A DNA stretch of 61,497 bases, filler included, from Globobulimina sp. (lineage: Eukaryota), in the NCBI GenBank assembly GCA_003354225.1. It is 22 parts of 22 records of this genome, joined end to end, with 100 filler letters (N's around TTAATTAATTAA, not from the genome) between each part and the next. Parts side by side here need not be neighbours in the genome. Positions count along the whole stretch, not along the records: positions 5,606 to 8,307 come from PIVH01005283.1; 21 more parts are not named here. One strand, given 5' to 3'. The notes under the pieces are model-generated. The model searched no databases, was not told the DNA's origin, and saw only the letters and a program-made list of their open reading frames with translations. Below, piece by piece: positions 1 to 61,497 of the stretch (position 1 is its first letter; each line of letters opens with the position of its first letter). The translations under genes were made by a program, and so were the position numbers.

Positions 1-32
1 AAGATAAAAAGCAGTTATGTTCCATAAAGACG

Positions 33-677
33 ATGACATTTTTTGATAAGAATATATTTCGAGATTATATACGAAAAGAAAAGTGTACCTTAATTCCTTT
101 GAATAAAAATATTAAATGTCGGCGAGCGTCAAGAAATCACGGCAAATATACCTTTGTTATCTCAAATGCTGAAGGCGATCGAAAATGGTATTTTTCGCTA
201 AATTCAAAACGTATTTTAACAGATTGGCTTAAATTATTAACCTTTCCATTGAATAAAAATCGAAAATGTATGGAAATTACAAATAAAAACACACAATGTC
301 ATAACAAATATTATTATCCACAAAAATCAAAAAATAAAAATTATTGTGATATTGAAATTGAATCAACATTGAATGCAATATCCACAAAATCATCAAAATA
401 TGTATGGCCAATGAGTGATAAAACAAAAGATAATCAAATCGCAAAATATCGAAGCTTAAGACCACAAATAATTAAATTTATATCATCGCCAACAAATGTC
501 ATTGACGGTCCAGGTCCAGCTCCGGATTCAGATTCATCTCTTTTGACATTGACGGCATCGGCCTCGGCCTCCAGTAATTTAAGTTTTTTATCTACGCATT
601 GTAACCAATTGCAAGATGAAGGGGAAAATGCTAATTTTGCTGACACTGACGATTCATTTAATGTTTACATAACATAA
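33..677 (+). CDS. Probable PH-domain-containing protein, likely 5'-partial
   Basis: KYTFVISNAEGDRKWYFSLNSKRILTDWLKLL resembles the last beta-strands and Trp-containing C-terminal helix of a PH domain; low-complexity tail follows. Confidence 0.4.
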   Translation: MTFFDKNIFRDYIRKEKCTLIPLNKNIKCRRASRNHGKYTFVISNAEGDRKWYFSLNSKRILTDWLKLLTFPLNKNRKCMEITNKNTQCHNKYYYPQKSKNKNYCDIEIESTLNAISTKSSKYVWPMSDKTKDNQIAKYRSLRPQIIKFISSPTNVIDGPGPAPDSDSSLLTLTASASASSNLSFLSTHCNQLQDEGENANFADTDDSFNVYIT

Positions 678-1312
678 TTTATCTGAATCTCTGTTAAATA
701 GTCAGCTGCATTGTATTTATTTTTAGCTATATATTCCAGCTCCATTCGTCTCTTAATTATATACAAATTGTTTTTCTTTTTTCCCTTATTGACTATAAAT
801 TATTTATATTTTATTATCGTTTGTACAAAAGAATCATTGCTTTTTTTTTCTTTTGCAAGTGTTGTTTGTGTATATTGACTTATAAGCAAATTCCATGCAA
901 TTTGTTAAAACATAGGTTAATATCGACTCCATTATCTCATAAAAAATTTTTTATTTTTTTTTCGCCCCGTATTATATATAAAACTTTTTTTTTTTGTGAA
1001 AACCTTTCAAGTAAAATTATACTCAAGAAAAATGAGATTGATTATACTTTCCTTGAAAGGTTTTGACAGATATATAGAACATTTACGTAAATATTATTTT
1101 GTTTGATGACTTTGATGTCCAAAGGAAAATGTTTGCGCTAGAAAAAAATTGTTACATTGAAAGAACTGCATTTATCGCAGAGGTTTTAGGTTTCATGTTT
1201 TTTATGTTTGCTATGAAGTTAAGTGGTGAGATCGTCGATTTTGTGGTATTGTACATTGATTTTAAATTACAAAGATAAGATGCTTGGCATGCACATGTAT
1301 TGCAATTGGTAA

Positions 1313-2035
1313 CTATATAGAACTTGATCTAGCACTAAAACTTGACCGAGCGTCCTGATCCTGATCCTCGTCGAAATACTGTCTTCGTGATGCAAGTTGT
1401 CTGCTTAAACTTTGTGTCATCCCTATTCCTATCCCTGTACTTGCATTTGTACTTGTTTCATTTCTCCAATGTACACTAGGTTTCCTTAATAATTTGCCTT
1501 TCTCAATTTGTTTCAACAAAGATTTTCTAATATTACTTTTATTATTGACTTGTTGTGTGTTTTGCTTTTGCATAACATTTGGAGATGGAGGTACCGGTAT
1601 TATTACTTGTATTTTTGTGGGAGGAGGAGGAGGTGGAGGAATTGCAATTGTTTTGTGGAATTTCCGTGGTGGTGCTGATGGTATGCTGCGTCTTGATTGC
1701 CGTGGTTTTGTTAATTTAATATTATGCAATGAAGGTTCGCGTATTTGTATACCGGGATAGATTGTTCGCAATGTGTTATCTGATACAATTTTGTAAATAT
1801 CACTATGTGTAATTGCAACATCTAGATCTGATGAATCATTATTGTCTCCCAAACAACGTCTAAAAAATATATTGAATACGGCACCAATTATACCGAGAAT
1901 ACAAATAACCAATAAAAGAACATGTAGTATTTGGTCTGAGCTCTTTAAGTGGCCACGGCGTTGATGTTGGGTTGTTTGTGTAAGAAACAAAATCAATAAA
2001 ATTGACGCAGCTAAAACGATAATATTTCGGAGCAT
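1313..2035 (-). CDS. Membrane-anchored WASP/WAVE-like protein (hydrophobic segments, poly-Pro, WH2, central and acidic segments)
   Basis: Two hydrophobic stretches (IIVLAASILLILFL; ILHVLLLVICILGIIGAVFNIFF), then PPPPPPP, a WH2-like RKSLLKQIEKGKLLRKP, and GIGMTQSLSRQLASRRQYFDEDQDQD. First ATG is at 2035. Confidence 0.55.
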   Translation of the reverse strand: MLRNIIVLAASILLILFLTQTTQHQRRGHLKSSDQILHVLLLVICILGIIGAVFNIFFRRCLGDNNDSSDLDVAITHSDIYKIVSDNTLRTIYPGIQIREPSLHNIKLTKPRQSRRSIPSAPPRKFHKTIAIPPPPPPPTKIQVIIPVPPSPNVMQKQNTQQVNNKSNIRKSLLKQIEKGKLLRKPSVHWRNETSTNASTGIGIGMTQSLSRQLASRRQYFDEDQDQDARSSFSARSSSI

Positions 2036-2703
2036 AGCATAATAATATCGGAGATACAATTCATTCAAAAGTGCGAAATGGAGTAAACTACAAAACGTAT
2101 CTCTTGAGCAGCTGCTATACTTTTCAACATCTTTTCATGTTGAACCAGTTCATGCTGCGTTCCATCGCATCTTTTATCATTGGCTATTATTTGTTGTCGG
2201 TGTAGGAATCGTCGATTCTAAAAAACTCTCCACTACGCATCTTCAAATACAAAATAACAGTGATCATGGCTTTATCCTGGACCCTGAGAGTACAAGTACG
2301 TATATTAATATATACATTGTCTAATGGTAATACACAATATACAATATATTTAGATTGAAGATGGTTGCAATTTTGATTTTGGGTTTGATAAAAATGAGAG
2401 TGTGGGAGGTTTTTTCCGATGTGTCTTTAATAAATGCATTAATCAATGCAGCAAAAAATGGAGTTCGCTAGACAAAAAACAGGAAAGCGACCTGTGTGAC
2501 ATAGCCTACTGTACTGTACCTAGCTAATTTTACTAACTAAAACCCTCGATACTTTGCAGATGTTTCCTCACATCTAGTGAGAACAGGTGTCAAGTTAAGG
2601 TAGTCTGAGTAGTCTGGTATACCCCTAATCAGATTACCACTGTAGTACTGTAGGTGGGATACATTAAGCACACTATACTAGCAGTAGCTAGTAGCAGCTA
2701 CTA

Positions 2704-2803
2704 NNNNNNNNNNNNNNNNNNNNNNNNNNNNNNNNNNNNNNNNNNNNTTAATTAATTAANNNNNNNNNNNNNNNNNNNNNNNNNNNNNNNNNNNNNNNNN
2801 NNN
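2704..2803. other. Artificial contig linker (44N-TTAATTAATTAA-44N), first of 21
   Basis: Identical 100-bp spacers start at 2704, 5506, 8308, 11110, 13912, 16714, 19516, 22317, 25118, 27918, 30718, 33518, 36318, 39117, 41916, 44714, 47512, 50310, 53107, 55904 and 58701. The 12-mer has stops in all six frames. Contig lengths fall monotonically from 2703 to 2697. Confidence 0.99.
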
Positions 2804-3708
2804 TCAAACTCCGAATCGATCGATGTATTTCTAACTACAATGCATCAGTGTCAGATCGACACAAAATTAGCGAATTTGACATAAACATCCATACAACAAA
2901 GTGGATGACTAAGAATATCCAAAATAAACAATTTAACACATTAATTCATTGTAAAACAGATAAGAATAAAGCCGCATTATTGGCACAGCGGAATAAAAAC
3001 TCGGGTTCATTTTTTAATATCTCAATGCGCAGCGGATACGGACAAATTTATACAAATACAGAATATAGAATCATTATCAAAAAACGATTACGTGTCGAGA
3101 TGATTGCCGCCGGTGAACAATGTCTGTGTTGTTTTGAAACATTAGACTTATTCGGCGACCATGCGGCAGTCTGTAAATTTGGCAAAGGCATCATTTTTAG
3201 GCATGATATCGTGGTAAAAGCCATCTCGTCATTATTAAACCAGGCAAAAATCAAACATTCAATTGAATTACGCCATCTTTTCGACGACAAATTATTAAAA
3301 CCGGCAGACATATTCATTAAGAATTGGGGCACCAAAGGAGAAGAATACGCATTTGACATTGGTATAGTTTCAGTCTGCGCGGATAGCAACTTTTCAGCAG
3401 CAAGCAAGCATTTATTGGCTGCAGCAAATAAATTTTATAATCATAAACTAAATAAATACAAACAATATGTCAATGATAACAAAATTAATGTACGTCAATT
3501 AATTTACGTACCCATAATCATTGAAGATTATGGCGGTCTTCATCGCGAAGCCGTGAAATTAGTTAAGAAAATTGCAAATCGTCGAGCATCAAATATGAAT
3601 CTCGACGTTCCTGACTCTATCGGATACTGCTTTCAATATATCAGTTCATGTCTGATGAAAGCGAATGCGATCGCCACCTTAAACCATTACAACATCTATT
3701 ACACATAA
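2804..3708 (+). mobile_element. 3' part of a CRE-like non-LTR retrotransposon ORF (CCHC knuckle + restriction-like endonuclease)
   Basis: CLCCFETLDLFGDHAAVC zinc knuckle, RHD, KPADI, AFDIGIV, KLNKY and PIIIEDYGG match the RLE C-terminus of CRE-clade elements. Same motif order as 14012-16466. Confidence 0.85.
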
Positions 3709-4003
3709 ACCAATTAAATTAATTCCATTTATGACACAATGTCCAGAACAATTTGTTCTCGACACAATCTGAGTTTATTTGATTGTTTGACTTATTTTCT
3801 TGTTATTTTTGTTTTGTCACAATTTATCCATTTTTAATGTCTATGAAATGAATTTTATATCATTCTATAGCAAAATTATTATATGTTTAATTAATTACTT
3901 TGTTTTTGATCCTTTTCTATTACATTATTTAATAATTCTCTTTTTTCCTTTTTATTCATTGTCGTTTTCCTTTTGAGTTTTTGGTTCTCACAGCGAACTT
4001 TAA

Positions 4004-4420
4004 AGTAAGTATACCGGTCAAAACAAAACACATTATAAAACATGATAAAACATTGATGAAACAGTGTAAAAAACAATACAAAACACATTGTAAAACATAA
4101 TAAAACACATTATAAAACATAATAAAACAAATTGTAAAACACACAAAATAATTTATAAAACACAATAAAACATATTGTAAAACATAGTAAAACATTTGAC
4201 AAAACACAGCAAAACACATTGTAAAACATAACAAAACAAATGAAAAACAACATAAAACAAGTTATAAAACAAACAATAAATTAGAAAACACGAAAAAAAC
4301 TGTATTAAGTCAACGTATAACTGAAGTACACAGATAATGATACGAAGAGACCATGGTTAAACCTCTGGTATATCCACGTAGCTCAATTGGTAGAGCATTG
4401 TTTTGACCGGTATACTTACT
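4004..4420. mobile_element. 417-bp MITE-like non-autonomous DNA transposon
   Basis: Perfect 23-bp TIRs AGTAAGTATACCGGTCAAAACAA (4004-4026) and TTGTTTTGACCGGTATACTTACT (4398-4420), flanked by direct TTTAA (3999-4003, 4421-4425). Internal AAAAC-rich tandem repeats; no credible coding sequence. Confidence 0.8.
4021..4290 (+). repeat. Degenerate ~22-bp tandem repeat (AAAACACATTGTAAAACATAAT-like) inside the MITE
   Basis: AAAAC recurs about every 10-12 bp, with strong A/C strand bias. Confidence 0.8.
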
Positions 4421-5182
4421 TTTAATTTAACTATTTGGAGTCATTTTACTTCTTCCTTGCAAAAAAATTGTTCGTTTCTTAGCTGTTTTGGCAACGAAAA
4501 TGAGAGATTATTTATTCAACCGCCTTATACAGGATATGCATTGAAAATTAATTGCATTCATAACATGGCAACGGATGAGCTTTATAAAACGTATATAAAT
4601 GCTATGATCCGATTGGATATTATGATGCATGCGGATGGTCACAATACATTATATGACGTATCGCATCTTCCCAAATCGACAAAGAAAAAAGAATTGAACA
4701 TTCTGTATTCATTATTTGTCGGTGGCACCGCCAAAATGCCTCAATATATACAAAAATCATTTGATAAATGGTGTTATTTGCAAAGGGAAATTAGTTTGAA
4801 TTTAGATGGAATCCCAAAACAGTTTAATGATTATGTTTACTTTAAAAATGGGAGTAAGGAAATAGTAGCATTTGATGCAATAAACCAGACATTTGTCAAT
4901 GTTGAATCGATTTCGTGTTCTACAGACTGGGATACAGCAAAGCCTTTGTTACCAATGCATTTGGATATCTTATTAGTTGTTATTCAAAATATCAATAAAA
5001 TTCAAAATTCAAAACTTGAGGTTATTGTAATTGAAGACTCAGAATTGAATACTAATAAAAAGACAGAGAAGCTGCCAGATGCAAAGAAGAGACGCTTTTT
5101 TCAACACAACTGGGCATTATCAGATGATGAAGACCCATGTTTCCGTACATTGGAAATACGTAAAATCAATAAACAAAAATAA
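4403..5182 (+). CDS. Hypothetical protein, probably a 3' exon or fragment
   Basis: Long ORF with protein-like composition from about 4460. CSFLSCFGNENERLFI carries an E-x-E motif reminiscent of ART folds. The annotated start lies inside the MITE TIR and is not credible. Confidence 0.45.
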   Translation: MTGILTFNLTIWSHFTSSLQKNCSFLSCFGNENERLFIQPPYTGYALKINCIHNMATDELYKTYINAMIRLDIMMHADGHNTLYDVSHLPKSTKKKELNILYSLFVGGTAKMPQYIQKSFDKWCYLQREISLNLDGIPKQFNDYVYFKNGSKEIVAFDAINQTFVNVESISCSTDWDTAKPLLPMHLDILLVVIQNINKIQNSKLEVIVIEDSELNTNKKTEKLPDAKKRRFFQHNWALSDDEDPCFRTLEIRKINKQK

Positions 5183-5379
5183 GATTTACTTTTTTTGAAA
5201 ATTGTTCGTATTTCTGTTACATTGATAATCCATTCTCCAATCGCAGCATCTTTTGTGTGTTGTTTTTTTATTGTTTGAACTGCTGACACACAAAACCATT
5301 TTTTTAATTTTGGAAGACATAACTCCAATCATGGTGGATGACAGTTTTTTTTAGCCAGCAATGTAAGCGATTAGGCATA

Positions 5380-5505
5380 ATGCAGATGCTATTCATCATT
5401 TGTTTTTTATTAGTGAATAATGCAGCATTACAATGCTTAAATGAAAACGGACACGATGTTGATTGGTGGTTTATTTACAAGATTAATAATGGATTATCTT
5501 ATACA
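5380..5505 (+). CDS. Deoxyribonuclease II family protein, N-terminal fragment
   Basis: Signal peptide followed by LQCLNENGHDVDWWFIYKINNGLSY, the typical DNase II N-terminal C..G..VDW(F/W)..YK motif. Cut by the contig end. Confidence 0.75.
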
Positions 5506-6211
5506 NNNNNNNNNNNNNNNNNNNNNNNNNNNNNNNNNNNNNNNNNNNNTTAATTAATTAANNNNNNNNNNNNNNNNNNNNNNNNNNNNNNNNNNNNNNN
5601 NNNNNTTTCGGATTTATAACAGTTTTTAGATTTTGAAATCATGATTTCGTTTTTTTATTAATATTCTTTTTTTGTGAACAATAATTCTGCCTTGAATAAT
5701 AATGTAAAATAATTGAAGCTTTTTATCTTGGTTCCATTTCCTCATTACACTTATGGACAAATGACCTCATGCTCCTATCCTTATTGCATTACATGGACTG
5801 AACGCTGGTGAACAAAGTTTCTGATTGTTTGATATCAAGCTGTAATTCGGAGGTTTGATTTTGTTTTGGATTTGGATTTGGAATATTTGATATTAATGTT
5901 GAATACTTGGAATCGCCTTGGTTTGAGTTAATTTTATTCAACTGACTTCGGAATTAATTCCCATGTTAAAAAATGAAAAAAACCTCCACTCAAAGCGCAT
6001 TTGGTTGGCTCATCCGTGAATGACAATTCTTCATTAGTTAAATAACTCTGGTGCCCACTGCCCAATCATTATAAATAACAACCTATCACAAAATAATAAC
6101 AGAATCATATTCCACAAACCAAAACAAAAGTCTTTGTGAGACATAACACCAAAGAAATACGCAAAATCGCATTGACAATCTCCACCACAAAAACCAGAGA
6201 AAAAACCGTTG

Positions 6212-8234
6212 ATGAACCAAGCGCTTTTACCATCCGAATCGATAAATAATAGTAAAAACAAAACCAAATCGCCTGTAAACCCGCAATTGCAAAACAAAGA
6301 CATTTTAGTCGAAGCAGACAAGTCAGACAACAACAATATGAGTTTCGATGTGAATAAGAAAAACAGTGAGCAAAAGCAATCCGCATACGGCGCCTCCACG
6401 CATCAACAAAACAAGACCATGTCCGGTGGAGGAGGCAGTGTCGGCGGCTCCAATAACCATCACAACGCCAATGGCAACAATGTGGCCGACGACGCCACGC
6501 ATATACGACTATTGCAAGACGTCTTTGCCACCGCCAACAAAACCGGCACTTTGGAGAAGAAAATGTTGACGCCCGCTGTTTGCAGGACAGATGTCATGAA
6601 GTTATGGAGAGAGGTCTTGAACAACAATGTATATAATGGCCTGAGGTACATTAATATATTCATGCGAATATGCGATATATTCCTTCAGTTTGAACCTAAA
6701 AAAAGTTTCAAACCAAAAATAATTCAGTTTGAAACTAAAAAAAATCAGTTTCAAACTGATGAGATAACAAAAAAAAAATATGATCCAGTTTGAAACCATA
6801 TTTTTCCAGTTTGAAACTGAATTTTTCTGGTTTGAAACTGAATTTTTTTGTTTGAAACTGATTTTTTCTGGTTTGAAACTGAAAAAACACACAGAAAAAT
6901 CCAATTGCGTTGGTGTGCGATGCAGTCGGCGGGGGCCAAATTGTTAGCGGACGGCTTGGGCAATTCTTGCATGAACAGCTTGGAGACCTTGGATTTAATG
7001 GGCAATGAGATCGGCGTGTCGGGCAGCCGCGCAATCTCTCAGTTATTAGCACCCGGTGTGGATTTGGACTCCTTCCAAGTGCAGGACAGTCGGAGTGTGC
7101 TGGCAGCCTTCGAGCACACCACACGGATCGGCTGCATCCGAACCTTGATCTTATCGTACAATTGCACGTCGGATGCGGGCTGTGGCTATTTGGGGAAAGC
7201 CATTTGTATCAGCAACACCATCAACAGATTGGAGTTAGAAAACTGCGAAATTGGAGACAACGGCTGCAAGTATTTGCGGCGTGGCATTGAGCGGAACCAA
7301 ACCATCAAAATCTTGAATATTGCTGCGAATAGATTCGGTGATTTAGGCGCACGCGAAATACAGTCGTTTTTATTGCGAAACAGTTCATTGTCGAAATTGG
7401 ATATTTCTCGCAATAGGTTGGGACCACAAAGAACTATGGAAATAGCAAAGGGTACGTCCGCAATGCAGCAGTTTCAAACTGCCCTTTTCAGTTTGAAACT
7501 GAACAAAAAATAGGTCAATATTTTCGAATTCAGTTTGAGACTGAAACTGCATCCGATACATAGGGCTAACCATGAATCGATCGCTCAAAAATTTGCGTAT
7601 GAATATAAATCGAATCGGTGCGCGTGGCGCCCAGTTGTTGGCCAAGATGTTGATCAACAATCACAGTTTGGAGGAGTTAGAATTGAGTTACAACGAGATA
7701 TTTAATGATGGCGTCCAAGTCTTGGCACAAGGCTTGGTCCAAAACCACGGCCTCAAACGCATTGTGTTGTGGTATAACGGCTTGGAGGACGCAGCAGCGC
7801 GGCAATTGGCGCGTGCCTTACATCAACGCAGTAAACAGGCGCATTTCCGCAATGATATGGTTCAATCCATAGCTGAATCGCAGCCGGATTACTTTTTCAT
7901 CATTGACAAGAACGCGGCGCATACACTCAACAAACACAGCCAGGCCAACCATTCGCAGCCAAGCAAGAAATCGAGACATCATTCGTCGAAATCGAAGCCC
8001 AGACCGCATCCGGAAACCTATCCAATTTGCGAGAAAATCGTGGATTATTTGCCGGTGTATATGTATTTTGAAGTGGATTTATCGCACAATCGAAGGATTA
8101 CGAAGAATGGTATCAATGCGTTGTTGGAAGTAGCGAATAGTGACAGTATCGCCGTGAGGGGGTTAAAGGATTTGTTGTCGAGGGATCGGAGAGAGAGAGA
8201 AATTGCTGCTTTAGCAAAAACTTCGTTATATTAA
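6212..8234 (+). CDS. Ribonuclease-inhibitor-type LRR protein (NLRC3-like repeats), 3 exons
   Basis: Repeats such as LETLDLMGNEIGVSG and LEELELSYNEIFNDG. GT-AG introns 6646-6894 and 7452-7563 join the ORFs in frame (NGLR|KIQLRW; AKG|LTMNRS). Start codon uncertain. Confidence 0.85.
6685..6882. repeat. Array of about 9 palindromic CAGTTT[G/C]AAACTG units in LRR intron 1
   Basis: GTTT cores at 6688, 6705, 6727, 6748, 6788, 6809, 6830, 6850 and 6871 (mostly 20-22 bp apart). Three more copies lie in intron 2 (7468-7544). Confidence 0.9.
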
Positions 8235-9066
8235 TTAGCTTTTACATGCGTCTTTTTTTGCTTTTTTTTTTCTTTTGTGTTTTTTTTTTTGGTGATGTAA
8301 TAATTGTNNNNNNNNNNNNNNNNNNNNNNNNNNNNNNNNNNNNNNNNNNNNTTAATTAATTAANNNNNNNNNNNNNNNNNNNNNNNNNNNNNNNNNNNNN
8401 NNNNNNNGATATCATACCAGATATCAAATATAATCAGGATTACTATCCATTGACATGGCTTCAACCGCATAATGTATTGAATGTCGCGTCAATCACTGCG
8501 AGAGCCATTGAAACATTTGATTTGAGGGAAAATGCCAAAAAATGGAAAATTCACCATGTGGAGGACAAATTTGATGAGATTTTTGGGGAACAGTTGGAAT
8601 CCTCAAATGCTGCAAAATATCGATTATTTGCTTGATATATTCAATTTTTCGATCCATTCTGAGTTTCGAGTTCTGTTTTTTTTTTTGTTTTCATTGCCAT
8701 AAACATCAGTCGTATGGCAAAATTGCATTTATTCAAACTAGCATCATATCCATACATCGTAGTTCAACGTGCTTTCTCTAATTTTTTGAATGAACTGAAT
8801 AAGCGTATAATTTTATTGAATCCCAGTTTTATCCGATAAGAAAACACAAAAACAAGTACAGTTTTGGAAAATTGTAGAGACCAAAGAATACTCAAAAACT
8901 GTTTTCAAAAAGCCGGTACTAAGAACAATCAAAAGGTACATAAAAACAACTACAAATCCTAACCTTTACTAGTGATCATTAATAAAATAAACGTTATTAC
9001 ATGAATATGAGTAAAAATATCGCCAAAAAACAACAACAACAAAAAAGATAACATCATGTACATAAA

Positions 9067-10632
9067 TTATTTTTTCTTTTGCTTTATCTGTCGAAGCGCA
9101 TTCAGGAATTGTTGATATTTATCATCAGCTCTATTGAAGCAACACAATAACATATCATTCGCCTTCAACGGCGTGTTGGACATTGTGGCTGGATGTTGTA
9201 TCTCTAAATTGACAGCAATGGCATTGATGCCAGATTCAGCCAATTGCGGTGTTTGCGCCAAGGTGGAACCCACCAAACACTCCGGCGTAGGCACACAAGC
9301 AATATAATTCTGCGTCAATTCCTGACAAAACAGCGGCAAACGAATGGAGTCCTGCGCTGTAGAGATATTGCCCAAATATTTCTGTGTGTCTCCCTTTGAC
9401 GCAAACACAACTAACTGCCCATTCTTTTGCAGCACTTGTTTTGGATTCGGTACACTTGTGGCATAATCCACGCTGATTATGTTCATGCCGTTGCTGCGCA
9501 GCGCCGACTCATTGATGGAGACTCCGTACAACGAGGCCGGTGTCTGCAAGATGTAACTGTTGGAATGGAAGAACTCGCGCACTTTCTTCAGCAAAACGGG
9601 CGAAAAAGAGATCTGATTCTGAGGCCCCGCCGGTGGCTCTGCGTATGGCTGAGGCTGCGGCTGCGATGAGAATGCGTTCATTTTCCTTCTCTGTGTTTCT
9701 ATTTGGGACTGGAACTGTGATTGTCGCCGTTGTTGCTGCTGTCGTTGTAGTTGTCTTTGCATCTCAATCTGCTGCATTTGCTGCATTTGGTGTTGTCTTT
9801 GCATTTGCTGTATTTGCTGCATTTGACTGTATTGGCGTTGATTGAATTGGTGATATTGAAACTGATTATAATTGAAAACTGGCTGCGCGTTGACGTTATT
9901 TGGTTGCTTAAAATGGCACAGTTTCATCCTTTTCTGTGGCGGTGGCTGCGACGGGGACGGTGTTGGTTGGATGTCCATTGACTTTGCAGTGCGCTTTTTT
10001 TGTATATTCTTTTTATGGTATTTTTGTGCGCGATGTCTGGAACAATATCCCTCAGTGTCGCGAATGACTAATTCTTTGCAGTTGGAAATTGTGCATAAAT
10101 GCATCTCCATTCGTACGAGCGGAGGTAGCTGGTTTTTAACCTCATCCACGGCCTCTTCAATTCGTAGCTTTGCGGCATGTATACAGTCCGCTGTTTGGTC
10201 TACGGCGCGGATCACAAAATTAGCGATGACTATGCCGGACTCCTTCCTGTGTCTGATGGCAACGTGCACATTGTCCAATTGCTTGGATTTCAATAACTGC
10301 GCAATGGTGCTGTCGTGTAAACCGTTGTTTTTTGCAATGTCCTTCCAACCGATGGATAGGTTCAGTATTTTTATAATAAATCTGCTCTTAATTTCTAGTT
10401 TGTCTTTGTTTTGTTTCTCTAAGAAACAATATTTGTATGGTTGGCAACCAATGTCTATAAATTTGCGCGTTGCAGATCGGCCGCCTTTACATATACGCGA
10501 ATGTTGCCCAACTGCATGGAATATTAGTTGGCAATGCACATAGTCAGAGTGGTATGTAAGATGGGGTACAGATGCGTACATATGTACATACATTGAGCTT
10601 GTGTGTGGAAAGTGCGAAAACAGGTTTGACAT
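9067..10632 (-). CDS. Hypothetical Gln-rich, probably nuclear protein with a C-x4-C-x11-C-x2-H motif
   Basis: 521-aa ORF with CTISNCKELVIRDTEGYCSRH, a basic NLS-like stretch and a poly-Q region. A probable in-frame intron lies near the 5' end. Confidence 0.6.
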   Translation of the reverse strand: MSNLFSHFPHTSSMYVHMYASVPHLTYHSDYVHCQLIFHAVGQHSRICKGGRSATRKFIDIGCQPYKYCFLEKQNKDKLEIKSRFIIKILNLSIGWKDIAKNNGLHDSTIAQLLKSKQLDNVHVAIRHRKESGIVIANFVIRAVDQTADCIHAAKLRIEEAVDEVKNQLPPLVRMEMHLCTISNCKELVIRDTEGYCSRHRAQKYHKKNIQKKRTAKSMDIQPTPSPSQPPPQKRMKLCHFKQPNNVNAQPVFNYNQFQYHQFNQRQYSQMQQIQQMQRQHQMQQMQQIEMQRQLQRQQQQRRQSQFQSQIETQRRKMNAFSSQPQPQPYAEPPAGPQNQISFSPVLLKKVREFFHSNSYILQTPASLYGVSINESALRSNGMNIISVDYATSVPNPKQVLQKNGQLVVFASKGDTQKYLGNISTAQDSIRLPLFCQELTQNYIACVPTPECLVGSTLAQTPQLAESGINAIAVNLEIQHPATMSNTPLKANDMLLCCFNRADDKYQQFLNALRQIKQKKK

Positions 10633-10883
10633 TCTATTAATTTGTGTGATAAATCTAGGATTCGTGGGGTGTTGCTATTGTGAGCTAAACTAGCAGCCAT
10701 TGTGGTGAGTTAAAAAAACTTTTGGAATATATTGTTGATTGATAGTATTAAAAAAAAAACAGAGACAGAGTATCTTGGAAATTATATCTTCAATATTATT
10801 TTGTAGAAAAATTAAATAGAATGGAATGTCTAAAAAAAATAGAACCATTCGGTCATAATTTCAGTAATTTGGTAATTGCATTA

Positions 10884-10977
10884 GGCATTTTTGCTTTATC
10901 GTAAAAATCTATTTTCTAAAGGAAAAAACTGATTTTTTCTGTTTAAAAACAGATTTTTACGATAAAGCAAAAATGCC
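10884..10977. mobile_element. 94-bp mini-MITE
   Basis: Perfect 27-bp TIR GGCATTTTTGCTTTATCGTAAAAATCT / AGATTTTTACGATAAAGCAAAAATGCC, flanked by TA on both sides (10882-10883, 10978-10979). An 18-bp piece of the TIR recurs at 11874-11891 on another contig. Confidence 0.75.
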
Positions 10978-11209
10978 TATTGTTTTGTTTATTTTCAATA
11001 TTACACAATGATTGATATTTGATATTTAATTTTTTTAATATATTCTTAACTCATTTTCTTTTTCTTTTCTTTGTTCTGTTTCGTTAATAATTGTATTATT
11101 TAACCCAATNNNNNNNNNNNNNNNNNNNNNNNNNNNNNNNNNNNNNNNNNNNNTTAATTAATTAANNNNNNNNNNNNNNNNNNNNNNNNNNNNNNNNNNN
11201 NNNNNNNNN

Positions 11210-11856
11210 ACAATGATCCACATCGTGTTCGATTTACAACATCGGATGAAGAGTGGGCAGAATTTGATGAAGCTGATTTTGAGGAAATGTTATCGAAACC
11301 AGTCCCAAAATATAAATGGTTATTAGAGGATCCAATGAGTGCGTTTGGCGAAGCTATGGATTTGGAGATCATTGAAGCCAAAGAGATTGATGAAGGGAAA
11401 TATTTAATGGTTGGGGATCGGGTTAAGTGTATAAAGGAAGTTAAAGAAGAAGAAAAATGTGAACATGGCATTGTTTTAAGAGTGGAACAATCAGATCCAA
11501 CGATAATTGATCCAAATCAAATAAAGGGTGATAAAATATATACGAGTTGGTCGCAACATAAATCATTTATTTTTGAATCAGATGATAAAATTAATGATAT
11601 TGTATTGTTGCGCAGAGGACAGTTATTAGATAAATGGAGCAGAATAAAAGTTGGTGATCGAGTTAAAAGAGGAATTACATGGAAGGAAAAATATGGGAAT
11701 GAAGATGGAGGTCATGACGGAAAGGGAACTGTTGTTTGTTTACAATATGTATTGCAAAGTAGTGGCGTATTAGCAAAGATTGAGTGGGAGAAAACAGGAC
11801 ATATTAATATGTATTCTTGGGGTTTTAAGGATTGTTATGATTTGAAAAAAGTATAA
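11210..11856 (+). CDS. Mib/Herc2-domain protein, C-terminal fragment
   Basis: KVGDRVKRGITWKEKYGNEDGGHDGKGTV...IEWEKTGHINMYSWGFKDCYDL matches the Mib_herc2 consensus (VG.RV.RG.DW.W..QDGG.G..GTV....W..G..N.YR.G...YDL). Confidence 0.85.
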
Positions 11857-11941
11857 TATAATTCTAAATGATCGCATTTTTGCTTTATCGTCATTATCTA
11901 TCAAAAAAACAGTGAAGTCATCTAGTCCCCATCCAGCAATA

Positions 11942-13019
11942 ATGAACTCCTTATTATTATTTGTAACCTTTCTTGCAATCGGTTATTCACAGCAAAGAAC
12001 CTGTGAATTTAGAGCAACAGTGCCAAATTCAAAAGAACCGTATTTATTAAATTTAACCCAAATCTCGACTTGGATATTAGAACAAGAACAACCAGACCAT
12101 TTTTATTATTACAGTCCATGTCGTAATGGCCTACAATGCCAACAAGGCACCGCCAATTTTTATTCGAACACCGCACAGTATAAACAAGGTGCAAATCAAT
12201 GTGTACATTATTTATCGGTCGATCATCACGAAGACGCAGCGTATTCATTTCATGTCAATGCGTGGCGTTTCTCTTATGCAGACGGCCAATTATGTGATAT
12301 TACGCAGCAACCACGTACCATGAATATATATTATCATTGTAATGACATCAATAACAATTCTCCGGCACAGATTGAGGCGGTACAAGAGCCATCGCCCTGT
12401 AATTATGACATTACTATCAAATCGACCTTAGCCTGCGTACCGGAAAACGAATATAACAAAAATTGCCAATGGAAAGAACAAGTGCCAGGTTTACAGTCTT
12501 GGAAATTCCTCGATTTATCCGAGTTAAAAGGCAGAGTGATTCATGCGCCGTGGGGCAATGGTTACGATTATCATTACAGTGTATGTGCCAATGGCATACA
12601 TTGCTGGCAACAGAATGCCGCGAATGTGATGGCTGGCGTTGATAACAGAGCCACTGGGACATGTGATCATAATTTAGGTGTTTGGGAAAACGGAAACGGT
12701 GTGTTGTTGTATTTTATATTGTGTATAGTATATAGTATATATGTGCATGTCATGTGTGTAATAAATAGTTCATCCATTTATTCAAACGAATACGAATCCT
12801 TTTCATTGGTCGTTTCATTATTTTAATGGTGATAAATGTACTGATGGCCGACAGGGTGAATTTCGGGTGAGGTGGTTTTGTGATGCGAGAGTTGATGATT
12901 ATAAAATATTGGACGAAGGGATGCAGGGCGATTGTGATTTCTTTTTAAATCTCTCATCAAAGCATGCCTGCATGGATCAAGAACCAAAGTGGATTCCGGC
13001 TAAAGCTGCCTTTGCTTAA
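11942..13019 (+). CDS. Secreted protein with two mannose-6-phosphate-receptor homology (MRH)-like domains, 2 exons
   Basis: Signal peptide and two Cys-patterned repeats (YYYSPCRNG...YADGQLC...EPSPCNYDITIKSTLAC; YSVCANG...YFNGDKC...GDCDFFLNLSSKHAC). Intron 12699-12768 restores the frame. No TM segment. Confidence 0.7.
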
Positions 13020-13225
13020 ACACTTGTAGTTTTTTATAATTAGTATATATTATATAAATAATGACGTGCTTTTTAATTAATAATCAGATTGTTATGATTT
13101 GAAAAAGGTATAATTCTAAATGATCGCTAAAAATAATACAAGCACAAGAAATTTGTAAGGAACTATTGTATACAAAACAACATAAAAAAAACTATATTAC
13201 ACAATTGCAACAAATATACAAATGT

Positions 13226-13911
13226 CTACCGTCTCCAGGCAATAACATAAGCGCCAGAAGGTAGCTTAAAGCCACAATCATATTTATCACTGAATCGCGA
13301 ATAAATATCATAACTCGGTCTTTTCGCGGTAGACCTCGCATAATGGCATCCTTCGCCATATCTATCATCCATCAAATCGCAAATCTTATTCACGGAGCGA
13401 TCCTCATATTCAATACTTATTTTCTTGACATATTTTTCAAACTGCACTCGTGACACTTTTGGCTGTTTACATTCCCGATGTCTGCATGCCCTATAAACCA
13501 TTATATGTTTCCCCGAAATCTCTTTATGTTTCCGTACATAATCACCTTTGACCCAGTACGATATCGCCGGCTGTTTACCACTCTCCGATACCATACAAAC
13601 CGTATCCGAATCTCCAAATTGCCCATCAAAAAATTTACAGATTTTCTTGGCAATATCAAAATTATCCCGCAATGAATCGTCATTTATAAAAATATCCTGC
13701 AACGGCACTGCCATAAATTCATCCACAGACATTGTTTTTTTTGATAAGCCAAGATTTGGTGGTCTCGCTGCTCGCTCTTTAAATTTATTTGTTTGCGCTT
13801 CTTTCTTTTCATCATCGTAATATAATGGCTTTTCTTTCTCTTTCTCCTTCATTGCCATTGGCTGTGGCTGTGGCTGTGGTTTTGGTTTTGGTTTTGGTGC
13901 TGGTGGTTCAC
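13226..13911 (-). CDS. Hypothetical protein, 5'-partial, with a Pro-rich linker and two small repeated alpha/beta domains
   Basis: Open to the contig end (PAPKPKPKPQPQPQP). DIAKKICKFFDGQFG and NKICDLMDDRYG are weakly dynein-light-chain-like. Confidence 0.55.
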
Positions 13912-14011
13912 NNNNNNNNNNNNNNNNNNNNNNNNNNNNNNNNNNNNNNNNNNNNTTAATTAATTAANNNNNNNNNNNNNNNNNNNNNNNNNNNNNNNNN
14001 NNNNNNNNNNN

Positions 14012-16466
14012 TCGCGAAGGTGATCTCAGTCGCGCGGCTGCAGCGTTAACGACTAATGGTATGGCCCCATTAACAGAAACAATTAAACAAGAATTAATTG
14101 ACAAGCATCCAGCACAAATTCGACCCGATCTGACTATATTTAATTTGGATAACTCACCGGAAATCGAGTTAATTGCCGGCGAAGTATTCAAAACATGCCT
14201 CAAACAGCAACGATTAGGAGGTTCCGGACCATCGTCATTGAGGCCGTATCATATTAGACAATGTGCGCGGAGCTTTAGTGGACGTAAATTGGCGTTAAGC
14301 ATCGCAAAATTTGGGCGGTGTTTGTTTAGAGGTGATTTTCCTCTGTATTTAGGTAAATATTTCGCAGCGTCGTCATTATATCCGCTATGGAAAGATTGCA
14401 CGTTAACTCGTGTCCGGCCTATAGCAGCCGGCGACGTCTTAGATAGAATTATTGGTCGTACTGTTATGAGGAATAAAAGAATGGAATGGCGCGACTTATT
14501 GGAGCCAGAACAATTGTGTTTATCCGAACGCGGCACAGAAAAATGTATTTTTGCGTGCAAGCACGCGATTGCCGCTAATCAGAACAATAAGGATTGGATT
14601 ATGGTGGCAGTGGATATTAAAAATGCTTATAATTCGGGCGATAGACAGATTAAATTGATAGCAACACAGAAATATGCGCCGGAATTGTTGAATTTTGAAA
14701 TATTAAAATATAACGATAGTATACCATTATATTTATCTGACGGTACAGTGGTGCAGTCACAAGCCGGTGGCAAACAAGGCGACACATTGGCTGGTTTGAA
14801 TCATGGTTTGTATGACAAACATATAGTCGATCCAATACGATCCAAGCCGCAGTATAATAATTTATTAAACGTCGCATTCGCCGATGATAGAAATTTTGGC
14901 GGCGATACTAAAACTGCAGCAAATTTTTACAGGGAAACTCGCGAAGCTTTGGGAAAAGCCGGAAGCGAATATGGATCGGTTAAATGTTTTATTTTCATGC
15001 ATCCGGATAATCCATATATCGATCAAACCGTTATTGAAGCGGACGAGAAGAAAGCCGAACAACTCCGACATCGTAAAATTAGGCAAATGTTTGGAGATTC
15101 GGATATATCCATTAATTATGGATTCAATATGAAATTATTGGGAGCATATATTGGCGAAGATGCGTACGTAAAAGAAAGAGTTAGCGAGAAAGTCAAAGAT
15201 TTACAGTTTCTCATGGATCAAGCCGCTGCTTTGGAGGATACGCAGGCGGCAGTTTTATTACTATCAAATTGTTTCGATGCGTGTCGATTAAATCATATTA
15301 TTCGTACGACGCATCCATTGATTATTATTGATGCTTTAAAGGATTTTGATTATTCATTAAAAGAATCGTTCGAACGTATTTTCGGTCGAACTTTTACCGA
15401 TTTTGAATTTATGGAATTTTGTTTGGGAGTTAAGGAGGGCGGTCATGGAGTTCGCACAATTGAAGACATTTCATACGCGGCTTATCTGGGTTCCTACGCC
15501 CAAACAATTCCATATTTGCAAACTATTGGTACCAACATTGAATGTGATCTTTTATCAAATTATATCTATGAAGATTTTATTGCATTGAAGCGGTTATTTT
15601 GCGAGAAATATCATGTCGATCCATCAAAATTAAGCGATAATTCATTATTGAATCAAGAAACATTATCGGATCATATTAAAGAGTATAGGTTGACTCAGTT
15701 TGAATCTGGCCTGAGTTCAGCCATTAACAAAAGTCGACATTCAACAGCAAAGGCTGCCAATTCAGGCGCTTGGATTCGTGCCAAGCCAACAAGAACAGCA
15801 ACTATTTTACCTCCGATATCTTATAAATTTGCAACATATTCAAGGTATGGATGGAAGATATTTGATTGGAATGTGGATGAGAAAAATTGTGTGGATTGCG
15901 ATAAGGAAATGGATGCTTATGGCGCCCATTGTATTAATTGTGGCAGTCGGGATGGAGTATTTACATATACACATAATAAAATTAGGGATTGTCTCGTTCA
16001 TTATTCAAAACGAGCAGGATTTTTAGTTGAAAAGGAGAAACCAGGATTATTAGATTCCGGTGCAAAGCCGGCGGATTTGTATTTATTCAATTACTTAAAA
16101 GGTCAAGATTATGCATTTGATGTGACTGTGGTGTCACCGTATAAATCAAATCAATTGGCTGAAACTATCCGGTTTACCGGTATTTCAGCTGATATTGCTA
16201 TTCGTAATAAATATAAGAAATATGAAGAAGATATCAAATCAGTTCATTGGAAATTTCAACCGATTGCTTTCGAAAGAAGTGGTGGGTGGAGTTTACCCGC
16301 TCAGCTATTTGTTAAGCGAATTGCGAAGCAGTATGGATCTAAATTTAATATCAATTCAAATATTATTATCAATATTATTACATCGGAGATTAGCTGTATT
16401 CTTCTTAAAAACACAGCTTATATGATTTCAAAACGTAAAGTCGATAACGGTCCTTCGTTTTTGTAG
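14012..16466 (+). mobile_element. CRE-like non-LTR retrotransposon: reverse transcriptase + CCHC + RLE, 5'-truncated by the contig
   Basis: RT motifs GPSSL, RPIAAG, DIKNAYNS, GGKQGDTLA, FADD, LLGAYIG. RLE motifs CVDC..D.YGAHCINC, HNKIRD, KPADL, FDVTV, KYKKY, PIAFERSGG. Uninterrupted ORF of over 800 aa. Confidence 0.92.
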
Positions 16467-16815
16467 AAGTTGTTTCATTTTGTTATTCTTTAATCAAAGT
16501 TTCCTTTTTTGTGAATCTTTTTGTGTTTATTGTTTCGTTTTGTTTTTTTATATTTTTAAGTTCAGCTCACAAAGTTTAGTAGTTAAAAATTGAATATAAT
16601 ATTATAGAATAGAAATGTACAAAAATCAATCACTATTATGATTATTCATTAATTCTCCCAATTGCATAATTGTTTGATCTTGTTTTATTTTTGATATTTC
16701 ATCAATATTTTCTNNNNNNNNNNNNNNNNNNNNNNNNNNNNNNNNNNNNNNNNNNNNTTAATTAATTAANNNNNNNNNNNNNNNNNNNNNNNNNNNNNNN
16801 NNNNNNNNNNNNNAT

Positions 16816-17421
16816 TTTGAAAATAATAAACTTATTGAATTACACTCTATTGAAGATACAGCCGAGAACAGAGAAAAATATGAAAAATCTAATGGCTCGA
16901 TTATAACTGAAAAGGACTGTTCTTTAACAAATACGCATCCATTATTTATAAAAAGAAAGGAAGGAAGTTTTCTCCTTCAGAGTCTATTTCTTATAAGCCT
17001 TATAATTTTTATTCCTCAATTATCCTATTATCTTCAGATAAAAAAAGAGGAAGAATATAAAGTTAAACTGGAAAATACAATCCAGAAAATGACTATAAAA
17101 AGTATGGAAGTCTCAGCTACGGAAGAGGAGATGTCCCGGCTGACTATAAACTATGATAATCTTATACAGAACAAACCATTAAATATCTACAACTTTGTAT
17201 CAGACCTTTCCAGTGCTTTAGGAACTGATACAATTATTGAATCACTAGTCCTAAAAGATAATAGTTTTCAGATGAATGGAAGAGGTTTAAATCCACTTAA
17301 AAAAATGGAGAGATTTCAGGATAACCAACTGTTTAATTCAGTCCTACCTTATCAGGTGCAGACTGTAGATGGCAGTTCTATGGAAAAGTTTTCTTTAACG
17401 GGGTTTTACGGAAATGAATAA
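16816..17421 (+). CDS. Bacterial PilN/GspL-like membrane protein fragment (type IV pilus/T2SS assembly)
   Basis: Frame is open from the contig start: one TM helix (FLLQSLFLISLIIFIPQL), a coiled coil, then a small alpha/beta C-terminal domain. The next ORF (MNKDRKILLIILFFSL) starts at 17414 overlapping the stop, as in an operon. No introns. Confidence 0.5.
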   Translation, partial: FENNKLIELHSIEDTAENREKYEKSNGSIITEKDCSLTNTHPLFIKRKEGSFLLQSLFLISLIIFIPQLSYYLQIKKEEEYKVKLENTIQKMTIKSMEVSATEEEMSRLTINYDNLIQNKPLNIYNFVSDLSSALGTDTIIESLVLKDNSFQMNGRGLNPLKKMERFQDNQLFNSVLPYQVQTVDGSSMEKFSLTGFYGNE

Positions 17422-17467
17422 AGACCGCAAAATACTTCTTATTATACTTTTTTTCTCACTAATATTA

Positions 17468-18889
17468 TCAGTCTCTTTTATGAATATGTTTATTGCGCCA
17501 TTTGGTCAATGTAATATTTATGTGATTGAATGTGGCACCAATGAATCCTCCGCAAATGCCTAAAATCACAAAGCAACACAGATCCACCAAATCAAACACA
17601 CCGATATCATCCACGGGATGTCCAACGAAGTCAATCAAACCCGTTTTTGTTAAGGTGCCGCAATTTCCATTCTGTAGACAGGCTAAAAAAGCCAACACTG
17701 TAAAATTACTGGTCGCCGCACAAAAAAATGCTCGCCAATTTAGGCCAGGCCTCCAAAACGAGGACACTTCTTCCAATGCAAACAGCATCCCACCGATAGG
17801 CGCGCCAAACGCAGCAGACACACCGGCCGCAGCTCCGCATGAAATCAAATCCCGTTTATCTTTGTCAGTACCAAATACATATTTGGACGAAAAGGTTTCT
17901 GGCAAACACCATATGGACGCTCCACCGATGGCAGAGGCAATAGCTGCGCCACTATGCACCATTGGCCCTTCTTTGCCAACCATGAACGAGCCAGAAACTG
18001 CACCGATTATTCCAATCAATTTGGCAAACAATGTCCGCATATAAAATAAGGATGGTATCGAGGAACCATTCAAATATGCTTTGACTTCAGGGATGCCGCT
18101 GCCTAACAAATGCAATTTAAATATATAAGGCAAATGCATCAATGTCACAGAAATATATATTATAATTACAGAACCTGCCGCCTTTGGCGCAAACAAGACA
18201 GCTCCGCCAGCAATGCAAGTCATTGCCAAGCTGAACATGAAAAATGCTGCAAAACCATATGCAAATCCACCAAATAATAATGCCTTTCTGTACCACCACC
18301 ACAATAAGGTCTGTGCGCTGCCAATAATAAGAGTTACAAACACCATACATAAGCCCGTCAGCACTCCGATCAGAATACAGGCGAACCATTTTAATAATCC
18401 TCGCGTTGCGGTTTGCTTGCCGCCTAATAATGTTTTCAATGAATCTAAATGGGTTATTTCATTGTCGACTGTATCAAAATTTAACCTCTCACATTTTCGA
18501 TCTTTTTTTAATTCGTAATGGGGGATATTATCGAAATTATACCTGCCAATTCCGAGTATCTTGTCACTTTTATTGTTTTTGCTGATCATACGTTTGTTTG
18601 GTTTGTTATTGTCATCGATAGCGGCGAGGTCATCGTCGAAACTTAAATGTCTGAGGGTGCATTGATTAAAAAAGTTATTACCTTTTTTTCTTGTGTTTGA
18701 TTCCAGTGTTTTGGATCTATATAGTTTGTGTTTTGATGCATTGCCGCTATGTGAGATTGGCATTGATGTATACTTTTCTTGTAATTCTATATCGCTTTCT
18801 CTTGTATTTTTAGTTTTTCTCTCTGTCTTTTCTTCTTCTAATAATAGTGGTTGACGTAATGCACCACCCTTTTTATAATTGTTTGCCAT
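17468..18889 (-). CDS. CLC family Cl-/H+ antiporter (CLC-6/7-like), 3'-truncated at a chimeric junction
   Basis: GSGIPE, GKEGPM (gating Glu), CGAAAGVSAAFGAPIGG and LEEVSSFW (proton Glu). In-frame 72-bp GT-AG intron at 18103-18174. Confidence 0.93.
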   Translation of the reverse strand: MANNYKKGGALRQPLLLEEEKTERKTKNTRESDIELQEKYTSMPISHSGNASKHKLYRSKTLESNTRKKGNNFFNQCTLRHLSFDDDLAAIDDNNKPNKRMISKNNKSDKILGIGRYNFDNIPHYELKKDRKCERLNFDTVDNEITHLDSLKTLLGGKQTATRGLLKWFACILIGVLTGLCMVFVTLIIGSAQTLLWWWYRKALLFGGFAYGFAAFFMFSLAMTCIAGGAVLFAPKAAGSVIIIYISVTLMHLPYIFKLHLLGSGIPEVKAYLNGSSIPSLFYMRTLFAKLIGIIGAVSGSFMVGKEGPMVHSGAAIASAIGGASIWCLPETFSSKYVFGTDKDKRDLISCGAAAGVSAAFGAPIGGMLFALEEVSSFWRPGLNWRAFFCAATSNFTVLAFLACLQNGNCGTLTKTGLIDFVGHPVDDIGVFDLVDLCCFVILGICGGFIGATFNHINITLTKWRNKHIHKRD

Positions 18890-19719
18890 GCAGTGGTTGA
18901 TAGGATGTCACGATGAGTTTTAATACATGACCCCCCCGGCACTGGTCTATTTTTTGTATAATTATGAGTTGATCAAAGTATATTTGCAAACCAACACAAA
19001 GCTATAGGAAGTGGTTCTGTATAAAAAGTAGACTCCTGGACCACGTGCCATAATGTGACATTATTGAAGTTTTCGCGTTGCTTAAAAAGAAACCATTAAT
19101 TCAAATTATACACAGATCTTCCATCCTTCACGAATTCATCACCAATTCGTCAGACTATAATGGGAAATAATATCCATGTTGGTTTGATATATTTTGATAT
19201 TAATACAAAAAAAACAATCATTTTTTACACAGAAATCAGCGGAAATCAGTAAAACAACAAACAATGAACAGGTGTGTTGTTATTATCTCATCCATAAAAA
19301 ATATAAAAACACAAAAACGATATATATTATATACTGTATACACTATAGAAAGCACACGAAATTTCTCAAAAATCCGCAAAAATGAGTATTTTGGAGAAAT
19401 TAGGGATTAAGACCGGCGATTATGATATTACGCAATTATTTGATGCCGAGAATATTCGAAAAAAAGGTGATTGCTGCTTAGAGAGAGTACGATGTATCTC
19501 ATTAATTTATTGTTCNNNNNNNNNNNNNNNNNNNNNNNNNNNNNNNNNNNNNNNNNNNNTTAATTAATTAANNNNNNNNNNNNNNNNNNNNNNNNNNNNN
19601 NNNNNNNNNNNNNNNAAACGAGCATCAATCAACACAAGAAAATGAGTCGCAACAATTATTATACGCATCAGATAAAGATTTAATTAAATTAGGTGTCAAT
19701 ATGGCTGATTATAAAGATA

Positions 19720-20760
19720 CCATACGGGGCAAGAATTGCCTTTACATAATGTATTGAGCCGGTTCTCCGCCGGTATTAACTTTTATATATTGCTATACAG
19801 CTCATTTTGTATGATTTATCAAACAGTTTATTGTGAGCTATTTTCCATATTGTGCGCTTGTATAGATCTTGAGATACGACCCCATCAATCGGGCAGAGTC
19901 TTAAATGTTTTTTTCTTAGTCTGATTTCTGTAGAACTATAGTAGATAAATAGCAAGTATAAAACTGTATATTTTAAATATTATCTTACAATTACATTGCC
20001 TTTAGTTTCAATTATTTTATTTAAAACTTTAGGCCAACCTTTATTGGCCTTGATGGCAACATTTCTCATTCTTGCTGACAATACAACTTTTTTAGTCATT
20101 TTTCCCAAAACATTCAATTTGTTTTGATTTTTTCTGATTTTTTTTTTTGAAAACGTTTTCATTAATTCACGCTGTGCATTTGGAAAGAAGCTTCCATCCA
20201 TTATTGAAATATCACAAGAATATGGTGTCATACCACAGACAGTAATGGCACGATTTAATTGTTCATCTGATTTGAAATTAATATGTGTATTACCCTGTTC
20301 ATGCTGGTATCCTGTTTTATATTTCTTCTTTTGGAATGGCCTGATATTATCTCGATTTTTCCACCAATGGCGAACACTTTGCCGTGAATATTTAAAACCT
20401 TGCGACTCCAATGAACGTTTTAAAATGGCCATTTTAAGTGCAGCGGGATCGCGAATCCTATGCCTGCCCATCAATTGATATCCTGTGCTAATAATTCTTT
20501 GTCTTTCGTCAATAGTTAGATTTGCCATTATAATCAAATTAATAAACTACAGAAATCAGACTAAGAAAAAAACATTTAAGACTCTGCCCGATTGATGGGG
20601 TCTTATCTCAAGATCTATACAAGCGCAGAATATGGAAAATAGCTCAAAATAAACTGTTTGATAAACCCTACAAAATGAGCTATATAGCAATATATAAAAG
20701 TTAATACCCGCGGAGAACCGGCTCAATACATTATGTAAAGGCGATTCTTGCCCCGTATGG
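19720..20760. mobile_element. Internally deleted Tc1/mariner (IS630 superfamily) transposon with long TIRs
   Basis: Near-perfect ~214-bp TIRs (19720-19933 / 20547-20760) beginning CCATACGGGGCAAG, with TA on both flanks. Confidence 0.92.
19980..20528 (-). pseudogene. Deleted Tc1/mariner transposase (N-terminal HTH fused in frame to the C-terminus)
   Basis: HTH-like N-terminus (YSRQSVRHWWK). PYSCDISIMD matches the SPDL.P.D third catalytic motif, and GWPKVLNKIIETKGNVI matches the Tc1 C-terminal SMP.RL..VI..KG motif. No segment for the first two Asp is recognisable. Confidence 0.7.
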
Positions 20761-20967
20761 TATATATATATATACAAAATATCGACCAGAAAAGGGGTGT
20801 TTATCTACTATTGACTATTAAAACTCATCGTAGATAACAAGAGATAAGATTGTACGCCCTTTATGAGCTAGTATCCGAAAGCAATGGCAGCACAAACCCG
20901 ACATTTCGACAATTGCTGATTTATATATTATAAAAAAAAACGACAAAAGATACAATATTGTTTCAAT

Positions 20968-22026
20968 TCAACTGATAATATCCAAAGCAGCATTAAAATT
21001 ATGTAAAGAACAAATATCATCATATTTTTGAGTTAAAATTGTTTTAATCTTTGGTATATTTTCTTTTTTGACTCCATATCCAGCACTTTCATAAACTGCA
21101 ATAATTTCATCAAAATTTCTATTTTTTGTAAACTCATCTTTATAATTTAAAAATTGTGGATGTGCCGGATTCAATAAATCACCGCTGGTCACTCGATCCG
21201 GATCAATTCGCGACGAAATTTGCTGTTTATTTCCAAATATTTGTTGCAACTCCACTTTATTTTCAATAAGATCTCTTTTTAAAATATTTTTCTTTTCTTC
21301 GAGAGCAGTATGAATACATTCTTGTACGCCCCATTCTGGATTTTCTTTATTTGCTATTTGTCGAATTAAACCATATACAAAATCGTCAGACATTGGTTTT
21401 TTTTTGATGGGATTTAATGGTTTATTCCATTCCTCTTTATCTGCAATAAATGTTAAGGAATTTGCAACAGATTCTGTTTCATTTTTATTTTTGCGTTCAT
21501 CAATATTTATTGCACTCCAATCAAAATCATATTTGATTTTATTAATTGACTTATTTTGCAATGGCATTTTTGAAATAGATTGCGGTGTTTTTAAACTGTA
21601 ATCAATTTCTATCAATTCTTTGGTTGAACCATCGGATATTTCCGATTTTGCACCAAAGGCAAACTTTGCGTCATTTGTAAATTGCGGCAATTTATATCCA
21701 TAACTCGTTGCTTTGCCCAGTTTATCTGTTTTATGATTTGTTTCAGCTTTTTCTGTTGTGTATAATCCTAAATTTTGTGTGGTTGAATAACAAGTGTTAT
21801 CTTTGCGTGATTGTACGCCATAGACATGTGATGATGGTGGTAATTTTTGATCAATTAATCCGTGATGAATTACTTTAATACCTGCAATTTGGTTATGTTT
21901 TTTTCGATATTTTTTCATATGGTCAGGTGTCGGTGGAGGTGTTTCAAATTGGAGGCATTTTGAAACAGCATCTGACGATGACAGTTTTTGTTTTGATGGA
22001 TGAGACATTTCAATTGGAACCAGCAA
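20968..22026 (-). CDS. EFHB/CFAP21-like flagellar microtubule protein
   Basis: TPPPTPDHMKKYRK...IHHG, LGKA...KLP...FAFG, and LLNP...EF.K.R...EI..VY...GY resemble EFHB family motifs. Confidence 0.55.
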   Translation of the reverse strand: MLVPIEMSHPSKQKLSSSDAVSKCLQFETPPPTPDHMKKYRKKHNQIAGIKVIHHGLIDQKLPPSSHVYGVQSRKDNTCYSTTQNLGLYTTEKAETNHKTDKLGKATSYGYKLPQFTNDAKFAFGAKSEISDGSTKELIEIDYSLKTPQSISKMPLQNKSINKIKYDFDWSAINIDERKNKNETESVANSLTFIADKEEWNKPLNPIKKKPMSDDFVYGLIRQIANKENPEWGVQECIHTALEEKKNILKRDLIENKVELQQIFGNKQQISSRIDPDRVTSGDLLNPAHPQFLNYKDEFTKNRNFDEIIAVYESAGYGVKKENIPKIKTILTQKYDDICSLHNFNAALDIIS

Positions 22027-22416
22027 GTGATGATTATTAATTTGATAACGTCATAGTAAGTACTCATTAAAACAGCAAATAATACGTCTTGTTGCTACAT
22101 TTACCGTTCTATATTTCCGTCAGCTGTAAACATCATAGAAATACTTGTTTTCTTAAAGTTTTGAAGGAAAAAAAACACGACCCCAAGAGAGTCAGTAAAG
22201 AATAAATTAACAATGTCACTGCATAATTTTGTTTGTACCGACCAGTGTTATATATACATCACAAAACAAAATACAAAAAGTGTATTCGTGTCAAGATAAA
22301 CTAAACTGGGTTTAGTNNNNNNNNNNNNNNNNNNNNNNNNNNNNNNNNNNNNNNNNNNNNTTAATTAATTAANNNNNNNNNNNNNNNNNNNNNNNNNNNN
22401 NNNNNNNNNNNNNNNN

Positions 22417-22598
22417 TTTGTAACGTACAATCTGCTTAGTCGCTTTGGTATTTGTAATAAATCTTTGTGGCGATATAAAGTATAAACAAATAATACAATG
22501 TGAAGAACCAACCAAATTGGTACATCTATAAAATATGGAATGTGTCGTCCTTCCCACGCTGGATAAATATTCGTATCACAGTGTTCATAAACACCCAT
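22417..22598 (-). CDS. N-terminal fragment of a membrane protein
   Basis: ATG-started ORF with a hydrophobic helix (VPIWLVLHIVLFVYTL), running off the contig end. Confidence 0.4.
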
Positions 22599-22731
22599 TG
22601 CTCTATCACTGGCTCTATCACTGGCTCTATCACTGGTCGCAAATTAAGATACAGAAAGTTTTGTACTTTAAATCTGTCCCAATGATGGGTTGTATTGGCT
22701 ACACCTTTTGGAATATATCGTTGAACTATTA

Positions 22732-24297
22732 ATGGCTTGCAATCAATGCGGTTGTCAGTGTAAAGCATATGAACAATCAACATCTAAATGGAGCAAAGGA
22801 AAATGTAAACATTGCTCACATTCTCAAAAGCATCACAAATCCCATTCTGGCAATCAAATTAATATCAAATCAACCAAATCTATTCCACAACAACAAAATG
22901 ATGAAAAATCTGAAGCAAATATTCAAAATGACAACAAAGTGTATTATGCACCGAACCCGAGGCAAGCATCTAAAAACAAAATAATCTGCAATCCGTTGGT
23001 GATAATCATTCCAATCTCTCGTTATGATAAATCAAATGGAAAAAGCAATGATTTAGCATTTGTCAATAAGGATAAAACGTTATTCACCACATTGTGTCGT
23101 GATAAATTTGGATTTACAGTGTGTCCATCAAACACAATGTGTTCTCAATTCCAGAATAAGCAGTATTGGACGAAAGACGACATTCTTGATTTCATAGATG
23201 GTGCCAAAGATTTTCTATATGATGATATTGGCGGCAAATTCAAGTTTGATTCGATTTTATTGTATTATTCAGGTCATGGTGGAGAAGGAGTTATTTATTC
23301 CTCTGATTTGGTCAATATCAAAATATATGAAATCCAAGAATTGTTTGGTGGCCGTTGGAAACGTAAATCGTTGACCATTCCTAAAATATGTTTATGGGAT
23401 TGCTGTCGTGGCGGAATAATTGATCCATTGAGCAAAGCAATAAATTTGAGCCAAGCAGGACACAAAGATGAATTATTCTGCTCTTTATACGGTCAGACAA
23501 TGGGTGTCGTCGCCAAAGGAGATGCGAACGGAAGTTTTTTTACCAGAGCAATTTATGACATTTTACCAGAGCAATTCATGGATATTACCGATTTATCCAT
23601 TGCAATTAAACATAAATTAAAGAAATTGTCGAAAAATGAACAGATTGTGAGCAAAGAAGGAGATCCAGAGATGGATAAATATTCAATTCGGCCCAAACAA
23701 AAACATTCTTTTGATGATGAAAAGAAATCTGGTTTGGATGAGATGGCCATGGAACAAAGGAAGGCACCATTCAAATTTGGCCGTATTAGCAAATATGGAA
23801 AACTCACCGAAAATGGAACAAGGATCATATCTTTAGGTGTGGGCGATTCGTGTGTCCATCAAGAGGTCGCTGCAACGAGTAGCACAGTGACAGGATGGAG
23901 CAAAGGACGGCATGAATGGAGCATCAAATGCAACCGAGCTGGGCCATTAAATGGGCACAGAATTGGTGTCTGCACGGAGTGGCCTGATGAAACATTAAAA
24001 TATGCATATGGAGCAAAACACGTATTATGGTATGGTGGTGCAACAGGACGTATTTGTTTTGAGTATCTTGGTGCGGTTCAATATCCCAAGGAGCAGAATC
24101 AGATTGATTGTGTACGATGGGGCAACGGAGATGTAATGACAGTGATTTTGGATTGTGATAAATGGACAATTTTGTTCAAAAAAAATGGGACCACTGTGGG
24201 CAAATTTCTTCATCTTGCAAAGAATCAAACATATCATCCGTGTGTACGCATGACCACAAAAGATAGCAAAGGCGATTGTGATTTTAAATTGCTATAA
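22732..24297 (+). CDS. Caspase-family (clan CD/C14) protease with an N-terminal Cys/His finger and a C-terminal SPRY/B30.2-like domain
   Basis: Catalytic dyad motifs LYYSGHGG and PKICLWDCCRGG. N-terminal CNQCGCQC...CKHCSH. C-terminal GRHEWSIKC...IGV...GDVMTVILDCDKWTILFKKNG...YHPCV. Confidence 0.85.
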   Translation: MACNQCGCQCKAYEQSTSKWSKGKCKHCSHSQKHHKSHSGNQINIKSTKSIPQQQNDEKSEANIQNDNKVYYAPNPRQASKNKIICNPLVIIIPISRYDKSNGKSNDLAFVNKDKTLFTTLCRDKFGFTVCPSNTMCSQFQNKQYWTKDDILDFIDGAKDFLYDDIGGKFKFDSILLYYSGHGGEGVIYSSDLVNIKIYEIQELFGGRWKRKSLTIPKICLWDCCRGGIIDPLSKAINLSQAGHKDELFCSLYGQTMGVVAKGDANGSFFTRAIYDILPEQFMDITDLSIAIKHKLKKLSKNEQIVSKEGDPEMDKYSIRPKQKHSFDDEKKSGLDEMAMEQRKAPFKFGRISKYGKLTENGTRIISLGVGDSCVHQEVAATSSTVTGWSKGRHEWSIKCNRAGPLNGHRIGVCTEWPDETLKYAYGAKHVLWYGGATGRICFEYLGAVQYPKEQNQIDCVRWGNGDVMTVILDCDKWTILFKKNGTTVGKFLHLAKNQTYHPCVRMTTKDSKGDCDFKLL

Positions 24298-24437
24298 ACG
24301 CTTGTTTTTGGATGATATTGTGACCTCCATCATACAACACGTACAAACCAGGGCCACGATTGCATAGTGTTCGTACCGTGTCTGTGGCAAAAACAGCAAT
24401 TGAGAATCCGAAAGTTTTGTACTTCAAATTTATCCCA

Positions 24438-25117
24438 ATGATGGGTTGTATTGGCTCTCAAGTCGATGTCATTGATAACAATAAACCGCCAGCAGTTGTG
24501 GACAATGACACAGCTATGAAGGCAAACAATATGCCATGGGCTGTTGATGAAGCCACATTGCAGTCAACATCAGGAAATGCTCGCAACCATAAAACAAAAC
24601 CAATCACAACAACTACAATAGCACAAATAATCGAAGATGAGTGGGATCAAGATATTGTTGATAAAGGGGAACGGATATATCAAGGAAATAGATTTGAATG
24701 TACTTACGGTGGATTTAGTGCAGCATTTTTAAAGTGTTTAGTAAGTGATGGAATACATAGTTGGACTGTTAAATTTTTGGGAGGCGACGACAAGACGTCA
24801 TGTGTCATTGGTATTGTTAATGCAATTTATGGAGCTGACAAGGGCTATCCATTCAGATACGCAAATTCTGGCTATGGATGGATTGCTACCCAAGCAAAGA
24901 AAATTGACGTTGGTAAAACTAACTCAGTTCCTGGCTTTGATTATGGAATTCGATGCAAACCAAACGATGTGATCAAGATGACAGCAAATTTTAGCGCAAA
25001 AACATTAAGTTTCAGTGTGAATGGTAAAGATTATGGCAAAGCGTTTGATATCAATTCAAAGTCACAGTATAGAACACAGTACAGAATGACAGTAAGGTTA
25101 TCACGCGAAACTGCGGC
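24438..25117 (+). CDS. SPRY/B30.2-like protein with an N-terminal MGC acylation-like motif, 3'-partial
   Basis: MMGCIGS start; GIHSWTVKF...VIGIV...YG...NDVIKMTANFSAKTLSFSVNGKDYGKAF. Confidence 0.75.
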
Positions 25118-25217
25118 NNNNNNNNNNNNNNNNNNNNNNNNNNNNNNNNNNNNNNNNNNNNTTAATTAATTAANNNNNNNNNNNNNNNNNNNNNNNNNNN
25201 NNNNNNNNNNNNNNNNN

Positions 25218-26149
25218 AATTCTTTTGCAGTTTGTTCCAATCGATTCAATCGCTCCAACACTTTTTGTCTTTTGTCCGCAATGGATGTGTCTTCCTGTAA
25301 CAGCACTTTTATTTTCGTTTCCGACAAAGTGAATAAATTTAATTTTCTCCGAATGACCGCATCAATTTTATTTGTAAACCCTTTGAATAGCATCGATTCG
25401 ATGGCCATCGCAGTGACATCCGCATGCCGTCTAAATGCCAAATCATAATAAGATATGGCATTTGCCATAATCATAACTGCCTCATTCTGATCGAATTGTG
25501 CTTCGTCTTTCTTTTTAATCCCAAATGCATCAAATAACAAATCCAATGCGTTTGTATACGTTGCATGCAACCTTTGTGTACTTAGTGTAAACTCCGAAGT
25601 TAATTCCCTTTCCATTAAAAATAAGCAGTGTTCCATGGTTTGTTTGCTTACTTCGTCCAATAAGTCCATGGCCGCCAATGAGGCAATTCGATGCAACCTC
25701 CGATATGGTAATAATGTCTGTTTGCTCACACTTTGAATATGTTTGGCAAAGGCGGAGCAACAATTGCTTACAACGTCACGTGTGATGCTTTCCCATTTAT
25801 TCATGGAATTTTGCACAAAATATTTGCGCGAACACCCAATGCCTCGCCGTCTATTCCTTTGCTTTTGATCCAATACATCGCGCATCGAATATATTAATTT
25901 ACTGTTTTTCCTTTTATTTACCTGTTTATCCCCGCTGGCAAACCGCGGCTTTACTCTTTCCAATTTGTTCTGAAATGATTGCAATTCGACCATGGCATCT
26001 TCCCAGAAATCGGAATCGTTCATACGCACTAAATTCTTGACGTTGTCGCAGTAAATGGTCAATGTTCTGAATACGATTTCCGTCGGCGTCTCATCGCCTG
26101 TATAGGGTGCAGGTGGCAGTTGTTTTAATTCATTTTGTACATCAATCAT
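25218..26149 (-). CDS. Dynamin-related (Mx/Vps1-like) protein, stalk and GED region only
   Basis: SYYDLAFRRHADVTAMAIE and LLQEDTSIADKRQKVLERLNRLEQ are GED hallmarks. No GTPase domain on this contig. Confidence 0.75.
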
Positions 26150-26194
26150 GGCCGGGAGCCATATCTCTCTTTTATGTCTGCCGGTATTATGGAT

Positions 26195-27715
26195 CTAAAA
26201 CCAATGACAATCTTTGGAACTCTTACAAAATACAAGACAACAAAAGAAGAGATCATATGGAATTATTTGATGATTTTTAGTTTTTAATTGCATTTGAATC
26301 CTTCTGATATATCCAAACACCAATTTATCAGATGTAACCATAGCAACATCCATTATTCTCCCAATCACAACAGTTCGATATTGATTACGCAAAGAAAATC
26401 TTCCCAAAACGCTGCAATCATTGTCTGTTTCCAATGAACATTGTTTGCTCAATTTTATTATCGCACTCTGTGTGGTATTATGTTGCACTGTGTCTGGTAT
26501 CTCAATAATTTCACACTCCGCCATTATACAATGACAATGAAACATGGCTTTATATCCTTTACTAACATGAACCTGCGCTGTTTCAATCACATACAACTCG
26601 GCTGCAAATATTTCAGTTCTCACTGCATAGCGAGCATTACACATAACACATCCGCTATGAATATCATCCAATGTCGCAACTGAATCTGTGTCAAATATCA
26701 TGGATACTATTTCACCACACGTTGCTGTTTTAACTCCAATGCCATTAATAACGAGATTTGGCACATTGACCCTTATTTCGCCAGGGTTAATTCTTAGGTT
26801 TTCACCAACTGAAATGGTGCCCGTTATTACCTTACCGACAACAGTCAATTTGCTGTCTGTTATAAATCTATCTATGCATATAATTCTATGTATTGCTCTA
26901 TAATTTGACCTTTTAATCCTCTTTAAAGTATCTAGCGTTTGAAACAATGTTTTACCACTGTACCATGAACAAAACGCAGATTCATTTGTCAAATTCTCAC
27001 CATTTTGAGCAGATATTGGCACAAAAAATATATTTTTTAACTTAAATCCAGTTCTTGTCGTTAAATAATTTTGTATTTTTGTTTTGATCTCATTATAGCG
27101 AGTTTCATCGTCATCAATAGTTTCCATTTTATTTATAACTGTTACTATTCTGCTTATACACATTATTCTTGCTAATATACAAAATTGCTGTATATTTCCA
27201 TCGGTACCTCGATGATCAAAACCCGCCTCGAATTCCCCACGACGTGCTGATACCACTAATATTGCAATATCTGCAATAGCCATAGCTCTATAGCACATAT
27301 ATCAATATATAATATCATTAACTTTTCGTTGTTTCAAAATAGTGAATCTTCTTTTCGTTGTTTCAAAATATGCGTGGTTATATTCCATAGTTGCACCTTT
27401 TTGTCTTTCTGCGTCATCCTCATCCATAATATATGCAAATAGTGATGAAGGACGCTTCCATATTTTTGCTTGCTTTGCTAATTTTGCAACGGCTGTCTTG
27501 CTAATAAGGCCAGCTTTGACTCTGTTCCCATTTTAAAAATTTGTAATTTACTTGTTATCAAATATCAATGTAGAATTGGTGCATACGTACAGTATTAGTC
27601 CACAAAGTGTTGATTTCCCACAACCATTATAACCCACTACGGCGACACTGATATGTTCTCTGGAATCGTGCTTGTTTAGTTTCTGTTTCTTTCTCTTTTT
27701 CTTTGAACTAGACAT
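26195..27715 (-). pseudogene. Divergent eRF3/HBS1/EF1A-like GTPase with a disrupted G3 motif
   Basis: Exon 1 has GYNGCGKSTLCG (G1). After intron 27522-27590 come FAYIMD...ERQKGATME...FETTKRRFTIL, then ADIAILVVSARRGEFEAGF, NKME and LGRFSLR. DAPGH is missing, replaced by a 20-bp duplication with a frame break at ~27300-27345. Confidence 0.7.
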
Positions 27716-27802
27716 AGTGTTTGTGTGTCCACTTTCTATTTTTTTTTTTGTTGTTTATTCTATAATATGTTTCTGACTAAGTTTTGAAAACGGTCACAAA
27801 AA

Positions 27803-27917
27803 ATGAACCATGCTGTCAGGAAAAGACGGTCACAATTATTAGTAAATGGATACGTTAGAAAATCATGGTCTCAATACATCCATAGAGATATTATTAGTGT
27901 CATTCGTGCATTCCATT
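27803..27917 (+). CDS. N-terminal fragment with an LLVNGYVR...I..DII motif
   Basis: MNHAVRKRRSQLLVNGYVRKSWSQYIHRDIISVIRAFH runs off the contig end. Same motif family as in the 28376 ORF. Confidence 0.55.
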
Positions 27918-28375
27918 NNNNNNNNNNNNNNNNNNNNNNNNNNNNNNNNNNNNNNNNNNNNTTAATTAATTAANNNNNNNNNNNNNNNNNNNNNNNNNNN
28001 NNNNNNNNNNNNNNNNNAATTTATGACCAAATTTACCTGATAAATCCTCTCCTGGTTTTTTTTTGTGATCATATTGTATGATTTTGTATGATTTTGTATG
28101 ATCCATTATCTCGGACGAGAGCCCCTTCAAAAAAAATGGAATGGATGGAATTGTGTGAATTAATGGATGGATTGGATGGATTAGATGTTTATGAGTGTAA
28201 TAATTTTATGCAAGAGGTGATTTTGAAATGAATTTTTGGATATGTATATCTTGATAGATGTTTCGAAGGGACGTGAATCACTTTTTAGATCGCTTGCAGC
28301 TAAAGCCCTTCAGTACTAAACAAAGAATAGTTTCTCACTTTTAAGGTTCCGAACTTAGTTGACCTTAGTCTAATC

Positions 28376-29455
28376 ATGGCAGCTTCAACAAAAACCATGA
28401 CAAATTTTTGTGGTGTGTTGTCTCCAAAGCAGAGGCATTGTTTAGTATTTGGCTATAATCAGCAACATACTATGTATCAACATTTTATTCCAGTGGCTTT
28501 ATCTGAATTATGCTTAAAATATTATGATGATATCATTGATTGGAAAATTAAGAATGATGAACTAAATTCTTTTTATAAATATAAAAACGAGGAATTTTTG
28601 AAAGGACCTGAATTTTTTGTTAAAAATATGAAATTTGAGATTTTTATTTTTCCCAACGGATTTTCACCGAAACACATTGGATATATTAACATATATTTTC
28701 GCTGCGATCAAACTATTTTGCCATCAAATATTGATGGATTCGTATTATTCACTCGCTTTTTCTGCAATGAAACGCAATGTGAATATAAAAATACAATGAA
28801 ATGTTGTAATCGTTACAGTCTGTTATGGCCGGATACAATGTCATTACAACAATGCAAAGATAAACAACCGCACGAATTAAATTTTGGATGTTATATTAAG
28901 ATATTACATATTTTTTATAAAAAAGAAAATATTCCATTCTATTTTACTCAAAACATTACAATGAGACGAAATTATAAATTTATTTGGAATTTAAGTGAAA
29001 ATGAGTTGGAAAGATTTAAATCAGCTCAATATGGATATGTTTTATATTCAAATAATTTCAATAATGAGTGTTGGTGTATTGGTTTGGTACCAAACGGAAC
29101 GAGAGTTATATCGTCAGACTTTTATACAAATACTAAAAATAAATTAATAATTGGCCCGAAATTGCTACAATTACCATACGGAGTGGATAGCATTGATATT
29201 GATTTTGAAATTGAAATTAAATCAGAATTGAATTACACGCAATTTAGTAAAGAAACGAAAATTTCATATGATCACGATTTGGAATATAACAAAACAAAAA
29301 CGATATTATTTTCACAATTCTCATCTGCAAAAACGTTATCTATTCAATTATATATAAACATTCAGAGAGTTTGGTCAAATGATGGAGATCATACTAATGG
29401 GACACCACATGTACAAATTCCTAAAAATAAATGGCATCAATTTGGGTTTCTATAA
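28376..29455 (+). CDS. Tandem MATH/TRAF-like domain protein with an N-terminal LVFGY motif
   Basis: Two repeats of W.I...F......(G/S)..F.....(F/W).I...PNG (IDWKIK...FIFPNG; FIWNLS...GLVPNG). Confidence 0.65.
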   Translation: MAASTKTMTNFCGVLSPKQRHCLVFGYNQQHTMYQHFIPVALSELCLKYYDDIIDWKIKNDELNSFYKYKNEEFLKGPEFFVKNMKFEIFIFPNGFSPKHIGYINIYFRCDQTILPSNIDGFVLFTRFFCNETQCEYKNTMKCCNRYSLLWPDTMSLQQCKDKQPHELNFGCYIKILHIFYKKENIPFYFTQNITMRRNYKFIWNLSENELERFKSAQYGYVLYSNNFNNECWCIGLVPNGTRVISSDFYTNTKNKLIIGPKLLQLPYGVDSIDIDFEIEIKSELNYTQFSKETKISYDHDLEYNKTKTILFSQFSSAKTLSIQLYINIQRVWSNDGDHTNGTPHVQIPKNKWHQFGFL

Positions 29456-29587
29456 TTATCAGTTTAAAAATATATACTTTTTTTATAGTCTTAGATTGCC
29501 AATTTATCATACAATTGTCATTCAGTCAGGATCTACGTTTTTCAGAATTGTTCAAGTTTTCACCATTCAACTTTACCTAAAATCCAG

Positions 29588-30404
29588 ATGGCTGTTGCTT
29601 TGAGGAAAATCGATGAAATGCTGAATGAATTGGATGCATATGAATGCAAAAAAAGTGATGGTGATGATGATAATGGGGATAATTGTAGATTTACATTGGC
29701 ATATTGGAAGACCCGAGGTTTAGCAGAGCCAATCAGAATGATGTTCATGTATTCAAATGTGAAATATAATAATATAATGTACCAAGTTAATAAAACTGAT
29801 GATAGGGATAATATGTGGGACCATTCGGAATGGACTGATATTAAATATAAATTAAATTTAGATTTCCCAAACATTCCATATTTAATTGATCATAAAACAA
29901 ATCTGCGATTCTCCGAATCACAAGCAATACTCCGATACATTTCCCGTTGTTTTAAGTATTGGCCCTGCAGCAGATCCTAAATTAGCAATTTGTGATATGA
30001 TCGGAGAAGTAATTTCAAATTCAATTAGATGGCCGTATATATTATTTTGTTATCATGATTATTATCAAAAAATATCAAAAAATAATGAAAATAATGAATG
30101 GTGTTATGATTTAAGTTTATATTTAAAACAAAAAGTGTACCCACAATTTGATATGATGAATAAATATTTATTGGATAAATGTTGGTTAATTGGAGAGGAT
30201 TTAAGTTATCCTGATTTTCATTTGTATGAAATGATTGATTCAAATCTGTTGTTAGACAAGAATTGTATTCAAAATTATAAAGAATTACAACGATTTTATC
30301 GTCAGTTCAACGAATTGCAATTTATGCACAAATGGAGGCAATCAGGTTTAGGAAACTTAGCATGTAATAATTTGTATGCTAATTACGGTAATAAACCTAC
30401 CTAA
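29588..30404 (+). CDS. Mu-class glutathione S-transferase, with one frameshift
   Basis: LAYWKTRGLAEPIR, W...KYKLNLDFPNIPYLID, SESQAILRYI and WLIGEDLSYPDFHLYEM. The two ORFs join if one T is removed from the run at 29950-29953. Confidence 0.88.
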
Positions 30405-30817
30405 AACGAGTGACATTTTATTCTAAGATGTACGGTTATGTACTAAATGTACCTTTAACGCATTTGTTACCATATAACGTTTTTGTCAGCCAGCAATTCA
30501 TTTCTGTACAGACGCAAAGTTCTAAAAGTCCTGGAATTCCTAAAAAACGACAATGATTATGAAAAGAAACTGAGCGACAATGATTTTGACAATTAGTATA
30601 AAACCAAATGATACTGCACAGTCTCTTGTAATATCATACAATGCAAAATAAGTGGATCACTGATAGGAAAAGTAGCATTTTAAAAACCTGACTTTATTTT
30701 TTTTTCTTGAATTTTGTNNNNNNNNNNNNNNNNNNNNNNNNNNNNNNNNNNNNNNNNNNNNTTAATTAATTAANNNNNNNNNNNNNNNNNNNNNNNNNNN
30801 NNNNNNNNNNNNNNNNN

Positions 30818-33501
30818 ATATGCCCGGCGGCGGTGCGCCGCACGTCGGCTTTCCCGAGAAAAGCTTTCCAAAATACGCAGAGTCCTTCGTCAAGCATGGA
30901 AAAAAAGTGTACCGCGTGGAGCAGACCGAGACCGTGGCCGAGCAAAAGAAGAAGAAGCACAAAGTGGTGACGCGCGAGGTCTGCGAGGTGTACTCGCGGG
31001 GCACCATCGTCCCGGAGGAGCTGCTGGAAGGCAGTCTGACCAATTTCCTGCTGAGCATCGCCGAGGAGGACGACTGCAAAATGACATCAAGCATCGCCGT
31101 GGCGGTGTGCTACATGGACTTTTCGACGGGCGCCGTGCATGTGGGGCGCTTCACGGACGACCGGAACCGGTCGAGGCTGCGCACCTTGATCTACCAGACC
31201 AGCCCCGCGGAGGTGGTGTACAAGAAAGGCGCGCTGAGCAAGGAGACGCAGTCGTTGCTGAAGCAGGACGCGCGGCAGAGTCAGCTGACGGCGCTGAGCG
31301 CCGAGCAGTGCTACGACGCTGTGCAGACGCAAGGCATCATCAAAGGGGAGGCGTACTGGGACCGATGGGAGAATTACCCGGCGGTGCTGGCCAGGGTCTG
31401 GGCGCAGGATCTGACCATGGCTGCGGTCGGCCAGGTTTTGTATATGCTGCAGGAGACGATGCACGACCATGAGATATTGCCGCATTCCGCGTGGAATGTG
31501 TACGATCCGACGAGCACGAAATGCAGTCGGTTTCTGACATTGGACGGGTCCACGTTGGCGAATCTAGAGATTTTGCGCAATGACGAGGGTACGCGGCGAG
31601 GGACGTTGATCGAGTTTGTGGATCATTGTCAGTCTAAATGCGGCAAACGAATGTTGGAGACGTGGCTGCGTGCTCCGTTGAATCAGTTGGAAGCGATCAA
31701 TGAGCGGCTGGATGCGGTGGAATATCTGATTGAAGATTGGGACTATTGGACGGGGATTGAGGTCCAGAGCAAATTGAAGGCATTGCCCGATTTGGAGCGG
31801 ATATTGCTGCATTTGGCAGTGTTGGGGATGAAGAATCGCGCCATGGATAAAGCGGTAATGTTTGAGGACTGTTGGAAAAAGGCGAAAGTGGAGAAATTCT
31901 TGAAAGCGTTGGATGGGTTTGACGCTGTTAATAGTTTGTTGACGGAGATCGATCGGCATCGAAAGTTTATTAATTCGCAGTTAGTGACTGATATTACGAC
32001 AATTGTGACATTGCCGAATATTGTGACAGAGGATGAGGATGAATTTGAGACGAAAATGAATGAGAGGCACATGTTTGAATTTGGTTCGGTGATTGATACA
32101 TTCCGAGATTCGTTTGACGCGGAATTGGCCGCAAATGAGTCGATAATCTCGCCCGTACCCGGCAAAAATGAGGATTTTGATGAAATTGAAGAGAAATTGA
32201 AGAGAAATAGTAATTTGTTGGAGAAGATATTGCGAGATGTTCAAAGGGAGTATAAATCGACGAAAATTCGATGGTGGAGTAAGAAGAATGGGAAAAAAGC
32301 GCAGATTTATAATCTGGAGATACCCAAAGAATTACATATCGATCCTCCGGAAGAATGGCATCATCGTAATTCCACTACGAAAGTGGATCGATATCACACT
32401 GACGAGATTTTAGACTTATTAGATGTTAAAGATAAGTTAGAAAATGATAAGGAAACGCTATTACGAGATGCCGCACGGCTCACTTTCGAAAAATTTGCCA
32501 AACATGGTGTGATTTGGAAAAAAGTGGCGCAAAATATTGCAATTTTGGATTGTTTGCTGTGCTTAGCACAGACTTCGCGATTTGCGCCCGGTTTTGATAT
32601 GGTGCGGCCGCAATTTATTAAGCACAAAACCGCGTTTTTGGAGATGCGCGAATGCCGCCATCCATGCATTGATGAGTCGTATTTAAATAAAGTGGGACAA
32701 ATAGGCGGCGCAGCCACCTTTATTCCAAACGATACGGTGTTGGGTTGCAAGGAGAATGCGGCGAATTTCGTGATTGTGACCGGCCCGAATATGGGTGGCA
32801 AATCCACGCTGTTGCGGCAAACGTGCGTCGCTGTGATATTAGCACATATCGGCTGTTATGTGCCCTGTGAGTCTATGATATTGACCCCGGTGGATCGCAT
32901 ATTTACGCGAGTTGGCGCAAACGACCGCATTTTGGCCGGACAGTCGACATTCATGGTGGAGTTGGAAGAGACTTCGAGCATTTTGGACCATGCCACCGCC
33001 AATTCCTTGGTGATTTTGGACGAGTTAGGAAGGGGCACCTCGACATTTGACGGTACTGCCATTGCTTTTGCAGTGGCGGAAAGGTTGATTGATGTCATTA
33101 AATGTCGCTGTTTGTTTAGTACACATTATCATGGTTTGTGTGACTCGTTTGCGGGGAATGAGAAAGTGGCGAATTATCATATGGGGTTTAAAGAGAATAC
33201 GGTGACGAATTCGATTACGTTTTTATATAAGTTTACGAAAGGAATTTGTAAGAATTCGCATGGTATAAATTGTGCGAAAATGGCGTTTGATGTGGATCAA
33301 TTTGGAGGAATGTTGGAAAGGGCGGAGAAGAAAGCAAAGATATTGAAGGATCGGATGCATTCGGATCAGGATCTGAGTAATGAGAAGGAATTGCTTCGGC
33401 AGTTTGAAGGTTTGATGGGTGGGTTAATGGACGGAAATCTTTATCAAAAAATACAAGCAGACATTAAAAATAAAAATGAGACTAATAATATGTGTGGTTG
33501 A
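30818..33501 (+). CDS. MSH6: DNA mismatch repair protein MSH6, 5'-partial
   Basis: PHVGFPE and G.KV.RVEQTET (MSH6 mismatch-binding region), LDGSTLANLEI, TGPNMGGKSTLLRQ, STFMVEL, DELGRGTSTFDG, FSTHYH. Confidence 0.93.
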
Positions 33502-33617
33502 TTTTTATTGTCTTTATNNNNNNNNNNNNNNNNNNNNNNNNNNNNNNNNNNNNNNNNNNNNTTAATTAATTAANNNNNNNNNNNNNNNNNNNNNNNNNNN
33601 NNNNNNNNNNNNNNNNN

Positions 33618-34384
33618 TAATTTTAATGAGTTATAATTATACAAAAAAGGAATTTATGAAAACCAATGACATTCCCGAAGGACTACTTAAATCAATGATG
33701 GATAGTGACCCCGAAGAAGACTATAAACAAATGAATGGACACAAAGCAAATGACAAATACCTGAATGACTCCGGTGTAGATTTCAAAGAATATGTAGACA
33801 TTTTGGACGCAGCTATGATCAAAAGAGCGTCAGAGGGCAAGTTTTATGGAGTGGCTGTGATTGGAGAAGGTTTAGTAAATCTATTAAAACAGAGAGATTT
33901 GGATAAATATTTTGGAGGTGACATGGGCACTGGACACGAATTGTTTGGTTTTATGTTGAAACAGGAGATTGAGTGTAGATGGAATGCGAGGAAGTACAAA
34001 ATGAATATGCGATGCAAGTTTGTGGGCTTTGAGTTGAGGTCCGCCGATCCCAACGCACAAGATATGATTTTGTCGCGCGAATTAGGCTTTTCTGCGGTGT
34101 TGGTCTGCCAAATGAAACAGGTCAATGCCACCATTGTGACTATGAAAGGTGGCGAGTTAGTTTCTATTCCATTGTCGGAGATTGTGGATCCAGATACGAA
34201 AGAAGGGAGAAATAACAAAGTTGATACGACTTCGTTGTCGTTTAGGGTCTCTCAAACGTATATGATACGGTTGCATACGCAAGATTTGTGCAACAGGGTC
34301 TTGACCAAAAAATATGCAGATGTGGCCAATATGGATGTCAGTACATTTGTAAAAACGTATTCGTATATTGCAGTTTCTCGGTAG
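33618..34384 (+). CDS. 6-phosphofructokinase C-terminal part, resembling the short PPi-dependent clade
   Basis: GKFYGVAVIGEGL, GFELRSADPNAQDMILSRELGFSAV and IPLSEIVDPDT...YMIRL resemble the GYELRCADP..FD...R.LG signature of Naegleria/Trichomonas-type PPi-PFK. Confidence 0.75.
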
Positions 34385-34643
34385 TAATAGTGTACATTTA
34401 CATTGTTTTATTATTATAATTACTGTTGTGACTTTTTCTTTCTTTTTTTGATAATTATAGGCTTTTCTCAGAAAGTTGAGCTGATTTGTATGACTTTTTT
34501 TTTCCCTTCTTTTTTCAGTTATTATTTTTTTGCTTTTACATTGTTGTTGTTTTTTTTTTAAAATTTTCTGATTTATTCATTTTGATTAAAATTAAATAAA
34601 TCCTACTTTACTTTAACTCCGATAGTCCATACCTTCCGAAACA

Positions 34644-35888
34644 ATGTCGTTAATAGCACTCATTATAATGTTACCATTGTCATTTGGCCACATGAGCATG
34701 CAGTTAAGTCCTTGTATCATTGTATCATTTTATCCATAACCACCAACATAATATATACACACATCCTTTTTAGATATCCATATCCTAGAGACAACAACGG
34801 CGCATATGCCAAATGGCAGGCCAATGAACCTATGATAACCGCCCATCCACAGATATGTCACGGCCTAGCAGCAGACACAACAGTACGCGAAGGTAATACA
34901 TTCACAGCGGGTGACACCATAAGCATCGATTTATTTGGATCTGTGCCTCATAACGGAGGACATTGCAGTTTCTGGTATTCAACAGACGACCTTACATTCA
35001 CTAAAATAATCGATATTAAAGATTGTACATTACACCCAACCACCACCGCAGTCACCTTTCCCGCAACAATGGCCACCCAATGTGCTACAAAATGCACTTT
35101 TGCATTCACCTGGGTTCCAGTATGGAGTGGAGGCTGTGAGATGTATATGGGCTGTGCAGATATTAAAGTCAACGGTGCGTTGGGAGGCAATCCGAGTCCA
35201 ATTTCAGTCAATTTCCAGACCTCATTCATTGACAAATCAGCTGCGGGATATGGCTGCTCTCGCGTCGATGATACAACTCATTGGACCACAATCTTTGGAC
35301 CGTTAAAAACTGACTATGATGAGACCGATGTCGCTGATGATGTGAATCATGTGCCGCCTAATGATGTTCATGTGCCCCACAATGATATCGATGTTGATAT
35401 TACCAGTACGAACACTGGCGATGACGTAAACGTTGCTGTTAATGACACTGACACTGAGACTGGTACTTGTTATATGGAGGCATCACTGGCCATTAATTTG
35501 TATAATGATATTGATGATGGCGGTACGTGTGGCAGTGGTTTGGATGGATATAGATGTGAGACTGGAATGTGTTGCTCACGGCTGGACAGTTAAGTTGTTT
35601 GTAGTGTTTTTGTTTTTGAGTTTGTATTTGTATGTATGTGTAAGTTGTGGACCTGTTTTTGATGGAACTGGTTGGATGAATTATGATGCGAATGGATATT
35701 ATGGCACTGATAATGAAGCGTTTGCTGCATATTGCACGGATGCAATTGGAGATTGGAGGGTGGTTGGTTGTGAGGATGGAAATGTTTTATATGTTGCAAG
35801 TGATGTATATGATGCAAGTGGTTGTTGTATGGTTAATGTGTTCTTATTAAGATGTATTTTGGTGATTATGTTCTTGTTTTACATATAG
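34644..35888 (+). CDS. AA11-like lytic polysaccharide monooxygenase + hevein (CBM18) domain + GPI-like tail, 3 exons, apparent 1-bp deletion
   Basis: Signal peptide, then His1 (MSLIALIIMLPLSFG|HMSMQYPYPR, across intron 34703-34773), GSVPHNGGHCSF, FTWV and EMYMGCADI. Hevein-like CG...C..GMCCS(TAGH)CG across intron 35589-35644. Hydrophobic C-terminus. Confidence 0.75.
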
Positions 35889-36597
35889 ATAAAGATCTAC
35901 GTTTTTAATTCCGACCTTTCTTTTATTTAATGACGTTTTTCTCTTTCTTATTTTTTTGTTTTATTGTGTTATTATGTTATTATTTCTCACTTTTTTTTTC
36001 TTCGTCTTTATTTTTTATTTTTTTTTTGAGTTATATTTGCTGTGTTTGTCGCATGGAACACCTATTTTGAATTAAGTTCAATTTCAATTTCGTATATATT
36101 ATTAATTCAATTTCTAAGTTTGCGGATTTATCCGTCGTGGAAGGTTGAGCAAAGTTTTGCATTTACTTTCCCTGTAGATTGGTTCGGAGAGACTTGACTT
36201 TTTAGGTTCACACTTCTAAACACTTCTTTTGTGATTGACTAAGTTTTTGCACTTAACGATATATTCCAAAAGTTAACCCACCCCCCCCCCTTTGTATACA
36301 GAAAATGCAATTATAAANNNNNNNNNNNNNNNNNNNNNNNNNNNNNNNNNNNNNNNNNNNNTTAATTAATTAANNNNNNNNNNNNNNNNNNNNNNNNNNN
36401 NNNNNNNNNNNNNNNNNACATTAAGTTCAAAAAAGAAATAATGACTAAGTAACATTGACATTCATTTGATTATTATATTTCTTTATTACTTATTACTTAT
36501 AATTTTACTTACTTATAATTTTAAGTCAGAGATCAATTCATGACCTTTACCGAATTGTTGTGTCTGTCTTTAATTTTTCTATTTTTATTGATTCGAT

Positions 36598-38830
36598 TTG
36601 GATATATTTTTAAATAATATTATTAGTTGGTGGTCAATGCAAATCAAATACGATATCCATTGCAAACCTATTAAACAGACTCGACTTATATTATTACAGA
36701 ATGCCATCTCACATTGGGAAGAATACAAAAATAACAGTATCAAACACTGGAAACAATCTATAATAATTGAGACAAAATCAACCCATTTACATTTAAAAAG
36801 AACACTAAAATATTGGCACGAATGGAGCACCCAACAATACCACAACAGAAATACTATAAAATCTAAAAATACAATGAGTGCAATGAAAACCGTAACAATT
36901 AGGCATTGTATCAAATATTGGCATTATTGCATGAAATCAATCTACGAATTACACAAACAATCCATTAAAGCCTCTGCTTATTGCAATGTAAAGCAACAAC
37001 GGCGATGTTTATCAAAATGGAGACAATCAGCGCACAAAAAAGCGATTCTTAAATCAAAATGGTATCAATTTACAGCTGAAATAAACGATAAAATAATTCA
37101 AAATTGTTTCAATCGATGGAAAAGGGAGCAAACATTGCAAAATACGGCAATCAAAGTAACGATATTACTCAACAATTATGCGCATCGATTGTGTTTGAAT
37201 CAAAGTTTTGATCGTTGGCTCTCCCAATATCGCCATGTTAATATAAACAAAGAGACAGCGGATCAATTCCATGCATCATCCACTAAAAAAAAGATATTCA
37301 TTGCATTCCAAACCAATATAAAACACAACAAACAATGTCAAGATAAACTTAATGAGATTGTGTCTTTCCGGTTAAACCCTGACAATTTGAACAGAAATGC
37401 ATTGGAAATAGCATACATTTCATGGAAATGCAAAACAAAGCAAATGAAATTAATTAAAAACAACATTGACTGCGAAATCAGAGTTATTTTATTTGTTTAT
37501 ATTTCTTTTTCCGACGCACACCAAACAACAATTAATGCATTGACAAAGCGCGATGTGTTGCTTTTATGGCGAAAAAACACGATCAAACAACAACGACTGC
37601 AATATTTCGAAGAGAAAACAAAGGCAACACACAGTGCGTTAGCAATGCAGCGAATATTCAATGAATGGAAATGGAACACCTCCGTCAATCAACAGAGCGA
37701 ATCTTTGCTGTTATCAAATTGTTTGCAATTTTGGTACGAATCAATGCGAAAACATAATATTAACAAAGCAAAATATAAAATGTTAAAGCAATGGATTGAT
37801 ACAAAGATATTAAATAATTTGTGGTTGAATTGGTATTTAAGCACTCTTTATAACATTGAGCTAAATGACCAGAATGAGATTGCTGTCAATTTTTACAAAC
37901 ATCAGTCGCAATCACTGCTATTTTATAAATGGAAAGAATTTGCAATAAATCACAAAAAACAAAAGAAATTAACAAAAAAAATGAAAAACAATTTCAAAAA
38001 ATCAATGAAAAAGCGAGCATTCAGTCATTGGCATTTATTGTATGTCGAACATGAATATCAAAATGAAGCAAATCAAATTGCTCTGAGATTATTAATCAAG
38101 AAAGTCTTAAAATGTTGGAATAAAAAAATGAAATTAAGAAAACATAAAAGATTTAACAATTACAAAGCAAAATTATTTGACACAAAGTCTTATTTTAATA
38201 AATGGTCAGTGGTATTTGAGCCATTTCGGATCGGATTCGAGTATGAAAAGCAAATAACAGACAGTATCAAACCGTATATGGATTCGAAAAGAAATAAAAG
38301 TTATTTTTTGTTTTTTATTTCTGATTAAATATAATTTAATTAAACACAATATCAAAACCACAGATATTTTATTGGATAAATTTAGAACGTGGTACGATTC
38401 AACAATCACTAAACAACAACAAAAGCAACAACGAATTAGAAATCAACAAATTAAATATACAGCATTTCGGAGATGGAGAATATTGGTGAATGAAAATAAA
38501 AATATCTATTGTTGGAATAAAGGACTTTTATTGGATGTTATTGACAATATTTTAGAGGATAAATGCCAGGAAATGGAAATAAAGGAAACATTGAATAGCA
38601 TTGAAAGATCATTACAAGATTTATTGGATCAAAAGTTAGAATTTAAGCAGAAATGTAAACAATTTCTTAAACTCAAACGAGAACAAAGCAGTGTAGAAAA
38701 ATGCAAATTGGAAATTGAGATAAATGAATATTTGCAACAGAAACAAGAGAGAAAGAATCAAATCTCAATCATTTTTGGTGACATAAGCTGTCTCTACAAA
38801 CATTTTCAACAAAACCAATACATTGGTTGA
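36598..38830 (+). CDS. Sfi1-like Trp-repeat centrin-binding (centriole/basal body) protein
   Basis: Many regularly spaced F..W repeats (CFNRWK, SFDRWL, IFNEWK, FYKWK, AFSHWH, AFRRWR). Intron 38300-38363 joins the two ORFs in frame. Confidence 0.7.
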
Positions 38831-39378
38831 TTTACATACATTTTGTTCATTTTTCTTCGTATTTACGCATTAATTGAGAATAATAAATCAACACTAATAC
38901 CGACAGTTTTGTTCTTTTTAATTTCCTGAGTTGAAAAAATGAGTGAACATGGCCGGATGTGCTGTGGTTTATTTTCTTGGCGTAAAAACCGTGTCCAAGA
39001 TTTAAACAAATTGAAATAACATAAGATTGATTCGTATGTTTCATAAATTCCCTATGTTTGGAAAAATTATCACTCAAAAACATACACAAACACTCCGCTA
39101 ATAAAATATTTGATAGNNNNNNNNNNNNNNNNNNNNNNNNNNNNNNNNNNNNNNNNNNNNTTAATTAATTAANNNNNNNNNNNNNNNNNNNNNNNNNNNN
39201 NNNNNNNNNNNNNNNNTCATTTTGTAATTATTCTCTTTTTTAGCATAGCAAATTAAAACCTTTCTTTTGAGGTAATGCACGTGACTGACAAATGTAAACC
39301 AAAACTTCAAACTTATAAAATTGTTTAAATACAATCAATATAAATAAACCATAAAAAAAAACAAATGTTAACTTTCTA

Positions 39379-41493
39379 TCATTGCCCTTTGGCAGATTTT
39401 TTACTCCTTTTATAATTTTTTGTCACAACATTCTTTGTTTTAATCATTGAAGTCAATGTAGCATTTGTTGTAACTTTTAATTCTATTGTTTGAATTTCTT
39501 TTTTCTTGTTTAACTTTAAATTTTTTGTTTTTTTATTTTTTCTGATATTATTATTATTATTATAATAATTTGTAATAATTTTTCTAATTTGGTTACAAAC
39601 ACAATTCTTTTTTGCATAAACATACAAACTTTTATTTGTATGACCAACTTTTAATTTTAGATTAGCCCCATAATGCAACAATATATCCACTAATTTTATA
39701 TTCCATGCCCCACTGCGCTGCAATGGATATATTAACATTGGCGTTTTACTCGAATCCAAACAATTTGGATTTGCACCATTTTTCAATAAACAAACAATTG
39801 TATCATATTGATCTTTGGCATCTAATTCGTCATAAAGATCAAACGCTTGTTGCACAACAAAATACAAACATGTTTTATTTGTCTTTGTATCTATTCTCGA
39901 ATTTACATCAATTCCATGACATATTATTGCTTCAATATATTCAATATCTAAATTCTCCACAGCTTCAAATAACTGTTCTCGTAATATCTTATTTGCTAAT
40001 TTTGTCATTCGATGTTGTTTACAAAAAGAAAGTAATTCAATTTTTGGTTCAAAATCAATGCTATGTCTGGTTGGCATCAAATCATTTTGTAATAACAATT
40101 TAATTGTTTTTATCTCTCCGATTCGTAATGCAACATCTAACAAACTTAGCGTACCATGTTTAGCAAATATATACGTTTGATTTAATTCTTCCATATCTAC
40201 AGCCTTTGACTTATTAATCATTGCTGAGATAATATTATAATTATTCCTGTAATGCATTGCAACATATATGCTCGAGACACCATCGCTATTTAATAACAAC
40301 GGAACGGCACCAAAACTTAATAAATATAAACACAATCTCTCTTGCAACGGATCAATGGCTCCAATACAAGCTAAGCCATCCAAGTCATTAAAACATACTT
40401 TTTTACTTTTCTTACCTTTACGTTTACCATTATTAATATTCAATTCTTGTTTAAGTTTATTTAATTGTTGGCAGTCGCCATTATCCTCTCGCAATAACAC
40501 ATCAAATAATAAATCTGTGTTTGATTTCCGTGTCAGACGATGAATTCGTTGCGTTCGAATGGAAGCAACTGGTGTCACAATATCGCCATAATCGCCATAT
40601 ATTAGCTCTCTCTTATTCACGCGTCGTATATTCACTGTGGGTGTCTTCGTGTCCTCATTACTCTCATTATCATTATCATTGTTTGATAGAAAATCTAATG
40701 AGGACCGTCTGCGTGCTCGTTTTTTGTGTTTGCGAACTGTGCTAAATACACGTACAGCCGCTGCAGGTTTCTTATTTGGTGATTTTAACTTTTTGGAGGG
40801 CGGTGACCCACATTGGTCACTCTCAGGAGTATCGTGATCACGTTTCCGTTTCCTGACTGGTGAGTGACTTCTGCCAATCATTTCTTTTGAGACCCACGAA
40901 GGCCATTCATTCTCCATATGTTGAGGCATACTTTCTGGGTCAAAATATTGTTCGGTAATATCAATTTCGTCGTTGCAAATGTCATCCAATGTTAACTCAT
41001 CGGTTTTCATTTTATTCGCAGTTTCATTAATTTTTTTCTGTTTTTTGTTTTTCAATGATAATAATGATAAGAATGAAGTTGTTGAGTCGAGTGATTCTGA
41101 TCGTGTCGATATATTATCAGTAAATTTGCATTCAATGTCATAAAGTTCATTGTTTTCATGGTCAGTGTCGGAATCAGTGCGATCATTTTTATTTTTTGTG
41201 CTGATCCGATTATTTCCAACGTTAAAACAACGCTTGCTTTGTATTTTAGGTTTTGAGTCATTGTTAGTTGGAGATGGAGTGTGGGATAATCGTTTTACAT
41301 GCGATTTAGAATGGTTTTTCCTGTAATATTTATGGATAATTTGATCGTGTTTTGGTTTGGAATTAGATGCATTATTTTCGTTATTTTCATCATGTTTTGC
41401 ATGATGAATGTATGCATCTGTAAACCTGTGAGGCTCGTTATTTGACAGTTTCGGTGGCAACTTACGTCGACGACTTTGATATGTCCTTTTCAT
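39379..41493 (-). CDS. Ankyrin-repeat protein with a long basic/disordered N-terminus
   Basis: GVSSIYVAM, SLLDVALRIGEIKTIKLLL, LLKNGANPN and LVDILLHYGAN. Confidence 0.75.
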   Translation of the reverse strand: MKRTYQSRRRKLPPKLSNNEPHRFTDAYIHHAKHDENNENNASNSKPKHDQIIHKYYRKNHSKSHVKRLSHTPSPTNNDSKPKIQSKRCFNVGNNRISTKNKNDRTDSDTDHENNELYDIECKFTDNISTRSESLDSTTSFLSLLSLKNKKQKKINETANKMKTDELTLDDICNDEIDITEQYFDPESMPQHMENEWPSWVSKEMIGRSHSPVRKRKRDHDTPESDQCGSPPSKKLKSPNKKPAAAVRVFSTVRKHKKRARRRSSLDFLSNNDNDNESNEDTKTPTVNIRRVNKRELIYGDYGDIVTPVASIRTQRIHRLTRKSNTDLLFDVLLREDNGDCQQLNKLKQELNINNGKRKGKKSKKVCFNDLDGLACIGAIDPLQERLCLYLLSFGAVPLLLNSDGVSSIYVAMHYRNNYNIISAMINKSKAVDMEELNQTYIFAKHGTLSLLDVALRIGEIKTIKLLLQNDLMPTRHSIDFEPKIELLSFCKQHRMTKLANKILREQLFEAVENLDIEYIEAIICHGIDVNSRIDTKTNKTCLYFVVQQAFDLYDELDAKDQYDTIVCLLKNGANPNCLDSSKTPMLIYPLQRSGAWNIKLVDILLHYGANLKLKVGHTNKSLYVYAKKNCVCNQIRKIITNYYNNNNNIRKNKKTKNLKLNKKKEIQTIELKVTTNATLTSMIKTKNVVTKNYKRSKKSAKGQ

Positions 41494-42352
41494 TGAAGTG
41501 GTTGTGGTTATCCTTCTTTGCTATTAAAAAAACGTCCCAGTATAAAAAAGTAAAAAACATCTGGTCATGGCCCCAAAAGCAACATATATATCAATATTAT
41601 CATTATTTTTAATCAATCAATTAAACGGTCAAACAGGAGACGGCTGTGTTGTTATGTTAAAAATCTCTCTAAAATAAATTTCGTTCTTTTGTTTGTACCG
41701 TCCACACAAACCCACCAAACTAACATGCATTTATAACCTTACAGTACAAAACCTGTCCACATCCTGGACAAGTACGACTTGACGCAATTCGGGACACCAA
41801 CGGTAATTACTTAGGTGGATGTAATTGTGGATGTGATCCCGCATCCGGTAATCCAGCATCCCAATTCTACTGTGCACCACCAAATGCAGTTAATTTCGAT
41901 CCAACCACTCAATTGNNNNNNNNNNNNNNNNNNNNNNNNNNNNNNNNNNNNNNNNNNNNTTAATTAATTAANNNNNNNNNNNNNNNNNNNNNNNNNNNNN
42001 NNNNNNNNNNNNNNNAGTGTCCCCCCCCACCTCAAGACCCAAAACACCACCTTCAGCAACACCCAGTACCAATTGAAAGTCCTGAACAACCCTCCAACCG
42101 GAGTGCAAGTCAACCAAATATCGAAAAGGACCAACCCTCACGACAGGAGCTACAAAGCGAACCCCAACAGTTCCTAGGAGGAAAGGATGGAGGTCTCCAG
42201 AGCCAAGGGGACCAACAATTCAGTCGAGAGTAGGCTGGACCACAGCAAAAGCCACAAAAGATAGATTTACAATGTTGAGTCAAGAAATGTATAAAGCAAT
42301 CACTAGCGGCGAGAAAATGGCTGAAGAACTACAGTTGGAACAAAATTAAATT

Positions 42353-44713
42353 GTGCATCTGATCGGCGCAGTATTTAATTGTGCATTTTTATATGGCGGC
42401 AATAACGAGGAACGGATATATTTATGGTTACGGAATCAGATAATAATACCAACGCCATCGCGGATGCACTTTTTAATTGGCCAGTTATTGAACAATTCCT
42501 CACCAGATTCCACATTGAAATATGACACAAATAGAGCTCCGCCATTGGAGCAAATGTTGCGTATCCGACTGGCCTGGCATTTATTTGGTGTTTGTGCGAG
42601 TATTAACAAATCGAATCCATTTTATGTGTTATTGACTGATCCATTGTATTATAAGGACGGATTTGTGATTGGTATGCCAGAGTGCCAACAAATGGCGTTA
42701 TTAAAAGCTATGAAAGGACATTCAGTGTTTATTTGTCCCAACAAACATTTGTATTTTGTTGCAAACTGTGGCGCAACAAAGGAATCTGGAAAATGCTATC
42801 AATGTAATGCAGCAGTTGGAAATCAAAAAAATAATAAACCTCATATTGCAGCGGAGGGAAATAAAAAATTAGGCAGAATTGGCAATAATGGCGAAATAAT
42901 ACCGGATGAATATGGGGCAAACAATGGAGTGGCTCAAATACCATCGGAATATATGGCGACAGGATATATAGACACACGCGGCAACGATGATTGCAGCCGC
43001 AATTTATCCGAAATTGCAGTGTATATCATCAGATGTTTTGTGTTATGTATGTTATGGCTGCATCATAGCGAACGATCATCGGATGAATTCCCCTCACATT
43101 GTCAAGAATTTATGTATGGACATGAATCACTTGAATGCGGTACAAACAATAAACGGCAAAATGATGCTCAATTATCGGTGGAAATTCATGATAAAATTAA
43201 GAAATATATTAAAAAAATCCAAAAGAAGTTAGGAAGGAGCATCGAGGACACTTTTTATGTGTTACATGCAATGATTCATAAATTGTATATCAATTATGAT
43301 TTAATACTGGATGGCGATGATAATGACAGCGAAGCCGCAGCCAAAAAAGATGTACAAAGCCGATTAGAATTTGAAGCATTTTTTATGACTCGCTGTGTTG
43401 AGCCGATTATGCAGAATCTGGACGAGACCATAACCAATGTTCGAAGTGTCGTATCATCGGATACGTACAAGAAATATTGGTCGAAAAGAATTGATATGGG
43501 CTTTACCAATGAGAATAAGAATGATATCGAATTCAAGAAATCGTTTATAAATAGCTACAGTCCGCATTTATTTTTACCATTTCGGCATATCACATTATCC
43601 AACTTTCGATCGTATGTCTTAGCCAACGCAGATCCGGAGATATACCCTGTGACATTTGGCATAATTGACGCATTGGATAACATTGGTTTGTCCATATTTG
43701 CCACACAATATATCCCATCGATAGTGTGTTGGATGAAATTGGTGCATCAAAGGTTAAGTGGTAGAATCTCAAAAAAAGAAATCAATCAAATCGATCTGAA
43801 AACAAATGAATACAAACATAATGCGGAATGGCTGCTAAATAAATGCCGCGAAGAAGAGTTTGGTGACGATAAGAAATGGAATAATGCGTTGATTGGATTC
43901 GTCAATGCCTGGAACGATGTGGCTAAACGTGTTACGACCAAGGAATCGGAGTTAGGCGCACGGATTTTTAATGAGCATATTGTGAGCAAACGGAAACAAA
44001 ATGAAAAAAAAAGGGCAAGCACTAGTTTTTTAGATATCGATGTGGCGGATGAAGAGGAGAAGAAATATGAAGCTGAAGAGGAGGAAGAGGATATTTACAG
44101 CGACGATTTGCAAGAATATGCGCGACGAATTGTAATCCGCTACGAATGTAAAACAGTGCCAATCGCAGTGATTGTGGCAAAAGATGCAAAAGTTGGGATT
44201 AAACCAAATGAAGTACCTTTGAAATTATGTATAAATGCAGTGGAAGGACAGATGGATTCGAGTTTAATGATTCAAGGCATTTTGGATCATTTAGTTGCTG
44301 CAAATCGTGGCATTTTACAGTTTTGCAAACAATATAATGAGAGAGATGAAGATTTGTATGCATCGATGACAGATTTCATTGATTTAACCCATATTTCGCG
44401 AAGAATTGATGTTGTCGATATTAATGAATCCGAATTGTTATCGATATTACAAGACTGTACACAGCAATCCTTAGAGTATGGCATATCATCCTCGTTTGAG
44501 ATGAATTTAGCTTTATTAGAGTCAAAATTGTACGAACGGTATATTATTGGTCGCAAATTAATAAATTACGCCAAAGGGCAACAATTACGGTTTGTTTTTG
44601 CTGGTTATCATGATATTAAGTCGTATGTCGACAGAATCAATGTCAACTTTAGTATCAGCAACAATAAAAAAATCAATATTAATGAACTGAATGAAATGAA
44701 TAATTTATTGTAT
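42353..44713 (+). CDS. RNF213/mysterin-like E3 ligase C-terminal region with an RZ-type zinc finger, partial
   Basis: GMP...FICPNKHLYFVANCGATKESGKCYQCNAAVG...H matches the RZ finger (CPNGH.Y.I..CG......C..C...IG...H). Followed by an RNF213-like region (R.LS, LP.IV.W, AWN). Confidence 0.75.
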
Positions 44714-44814
44714 NNNNNNNNNNNNNNNNNNNNNNNNNNNNNNNNNNNNNNNNNNNNTTAATTAATTAANNNNNNNNNNNNNNNNNNNNNNNNNNNNNNN
44801 NNNNNNNNNNNNNA

Positions 44815-44979
44815 GTGACAGAAGCTGATATTCAATCACTGAAAGATCTTGGATATACTGACGAAGATGTTTTAGAAGCGACAGAGGTAATCGCACTGTT
44901 CAATTTCTTAGATCGTATTGCTGACGCTCTTGGTGCACCTGTGGAAAACATGCGACAGGCATTGTCAAAGCAAGGATGA
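44815..44979 (+). CDS. Bacterial AhpD/CMD-family peroxidase-related protein, C-terminal fragment
   Basis: Translates to VTEADIQSLKDLGYTDEDVLEATEVIALFNFLDRIADALG, the characteristic CMD/AhpD-like C-terminus. Not in the supplied ORF track. Confidence 0.75.
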   Translation: MTEADIQSLKDLGYTDEDVLEATEVIALFNFLDRIADALGAPVENMRQALSKQG

Positions 44980-45428
44980 TTTTACACTTGTGGAGGAGGA
45001 GCAATGGGAGAAAATCCTTGACCTCGACATTTTGAGTCAATCGGCATAAATCGCCGAACCAGTCGGTTATCTTGACACCGAGAACATCGGTCGCGCAAGT
45101 TTCCTCAAACGTTTCAGTTTTAGATAACCATTTCAGAATCATGGGGTCAATCATGGGGCTCTCAATGCATGTCTTTCTCATGTTCCTGTAAAAATAGCTG
45201 CGTTTCATTTAGAGCTACTTAGAAAAATACGCACTAAAGATTGCATCTTAACCCGGCTCTATTAACAAACATTCTTTTGCGCCACTTCCTAACAAAATCA
45301 CCTAACCTGCTTATTCCTCAAGGCAGAATTGTTCCCCTTCTCTTTTGCTATTTTGAATTTCACAACATATAATTAGAAATATGAAATTACATTATTCTGC
45401 AACTTCTACCAGCACTAAGAGGTGTTCG

Positions 45429-45917
45429 ATGGAAATTCAAAGAGTTTGTTCCAAGTTTAAAAATAGCATGAAATTTTTATTAACGATTCTTTTCTTTTTT
45501 GGTTTCGTTGCCATATCAAACGCAAGCGATAATATAAAATGGACAGGATGCGGCATCTCGAGCAAGGCTTTTATGGCAGAGGTTGCCACTGCATATCAAA
45601 AACAAACCGGAACCAAGATAACCCTTAACCCAGGTACTTCAACAAAAGGTATCTGGGATGTAACACTTGGAATGGCAGATGTTGGTGGCAGTTGTCGACC
45701 AGCTCTCGGTAAAGGACTTGATAAAATCGAAGGAAAGACCTATATGACCGTTGTTGCTTGGGACGCGCTGGTTCCCATCGTCAACCCCAAAAACCCTGTG
45801 TACTCAATTACCCTCGATGAACTAAAAAAAATTCTGAAAGGTGACATAGTCAATTGGAATGAAGTGGGTGGCAACAATTCTCAGATACGAGTAATCGCCA
45901 GGAAAGGCCTTGAATAA
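45429..45917 (+). CDS. Bacterial PstS-like phosphate ABC transporter substrate-binding protein, truncated
   Basis: GAGGTG Shine-Dalgarno just upstream of ATG 45429; signal peptide; GCGISSKAF...STKGI.DV..G.ADVGGSCR...VAWDALVPIVNPKNPV.SIT...I.NW.EVGG. Ends abruptly against a eukaryotic ORF. Confidence 0.8.
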   Translation: MEIQRVCSKFKNSMKFLLTILFFFGFVAISNASDNIKWTGCGISSKAFMAEVATAYQKQTGTKITLNPGTSTKGIWDVTLGMADVGGSCRPALGKGLDKIEGKTYMTVVAWDALVPIVNPKNPVYSITLDELKKILKGDIVNWNEVGGNNSQIRVIARKGLE

Positions 45918-47511
45918 TATGCCATTTTGATAGATCAAGTTAAAGGCAAACGGCATGACACAAGCGCGTTGACTGAATAATTCCCGCTCGATTTGCCCCA
46001 TCATTTTCTCCAAATTGCCTATATTATCCGCGTCCTTATCGTCATCCAAACCGACATATTTCTGTGTGATCACCGTCTTATAGTCTTTCTTTTTTGTACT
46101 GCACACTCTCTCCTCTTTGCACTCTGAACCAGAATACAATGGCAATGGTTGCGGTACATTCTCATCACAAAAAGACTCATACATTTCCTTCAAATGCTTC
46201 AATTCAATGCACCGTACATCGATTTCATTCAACTGCTCGAATTCCGCCAATTTCGCTTGGATTATTTTAATATTCTCCTCAATCACAAACGATTTGTCAC
46301 GTTCATTCACTTTATGATAATCCGCAGCTAAGTCCTGTACCAATTGCAATTCGTAATTGCTCACTTCATCATCAATGCTAATGTCCGTCTTTATGGGCTT
46401 GAAATTCTGATAATGTCGCAACAATTTATTCAACTCCAGTTTGACGTGTTTTATTTCTGGCTTTAACCATTGATCCGATATCACGGCGTAATGCAATGGC
46501 GACACACTGCCCAAAGTCGCACGAATTCGGTTTAAGGCCAGGTGCAATTTGACAGTGTCATCGTAATCGGTCAAACCCGCCAATTTGCGTACATAGTGAT
46601 TCTTATATTTGGCTTTATGCTCTTTTCTGATTCTGGACAGTTTCAAATGAGCCCGCAAATGCGCGCCTTTATCCTCCTCCTCTTCCTCTGTCGTGGTGGC
46701 GTTTGTCTCCTCACTCACATCGCTTTTCAATTCATCCCCATTCAGATGCTCAATATTCGGCTTTGATGGAATCGGAATTTGCACCGTATCCACAATCAAA
46801 TCTCGCGTATTGTTGATCTCCTCCAAACATAGGAAACAGCCAAATTGCTGCGTGCGTAGAGTGAGGTTGTTATCATTGATTTTTTGTGTGGTATTATGCA
46901 ATAAATCCAACACTTCGTCCATGATGTTCTCCAATTCGTACACTGGGCCAGATTCGGTGACGCGTTTGTCTTTGTCTATAGTTTCGAACATAATGCCTTT
47001 GTGTTGTTCTTGTAAGATATGGATGGTCTTTTTGTATTCGTCTAAGACCGTTTGCTGTGCCGCAAATTCCTTTTGTACTTCAATGCTTTGTTCCAGACGA
47101 ATGTCTTGGTTTTTATCTGCGAATTTGGCTAAATTGTCTTGTTTGTCTTTCAATTTATCAGCCATGCCACCGAGGTCATAATTGTACTCCATCATATATT
47201 CCAGCATTTTCGTCTGCGGTCTACGTGCAAATTTGTGGATGGATGGCGATAATTCTTCCACTTTGTCTTGCAATTTGTTGGTCCTTTTCTTGTTTTTCTC
47301 CATATTACGCATCGATTTTTCCAACCATTCCGCATCATGCACTGATTTTTGGTACAATGCGTTGATTTTCTTCCGTAAGTCTTGTAGTTCCAAGATGTTT
47401 GGTGGTGGAATGTCATTTGGGGAGATGTATGTTTTTTCAGCAGCAGCAAAAGTTGGCAAAACTTTCTCAATGACAAGTTTTGCCAAGTCAGCAGCAGAAG
47501 AAGGCTTTAAT
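45918..47511 (-). CDS. Long coiled-coil protein, eukaryote-like, partial at both ends
   Basis: Over 500 codons open, E/K/L-rich heptads; no recognisable family. Confidence 0.6.
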
Positions 47512-47837
47512 NNNNNNNNNNNNNNNNNNNNNNNNNNNNNNNNNNNNNNNNNNNNTTAATTAATTAANNNNNNNNNNNNNNNNNNNNNNNNNNNNNNNNN
47601 NNNNNNNNNNNATTTGCCTGCTTATTTTTTGGCAAAGATAACAGCCATTCAATTTTGAAGTTTTTGAGTTAGTACTTTTTTTTATTTTTATCTTTGCACT
47701 CGCATTTGCAGAACGTTTTTCCCAAGGGTTACAGGGTCTTGACCCCACTAGGTTAACAATGAAATTCTTTTTTTTCATGAAAATATTTATACTAACGGGG
47801 CTTTAGCCCCTCGGAGTCAAAATCCGGAATGAAAAAG

Positions 47838-48638
47838 TTAGACTTTGTTTTTAGAACACTGCAGCCGCGGAGATCGAGAGTTTCGCTTTATATTACAAAT
47901 GTCGGTATTATAATATGCAATTACAATCAACATAATCGGTATTATAATATGCATCATATTAACACCATTCACACCACCACCACCAGTCTCTACATGTGAT
48001 TTGGTTTGCATTGTGTTGCTATATCGGATGCTTGGTGCTTTTGATGGATCTTCAAAAGTTGGATAAAGTGTTGGATATTTTGCTGGAAAATATGAAGGCA
48101 CAAAGGAAGGATACTTTGATGGAGGTGAGGTGGGTACAGCTGTTGGGGAATTAGTGGTTGGTATATCTGTTGGAATTATTGTTGGATATATCGTTGGATA
48201 TACCGTTGGATTCATAGAAGGGGCAAAAAATGCTTGACAATACCAGTCACCATTTGTGGCATTATAAATATATGTACATCCACTCTGATCAGGATATATA
48301 ATTTCTAAATCTTGACAAGATGAACTGTCCGATGTTTTACATGAGATATTTAACGTTTGCCAATGGTCAAAATGCACTGCATCTACTCCCGCATCCGTGA
48401 AAATTTTACTTGAACGACAGCCATCCGGCGATACACAGTTTAAATTCATAACAGATGCGTTGGCAATAAAAAAATAAGTATAAATACATGGCAAGTCAGT
48501 GCCCGCTGTGATGGATGGATCGCAATTAAAATTAATTAAATCACTATCCATTAAAATCCATGAACTGTTGCCACAAAATTCGCAATGATTAATGTTTATT
48601 TCTTGACTATTTATGCCATAAAATTGTAAATTAACCAA
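47838..48638 (-). CDS. Cys-rich surface protein with a PT/PS mucin-like stalk and TM helix, partial
   Basis: C-spaced beta repeats (LNCVSPDGC, ISCKTSDSSSC), PT.YPT.IPT repeats, then IIIPIMLIVIAYY. Confidence 0.6.
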   Translation of the reverse strand: MVNLQFYGINSQEININHCEFCGNSSWILMDSDLINFNCDPSITAGTDLPCIYTYFFIANASVMNLNCVSPDGCRSSKIFTDAGVDAVHFDHWQTLNISCKTSDSSSCQDLEIIYPDQSGCTYIYNATNGDWYCQAFFAPSMNPTVYPTIYPTIIPTDIPTTNSPTAVPTSPPSKYPSFVPSYFPAKYPTLYPTFEDPSKAPSIRYSNTMQTKSHVETGGGGVNGVNMMHIIIPIMLIVIAYYNTDICNIKRNSRSPRLQCSKNKV

Positions 48639-48913
48639 ATGAAACGCCGTCTTTTCAGCACCAATTTTAATTATATTGTTTTTTTTTGGTGATTTGCCAT
48701 TGTAAAATATTCATTCACATATTCCACACCATTTATCTGTTTAATGCAATCTCTTTACAGCTATAAAATGACAAACAATATATGTCGCAATTACTATTCA
48801 AGGGACAGATAAATTGTCTTAATGTAGTATTTGATTTCTGACTTAGCGAACTTAATTGGATCTAGTCTAATTAAAAAAATCTCATTGCACTTATTTAATA
48901 ATTTAGAAAACAC

Positions 48914-50309
48914 CATGTCAGCTTCAACTGATGCACATTGGATACATTGTCAAGAAGTAATCAGTGGCAAATATTTCTGGCTCCATTCAAAAACACACGA
49001 AATACGTTCCAATGAGCCATCAGAAACAAATGGTAACGACACAAAAACACCAATATCACGTCGTGGCACACTAACCATTACGAAGACTCTTCCAAAACGA
49101 AAGAGTAGCGCTCCACCGCCACCTCCAAAAAAAGACAAACGACAAAAAGCATGGCCATTTAAAAAGAAAAAACGTTCACAAACAGACGGATCCATCGACA
49201 CCAACAATGACAACCACACATTGCCAAATTACACCGTGTTACACTCAAATAACAGCAACGACGCTAAAAAAAAGTCGCCACCACGAAGGATGCGGGCACA
49301 ATCCACCACAGATGGCGCCAAACCAAATCATACGAAGAGAGTCTCCAAATATGATATCGAATGGAACGCAGACAAGGATTTTATACTAAATGCACTCATT
49401 GGATACAATGTATTAGATATAAATGACTGTGTCGCCGGCAATGAATACATCAAATCAGATATAAACTCATTTTTATTATACAAATATCAATCGATTTGCA
49501 TGTCGCATGTCAAGGCATTTGCGCCTCCTTTGAACCACAAATACAATGAAATGAAATATTTTCGCAACATTCAATACCCGCAATACAAATTGGATACAAA
49601 TCTCAAAATACAACAGATTATCAATCAAAATATTTATTACAATCAAACACCATATTTACGCATCAGAATACCAATCAATATCAGTTTGAACATTTTCAAG
49701 CTCAAAAACCCGCAAAAAACGGAGATATTTAATATCGAACTCTCCAAACAAAATGTATTAAATACCACTGTCTCACAATTTTTCCATTCAATCACCAAAC
49801 AAAGCTCCAGTCTGAACAACGAAGAGCAGATAAAACGAATGTTTCTGAGCCACTCCGTATTGGACGAAAAGCAAAATATGGACAGTGATTGGAGCAAATT
49901 GGCCATCAAAGCCAACGAATTGGAAGAATACATATTTTATTCCACTGATATGAATGATAAAATATGTAATTACGAATGTATACGATATGCGTTATCGCAT
50001 CAATTGGACAAAATGAATGACAACAAATCGTTTCTAAGCTTGGTATATTTGCACGATTTCCACCACAAAATCGAAAATTTGAAGATAAAATATATCGATT
50101 ATACCAAATATCTCTCCGTATATAAGAAATACATCCAAAACACATGTAATATCAAACAACAATTCAGCACAAACTATCCGTGGCTCAATGCTATAAACAA
50201 ACAATTTTTTAGTGAGCAAAACGAGAATAACAACATCTATGAATGGAAAAAGAAATATGACATAAAATATCCACAAAATAACATCGTCTTTTTATCAGAC
50301 TATAAATGT
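48914..50309 (+). CDS. WW-like + Pro-rich + PI3K Ras-binding-like protein (possible class I PI3K N-terminus), 3'-partial
   Basis: WIHCQEVISGKYFWLHSKTHEIRSNEP is WW-like. IKANELEEYIF...ICNYECIRYAL resembles the PI3K RBD motif LKV.G..EY......L..Y.YIR.CL. Confidence 0.45.
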
Positions 50310-50628
50310 NNNNNNNNNNNNNNNNNNNNNNNNNNNNNNNNNNNNNNNNNNNNTTAATTAATTAANNNNNNNNNNNNNNNNNNNNNNNNNNNNNNNNNNN
50401 NNNNNNNNNTTGACTTTTTAAATGGCAATCACTGAACCCATAAACAAAATATTGTGCAAAAAACAGTGTTTATATAGAAGCACAATGGTGTATTGTTATC
50501 ATAAATAATAAGTTAAAAACACAAAATAGGTTGTTCCCTATCCCAGGTATAGACAACCACATTTTGCAACGAAATTCTTTCTCACAAAATAGACTCGGTA
50601 TACAATAAAAAATCACGATTTATGTACG

Positions 50629-51702
50629 ATGTTTATGGACGTTGCCATATACACTGTATTGAAATATTTTTACAATGCAACAACCAAATCCGAGCTCATA
50701 ATATATGCATATATTCGTCACGCACTTTTATTTGTTTCCCGATCGATGCGTAATCACAAGCCAAAATTAGCAAAGTCACTGAGGAAATTTTTTGATGTTC
50801 CTTTAGAGCAAACTGCATCAAATCCTCATGATTTATATAGTTATTTGGATGAACCAAAAGAAAATGACTTTGATCATTCGGAATTACAGGCCCAAACTCT
50901 ACGGAACCTGACTCGTGAAAGGCAATTTTCATATTCAGGAACGGTTCCACCATTAAGACCAATGTATCCAAATCGTTTTTCGCGTGGATCACGAATATAC
51001 GAAACGAATGAGTCGAATGTAACGGTTGAACCACACTCAATAAATAGATTAAAACAAACAGAGAATCCAAGATTGCACAGGATATTATCTGATGACAGTA
51101 TTGACGCTGCATTGAAAATAGGAATTGGTGAAAAAGAGAGGAAACAAATATTCGCATGGTTGGAGAAAGGAGCTCATCGGAATTGGACTGCGGACACTTT
51201 GATGAACCCGAAAACACGAAGAATTTTACACAAATTAGATGTTATAAGAACGAAACAGGAAAAACTGGCAATTCAAAACAAAAATGTGCAACAAAAACAA
51301 GAATGGCTTGTGCCCAAAACGCATCCGCATGGCATTATTGGTATTGATACGCCATTGTTAAATAATAAAAATGATACTGTATACTACAAACAACAAATTA
51401 AAGATAGAATAAACAGAAACAAAATCCAAAACACCGTATCGTCACAGCGGAGAAAGAGAATATATGATAAAAGCAATGCTAATTCTGGTCTTTTATATCA
51501 TTGTCCACAATGCATTTTCGATGAAAAAACTGTTAAACATTCGTTAAATGAAAGACAATTTATGAAAAGAAAAAAAGCATTCAAACATCTCTCATTACAA
51601 GAAACTAAGCAGCGTTTATTTGAAGGAGTTATCGAAGTAAACCAACGAGAACAACGTTTGAGTCAAATTTCTACAAAAATGAATTGTATGAAAGAGAAAT
51701 AG
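50629..51702 (+). CDS. Hypothetical basic protein
   Basis: 357-aa ORF with no recognisable family; true start uncertain. Confidence 0.45.
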   Translation: MFMDVAIYTVLKYFYNATTKSELIIYAYIRHALLFVSRSMRNHKPKLAKSLRKFFDVPLEQTASNPHDLYSYLDEPKENDFDHSELQAQTLRNLTRERQFSYSGTVPPLRPMYPNRFSRGSRIYETNESNVTVEPHSINRLKQTENPRLHRILSDDSIDAALKIGIGEKERKQIFAWLEKGAHRNWTADTLMNPKTRRILHKLDVIRTKQEKLAIQNKNVQQKQEWLVPKTHPHGIIGIDTPLLNNKNDTVYYKQQIKDRINRNKIQNTVSSQRRKRIYDKSNANSGLLYHCPQCIFDEKTVKHSLNERQFMKRKKAFKHLSLQETKQRLFEGVIEVNQREQRLSQISTKMNCMKEK

Positions 51703-51921
51703 AAACACTTTTGTTTTTAGTGTATTTTTTTATTTTTTACTTTAAATACTATTTGGCTCTAATTTGTCGGAGAATGGCAACGTGTTTCTAATTTCGTCAA
51801 GAATTTGGTTTCCCCATAACCTAACCTCCACTGTACATATAATTATAATTGAAGAATTACAAAATAAATTATCAATTTGTCTGAATTTACATTAATTCGA
51901 ATTTACACCCAAATCTAGTAA

Positions 51922-53106
51922 ATGGCGGCAATAAACGAAGATGACGATACCAAATCATTACTAAATAGAAACACTTCAACCAACAAAAAAACAAAACAAA
52001 CAAAGAAAAAGAAGAAAACATTCTGTCAATGGTTATTTTCAAACCCATTTTCCAAATTACCTTTCTTTTATTTTGTTGTTGGCATTGTAGCCGTTCCAGT
52101 TTTAGCAATATACCATTTAATGGATCCTGACGTCGCCTTTATAATTTGCGGTGCTTTCCTCACATTAAATATTTTTGGATTGAAACACTTTCATACTTTG
52201 ATTGCTCTTAAAAAGGTATACAAGAACCAAATAAAATATGCGCTTTCTAGTTTCTACACAAATAAATGTATAAATATATATATGTAGGAAGTGGATAATT
52301 TGGGATGTTTGAACAAAAGATTTGGTGCAGAACACGGCAAATTAAGTATCGAAGTAAGCAGAATTTCCGCCGCCAATACAACATTACGCAACGCACGAAA
52401 TCGCATCCAATCCGCCAATGTGCAAAACCGGGAAAACTTATCACAATTTGGCGAGCTCCAAGAAACAATGAAAAAATTGAACTTAAAAAGCGTAGAAGAG
52501 TTACAAAGCATTGTCGAAAAGGCGAATGGAATCGGCGACAGTTGGCAGAAACAGTTAGTTGAGCACGAACGAAATGTGTTACATACTGTATTTGATAGAT
52601 TTGAATTGCGGAGCGGCAAAAATGGAATGACCCAACAAGAATTTGTCGAGTTTTCAGCTGAATTACCAGAGACTTATCAAACACGGTTTGCTCGCTTGGG
52701 AATTTTTGAGAAGATATCGGCGGATGGAAAGCTTGTGAACTTTAGCTATTTTGAGGTTGTGTTGGACTTATTTGCGGAAATGGATGCGTTTGACTGTGAT
52801 ATCGATTTTTCGATTGAGAAGACAGGCGATGATGGGATGGATGCTGTGGATGATGAATATGAATATTTGCCGCAGTCTACTTTGAGGGTTATACCTTCCT
52901 CTGAGGATTGGGGCGATATTTCGGATATGAAGCGGTGGAAAACGCAACGCAAAATATATGACGATGTACAGAGGAAAATTGTAGTTCATGCGAAACATTT
53001 TGTGTCTGGGAAAGCAAAATCGTTTACGAGTTCACTTGGTTTTAATGTGATTGATGATGTTAAATCTGATGCTGATGAGCAGGAGGATGATGATAAGGGA
53101 TATTTT
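51922..53106 (+). CDS. Two-TM + coiled-coil + EF-hand-like protein, 2 exons, 3'-partial
   Basis: Intron 52216-52287 joins the ORFs in frame (LKK|EVDNL). FDRFELRSGKNGMTQQEF and ADGKLVNFSYF are EF-hand-like. Confidence 0.6.
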
Positions 53107-53206
53107 NNNNNNNNNNNNNNNNNNNNNNNNNNNNNNNNNNNNNNNNNNNNTTAATTAATTAANNNNNNNNNNNNNNNNNNNNNNNNNNNNNNNNNNNNNN
53201 NNNNNN

Positions 53207-53282
53207 TTTTTTTGTTTGAAACTGATTTCTTCGGATTTAAATCAAAAATTTGAGAATCAGTTTCAAACTGAAACCGATACAG
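53207..53282. repeat. 3' end of a probable intron carrying GTTT[G/C]AAACTGA palindromes
   Basis: TTTGTTTGAAACTGA and TCAGTTTCAAACTGA, followed by a ...GATACAG acceptor-like site. Confidence 0.6.
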
Positions 53283-54045
53283 CCAACCAAGCCTTAGCCA
53301 CCGCCTATGGACCGTCGCAGGCAAAATTAAACAAAGCAAAATTAATGGCATCAACCATAAAATGTAAAAATACCGATTTAAAACAAATATTTTCAATGAT
53401 TAAGGATCAATTAAAGAATGATAAGAAAAGTCAATTGCCCGAATCAAGAGACCGGCCACCAATCAAGAGACCGAATCGGATGAATTAATTTGGTACAAAA
53501 CTCAAGAAAATTTCAAATCAAATAATAAGGAAACTGATGCGATTGCAGATAAATTCAAAGATATTTTAAATGGGCCAATTTTGGATTTAGGCCCATTATC
53601 AACGAAACCTTTAAAAGAAATAAAATCAAATCGGAATAATTATAATAAAAAACGTTCAAATAAAAATAAGAAATTGTCATTGGATTCGGAGTTTGATGAA
53701 TTTGAAAATGAAAATATGGCGCCAATGGATTGTAATAAAGATAATCAATCAAAGAAAATGGATACAAATTATTCGCATCCATCGCTAAAGACATATCGGT
53801 TAACAATTGATTCGACGACGTTTTTATTAAATGTTTCCAAATCGGACTCAAAGATTAAAGATGAAATTCGTGGAGAAGTTGCAAGTGCATTTTTTGGTGA
53901 GTTTGGAGAAGAAATCCAAGCTATTTATCGTGGTTTAGTTCAACGTGGATTTGAAATGGATGAAATTGCAGAGAAAATATATAAGATCTCATTGAATTTG
54001 AAAGGGAAAGGAAAGAGTGTTGGAAATGGCAAAACTGAACAATAA
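53283..54045 (+). CDS. Hypothetical low-complexity protein, 3' portion (exon structure unresolved)
   Basis: Successive ORFs 53216-53488 and 53581-54045 with protein-like composition. Confidence 0.35.
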
Positions 54046-54525
54046 AATTTATTTTTTCTTTTAAAATTAGATAAATTATACATTTTTTGTATGTACTTTA
54101 TAAAATACTATTTTTCTTTTTATTTTTATGTATTCCTAGTTTGGATATTGGGTTTTCTATTATTTTTTTTTTGTTTATAAGATATTATTTGTCAAACACG
54201 TGATAAAACAAATAATATTATGTATTAAACGTAGTTTTGTGTATGTTTGGTATTAATTATTTGGTCATGTTGTTTTTTATACATTTTTATATTTAGATTC
54301 ACTTTTTTTGAGCAAATACTGATATAATTTCATAGCTTTTGTGCGAGGATAAAAATAAATAGAGACTGTAGCTTTTGTGCAAGGATAAAATATCAGTTTG
54401 GAAAAGAAAATAAACGTTTTTGTGTATTAAAAATTAATTATTCAAACAAAAAAGAATCAATTTCACAAAATCTAATACAAATAAACTTAAAAACAAACAA
54501 AAAACTAATTTTAAACGTATAATAT

Positions 54526-55694
54526 TTAATTTTCTCGCAATGGCGATATCTCCAAATTATCATTGGTTAAAATACAGCAACAACGAAATATAACATCCAA
54601 TTTATCCAATCGCCATCCAAAATCGTTTAAAATTGGAAATAAAGCATGCAATCTTCCATAATAATTCTCAACAATAACACGCGCGCCAGAATGATTATAA
54701 TTAAATACGCGTTCAGCTGCTGTCAATTTCAATGCTGTTCGCTCACAAAACCGCGTAATATACGGTATCCCTTTAGTAATCAAAATAAATTCAGTTTGAA
54801 ACTGAGTTGAATTTCTTATTGGTATAGTTTCAAAATCAGTTTGAAACTCGTAAATAATTCAGTTTCAAACTGAAAATTCCATTTAATTCACCTTCAAATC
54901 TCCATATTCCATCACACATAACCCAGTGACCTGCGGTTATACCAACATATAAATTGATATTTATTCCAAAATCACTCCGCCGCAATAATTCGATGTCATT
55001 AATACGTCCGGCTTCTCCGCCATGGCAATGATATAAACGCCCAAATCCCGAATGAACTGTCAAATAATTTACAGTATGTTTCTTTTTTCGCCCATTATAG
55101 TATTCGCGTTGCTGCCGTGGCGGTTTTTGAATAACAATCTGTGTGAATTTGTATACAAAGTAACAGTTTCAAACTGAAATACAATGATAGATTCAGTTTG
55201 AAACTGAAAAAATACTCAAATCAAAAAATATAATTCAGTTTGAAACTGAAATAAAATCATACATTATTTCCATCCATCATCCATACAGCACCATCAAATT
55301 TGTCTGCAAATACGGCACATCCAACTAATGCGTCATATGCAGCAGACCCCACCAAATGTAATGATAATTCCACACCGCGCAACTTTAAAAATATCGATAA
55401 TAATAAATAAGAGTCCATGTAAATCATTGATTTACATAAACCCCATGTAATTTCCATCATTTTCACATTAAAATGCCGCAAAACTATAAATGCCATCAAA
55501 CATCTATATGGCCTTCCATTGTCTGACTCCCTTAATCTTCCGCCTAATATCCATTCATTAATACTCTCGCGCGTATAACGTAATATTGGCGCAATAACAT
55601 CCAAAAATTTAATCCGTATGATATTGTATTTAAATCCAAATAATCCAATGAATTGCGTTTCGTTACAGTAGTGTTCCCGATAAGAGGTACGCAT
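54526..55694 (-). mobile_element. PIF/Harbinger-type (DDE_Tnp_4, HARBI1-like) transposase gene with two spliceosomal introns
   Basis: Removing GT-AG introns 55139-55262 and 54771-54891 gives WMMDGNN|IVIQKPPRQQREYYNGRKKKH...GRIND...MCDGIWRFEG|IPYITRF...FNYNHSGARVIVENYYGRL...CCILTN, with a complete D-D-E triad. Start uncertain; no TIRs seen. Confidence 0.85.
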
Positions 55695-56004
55695 ATTAGT
55701 ACTAATATATATATTAGTTTTACTAATATATTTATATTCTGGAGCACATGTCACGCATTTGCTGCAGCTTTTGATTGACTTTCTATCTTTCCAAACAACG
55801 TCAACATAAATTCCCTCTGACCCTTTACCCAAACCTAATTTTGTTTCAAGACTTGCAGTTAATACACATTTGGCTCCTCGTACGAAATATTTTACTAACT
55901 GATNNNNNNNNNNNNNNNNNNNNNNNNNNNNNNNNNNNNNNNNNNNNTTAATTAATTAANNNNNNNNNNNNNNNNNNNNNNNNNNNNNNNNNNNNNNNNN
56001 NNNA

Positions 56005-58700
56005 CTGGAAAAGGAACGGTTTAAACAGGAAAAGGCAGAGAAACAACGCATTGAAAAAGAAAAAGCAGAAAGAGAGAGACAGCAAAAAGAAAAGGAGGAG
56101 CAGGAAGAAAGGGAGCGGATTGAAAGAGAAAGAGAAGAAAAATGGGAGCGGGACGAAGCTGAAAGGAAGGCAAAGGAAGAAGATGTACGTATTAATTATA
56201 TATTTTCTATATTGAAAACTGTGCAAATAAATATCTCAAAGGCAAATAGAGAGAACGAGAGGAACGCGGAGGAACAGCATATGGCAAAATTATTGCTCGA
56301 GGCCAGCAATTCCATCAAAGCTATGCAGCCCAAACACTTTGCGTATTTGGAATTGGATGATTTGCAATCATTTGATGTGGATAACCCGTGGCAACAATTA
56401 AGTTTTTCACAGACGAATCATGGCCCACATTACAAAAATATATCCGACACACAAATTGTAGGGAAAACATGTGGTCTCACTGAGAATATATGTTTATCGC
56501 AGATATTTGATAGGAGCCATATAAATAAGATCGTGTTTTCCATATATCCGCAGCAGAGAATTGAGGGGAATATCATAGGGATACTTGAATATCCATTGAA
56601 ATATGGATGTGATGATGTTAATAATGTGAATGTCAAATTTGATGAGCAATTATGGGGCGGAATACCATTGGAAATGGGACACTTTTCCAGTGGCTATCAA
56701 GCCATTGGCACGCATGACTTTAATGGAACGAATAAACATTTCCGGATCTGGACGCAAGGCAATAATGCCATGACAGATAACGTTTTTGAGTTTGATTTCG
56801 GATTTAACGATGGCGATAAATTTATTATTCAATTTGATTTGGAAAAGCAAGTTGGAAATATTTATGTCAATGATATCGACGATAAGTATAAGATATGCAC
56901 AACGGACAAACACTACACTTTTGAACAATTGCCAGATAGATTTATATTTGTGTATGGATTTGATGATCGATCGATGGTCATTGGAGATAATGACAATGAT
57001 AATGACAGAGATGAAATAAATGTGACTGTGGATGTCAATTTAATTGAGTTGCAAACACAGGATATAAAGGATGTAAATAAAAGAGATGATCTTAGTGTAA
57101 ATTCAGACGATATTGAGCTGGATGATGATGATGTTAAATATGAAGAGAAAGAGACTGAGAAACCAATAGGGGATGACTTGGATGATTTGGATGATGATGA
57201 TTTTGATGCGATGATGAATGCAGATCCGAATCAACAACCAAATTACACCACATTTAATACCATTGCCGCCTCCAATATGCTGAAATATGAGAATGACAAT
57301 CCATGGACAAATGTATCATTCCATCGGCAACATCACGGGAAAAAATTTAAATTCTTATCCAAGGACAATGACTGTGTAGTTTCAGTCAAACAAAACGATA
57401 AGAATCAACATATTTTATTATCGCAAGTATTTGATTGCAATGTATTGACGAAATGTGTGCTACAATTTGCAATAAACAATGCTTTTTCACATAATATTAT
57501 AGGTTTAGTCGGATATCCATTGCAATATGGCTGTGCTGAACCAAATAGTGACTCTGATGAAGAGAATGAAGATGAACAGGATTATTCCATCAAAGACGTG
57601 GGTATTTATGGCGATATTGCATTGCAAGAAAGCAGATTTCATCAGACATATTATGGTATTGCCACCAATACAGACAATAACAAACAATTTAATATCTGGG
57701 CACCATATCTCGAGCATACTGAGAATAATAACAGCTATGAGATGGAGTTTGAGTTTAATAATAACGATAAACTAATCATGGACATAGATTTAGAAAATAG
57801 AGAGTGTAATATCTATGTCAATGAAATAAATACGCAATATTTGATTAAAACGCATGGTGATGGACCTACATTTAATTCGATACCGCAGCAATTTGTAGTA
57901 TTATACGGATCGCATATCACCGACGGCAACAAAGACAATGCTAACAAGGGACAAATCGAAATAAAATTAAATGAGTTAGAATCGAAAGAATCGCGCAGGA
58001 AAAAACACAAACGAAAGAAAAAGAAAAAACCACGGCGACGAAGCACAGTCAAACGCACCGACGAAATCTCCCAAACTGTTGAAAAAATACTGCAAAGTCA
58101 GCCAATGGAAGAAAAGGAAACATCCAATTGCAAAGCCCATGAATTGCAGGAATCGCATACTCAAGAAACCCCTGAGCCGCTTGAGGTATTTTATAAACTG
58201 TTTTTATAACAACCACTCTCATTGTAAACTGTTTTTGTTTCCAGGTTGAACCCAACGAACAGCCACAAACTGTACTATCGCCGGAAGAAATTGGTGATGC
58301 CATCAATGAGGAGCTAAATGCCAACAATTTGGACGTTGAGGCAAAAGAGAAAGGAATGCGCTTATCGCTGACCATCGATATGGTGGAGGACGAAGAGAAT
58401 GGCGACGATAATAAAGGCTCGGACGACGAGTTGTTGTCTCCGACGAGTCCGTACGCCGCCAGTACTTCGGACGAGTCCGGCTCAGAGAGTCCGAGCGCCA
58501 GTCTCAGCGCAAAGAGGCGACGCAAGAAAAAAAGAAGGAAGAAAAAGAAAAGAAAACATCATAAGAACAAGGCATCGCGAAGCAAGTCGTATGAGAACAA
58601 TGACAATTTGGGCTCGCCCTCGGTCTCTGCCAAGGAGAGCAGCGGCGATGACGAGGTTGATGGTAAAAAAAAGAAACGCAAGAAACGCAATAAAAGGAGA
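56005..58700 (+). CDS. Charged coiled-coil protein with two tandem SPRY-like beta domains, partial at both ends
   Basis: Internal duplication (DNPW..(L/V)SF...HG...LSQ(I/V)FD...NIIG...YPL.YGC...DK.I...DLE....NIYVN, twice). Probable introns at 56185-56241 and 58186-58244. Confidence 0.65.
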
Positions 58701-58800
58701 NNNNNNNNNNNNNNNNNNNNNNNNNNNNNNNNNNNNNNNNNNNNTTAATTAATTAANNNNNNNNNNNNNNNNNNNNNNNNNNNNNNNNNNNNNNNNNNNN

Positions 58801-59062
58801 TTGCAAAAGACGCAGATATAATATCATTATTATTATAGATATGTGTTGTGGTGAATGTATCAGTTATAATTATTCGAATGAATGTACCAGCGCTGGAAAA
58901 CGATATTACTGACAATAATATTGGTAACCAATGCATATGGTATTCTGTGACTGTATTGTTAATATCTTTTTGTTTTTCAATCGAGGATATCCCAACGAAT
59001 GTAAAATAATCATCATTTGGACGTGAAGAAAGCTGAGAAAGCGCAATCTCTGTCATGAGCAT
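58801..59062 (-). CDS. Membrane protein N-terminus, possibly a FEX/CrcB fluoride exporter
   Basis: ILLSVISFSSAGTFIRIII resembles the first Fluc helix (G...R). Divergent from GGT and cut by the contig end. Confidence 0.3.
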
Positions 59063-59096
59063 TGGAAATCTCTCAAAAACATTTTAATAAATATCA

Positions 59097-61183
59097 ATGA
59101 CGCCCTTTCGAGCACTCTTATTCGTTATTACATCAACAAATGCATTAATAGATTCAAGTAATTTCCCATCCAATTACACTGCCTTAGACGATGACCGATG
59201 TTGTGTTCATTATCAAAATTACGAACCAAACACTGGTGTTGACACTTGTGGCCATGGAGATCGAGTATCCGGTGCAGCATTCGCCGGCAGATCCCCATCA
59301 GTTGGCGTCAATGGCATGGCAGCAGGCTCCCAGCCCTTAATTGTCCAAACTGCCTTAAATATATTAAAAAAAGGTGGATCCGCAGTGGACGCCATAATCG
59401 CAGCCAATGCCGTACAAGGCTTAGTTGAGCCAATGAGCAATGGCATCGGTGGTGATTTAATGGCAATAATTTACAATCCAACAGATAAGAAACTATATGG
59501 TTACAATGGTTCAGGCAGAAGTTCAAAATCATTCTCATATTCAGAGATGTTGGAAGCTGTAAACACCGAATTCAATTCCAACTATATCCCCGTCAGAGGA
59601 CCATACAGCATCACAGTACCCGGCGCAGTTCAAGGTTGGTGTGATACGCATAGCAAATTTGGCAAATTAGAATGGAATGAATTGTTTGAAGATGCTATCC
59701 AATATGCTACAAATGGCTATGTTGTCACACAAATCATTGGCGCCTATTGGCGTTCCGGGGTCAATGGGTTCAATTCTTCGCATACTAAACAAGAGGTGAC
59801 CACAAATAATAAATATCCAAATGCAATCGACGGCTTCTTGCAGACCTACACTGTGAATGGTGAAGCTCCAAAGTTTGGCCAAGTGTTTAAAAATGCAGCG
59901 TTGGCACACACATATGCGATAATTGCAAATGAAGGCTGCGACGCTTATTATCGTGGCTCATTGACGCCATATATTGTTAGTTATTTACAGTCGGTTGGTT
60001 CACATTTAACCCAACAAGATTTTAATGAACATTCTGGTGAATGGGTAGACTCTGTAAATACAACATACAGAGAGGATTATTTGGTGTCAGAATTGCCTCC
60101 AAACCCTCAAGTTAATTATATATAAGTTTGTTACACTGAAAACCGCTTTTTTCATGATCAGGGAATCGCGACGCTGCAAATGTTGAATATGATGGAATTA
60201 TATCCGTTTGGCACTGGGAGCAATGATTGGCATTTACATTCAGCAGATTATGTGCACGCTAGTGTAGAAATTAAAAAATTAGTATTTGCAGATAGAGCTA
60301 AATATTATGCGGATCCGGATTATGAGGATGTATGTGTTCCAGTCGACACATTGATATCTAAACCATACGCACAGCAAAGAAATAGTTTGGTTGACATGAA
60401 CAAAGCAGCCATGTATTGTGCGCCCGGAGATATAAATTGCACGTTGCCTGTTTCTGAGGAGCCAATTGATAAATATAGCGGAGATACGATATATATGACC
60501 GTAGCAGATGGTGATGGTATGATGGTCAGTTGGATACAATCAAATTTTCATGGTTTTGGTTCTGATTTGGTGTCTGCTGAGTTAGGCTTTGCATTTCAAG
60601 ATCGCGGCGCATTGTTTTCATTGGTGAATGGCAGCGCAAATCAATACCGAGCGGGGAAAAGACCGTTCCATACAATAATACCAGCTTTTATGCATAAAAG
60701 GATTGCGAATGAATGGGTGCCGTATTTGTCTTTTGGTGTAATGGGCGGTAATATTCAGCCGCAAGGACATGTGCAGATTATCAGTAATATTGTGGATTAT
60801 AATTTGAATATTCAGGAAGCGGGAGATGCTGCGCGATGGGTTCATTCTGGATCGCAGCAACCCAGCGGAGAGGCTATGGATGCGAATGGGGGACATGTTG
60901 CGTTAGAAAGTGGTATTTGTTCCACTGTCGCTGCTAATTTAACTTCAAGAGGACATTCTGTTGGGTATGGTGCAAATGGTCGGTATAAACCCGTGAATTT
61001 ATAAAATAGAAACTGTATACGTATCAAAGCACTATTAATTGTATGAGTATGAAGTGGTTAGTTTCTATTTTATAAATTTATTGTTTAGGCGGAGGGTATC
61101 AGGCAATATTAAGAGATCCTGAGTCTGGCGTTTATTTTGGTGCTACGGAAATGAGAAAGGATGGAATAGCATTGGGATATTAA
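59097..61183 (+). CDS. ggt: Gamma-glutamyltranspeptidase, secreted, 3 exons
   Basis: GGSAVDAIIA, EPMSNGIGGD, ITVPGAV, ELPPNPQ|GIA, nucleophile GDTIYMTVAD, KRPFHTIIP, GVMGG..QPQGH and EMRKDG. Introns 60111-60161 and 60979-61088. Confidence 0.93.
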
Positions 61184-61497
61184 TGATCCACCCTTAGTTT
61201 AGAAAGAAAAAATAGTCTTAGTTGCAATGTATATATGATATTAAATTAATATTATAAAAATTATTGATCAGTAGATCTTAATTTTTTTTAATTTGCTATA
61301 TCCGATCAATTTATTGTCGTAATCTGGATTGCGTTCGCGCTTCCCTTCATTTTCACTTGTGGTGATCGGACTTCAACTTTTAGAGTTAATCGCTCAGCAC
61401 AATAAAGTAGATCAATATCATCGTTTTTTTTTAATGTAATTGTTTAGTTTGTGAGGTAGCGCGAGCGCCAACCTACTTTAAGGCATAAATTGCGTCG

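Follow-up and report, generated by a model that had tools for sequence, protein, structure and literature searches.

We found that a short interrupted palindrome, multiplied in arrays that are predicted to fold into long hairpins, is concentrated in five introns, two of them confirmed by joints in public reads and three predicted, in DNA of Globobulimina sp. (GenBank assembly GCA_003354225.1). The reading that we favour, and hold to be about evenly poised between right and wrong, is that a foldback or MITE-like hairpin repeat was locally amplified and colonised introns that already existed. The window, i.e. the whole stretch of 61,497 nucleotides that was analysed, consists of 22 contigs of about 2.7 kb each joined via N spacers, and the sample behind this reading is five introns in three genes on two contigs.

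The enrichment of the motif is real. Over the whole window, TCAGTTTSAAACTGA with at most two mismatches has 17 matches against 0.35 expected, a number reached in none of 100 shuffles, and its exact 9-nt core GTTTSAAAC is found 19 times against 1.30 expected. Sixteen of the 17 matches lie on 2 of the 22 contigs (contigs 3 and 20), where the motif is present in three genes. All 21 core copies with at most one mismatch on these contigs fall within the five introns: nine at 6646-6894 and three at 7452-7563 on contig 3, and two at 53207-53281, four (one degenerate) at 54771-54891 and three at 55139-55262 on contig 20. Exact cores are placed inside the 681 nt of these introns in 18 of 19 cases, against none in the 11,344 nt of other non-ORF DNA of the window and one, at 26937, in ORF-covered DNA; no copies occur in the promoter and intergenic parts of the two motif contigs. 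The places, copy numbers and restriction to introns given in a preliminary description of this DNA are thereby reproduced, as are the spacings between cores in the first of these introns (17, 22, 21, 40, 21, 21, 20 and 21 bp), for which we obtained exactly the same values.

The motif-bearing gene of contig 3 (6212-8234, plus strand; coding exons 6212-6645, 6895-7451 and 7564-8234) codes for an RNI-type LRR protein with two Pfam matches to LRR_6 (E 5.7e-18 and 1.2e-9). Its spliced ORF has 553 codons and a single, terminal stop, and the protein is 96-98% identical to matches in transcriptome collections and 79-82% identical to two Reticulomyxa filosa proteins; by homology, this contig is foraminiferan. 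Three plus-strand GT..AG introns of the gene are spanned by joints in X5, a public run of unstated kind that was judged RNA-like solely from its depth profile and joints: intron 0 in the 5' UTR (6037-6102, 66 nt, without the motif, joint depth 193), intron 1 (6646-6894, 249 nt, phase 2, nine palindrome units, depth 656) and intron 2 (7452-7563, 112 nt, phase 1, three units, depth 448). Depth in this run is 300-3000 over exons, 41-125 over the arrays and 0 in the two bins with which the contig opens (5606-5787), and over introns 1 and 2 it amounts to roughly 3-20% of exon depth. The DNA-like run X1 shows no intron-skipping joints at the LRR introns, transcriptome-derived homologues are collinear over junctions 1 and 2, and runs X6 and X7 cover only low-complexity parts. 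Splicing of these segments, a check that the preliminary description had named, is thus borne out by the removal of introns 1 and 2 at GT..AG in X5; its statement that every intron of the two contigs bears the motif is refuted by the spliced, motif-less intron 0.

Contig 20 harbours on its minus strand a Harbinger/PIF-type, DDE_Tnp_4 transposase-like gene (54529-55903; exons 55263-55903, which runs off the contig, 54892-55138 and 54529-54770) with two matches to Pfam PF13359 (E 7.9e-10 and 1.7e-9). Two GT..AG introns are predicted in it from continuity of the frame and of the Pfam profile. One (55139-55262, 124 nt, phase 0, three units) coincides with a frame change, and the profile begins just after it; the other (54771-54891, 121 nt, four units, one degenerate) also coincides with a frame change and falls in a gap of the profile, which stops at position 81 before the intron and restarts at 94 after it. 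Comparison of the first exon with longer proteins gave two Helitron/PIF1-like matches only, covering 18-19% of the query, and no spliced homologue. The same contig also carries, on the plus strand at 53207-53281, what appears to be the 3' portion of an intron truncated where the contig ends, with two units and terminating in ...CCGATACAG; we infer its intron status from the AG and the open frame downstream. For the neighbour gene on this contig, the best Pfam match (E 0.018) stayed below cut-off, and we found neither a DNA-binding domain, of the Myb/SANT type or another, nor any match in the protein atlas.

The palindrome lies at the core of a unit that is nearly palindromic, measures about 17-21 bp and reads roughly WTTCAGTTTSAAACTGAAW; the orientation of the unit is shown by a central G or C. 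Both orientations occur, the spacers are A/T-rich, and the arrays of units span 57-201 bp. All five motif introns contain inverted arms, 17-48 nt long and 77-100% complementary. In intron 1 they make up a foldback array (6685-6885) with A-rich spacers in the left arm and T-rich spacers in the right, comprising inverted repeats with arms of 43 nt (88% complementary), 34 nt (91%) and 48 nt (77%). The spacers had been described as unrelated A/T tracts, which holds between introns, where few 8-mers are shared once the units are masked, and fails within intron 1, whose A-rich left and T-rich right halves are complementary. Similarly, a phase of about 21 bp had been proposed for the motif in general, and it stands for intron 1 only. 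There, the spacings fit 21 bp in a Rayleigh test (R 0.91, p 1e-4), and TRF reports a 21-nt tandem repeat (6788-6883, 4.6 copies, 85% matches) and a second one of 22 nt in 2.5 copies, whereas the eight spacings in the other four introns show no 21-bp phase (R 0.20, p 0.73) and TRF finds no array of the palindrome unit in them. The source of the 21-bp phase is the tandem repeat of intron 1. A TRF row at 54855-54912 (29 nt x 2.0) is a different repeat, overlapping one unit of intron 54771-54891.

Folding predictions indicate that the units pair with each other, which would make each motif intron a long hairpin. The MFE z-score is -9.5 for intron 1 (MFE -75.5 kcal/mol), -4.5 for intron 2 as a whole, -5.7 for intron 54771-54891, -4.8 for intron 55139-55262 and -5.7 for the partial intron, against -1.1 for the motif-less intron 0; per nucleotide, the folding energy is -0.24 to -0.30 kcal/mol in motif introns and -0.04 to -0.08 in three short introns. 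Intron 2 contains a predicted hairpin of 61 nt (7486-7546, -21.1 kcal/mol, z -6.2), and the two units of the partial intron form one of 65 nt (53209-53273, -23.2 kcal/mol, z -5.3). In the predicted folds just 5-20 nt of each motif intron lie outside stems, and the predicted probability that the 5' splice site is unpaired is 0.65 and 0.47 in LRR introns 1 and 2, and 0.28 and 0.22 in the DDE_Tnp_4 introns. By these folds, the splice-site ends are less paired than the middle of the intron in LRR introns 1 and 2 and not in the DDE_Tnp_4 introns, a difference that speaks against the reading that we favour.

Complete motif introns measure 112-249 nt, and without their arrays the four would measure 36-50 nt, while ordinary introns here have 51 nt (in the GGT gene, by homologue alignment) and 66 nt (by the X5 joint). 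All five introns counted as longer than 100 nt have the motif, and the motif-less ones, i.e. those of 51 and 66 nt plus four predicted ones of 59-84 nt, are all shorter; of these, the GGT intron and the four predicted ones were picked by hand, and an automatic intron search between ORF pairs was too noisy for a census. According to Table 1 of PMC13746701, genes of R. filosa have about two introns each, which measure 87 bp on average. Weak GTW 5' sites are common to introns with and without the motif, as are 3' ends of an unusual A/C-rich ...ACAG type. Once the units are masked, only isolated 8-mers recur among the five introns (CCGATACA once, direct, and a few A/T-rich ones), and neither the 5' ends nor the spacers of motif introns resemble each other between introns. 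The shared CCGATACA adjoins the last unit in the 3' tails of intron 7452-7563 and of the partial intron, as if the element carried its own acceptor region, an observation that counts against the favoured reading. The string CACACAG, common to two other motif introns, was considered as a sign of homology and rejected, as motif-less introns end alike (...ACAG or CACAG). The CTGA of the unit was likewise rejected as a branch site, CTGA or ACTG lying upstream of the acceptor in several introns at inconsistent distances.

Homologues of the LRR protein bear on the age of the intron positions. In an alignment with 20 of them, insertions are found solely in two genome-derived R. filosa models: P0137 has 16 extra residues that fall precisely on junction 1, and P0135 has 20 that fall precisely on junction 2. 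The latter insertion, which starts after Gly and ends with Glu-Gly, reads like an unspliced 60-nt GT..AG intron in the same phase as intron 2, and no translated motif is present in either. Since these motif-less insertions sit exactly at both junctions, the R. filosa protein models suggest that short introns at both LRR junctions are older than the arrays. P0133, a prediction from an ENA contig that is 89% identical, reads through junction 2 and, ahead of exon 2, seems to emerge from an intron; its species may therefore lack intron 2, which speaks against the reading that we favour.

Further array copies exist in the DNA run X1, where summed depth is 33-37 over the arrays and about 6.8 beside them (summed contig depth, not copy number), and where we observed array-to-array joints with differing letters between, as well as loose ends with other flanks. 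When metagenomes were scanned for pairs of motif copies separated by 3-33 nt, 21 loci came up and none belongs to the family of the arrays: most consist of paired sites resembling operators beside bacterial genes, three (L003, L010, L020) belong to a 43-bp satellite with other flanks, and two (L011, L017) to a GC-rich 21-bp tandem repeat. The same paired-motif scan gave no matches in viral_contigs and none in genome_contigs.

Under the reading that we favour, the arrays would represent a selfish repeat, small and non-coding, in the nuclear genome of a foraminiferan, forming inverted repeats in DNA and long hairpins in pre-mRNA. We infer that the unit is or was mobile. It would have settled in pre-existing short GT-AG introns, with slippage of the 21-nt unit leading to further amplification in place, and it would persist there, tolerated because splicing removes it, as the spliceosome takes the array out of the mRNA. 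Self-folding is the probable reason why the longer introns are tolerated: a folded array would do little to lengthen the effective path from one splice site to the other in introns of otherwise 36-50 nt, compared with 51-66 nt in ordinary ones. Two of the ideas put forward in the preliminary description, a micro-element spreading among introns and an RNA hairpin, come close to this proposal, in view of the foldback hairpin units, the further copies and the seemingly older age of the introns. Tolerance alone is insufficient to explain the restriction, since the lack of copies in about 11.3 kb of other non-ORF DNA points to intron targeting or function. A repeat inserting at random would be expected in intergenic DNA too, which counts against a reading by tolerance only.

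Foldback elements have arms composed of tandem sub-repeats. Arms of this kind are found here in intron 1 only, where they are 43-48 nt long and comprise two units plus complementary spacers, with a periodicity of 21-22 nt. Like foldback elements and MITEs in general, the arrays are short, A/T-rich, non-coding and apparently dispersed in several copies within one genome, have hairpin-making inverted arms, and lie in genic regions, within introns. Traits named for MITEs in excerpts of PMC5172404 are small size, terminal inverted repeats (TIRs) of short length, a high number of copies, a preference for genic regions and sequence identity between members. TIRs can be recognized in five of five introns, almost by construction, the arms being the palindromic units themselves. 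Target-site duplications are not found consistently: one of the five arrays has an exactly adjacent 4-nt direct repeat, AAAT, trivial in A/T-rich DNA, another has TGCA offset by 3 nt, a third shows only offset A-rich repeats of at most 3 nt, and the remaining two lack any, so that no length or sequence is common to the five. Unlike in MITEs, there is no conserved internal sequence, only the 15-21-bp palindrome being common, 2-9 times per site, and unlike in MITEs and foldback elements the array copies of the present sample lie only inside introns. The arrays thus do not display the defining features of a MITE family. As to a transposase that might mobilise them, the DDE_Tnp_4 gene of contig 20 figures here only as a host of arrays in its introns.

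An introner-like origin, whereby the arrays would be the decayed remains of an intron-generating element with its own splicing signals, appears unlikely to us, while having several points in its favour. Excerpts of PMC3609843 describe fungal introner-like elements as longer than regular introns, with stable predicted structures and fast degeneration, and excerpts of PMC8469720 describe the proliferating (stw)introns of Hypoxylaceae as highly symmetrical, having terminal inverted repeats and being free of flanking duplications. The motif introns share with these their occurrence in unrelated genes, their extra length (112-249 against 51-66 nt) and their stable predicted structure (z -4.5 to -9.5 against -1.1), and GT-AG splicing is seen by joined contigs in two of five and by sequence (GT-AG or AG) in three of five. 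The CCGATACA common to two 3' tails and a P0133 seemingly without intron 2 would also fit, and the model requires no target-site duplication. However, introners and (stw)introns share sequence over the whole intron, including the splice sites, at newly gained positions, and introners are defined by that similarity, whereas here only the palindrome and the 3'-tail 8-mer of one pair are common, with differing 5' ends and spacers; the CACACAG seen in two other introns characterizes 3' ends here in general. As to recent gain, the R. filosa insertions at both junctions read as short motif-less introns in a distant foraminiferan, even if P0133 perhaps lacks intron 2.

We regard as rather unlikely that the palindromic hairpin is a mobile module moving specifically from intron to intron in foraminifera via an RNA- or transcription-linked route. 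Such movement could proceed by reverse splicing, by lariat-derived copies, or by insertion of hairpin DNA into transcribed introns, and the symmetric sequence of the module would read the same in both orientations. It would explain the presence of nearly all exact cores (18/19) in introns, their absence from about 11 kb of other non-coding DNA, the lack of target-site duplication and the sharing of the motif by unrelated genes.

A selected RNA structure is quite unlikely in our estimation. Pairing between copies would zip the intron and join its 5' splice site to the branch and 3' region, letting an intron-definition spliceosome suited to about 50-90 nt handle longer introns. Consistent with this, few nucleotides remain outside stems after predicted folding, the ends of the RNA-verified LRR introns are predicted to be more accessible than the middle, both of these introns are spliced efficiently, and no motif-less intron longer than 100 nt was seen. 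Yet it is the arrays themselves that lengthen the introns, and without them there would be nothing to rescue; moreover, in both DDE_Tnp_4 introns the 5' splice site is occluded by the predicted fold, and the tandem amplification resembles slippage rather than design. Introns are known in which pairing joins the two ends: in yeast, 'zipper' stems pair the intron ends. The ends are also joined by pairing in the nonconventional and intermediate introns of euglenids, according to excerpts of PMC3935182 and PMC4770533. The predicted long-range pairing would similarly shorten the path between the ends here, with the differences that the borders are canonical GT-AG and that the pairing comes from a repeated element and not from sequence unique to the intron.

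Very unlikely is a DNA-level code in which the palindrome would mark loci as a putative site for a dimeric protein, e.g. one that partners a transposase or that acts on chromatin or in DNA processing. A 15-bp interrupted palindrome is what a dimer site classically looks like, matches to the core in metagenomes are mostly paired bacterial operator-like sites, and one motif-bearing gene is a Harbinger-type transposase. However, the idea of dimeric sites two helical turns apart, taken from the preliminary description, is deprived of its principal argument, as only a single tandem array shows the 21-bp phase; the neighbour gene on contig 20 shows no DNA-binding domain, and the promoters and intergenic parts of the motif contigs have no copies. 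Nor do the arrays represent eliminated DNA, since the DNA run keeps them and they are missing only from the RNA-like run.

In plants, MITE-derived hairpins are processed to small RNAs. That the intronic hairpins of about 60 nt here would similarly be precursors of miRNA- or siRNA-like RNAs is highly improbable, for although the 61- and 65-nt hairpins have stems of about 25 bp and the sole Rfam matches are to miRNA-precursor models, all five of these are far under the gathering scores (22-29 bits against 74-111; the best has 29.1 against 90) and reflect a generic hairpin shape. We likewise accord hardly any credence to a mixed assembly, with contigs 3 and 20 coming from a second eukaryote whose introns all bear the motif, as the preliminary description had suggested: the motif is indeed on 2 of 22 contigs only, in a fragmented assembly where one further contig at least (30818-33517) has an outlying composition, but the LRR gene itself includes a motif-less 66-nt intron, the GTW 5' sites and A/C-rich ...ACAG 3' ends are common to introns of contigs 5, 9, 14, 21 and 22, and the two contigs are not joint outliers in 3-mer correlation with the rest, a weak test for 2.7-kb contigs (0.971 and mid-range for contig 20; 0.916 for contig 3, the second lowest of 22 and in keeping with its GC of 0.42, beside contig 17 at 0.918).

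Other known systems resemble the arrays in part. Intronic minisatellites have in common with them the head-to-tail 21-22-nt units of intron 1, and differ in that the other four introns are not tandem and that the unit here is palindromic and occurs in both orientations. Very short non-coding hairpin units that spread within genomes include REP, the Rickettsia palindromic elements and the mitochondrial double-hairpin elements; the likeness lies in very short hairpin units without coding capacity, and the difference in another domain or compartment and in the lack of a known tie to spliceosomal introns. None of the papers listed for the motif string deals with introns or protists, and in the literature on foraminiferal and Reticulomyxa introns and repeats, the Reticulomyxa genome paper aside, such a repeat was not found, so that its earlier designation as undescribed holds within the literature searched. 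Structured intron-resident repeats as a kind are already known.

Foraminiferal nuclear genomes have scarcely been described, Reticulomyxa being the one draft foraminiferal genome among the rhizarian genomes listed in an excerpt of PMC13746701, and a family of repeats characteristic of the longer introns would provide a useful landmark for foraminiferal gene prediction. The arrays might also serve as an example for studying how genomes with short introns put up with, or make use of, insertions that fold on themselves. If the restriction to introns fails genome-wide, they would represent an ordinary hairpin repeat, cleared by selection except from introns; if it is true genome-wide, it would bear on how sequences multiply among introns, as with introner-like elements.

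We found the repeat concentrated on two of the 22 contigs (each of 2,697-2,703 nt, with N44-TTAATTAATTAA-N44 spacers between them) that make up the 61,497 bases of the window: contig 3 (5606-8307), with an LRR gene, and contig 20 (53207-55903), with a Harbinger-type DDE_Tnp_4 gene and a partial intron. The preliminary description had listed the last two as separate items; both do carry the motif, but they lie on the same contig. With up to two mismatches, the 15-mer TCAGTTTSAAACTGA has 17 matches in the whole window against 0.35 expected, a number reached by 0 of 100 shuffles; the original observation is real and mostly accurate. Contigs 3 and 20 account for all but one of these matches (16/17); the last, with two mismatches at 15695, lies inside a reverse-transcriptase ORF. 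The core GTTTSAAAC has 19 exact copies in the window against 1.30 expected: 18 fall in the 681 nt of five segments (LRR introns 1 and 2, two DDE_Tnp_4 introns and the partial intron), one (26937) in DNA covered by ORFs of at least 100 codons, and none in the remaining 11,344 nt outside such ORFs and the five segments. With up to one mismatch, contigs 3 and 20 hold 12 and 9 cores, every one within the five segments, and 23 near-matches at that level form a background spread over 13 other contigs.

Two further contigs of the window have features of their own. Contig 6 carries a probable non-LTR retrotransposon: an 817-codon open frame (14013-16463) that matches RVT_1 weakly, below cut-off (E 8.9e-5). 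On the minus strand of contig 10 (25220-27301), a single stop codon separates an EF-Tu-type GTPase ORF (domains II/III, eRF3/HBS1-like) from the dynamin middle/GED ORF behind it, unusually close spacing for two unrelated genes.

Concerning splicing, seven public runs are listed for contig 3, five of them containing it, from two studies and none on record as RNA; four were mapped onto it. In run X5, depth is roughly 300-3000 over exons, 41-125 over the arrays and 0 in the first two bins (5606-5787), and joined contigs skip, with GT..AG ends on the plus strand, intron 1 (6646-6894, 249 nt, depth 656), intron 2 (7452-7563, 112 nt, depth 448) and a motif-less 5' UTR intron (6037-6102, 66 nt, depth 193). 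Because of this depth profile and these joints, X5 was treated as RNA-like. The DNA-like run X1 (depth ~5-7) retains all three segments and has no joints skipping any of them, which indicates splicing and rules out DNA elimination as the cause. An exon 2 start at 6895 gives a single open frame of 553 codons across three LRR exons, and transcriptome-derived homologues align collinearly across both junctions. Splicing of motif segments is therefore established for both LRR introns, but the claim that every intron on the two contigs bears the motif fails at the 66-nt 5' UTR intron. The two DDE_Tnp_4 introns (54771-54891 and 55139-55262, minus strand) are predicted from GT..AG ends, frame change and Pfam profile continuity, and the partial intron of contig 20 (53207-53281) from splice-site sequence and frame/profile continuity.

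X5 also contains a second transcript at 7187-8177, ~85% identical, at a low depth (8.3) and spliced at the same intron-2 position, with 7682-7949 replaced by 251 letters. This transcript comes either from a paralogue or from the orthologous gene of another species present in X5. On contig 20, the N-terminal part of the first DDE_Tnp_4 exon (55665-55901, minus strand) has matches in two Helitron/PIF1-helicase-like proteins encoded on ENA contigs (82-85% identity over ~39 residues, 46% over 96), which suggests a segment shared or captured between two transposon families. A plus-strand gene at 53282-54042, which follows the partial intron and yields neither a Pfam family above cut-off nor a protein atlas match, is broken into two frames that overlap (53207-53485 and 53425-54042) around the direct repeat ATCAAGAGACCG; a 62-nt motif-less intron (53364-53425), a frameshift or an assembly error at ~5x depth might explain this.

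The 15-mer forms the core of a ~17-21-nt unit, roughly WTTCAGTTTSAAACTGAAW, whose orientation is set by the central G or C; both orientations are present in every motif intron. A single unit is predicted to fold into a hairpin of 7-9 bp (-5.0 and -6.2 kcal/mol), and any two units can pair, since each is self-complementary. The outer units of all five introns make up inverted repeats with 77-100% complementarity over 17-48 nt. Intron 1 has four left units with A-rich spacers and five right units with T-rich spacers, making its 201-bp array (6685-6885) a foldback, with arms of 43 nt at 88% and 34 nt at 91% complementarity. Hairpins are also predicted at 7486-7546 (61 nt, z -6.2) and 53209-53273 (65 nt, z -5.3). 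Whole-intron MFE z-scores are -9.5, -4.5, -5.7, -4.8 and -5.7 in the five motif introns and -1.1 in the motif-less intron 6037-6102, and folding energies per nt are -0.24 to -0.30 kcal/mol in motif introns and -0.04 to -0.08 in three short introns. Predicted folding leaves only 5-20 nt of the motif introns outside stems; without their arrays, the four complete ones would measure 36-50 nt. The predicted probability that the 5' site is unpaired is 0.65 and 0.47 in the LRR introns and 0.28 and 0.22 in the DDE introns, and intron ends are predicted to be freer than the middle in both verified LRR introns and in neither DDE intron.

When the spliced LRR protein was aligned with 20 homologues, insertions appeared only in two Reticulomyxa filosa models, both predicted from genomic DNA: 16 residues exactly at junction 1 (P0137) and 20 residues exactly at junction 2 (P0135). 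The latter starts after the intron-split Gly codon and ends in Glu-Gly, as expected if a 60-nt GT..AG intron in the same phase had been read through. Both are too short for an array and lack the motif translations QFET, QFQT, SLKL and SFKL. This is indirect evidence that short plain introns may occupy both positions in a distant foraminiferan, and the arrays would therefore have entered existing introns. Speaking against this, an 89% identical protein from an ENA contig (P0133) begins inside the apparent intron 1 and reads through junction 2, so that intron 2 may be missing in that species. In X1, summed depth, ~6.8 beside the arrays, reaches 33-37 over that of intron 1 and 13.9 over intron 2 (summed contig depth being no copy number), and contigs join array to array with differing letters between, or have loose ends with other flanks; the depth rise and foreign flanks show that more loci with similar arrays exist in that DNA.

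No similar family emerged among 21 metagenome loci with two motif copies: they comprise paired operator-like sites of bacteria, an unrelated satellite of 43 bp and a GC-rich tandem repeat with a period of 21 bp. A paired-motif scan of viral contigs and prokaryote genomes gave no match. The GC-rich repeat (L011:933-975 and L017:1261-1325, one marine metagenome, GC 0.51-0.55) consists of identical TCAGTTTSAAACTGA plus a CATTTC spacer on eukaryote-like contigs; it shares palindrome and period with intron 1, in a clearly different organism, and may be a coincidence of the search pattern or a more widely spread unit.

Our best reading, which carries about half of our confidence, is a selfish hairpin repeat, foldback or MITE-like, locally amplified and resident in older short introns. 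Slippage would amplify the repeat locally within pre-existing short introns. Its tolerance there would stem from its removal by splicing and from self-folding of the array, which would keep the splice sites close. The micro-element and RNA hairpin options of the preliminary description come close to this, given the inverted-repeat arrays, the further loci in X1 and the MFE z-scores of -4.5 to -9.5. The arrays have inverted ends, as MITEs do, but differ from MITEs in having no consistent target-site duplication (1/5 arrays) and no conserved interior. What the selfish hairpin repeat explains least is the absence of exact cores from the ~11.3 kb of other non-coding DNA, which is unlikely under random insertion given five independent sites, and which leaves room for spread by an intron-specific mechanism, for an introner-like origin or for a selected structure. 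An introner-like origin, on balance unlikely, would also fit the longer, structured nature of the motif introns, a trait of introner-like elements (PMC3609843) that may be compared with the symmetric proliferating introns of PMC8469720; moreover, two intron 3' tails have in common the 8-mer CCGATACA, a hint of an element carrying an acceptor region. However, the motif introns lack full-length similarity and their positions seem old. The CACACAG of two other motif introns is no special link, being a general feature of intron ends here. RNA structure maintained by selection we regard as rather improbable.

Concerning the ~21-bp phase, the reported intron-1 spacings (17, 22, 21, 40, 21, 21, 20, 21) were exactly reproduced and are phased at 21 bp (Rayleigh R 0.91, p 1e-4); TRF finds there a 21-nt repeat (4.6 copies, 6788-6883, 85% matches) and a 22-nt repeat (2.5 copies, 6704-6756). 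The eight spacings of the other introns (20, 42, 46, 33, 12, 23, 30, 42) lack this phase (R 0.20, p 0.73) and give R 0.59 (p 0.06) at 10.5 bp. The phase, limited to one tandem array, is therefore a product of duplicating one unit and no general placement rule, which leaves the proposed phased DNA code unsupported. A protein-binding code is very improbable also because Pfam and the protein atlas reveal no DNA-binding domain in the gene adjoining that of the transposase, leaving the palindrome unlinked to a Harbinger-type binding protein. Contig 2 harbours a further repeat family of this genome, an A/C-rich tandem array (4025-4280) inside a 101-codon minus-strand ORF (3959-4261), in which a 22-nt period (11.6 copies) is nested with one of 87 nt (2.3 copies).

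A second eukaryote as the source of contigs 3 and 20, the mundane alternative first raised, is highly improbable, nothing indicating a separate origin. LRR exon 2 (LRR_6) as protein query found 28 proteins, 12 of them 96-98% identical and from transcriptome or metagenome collections; since the matches include two named R. filosa proteins (82% and 79% identical), contig 3 is, judged by its protein, foraminiferan. The LRR gene combines motif introns with the motif-less one of 66 nt, and weak GTW 5' sites and A/C-rich 3' ends (...AACAG, ...CACAG) are common to motif and motif-less introns. Ordinary introns elsewhere are short: one of 51 nt (60111-60161), fixed by alignment with the homologue P0001, in the GGT gene of contig 22, a gene with an 85%-identical relative in EukProt, and predicted ones of 59, 64 and 74 nt. 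Across contigs 3, 5, 9, 14, 20, 21 and 22, introns have A/C-rich ends (...AAAACACACAG, ...AAAACCACAG, ...AATAATAACAG) with no pyrimidine tract, and weak 5' sites (GTTAAT, GTTAAA, GTATTT, GTACAT), an unusual splice-signal profile. In a strand-symmetric 3-mer test with arrays masked, which is weak for 2.7-kb contigs, contig 20 is mid-range (correlation 0.971 with the rest), and contig 3 (0.916, GC 0.42) is in line with its GC and adjoins contig 17 (0.918). The real outlier is contig 12 (30818-33517; 0.672, GC 0.48; the other 21 contigs 0.92-0.99), which could belong to a different organism represented in the assembly; it has an 893-codon MutS/MSH6-like ORF. There is a very slight chance that the arrays are small-RNA precursors, Rfam giving only sub-threshold hairpin-shaped miRNA-precursor matches (22-29 bits against gathering scores of 74-111).

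The window fits the R. filosa genome traits tabulated in PMC13746701 (Table 1): ~2 introns per gene, averaging 87 bp, a median of only 426 bp between genes, and an assembly that is fragmented. No account of a repeat like this from foraminifera turned up in the literature searched; the available text of an Astrammina survey mentions only canonical introns and many tandem repeats (PMC3079666), and the main text of an introner survey has no occurrence of 'Rhizaria' or 'Reticulomyxa' (PMC9860276). Structured repeats resident in introns are of a known kind, and what is new is a palindromic variant in a poorly known lineage, a finding that would become more significant if the restriction to introns proves genome-wide.
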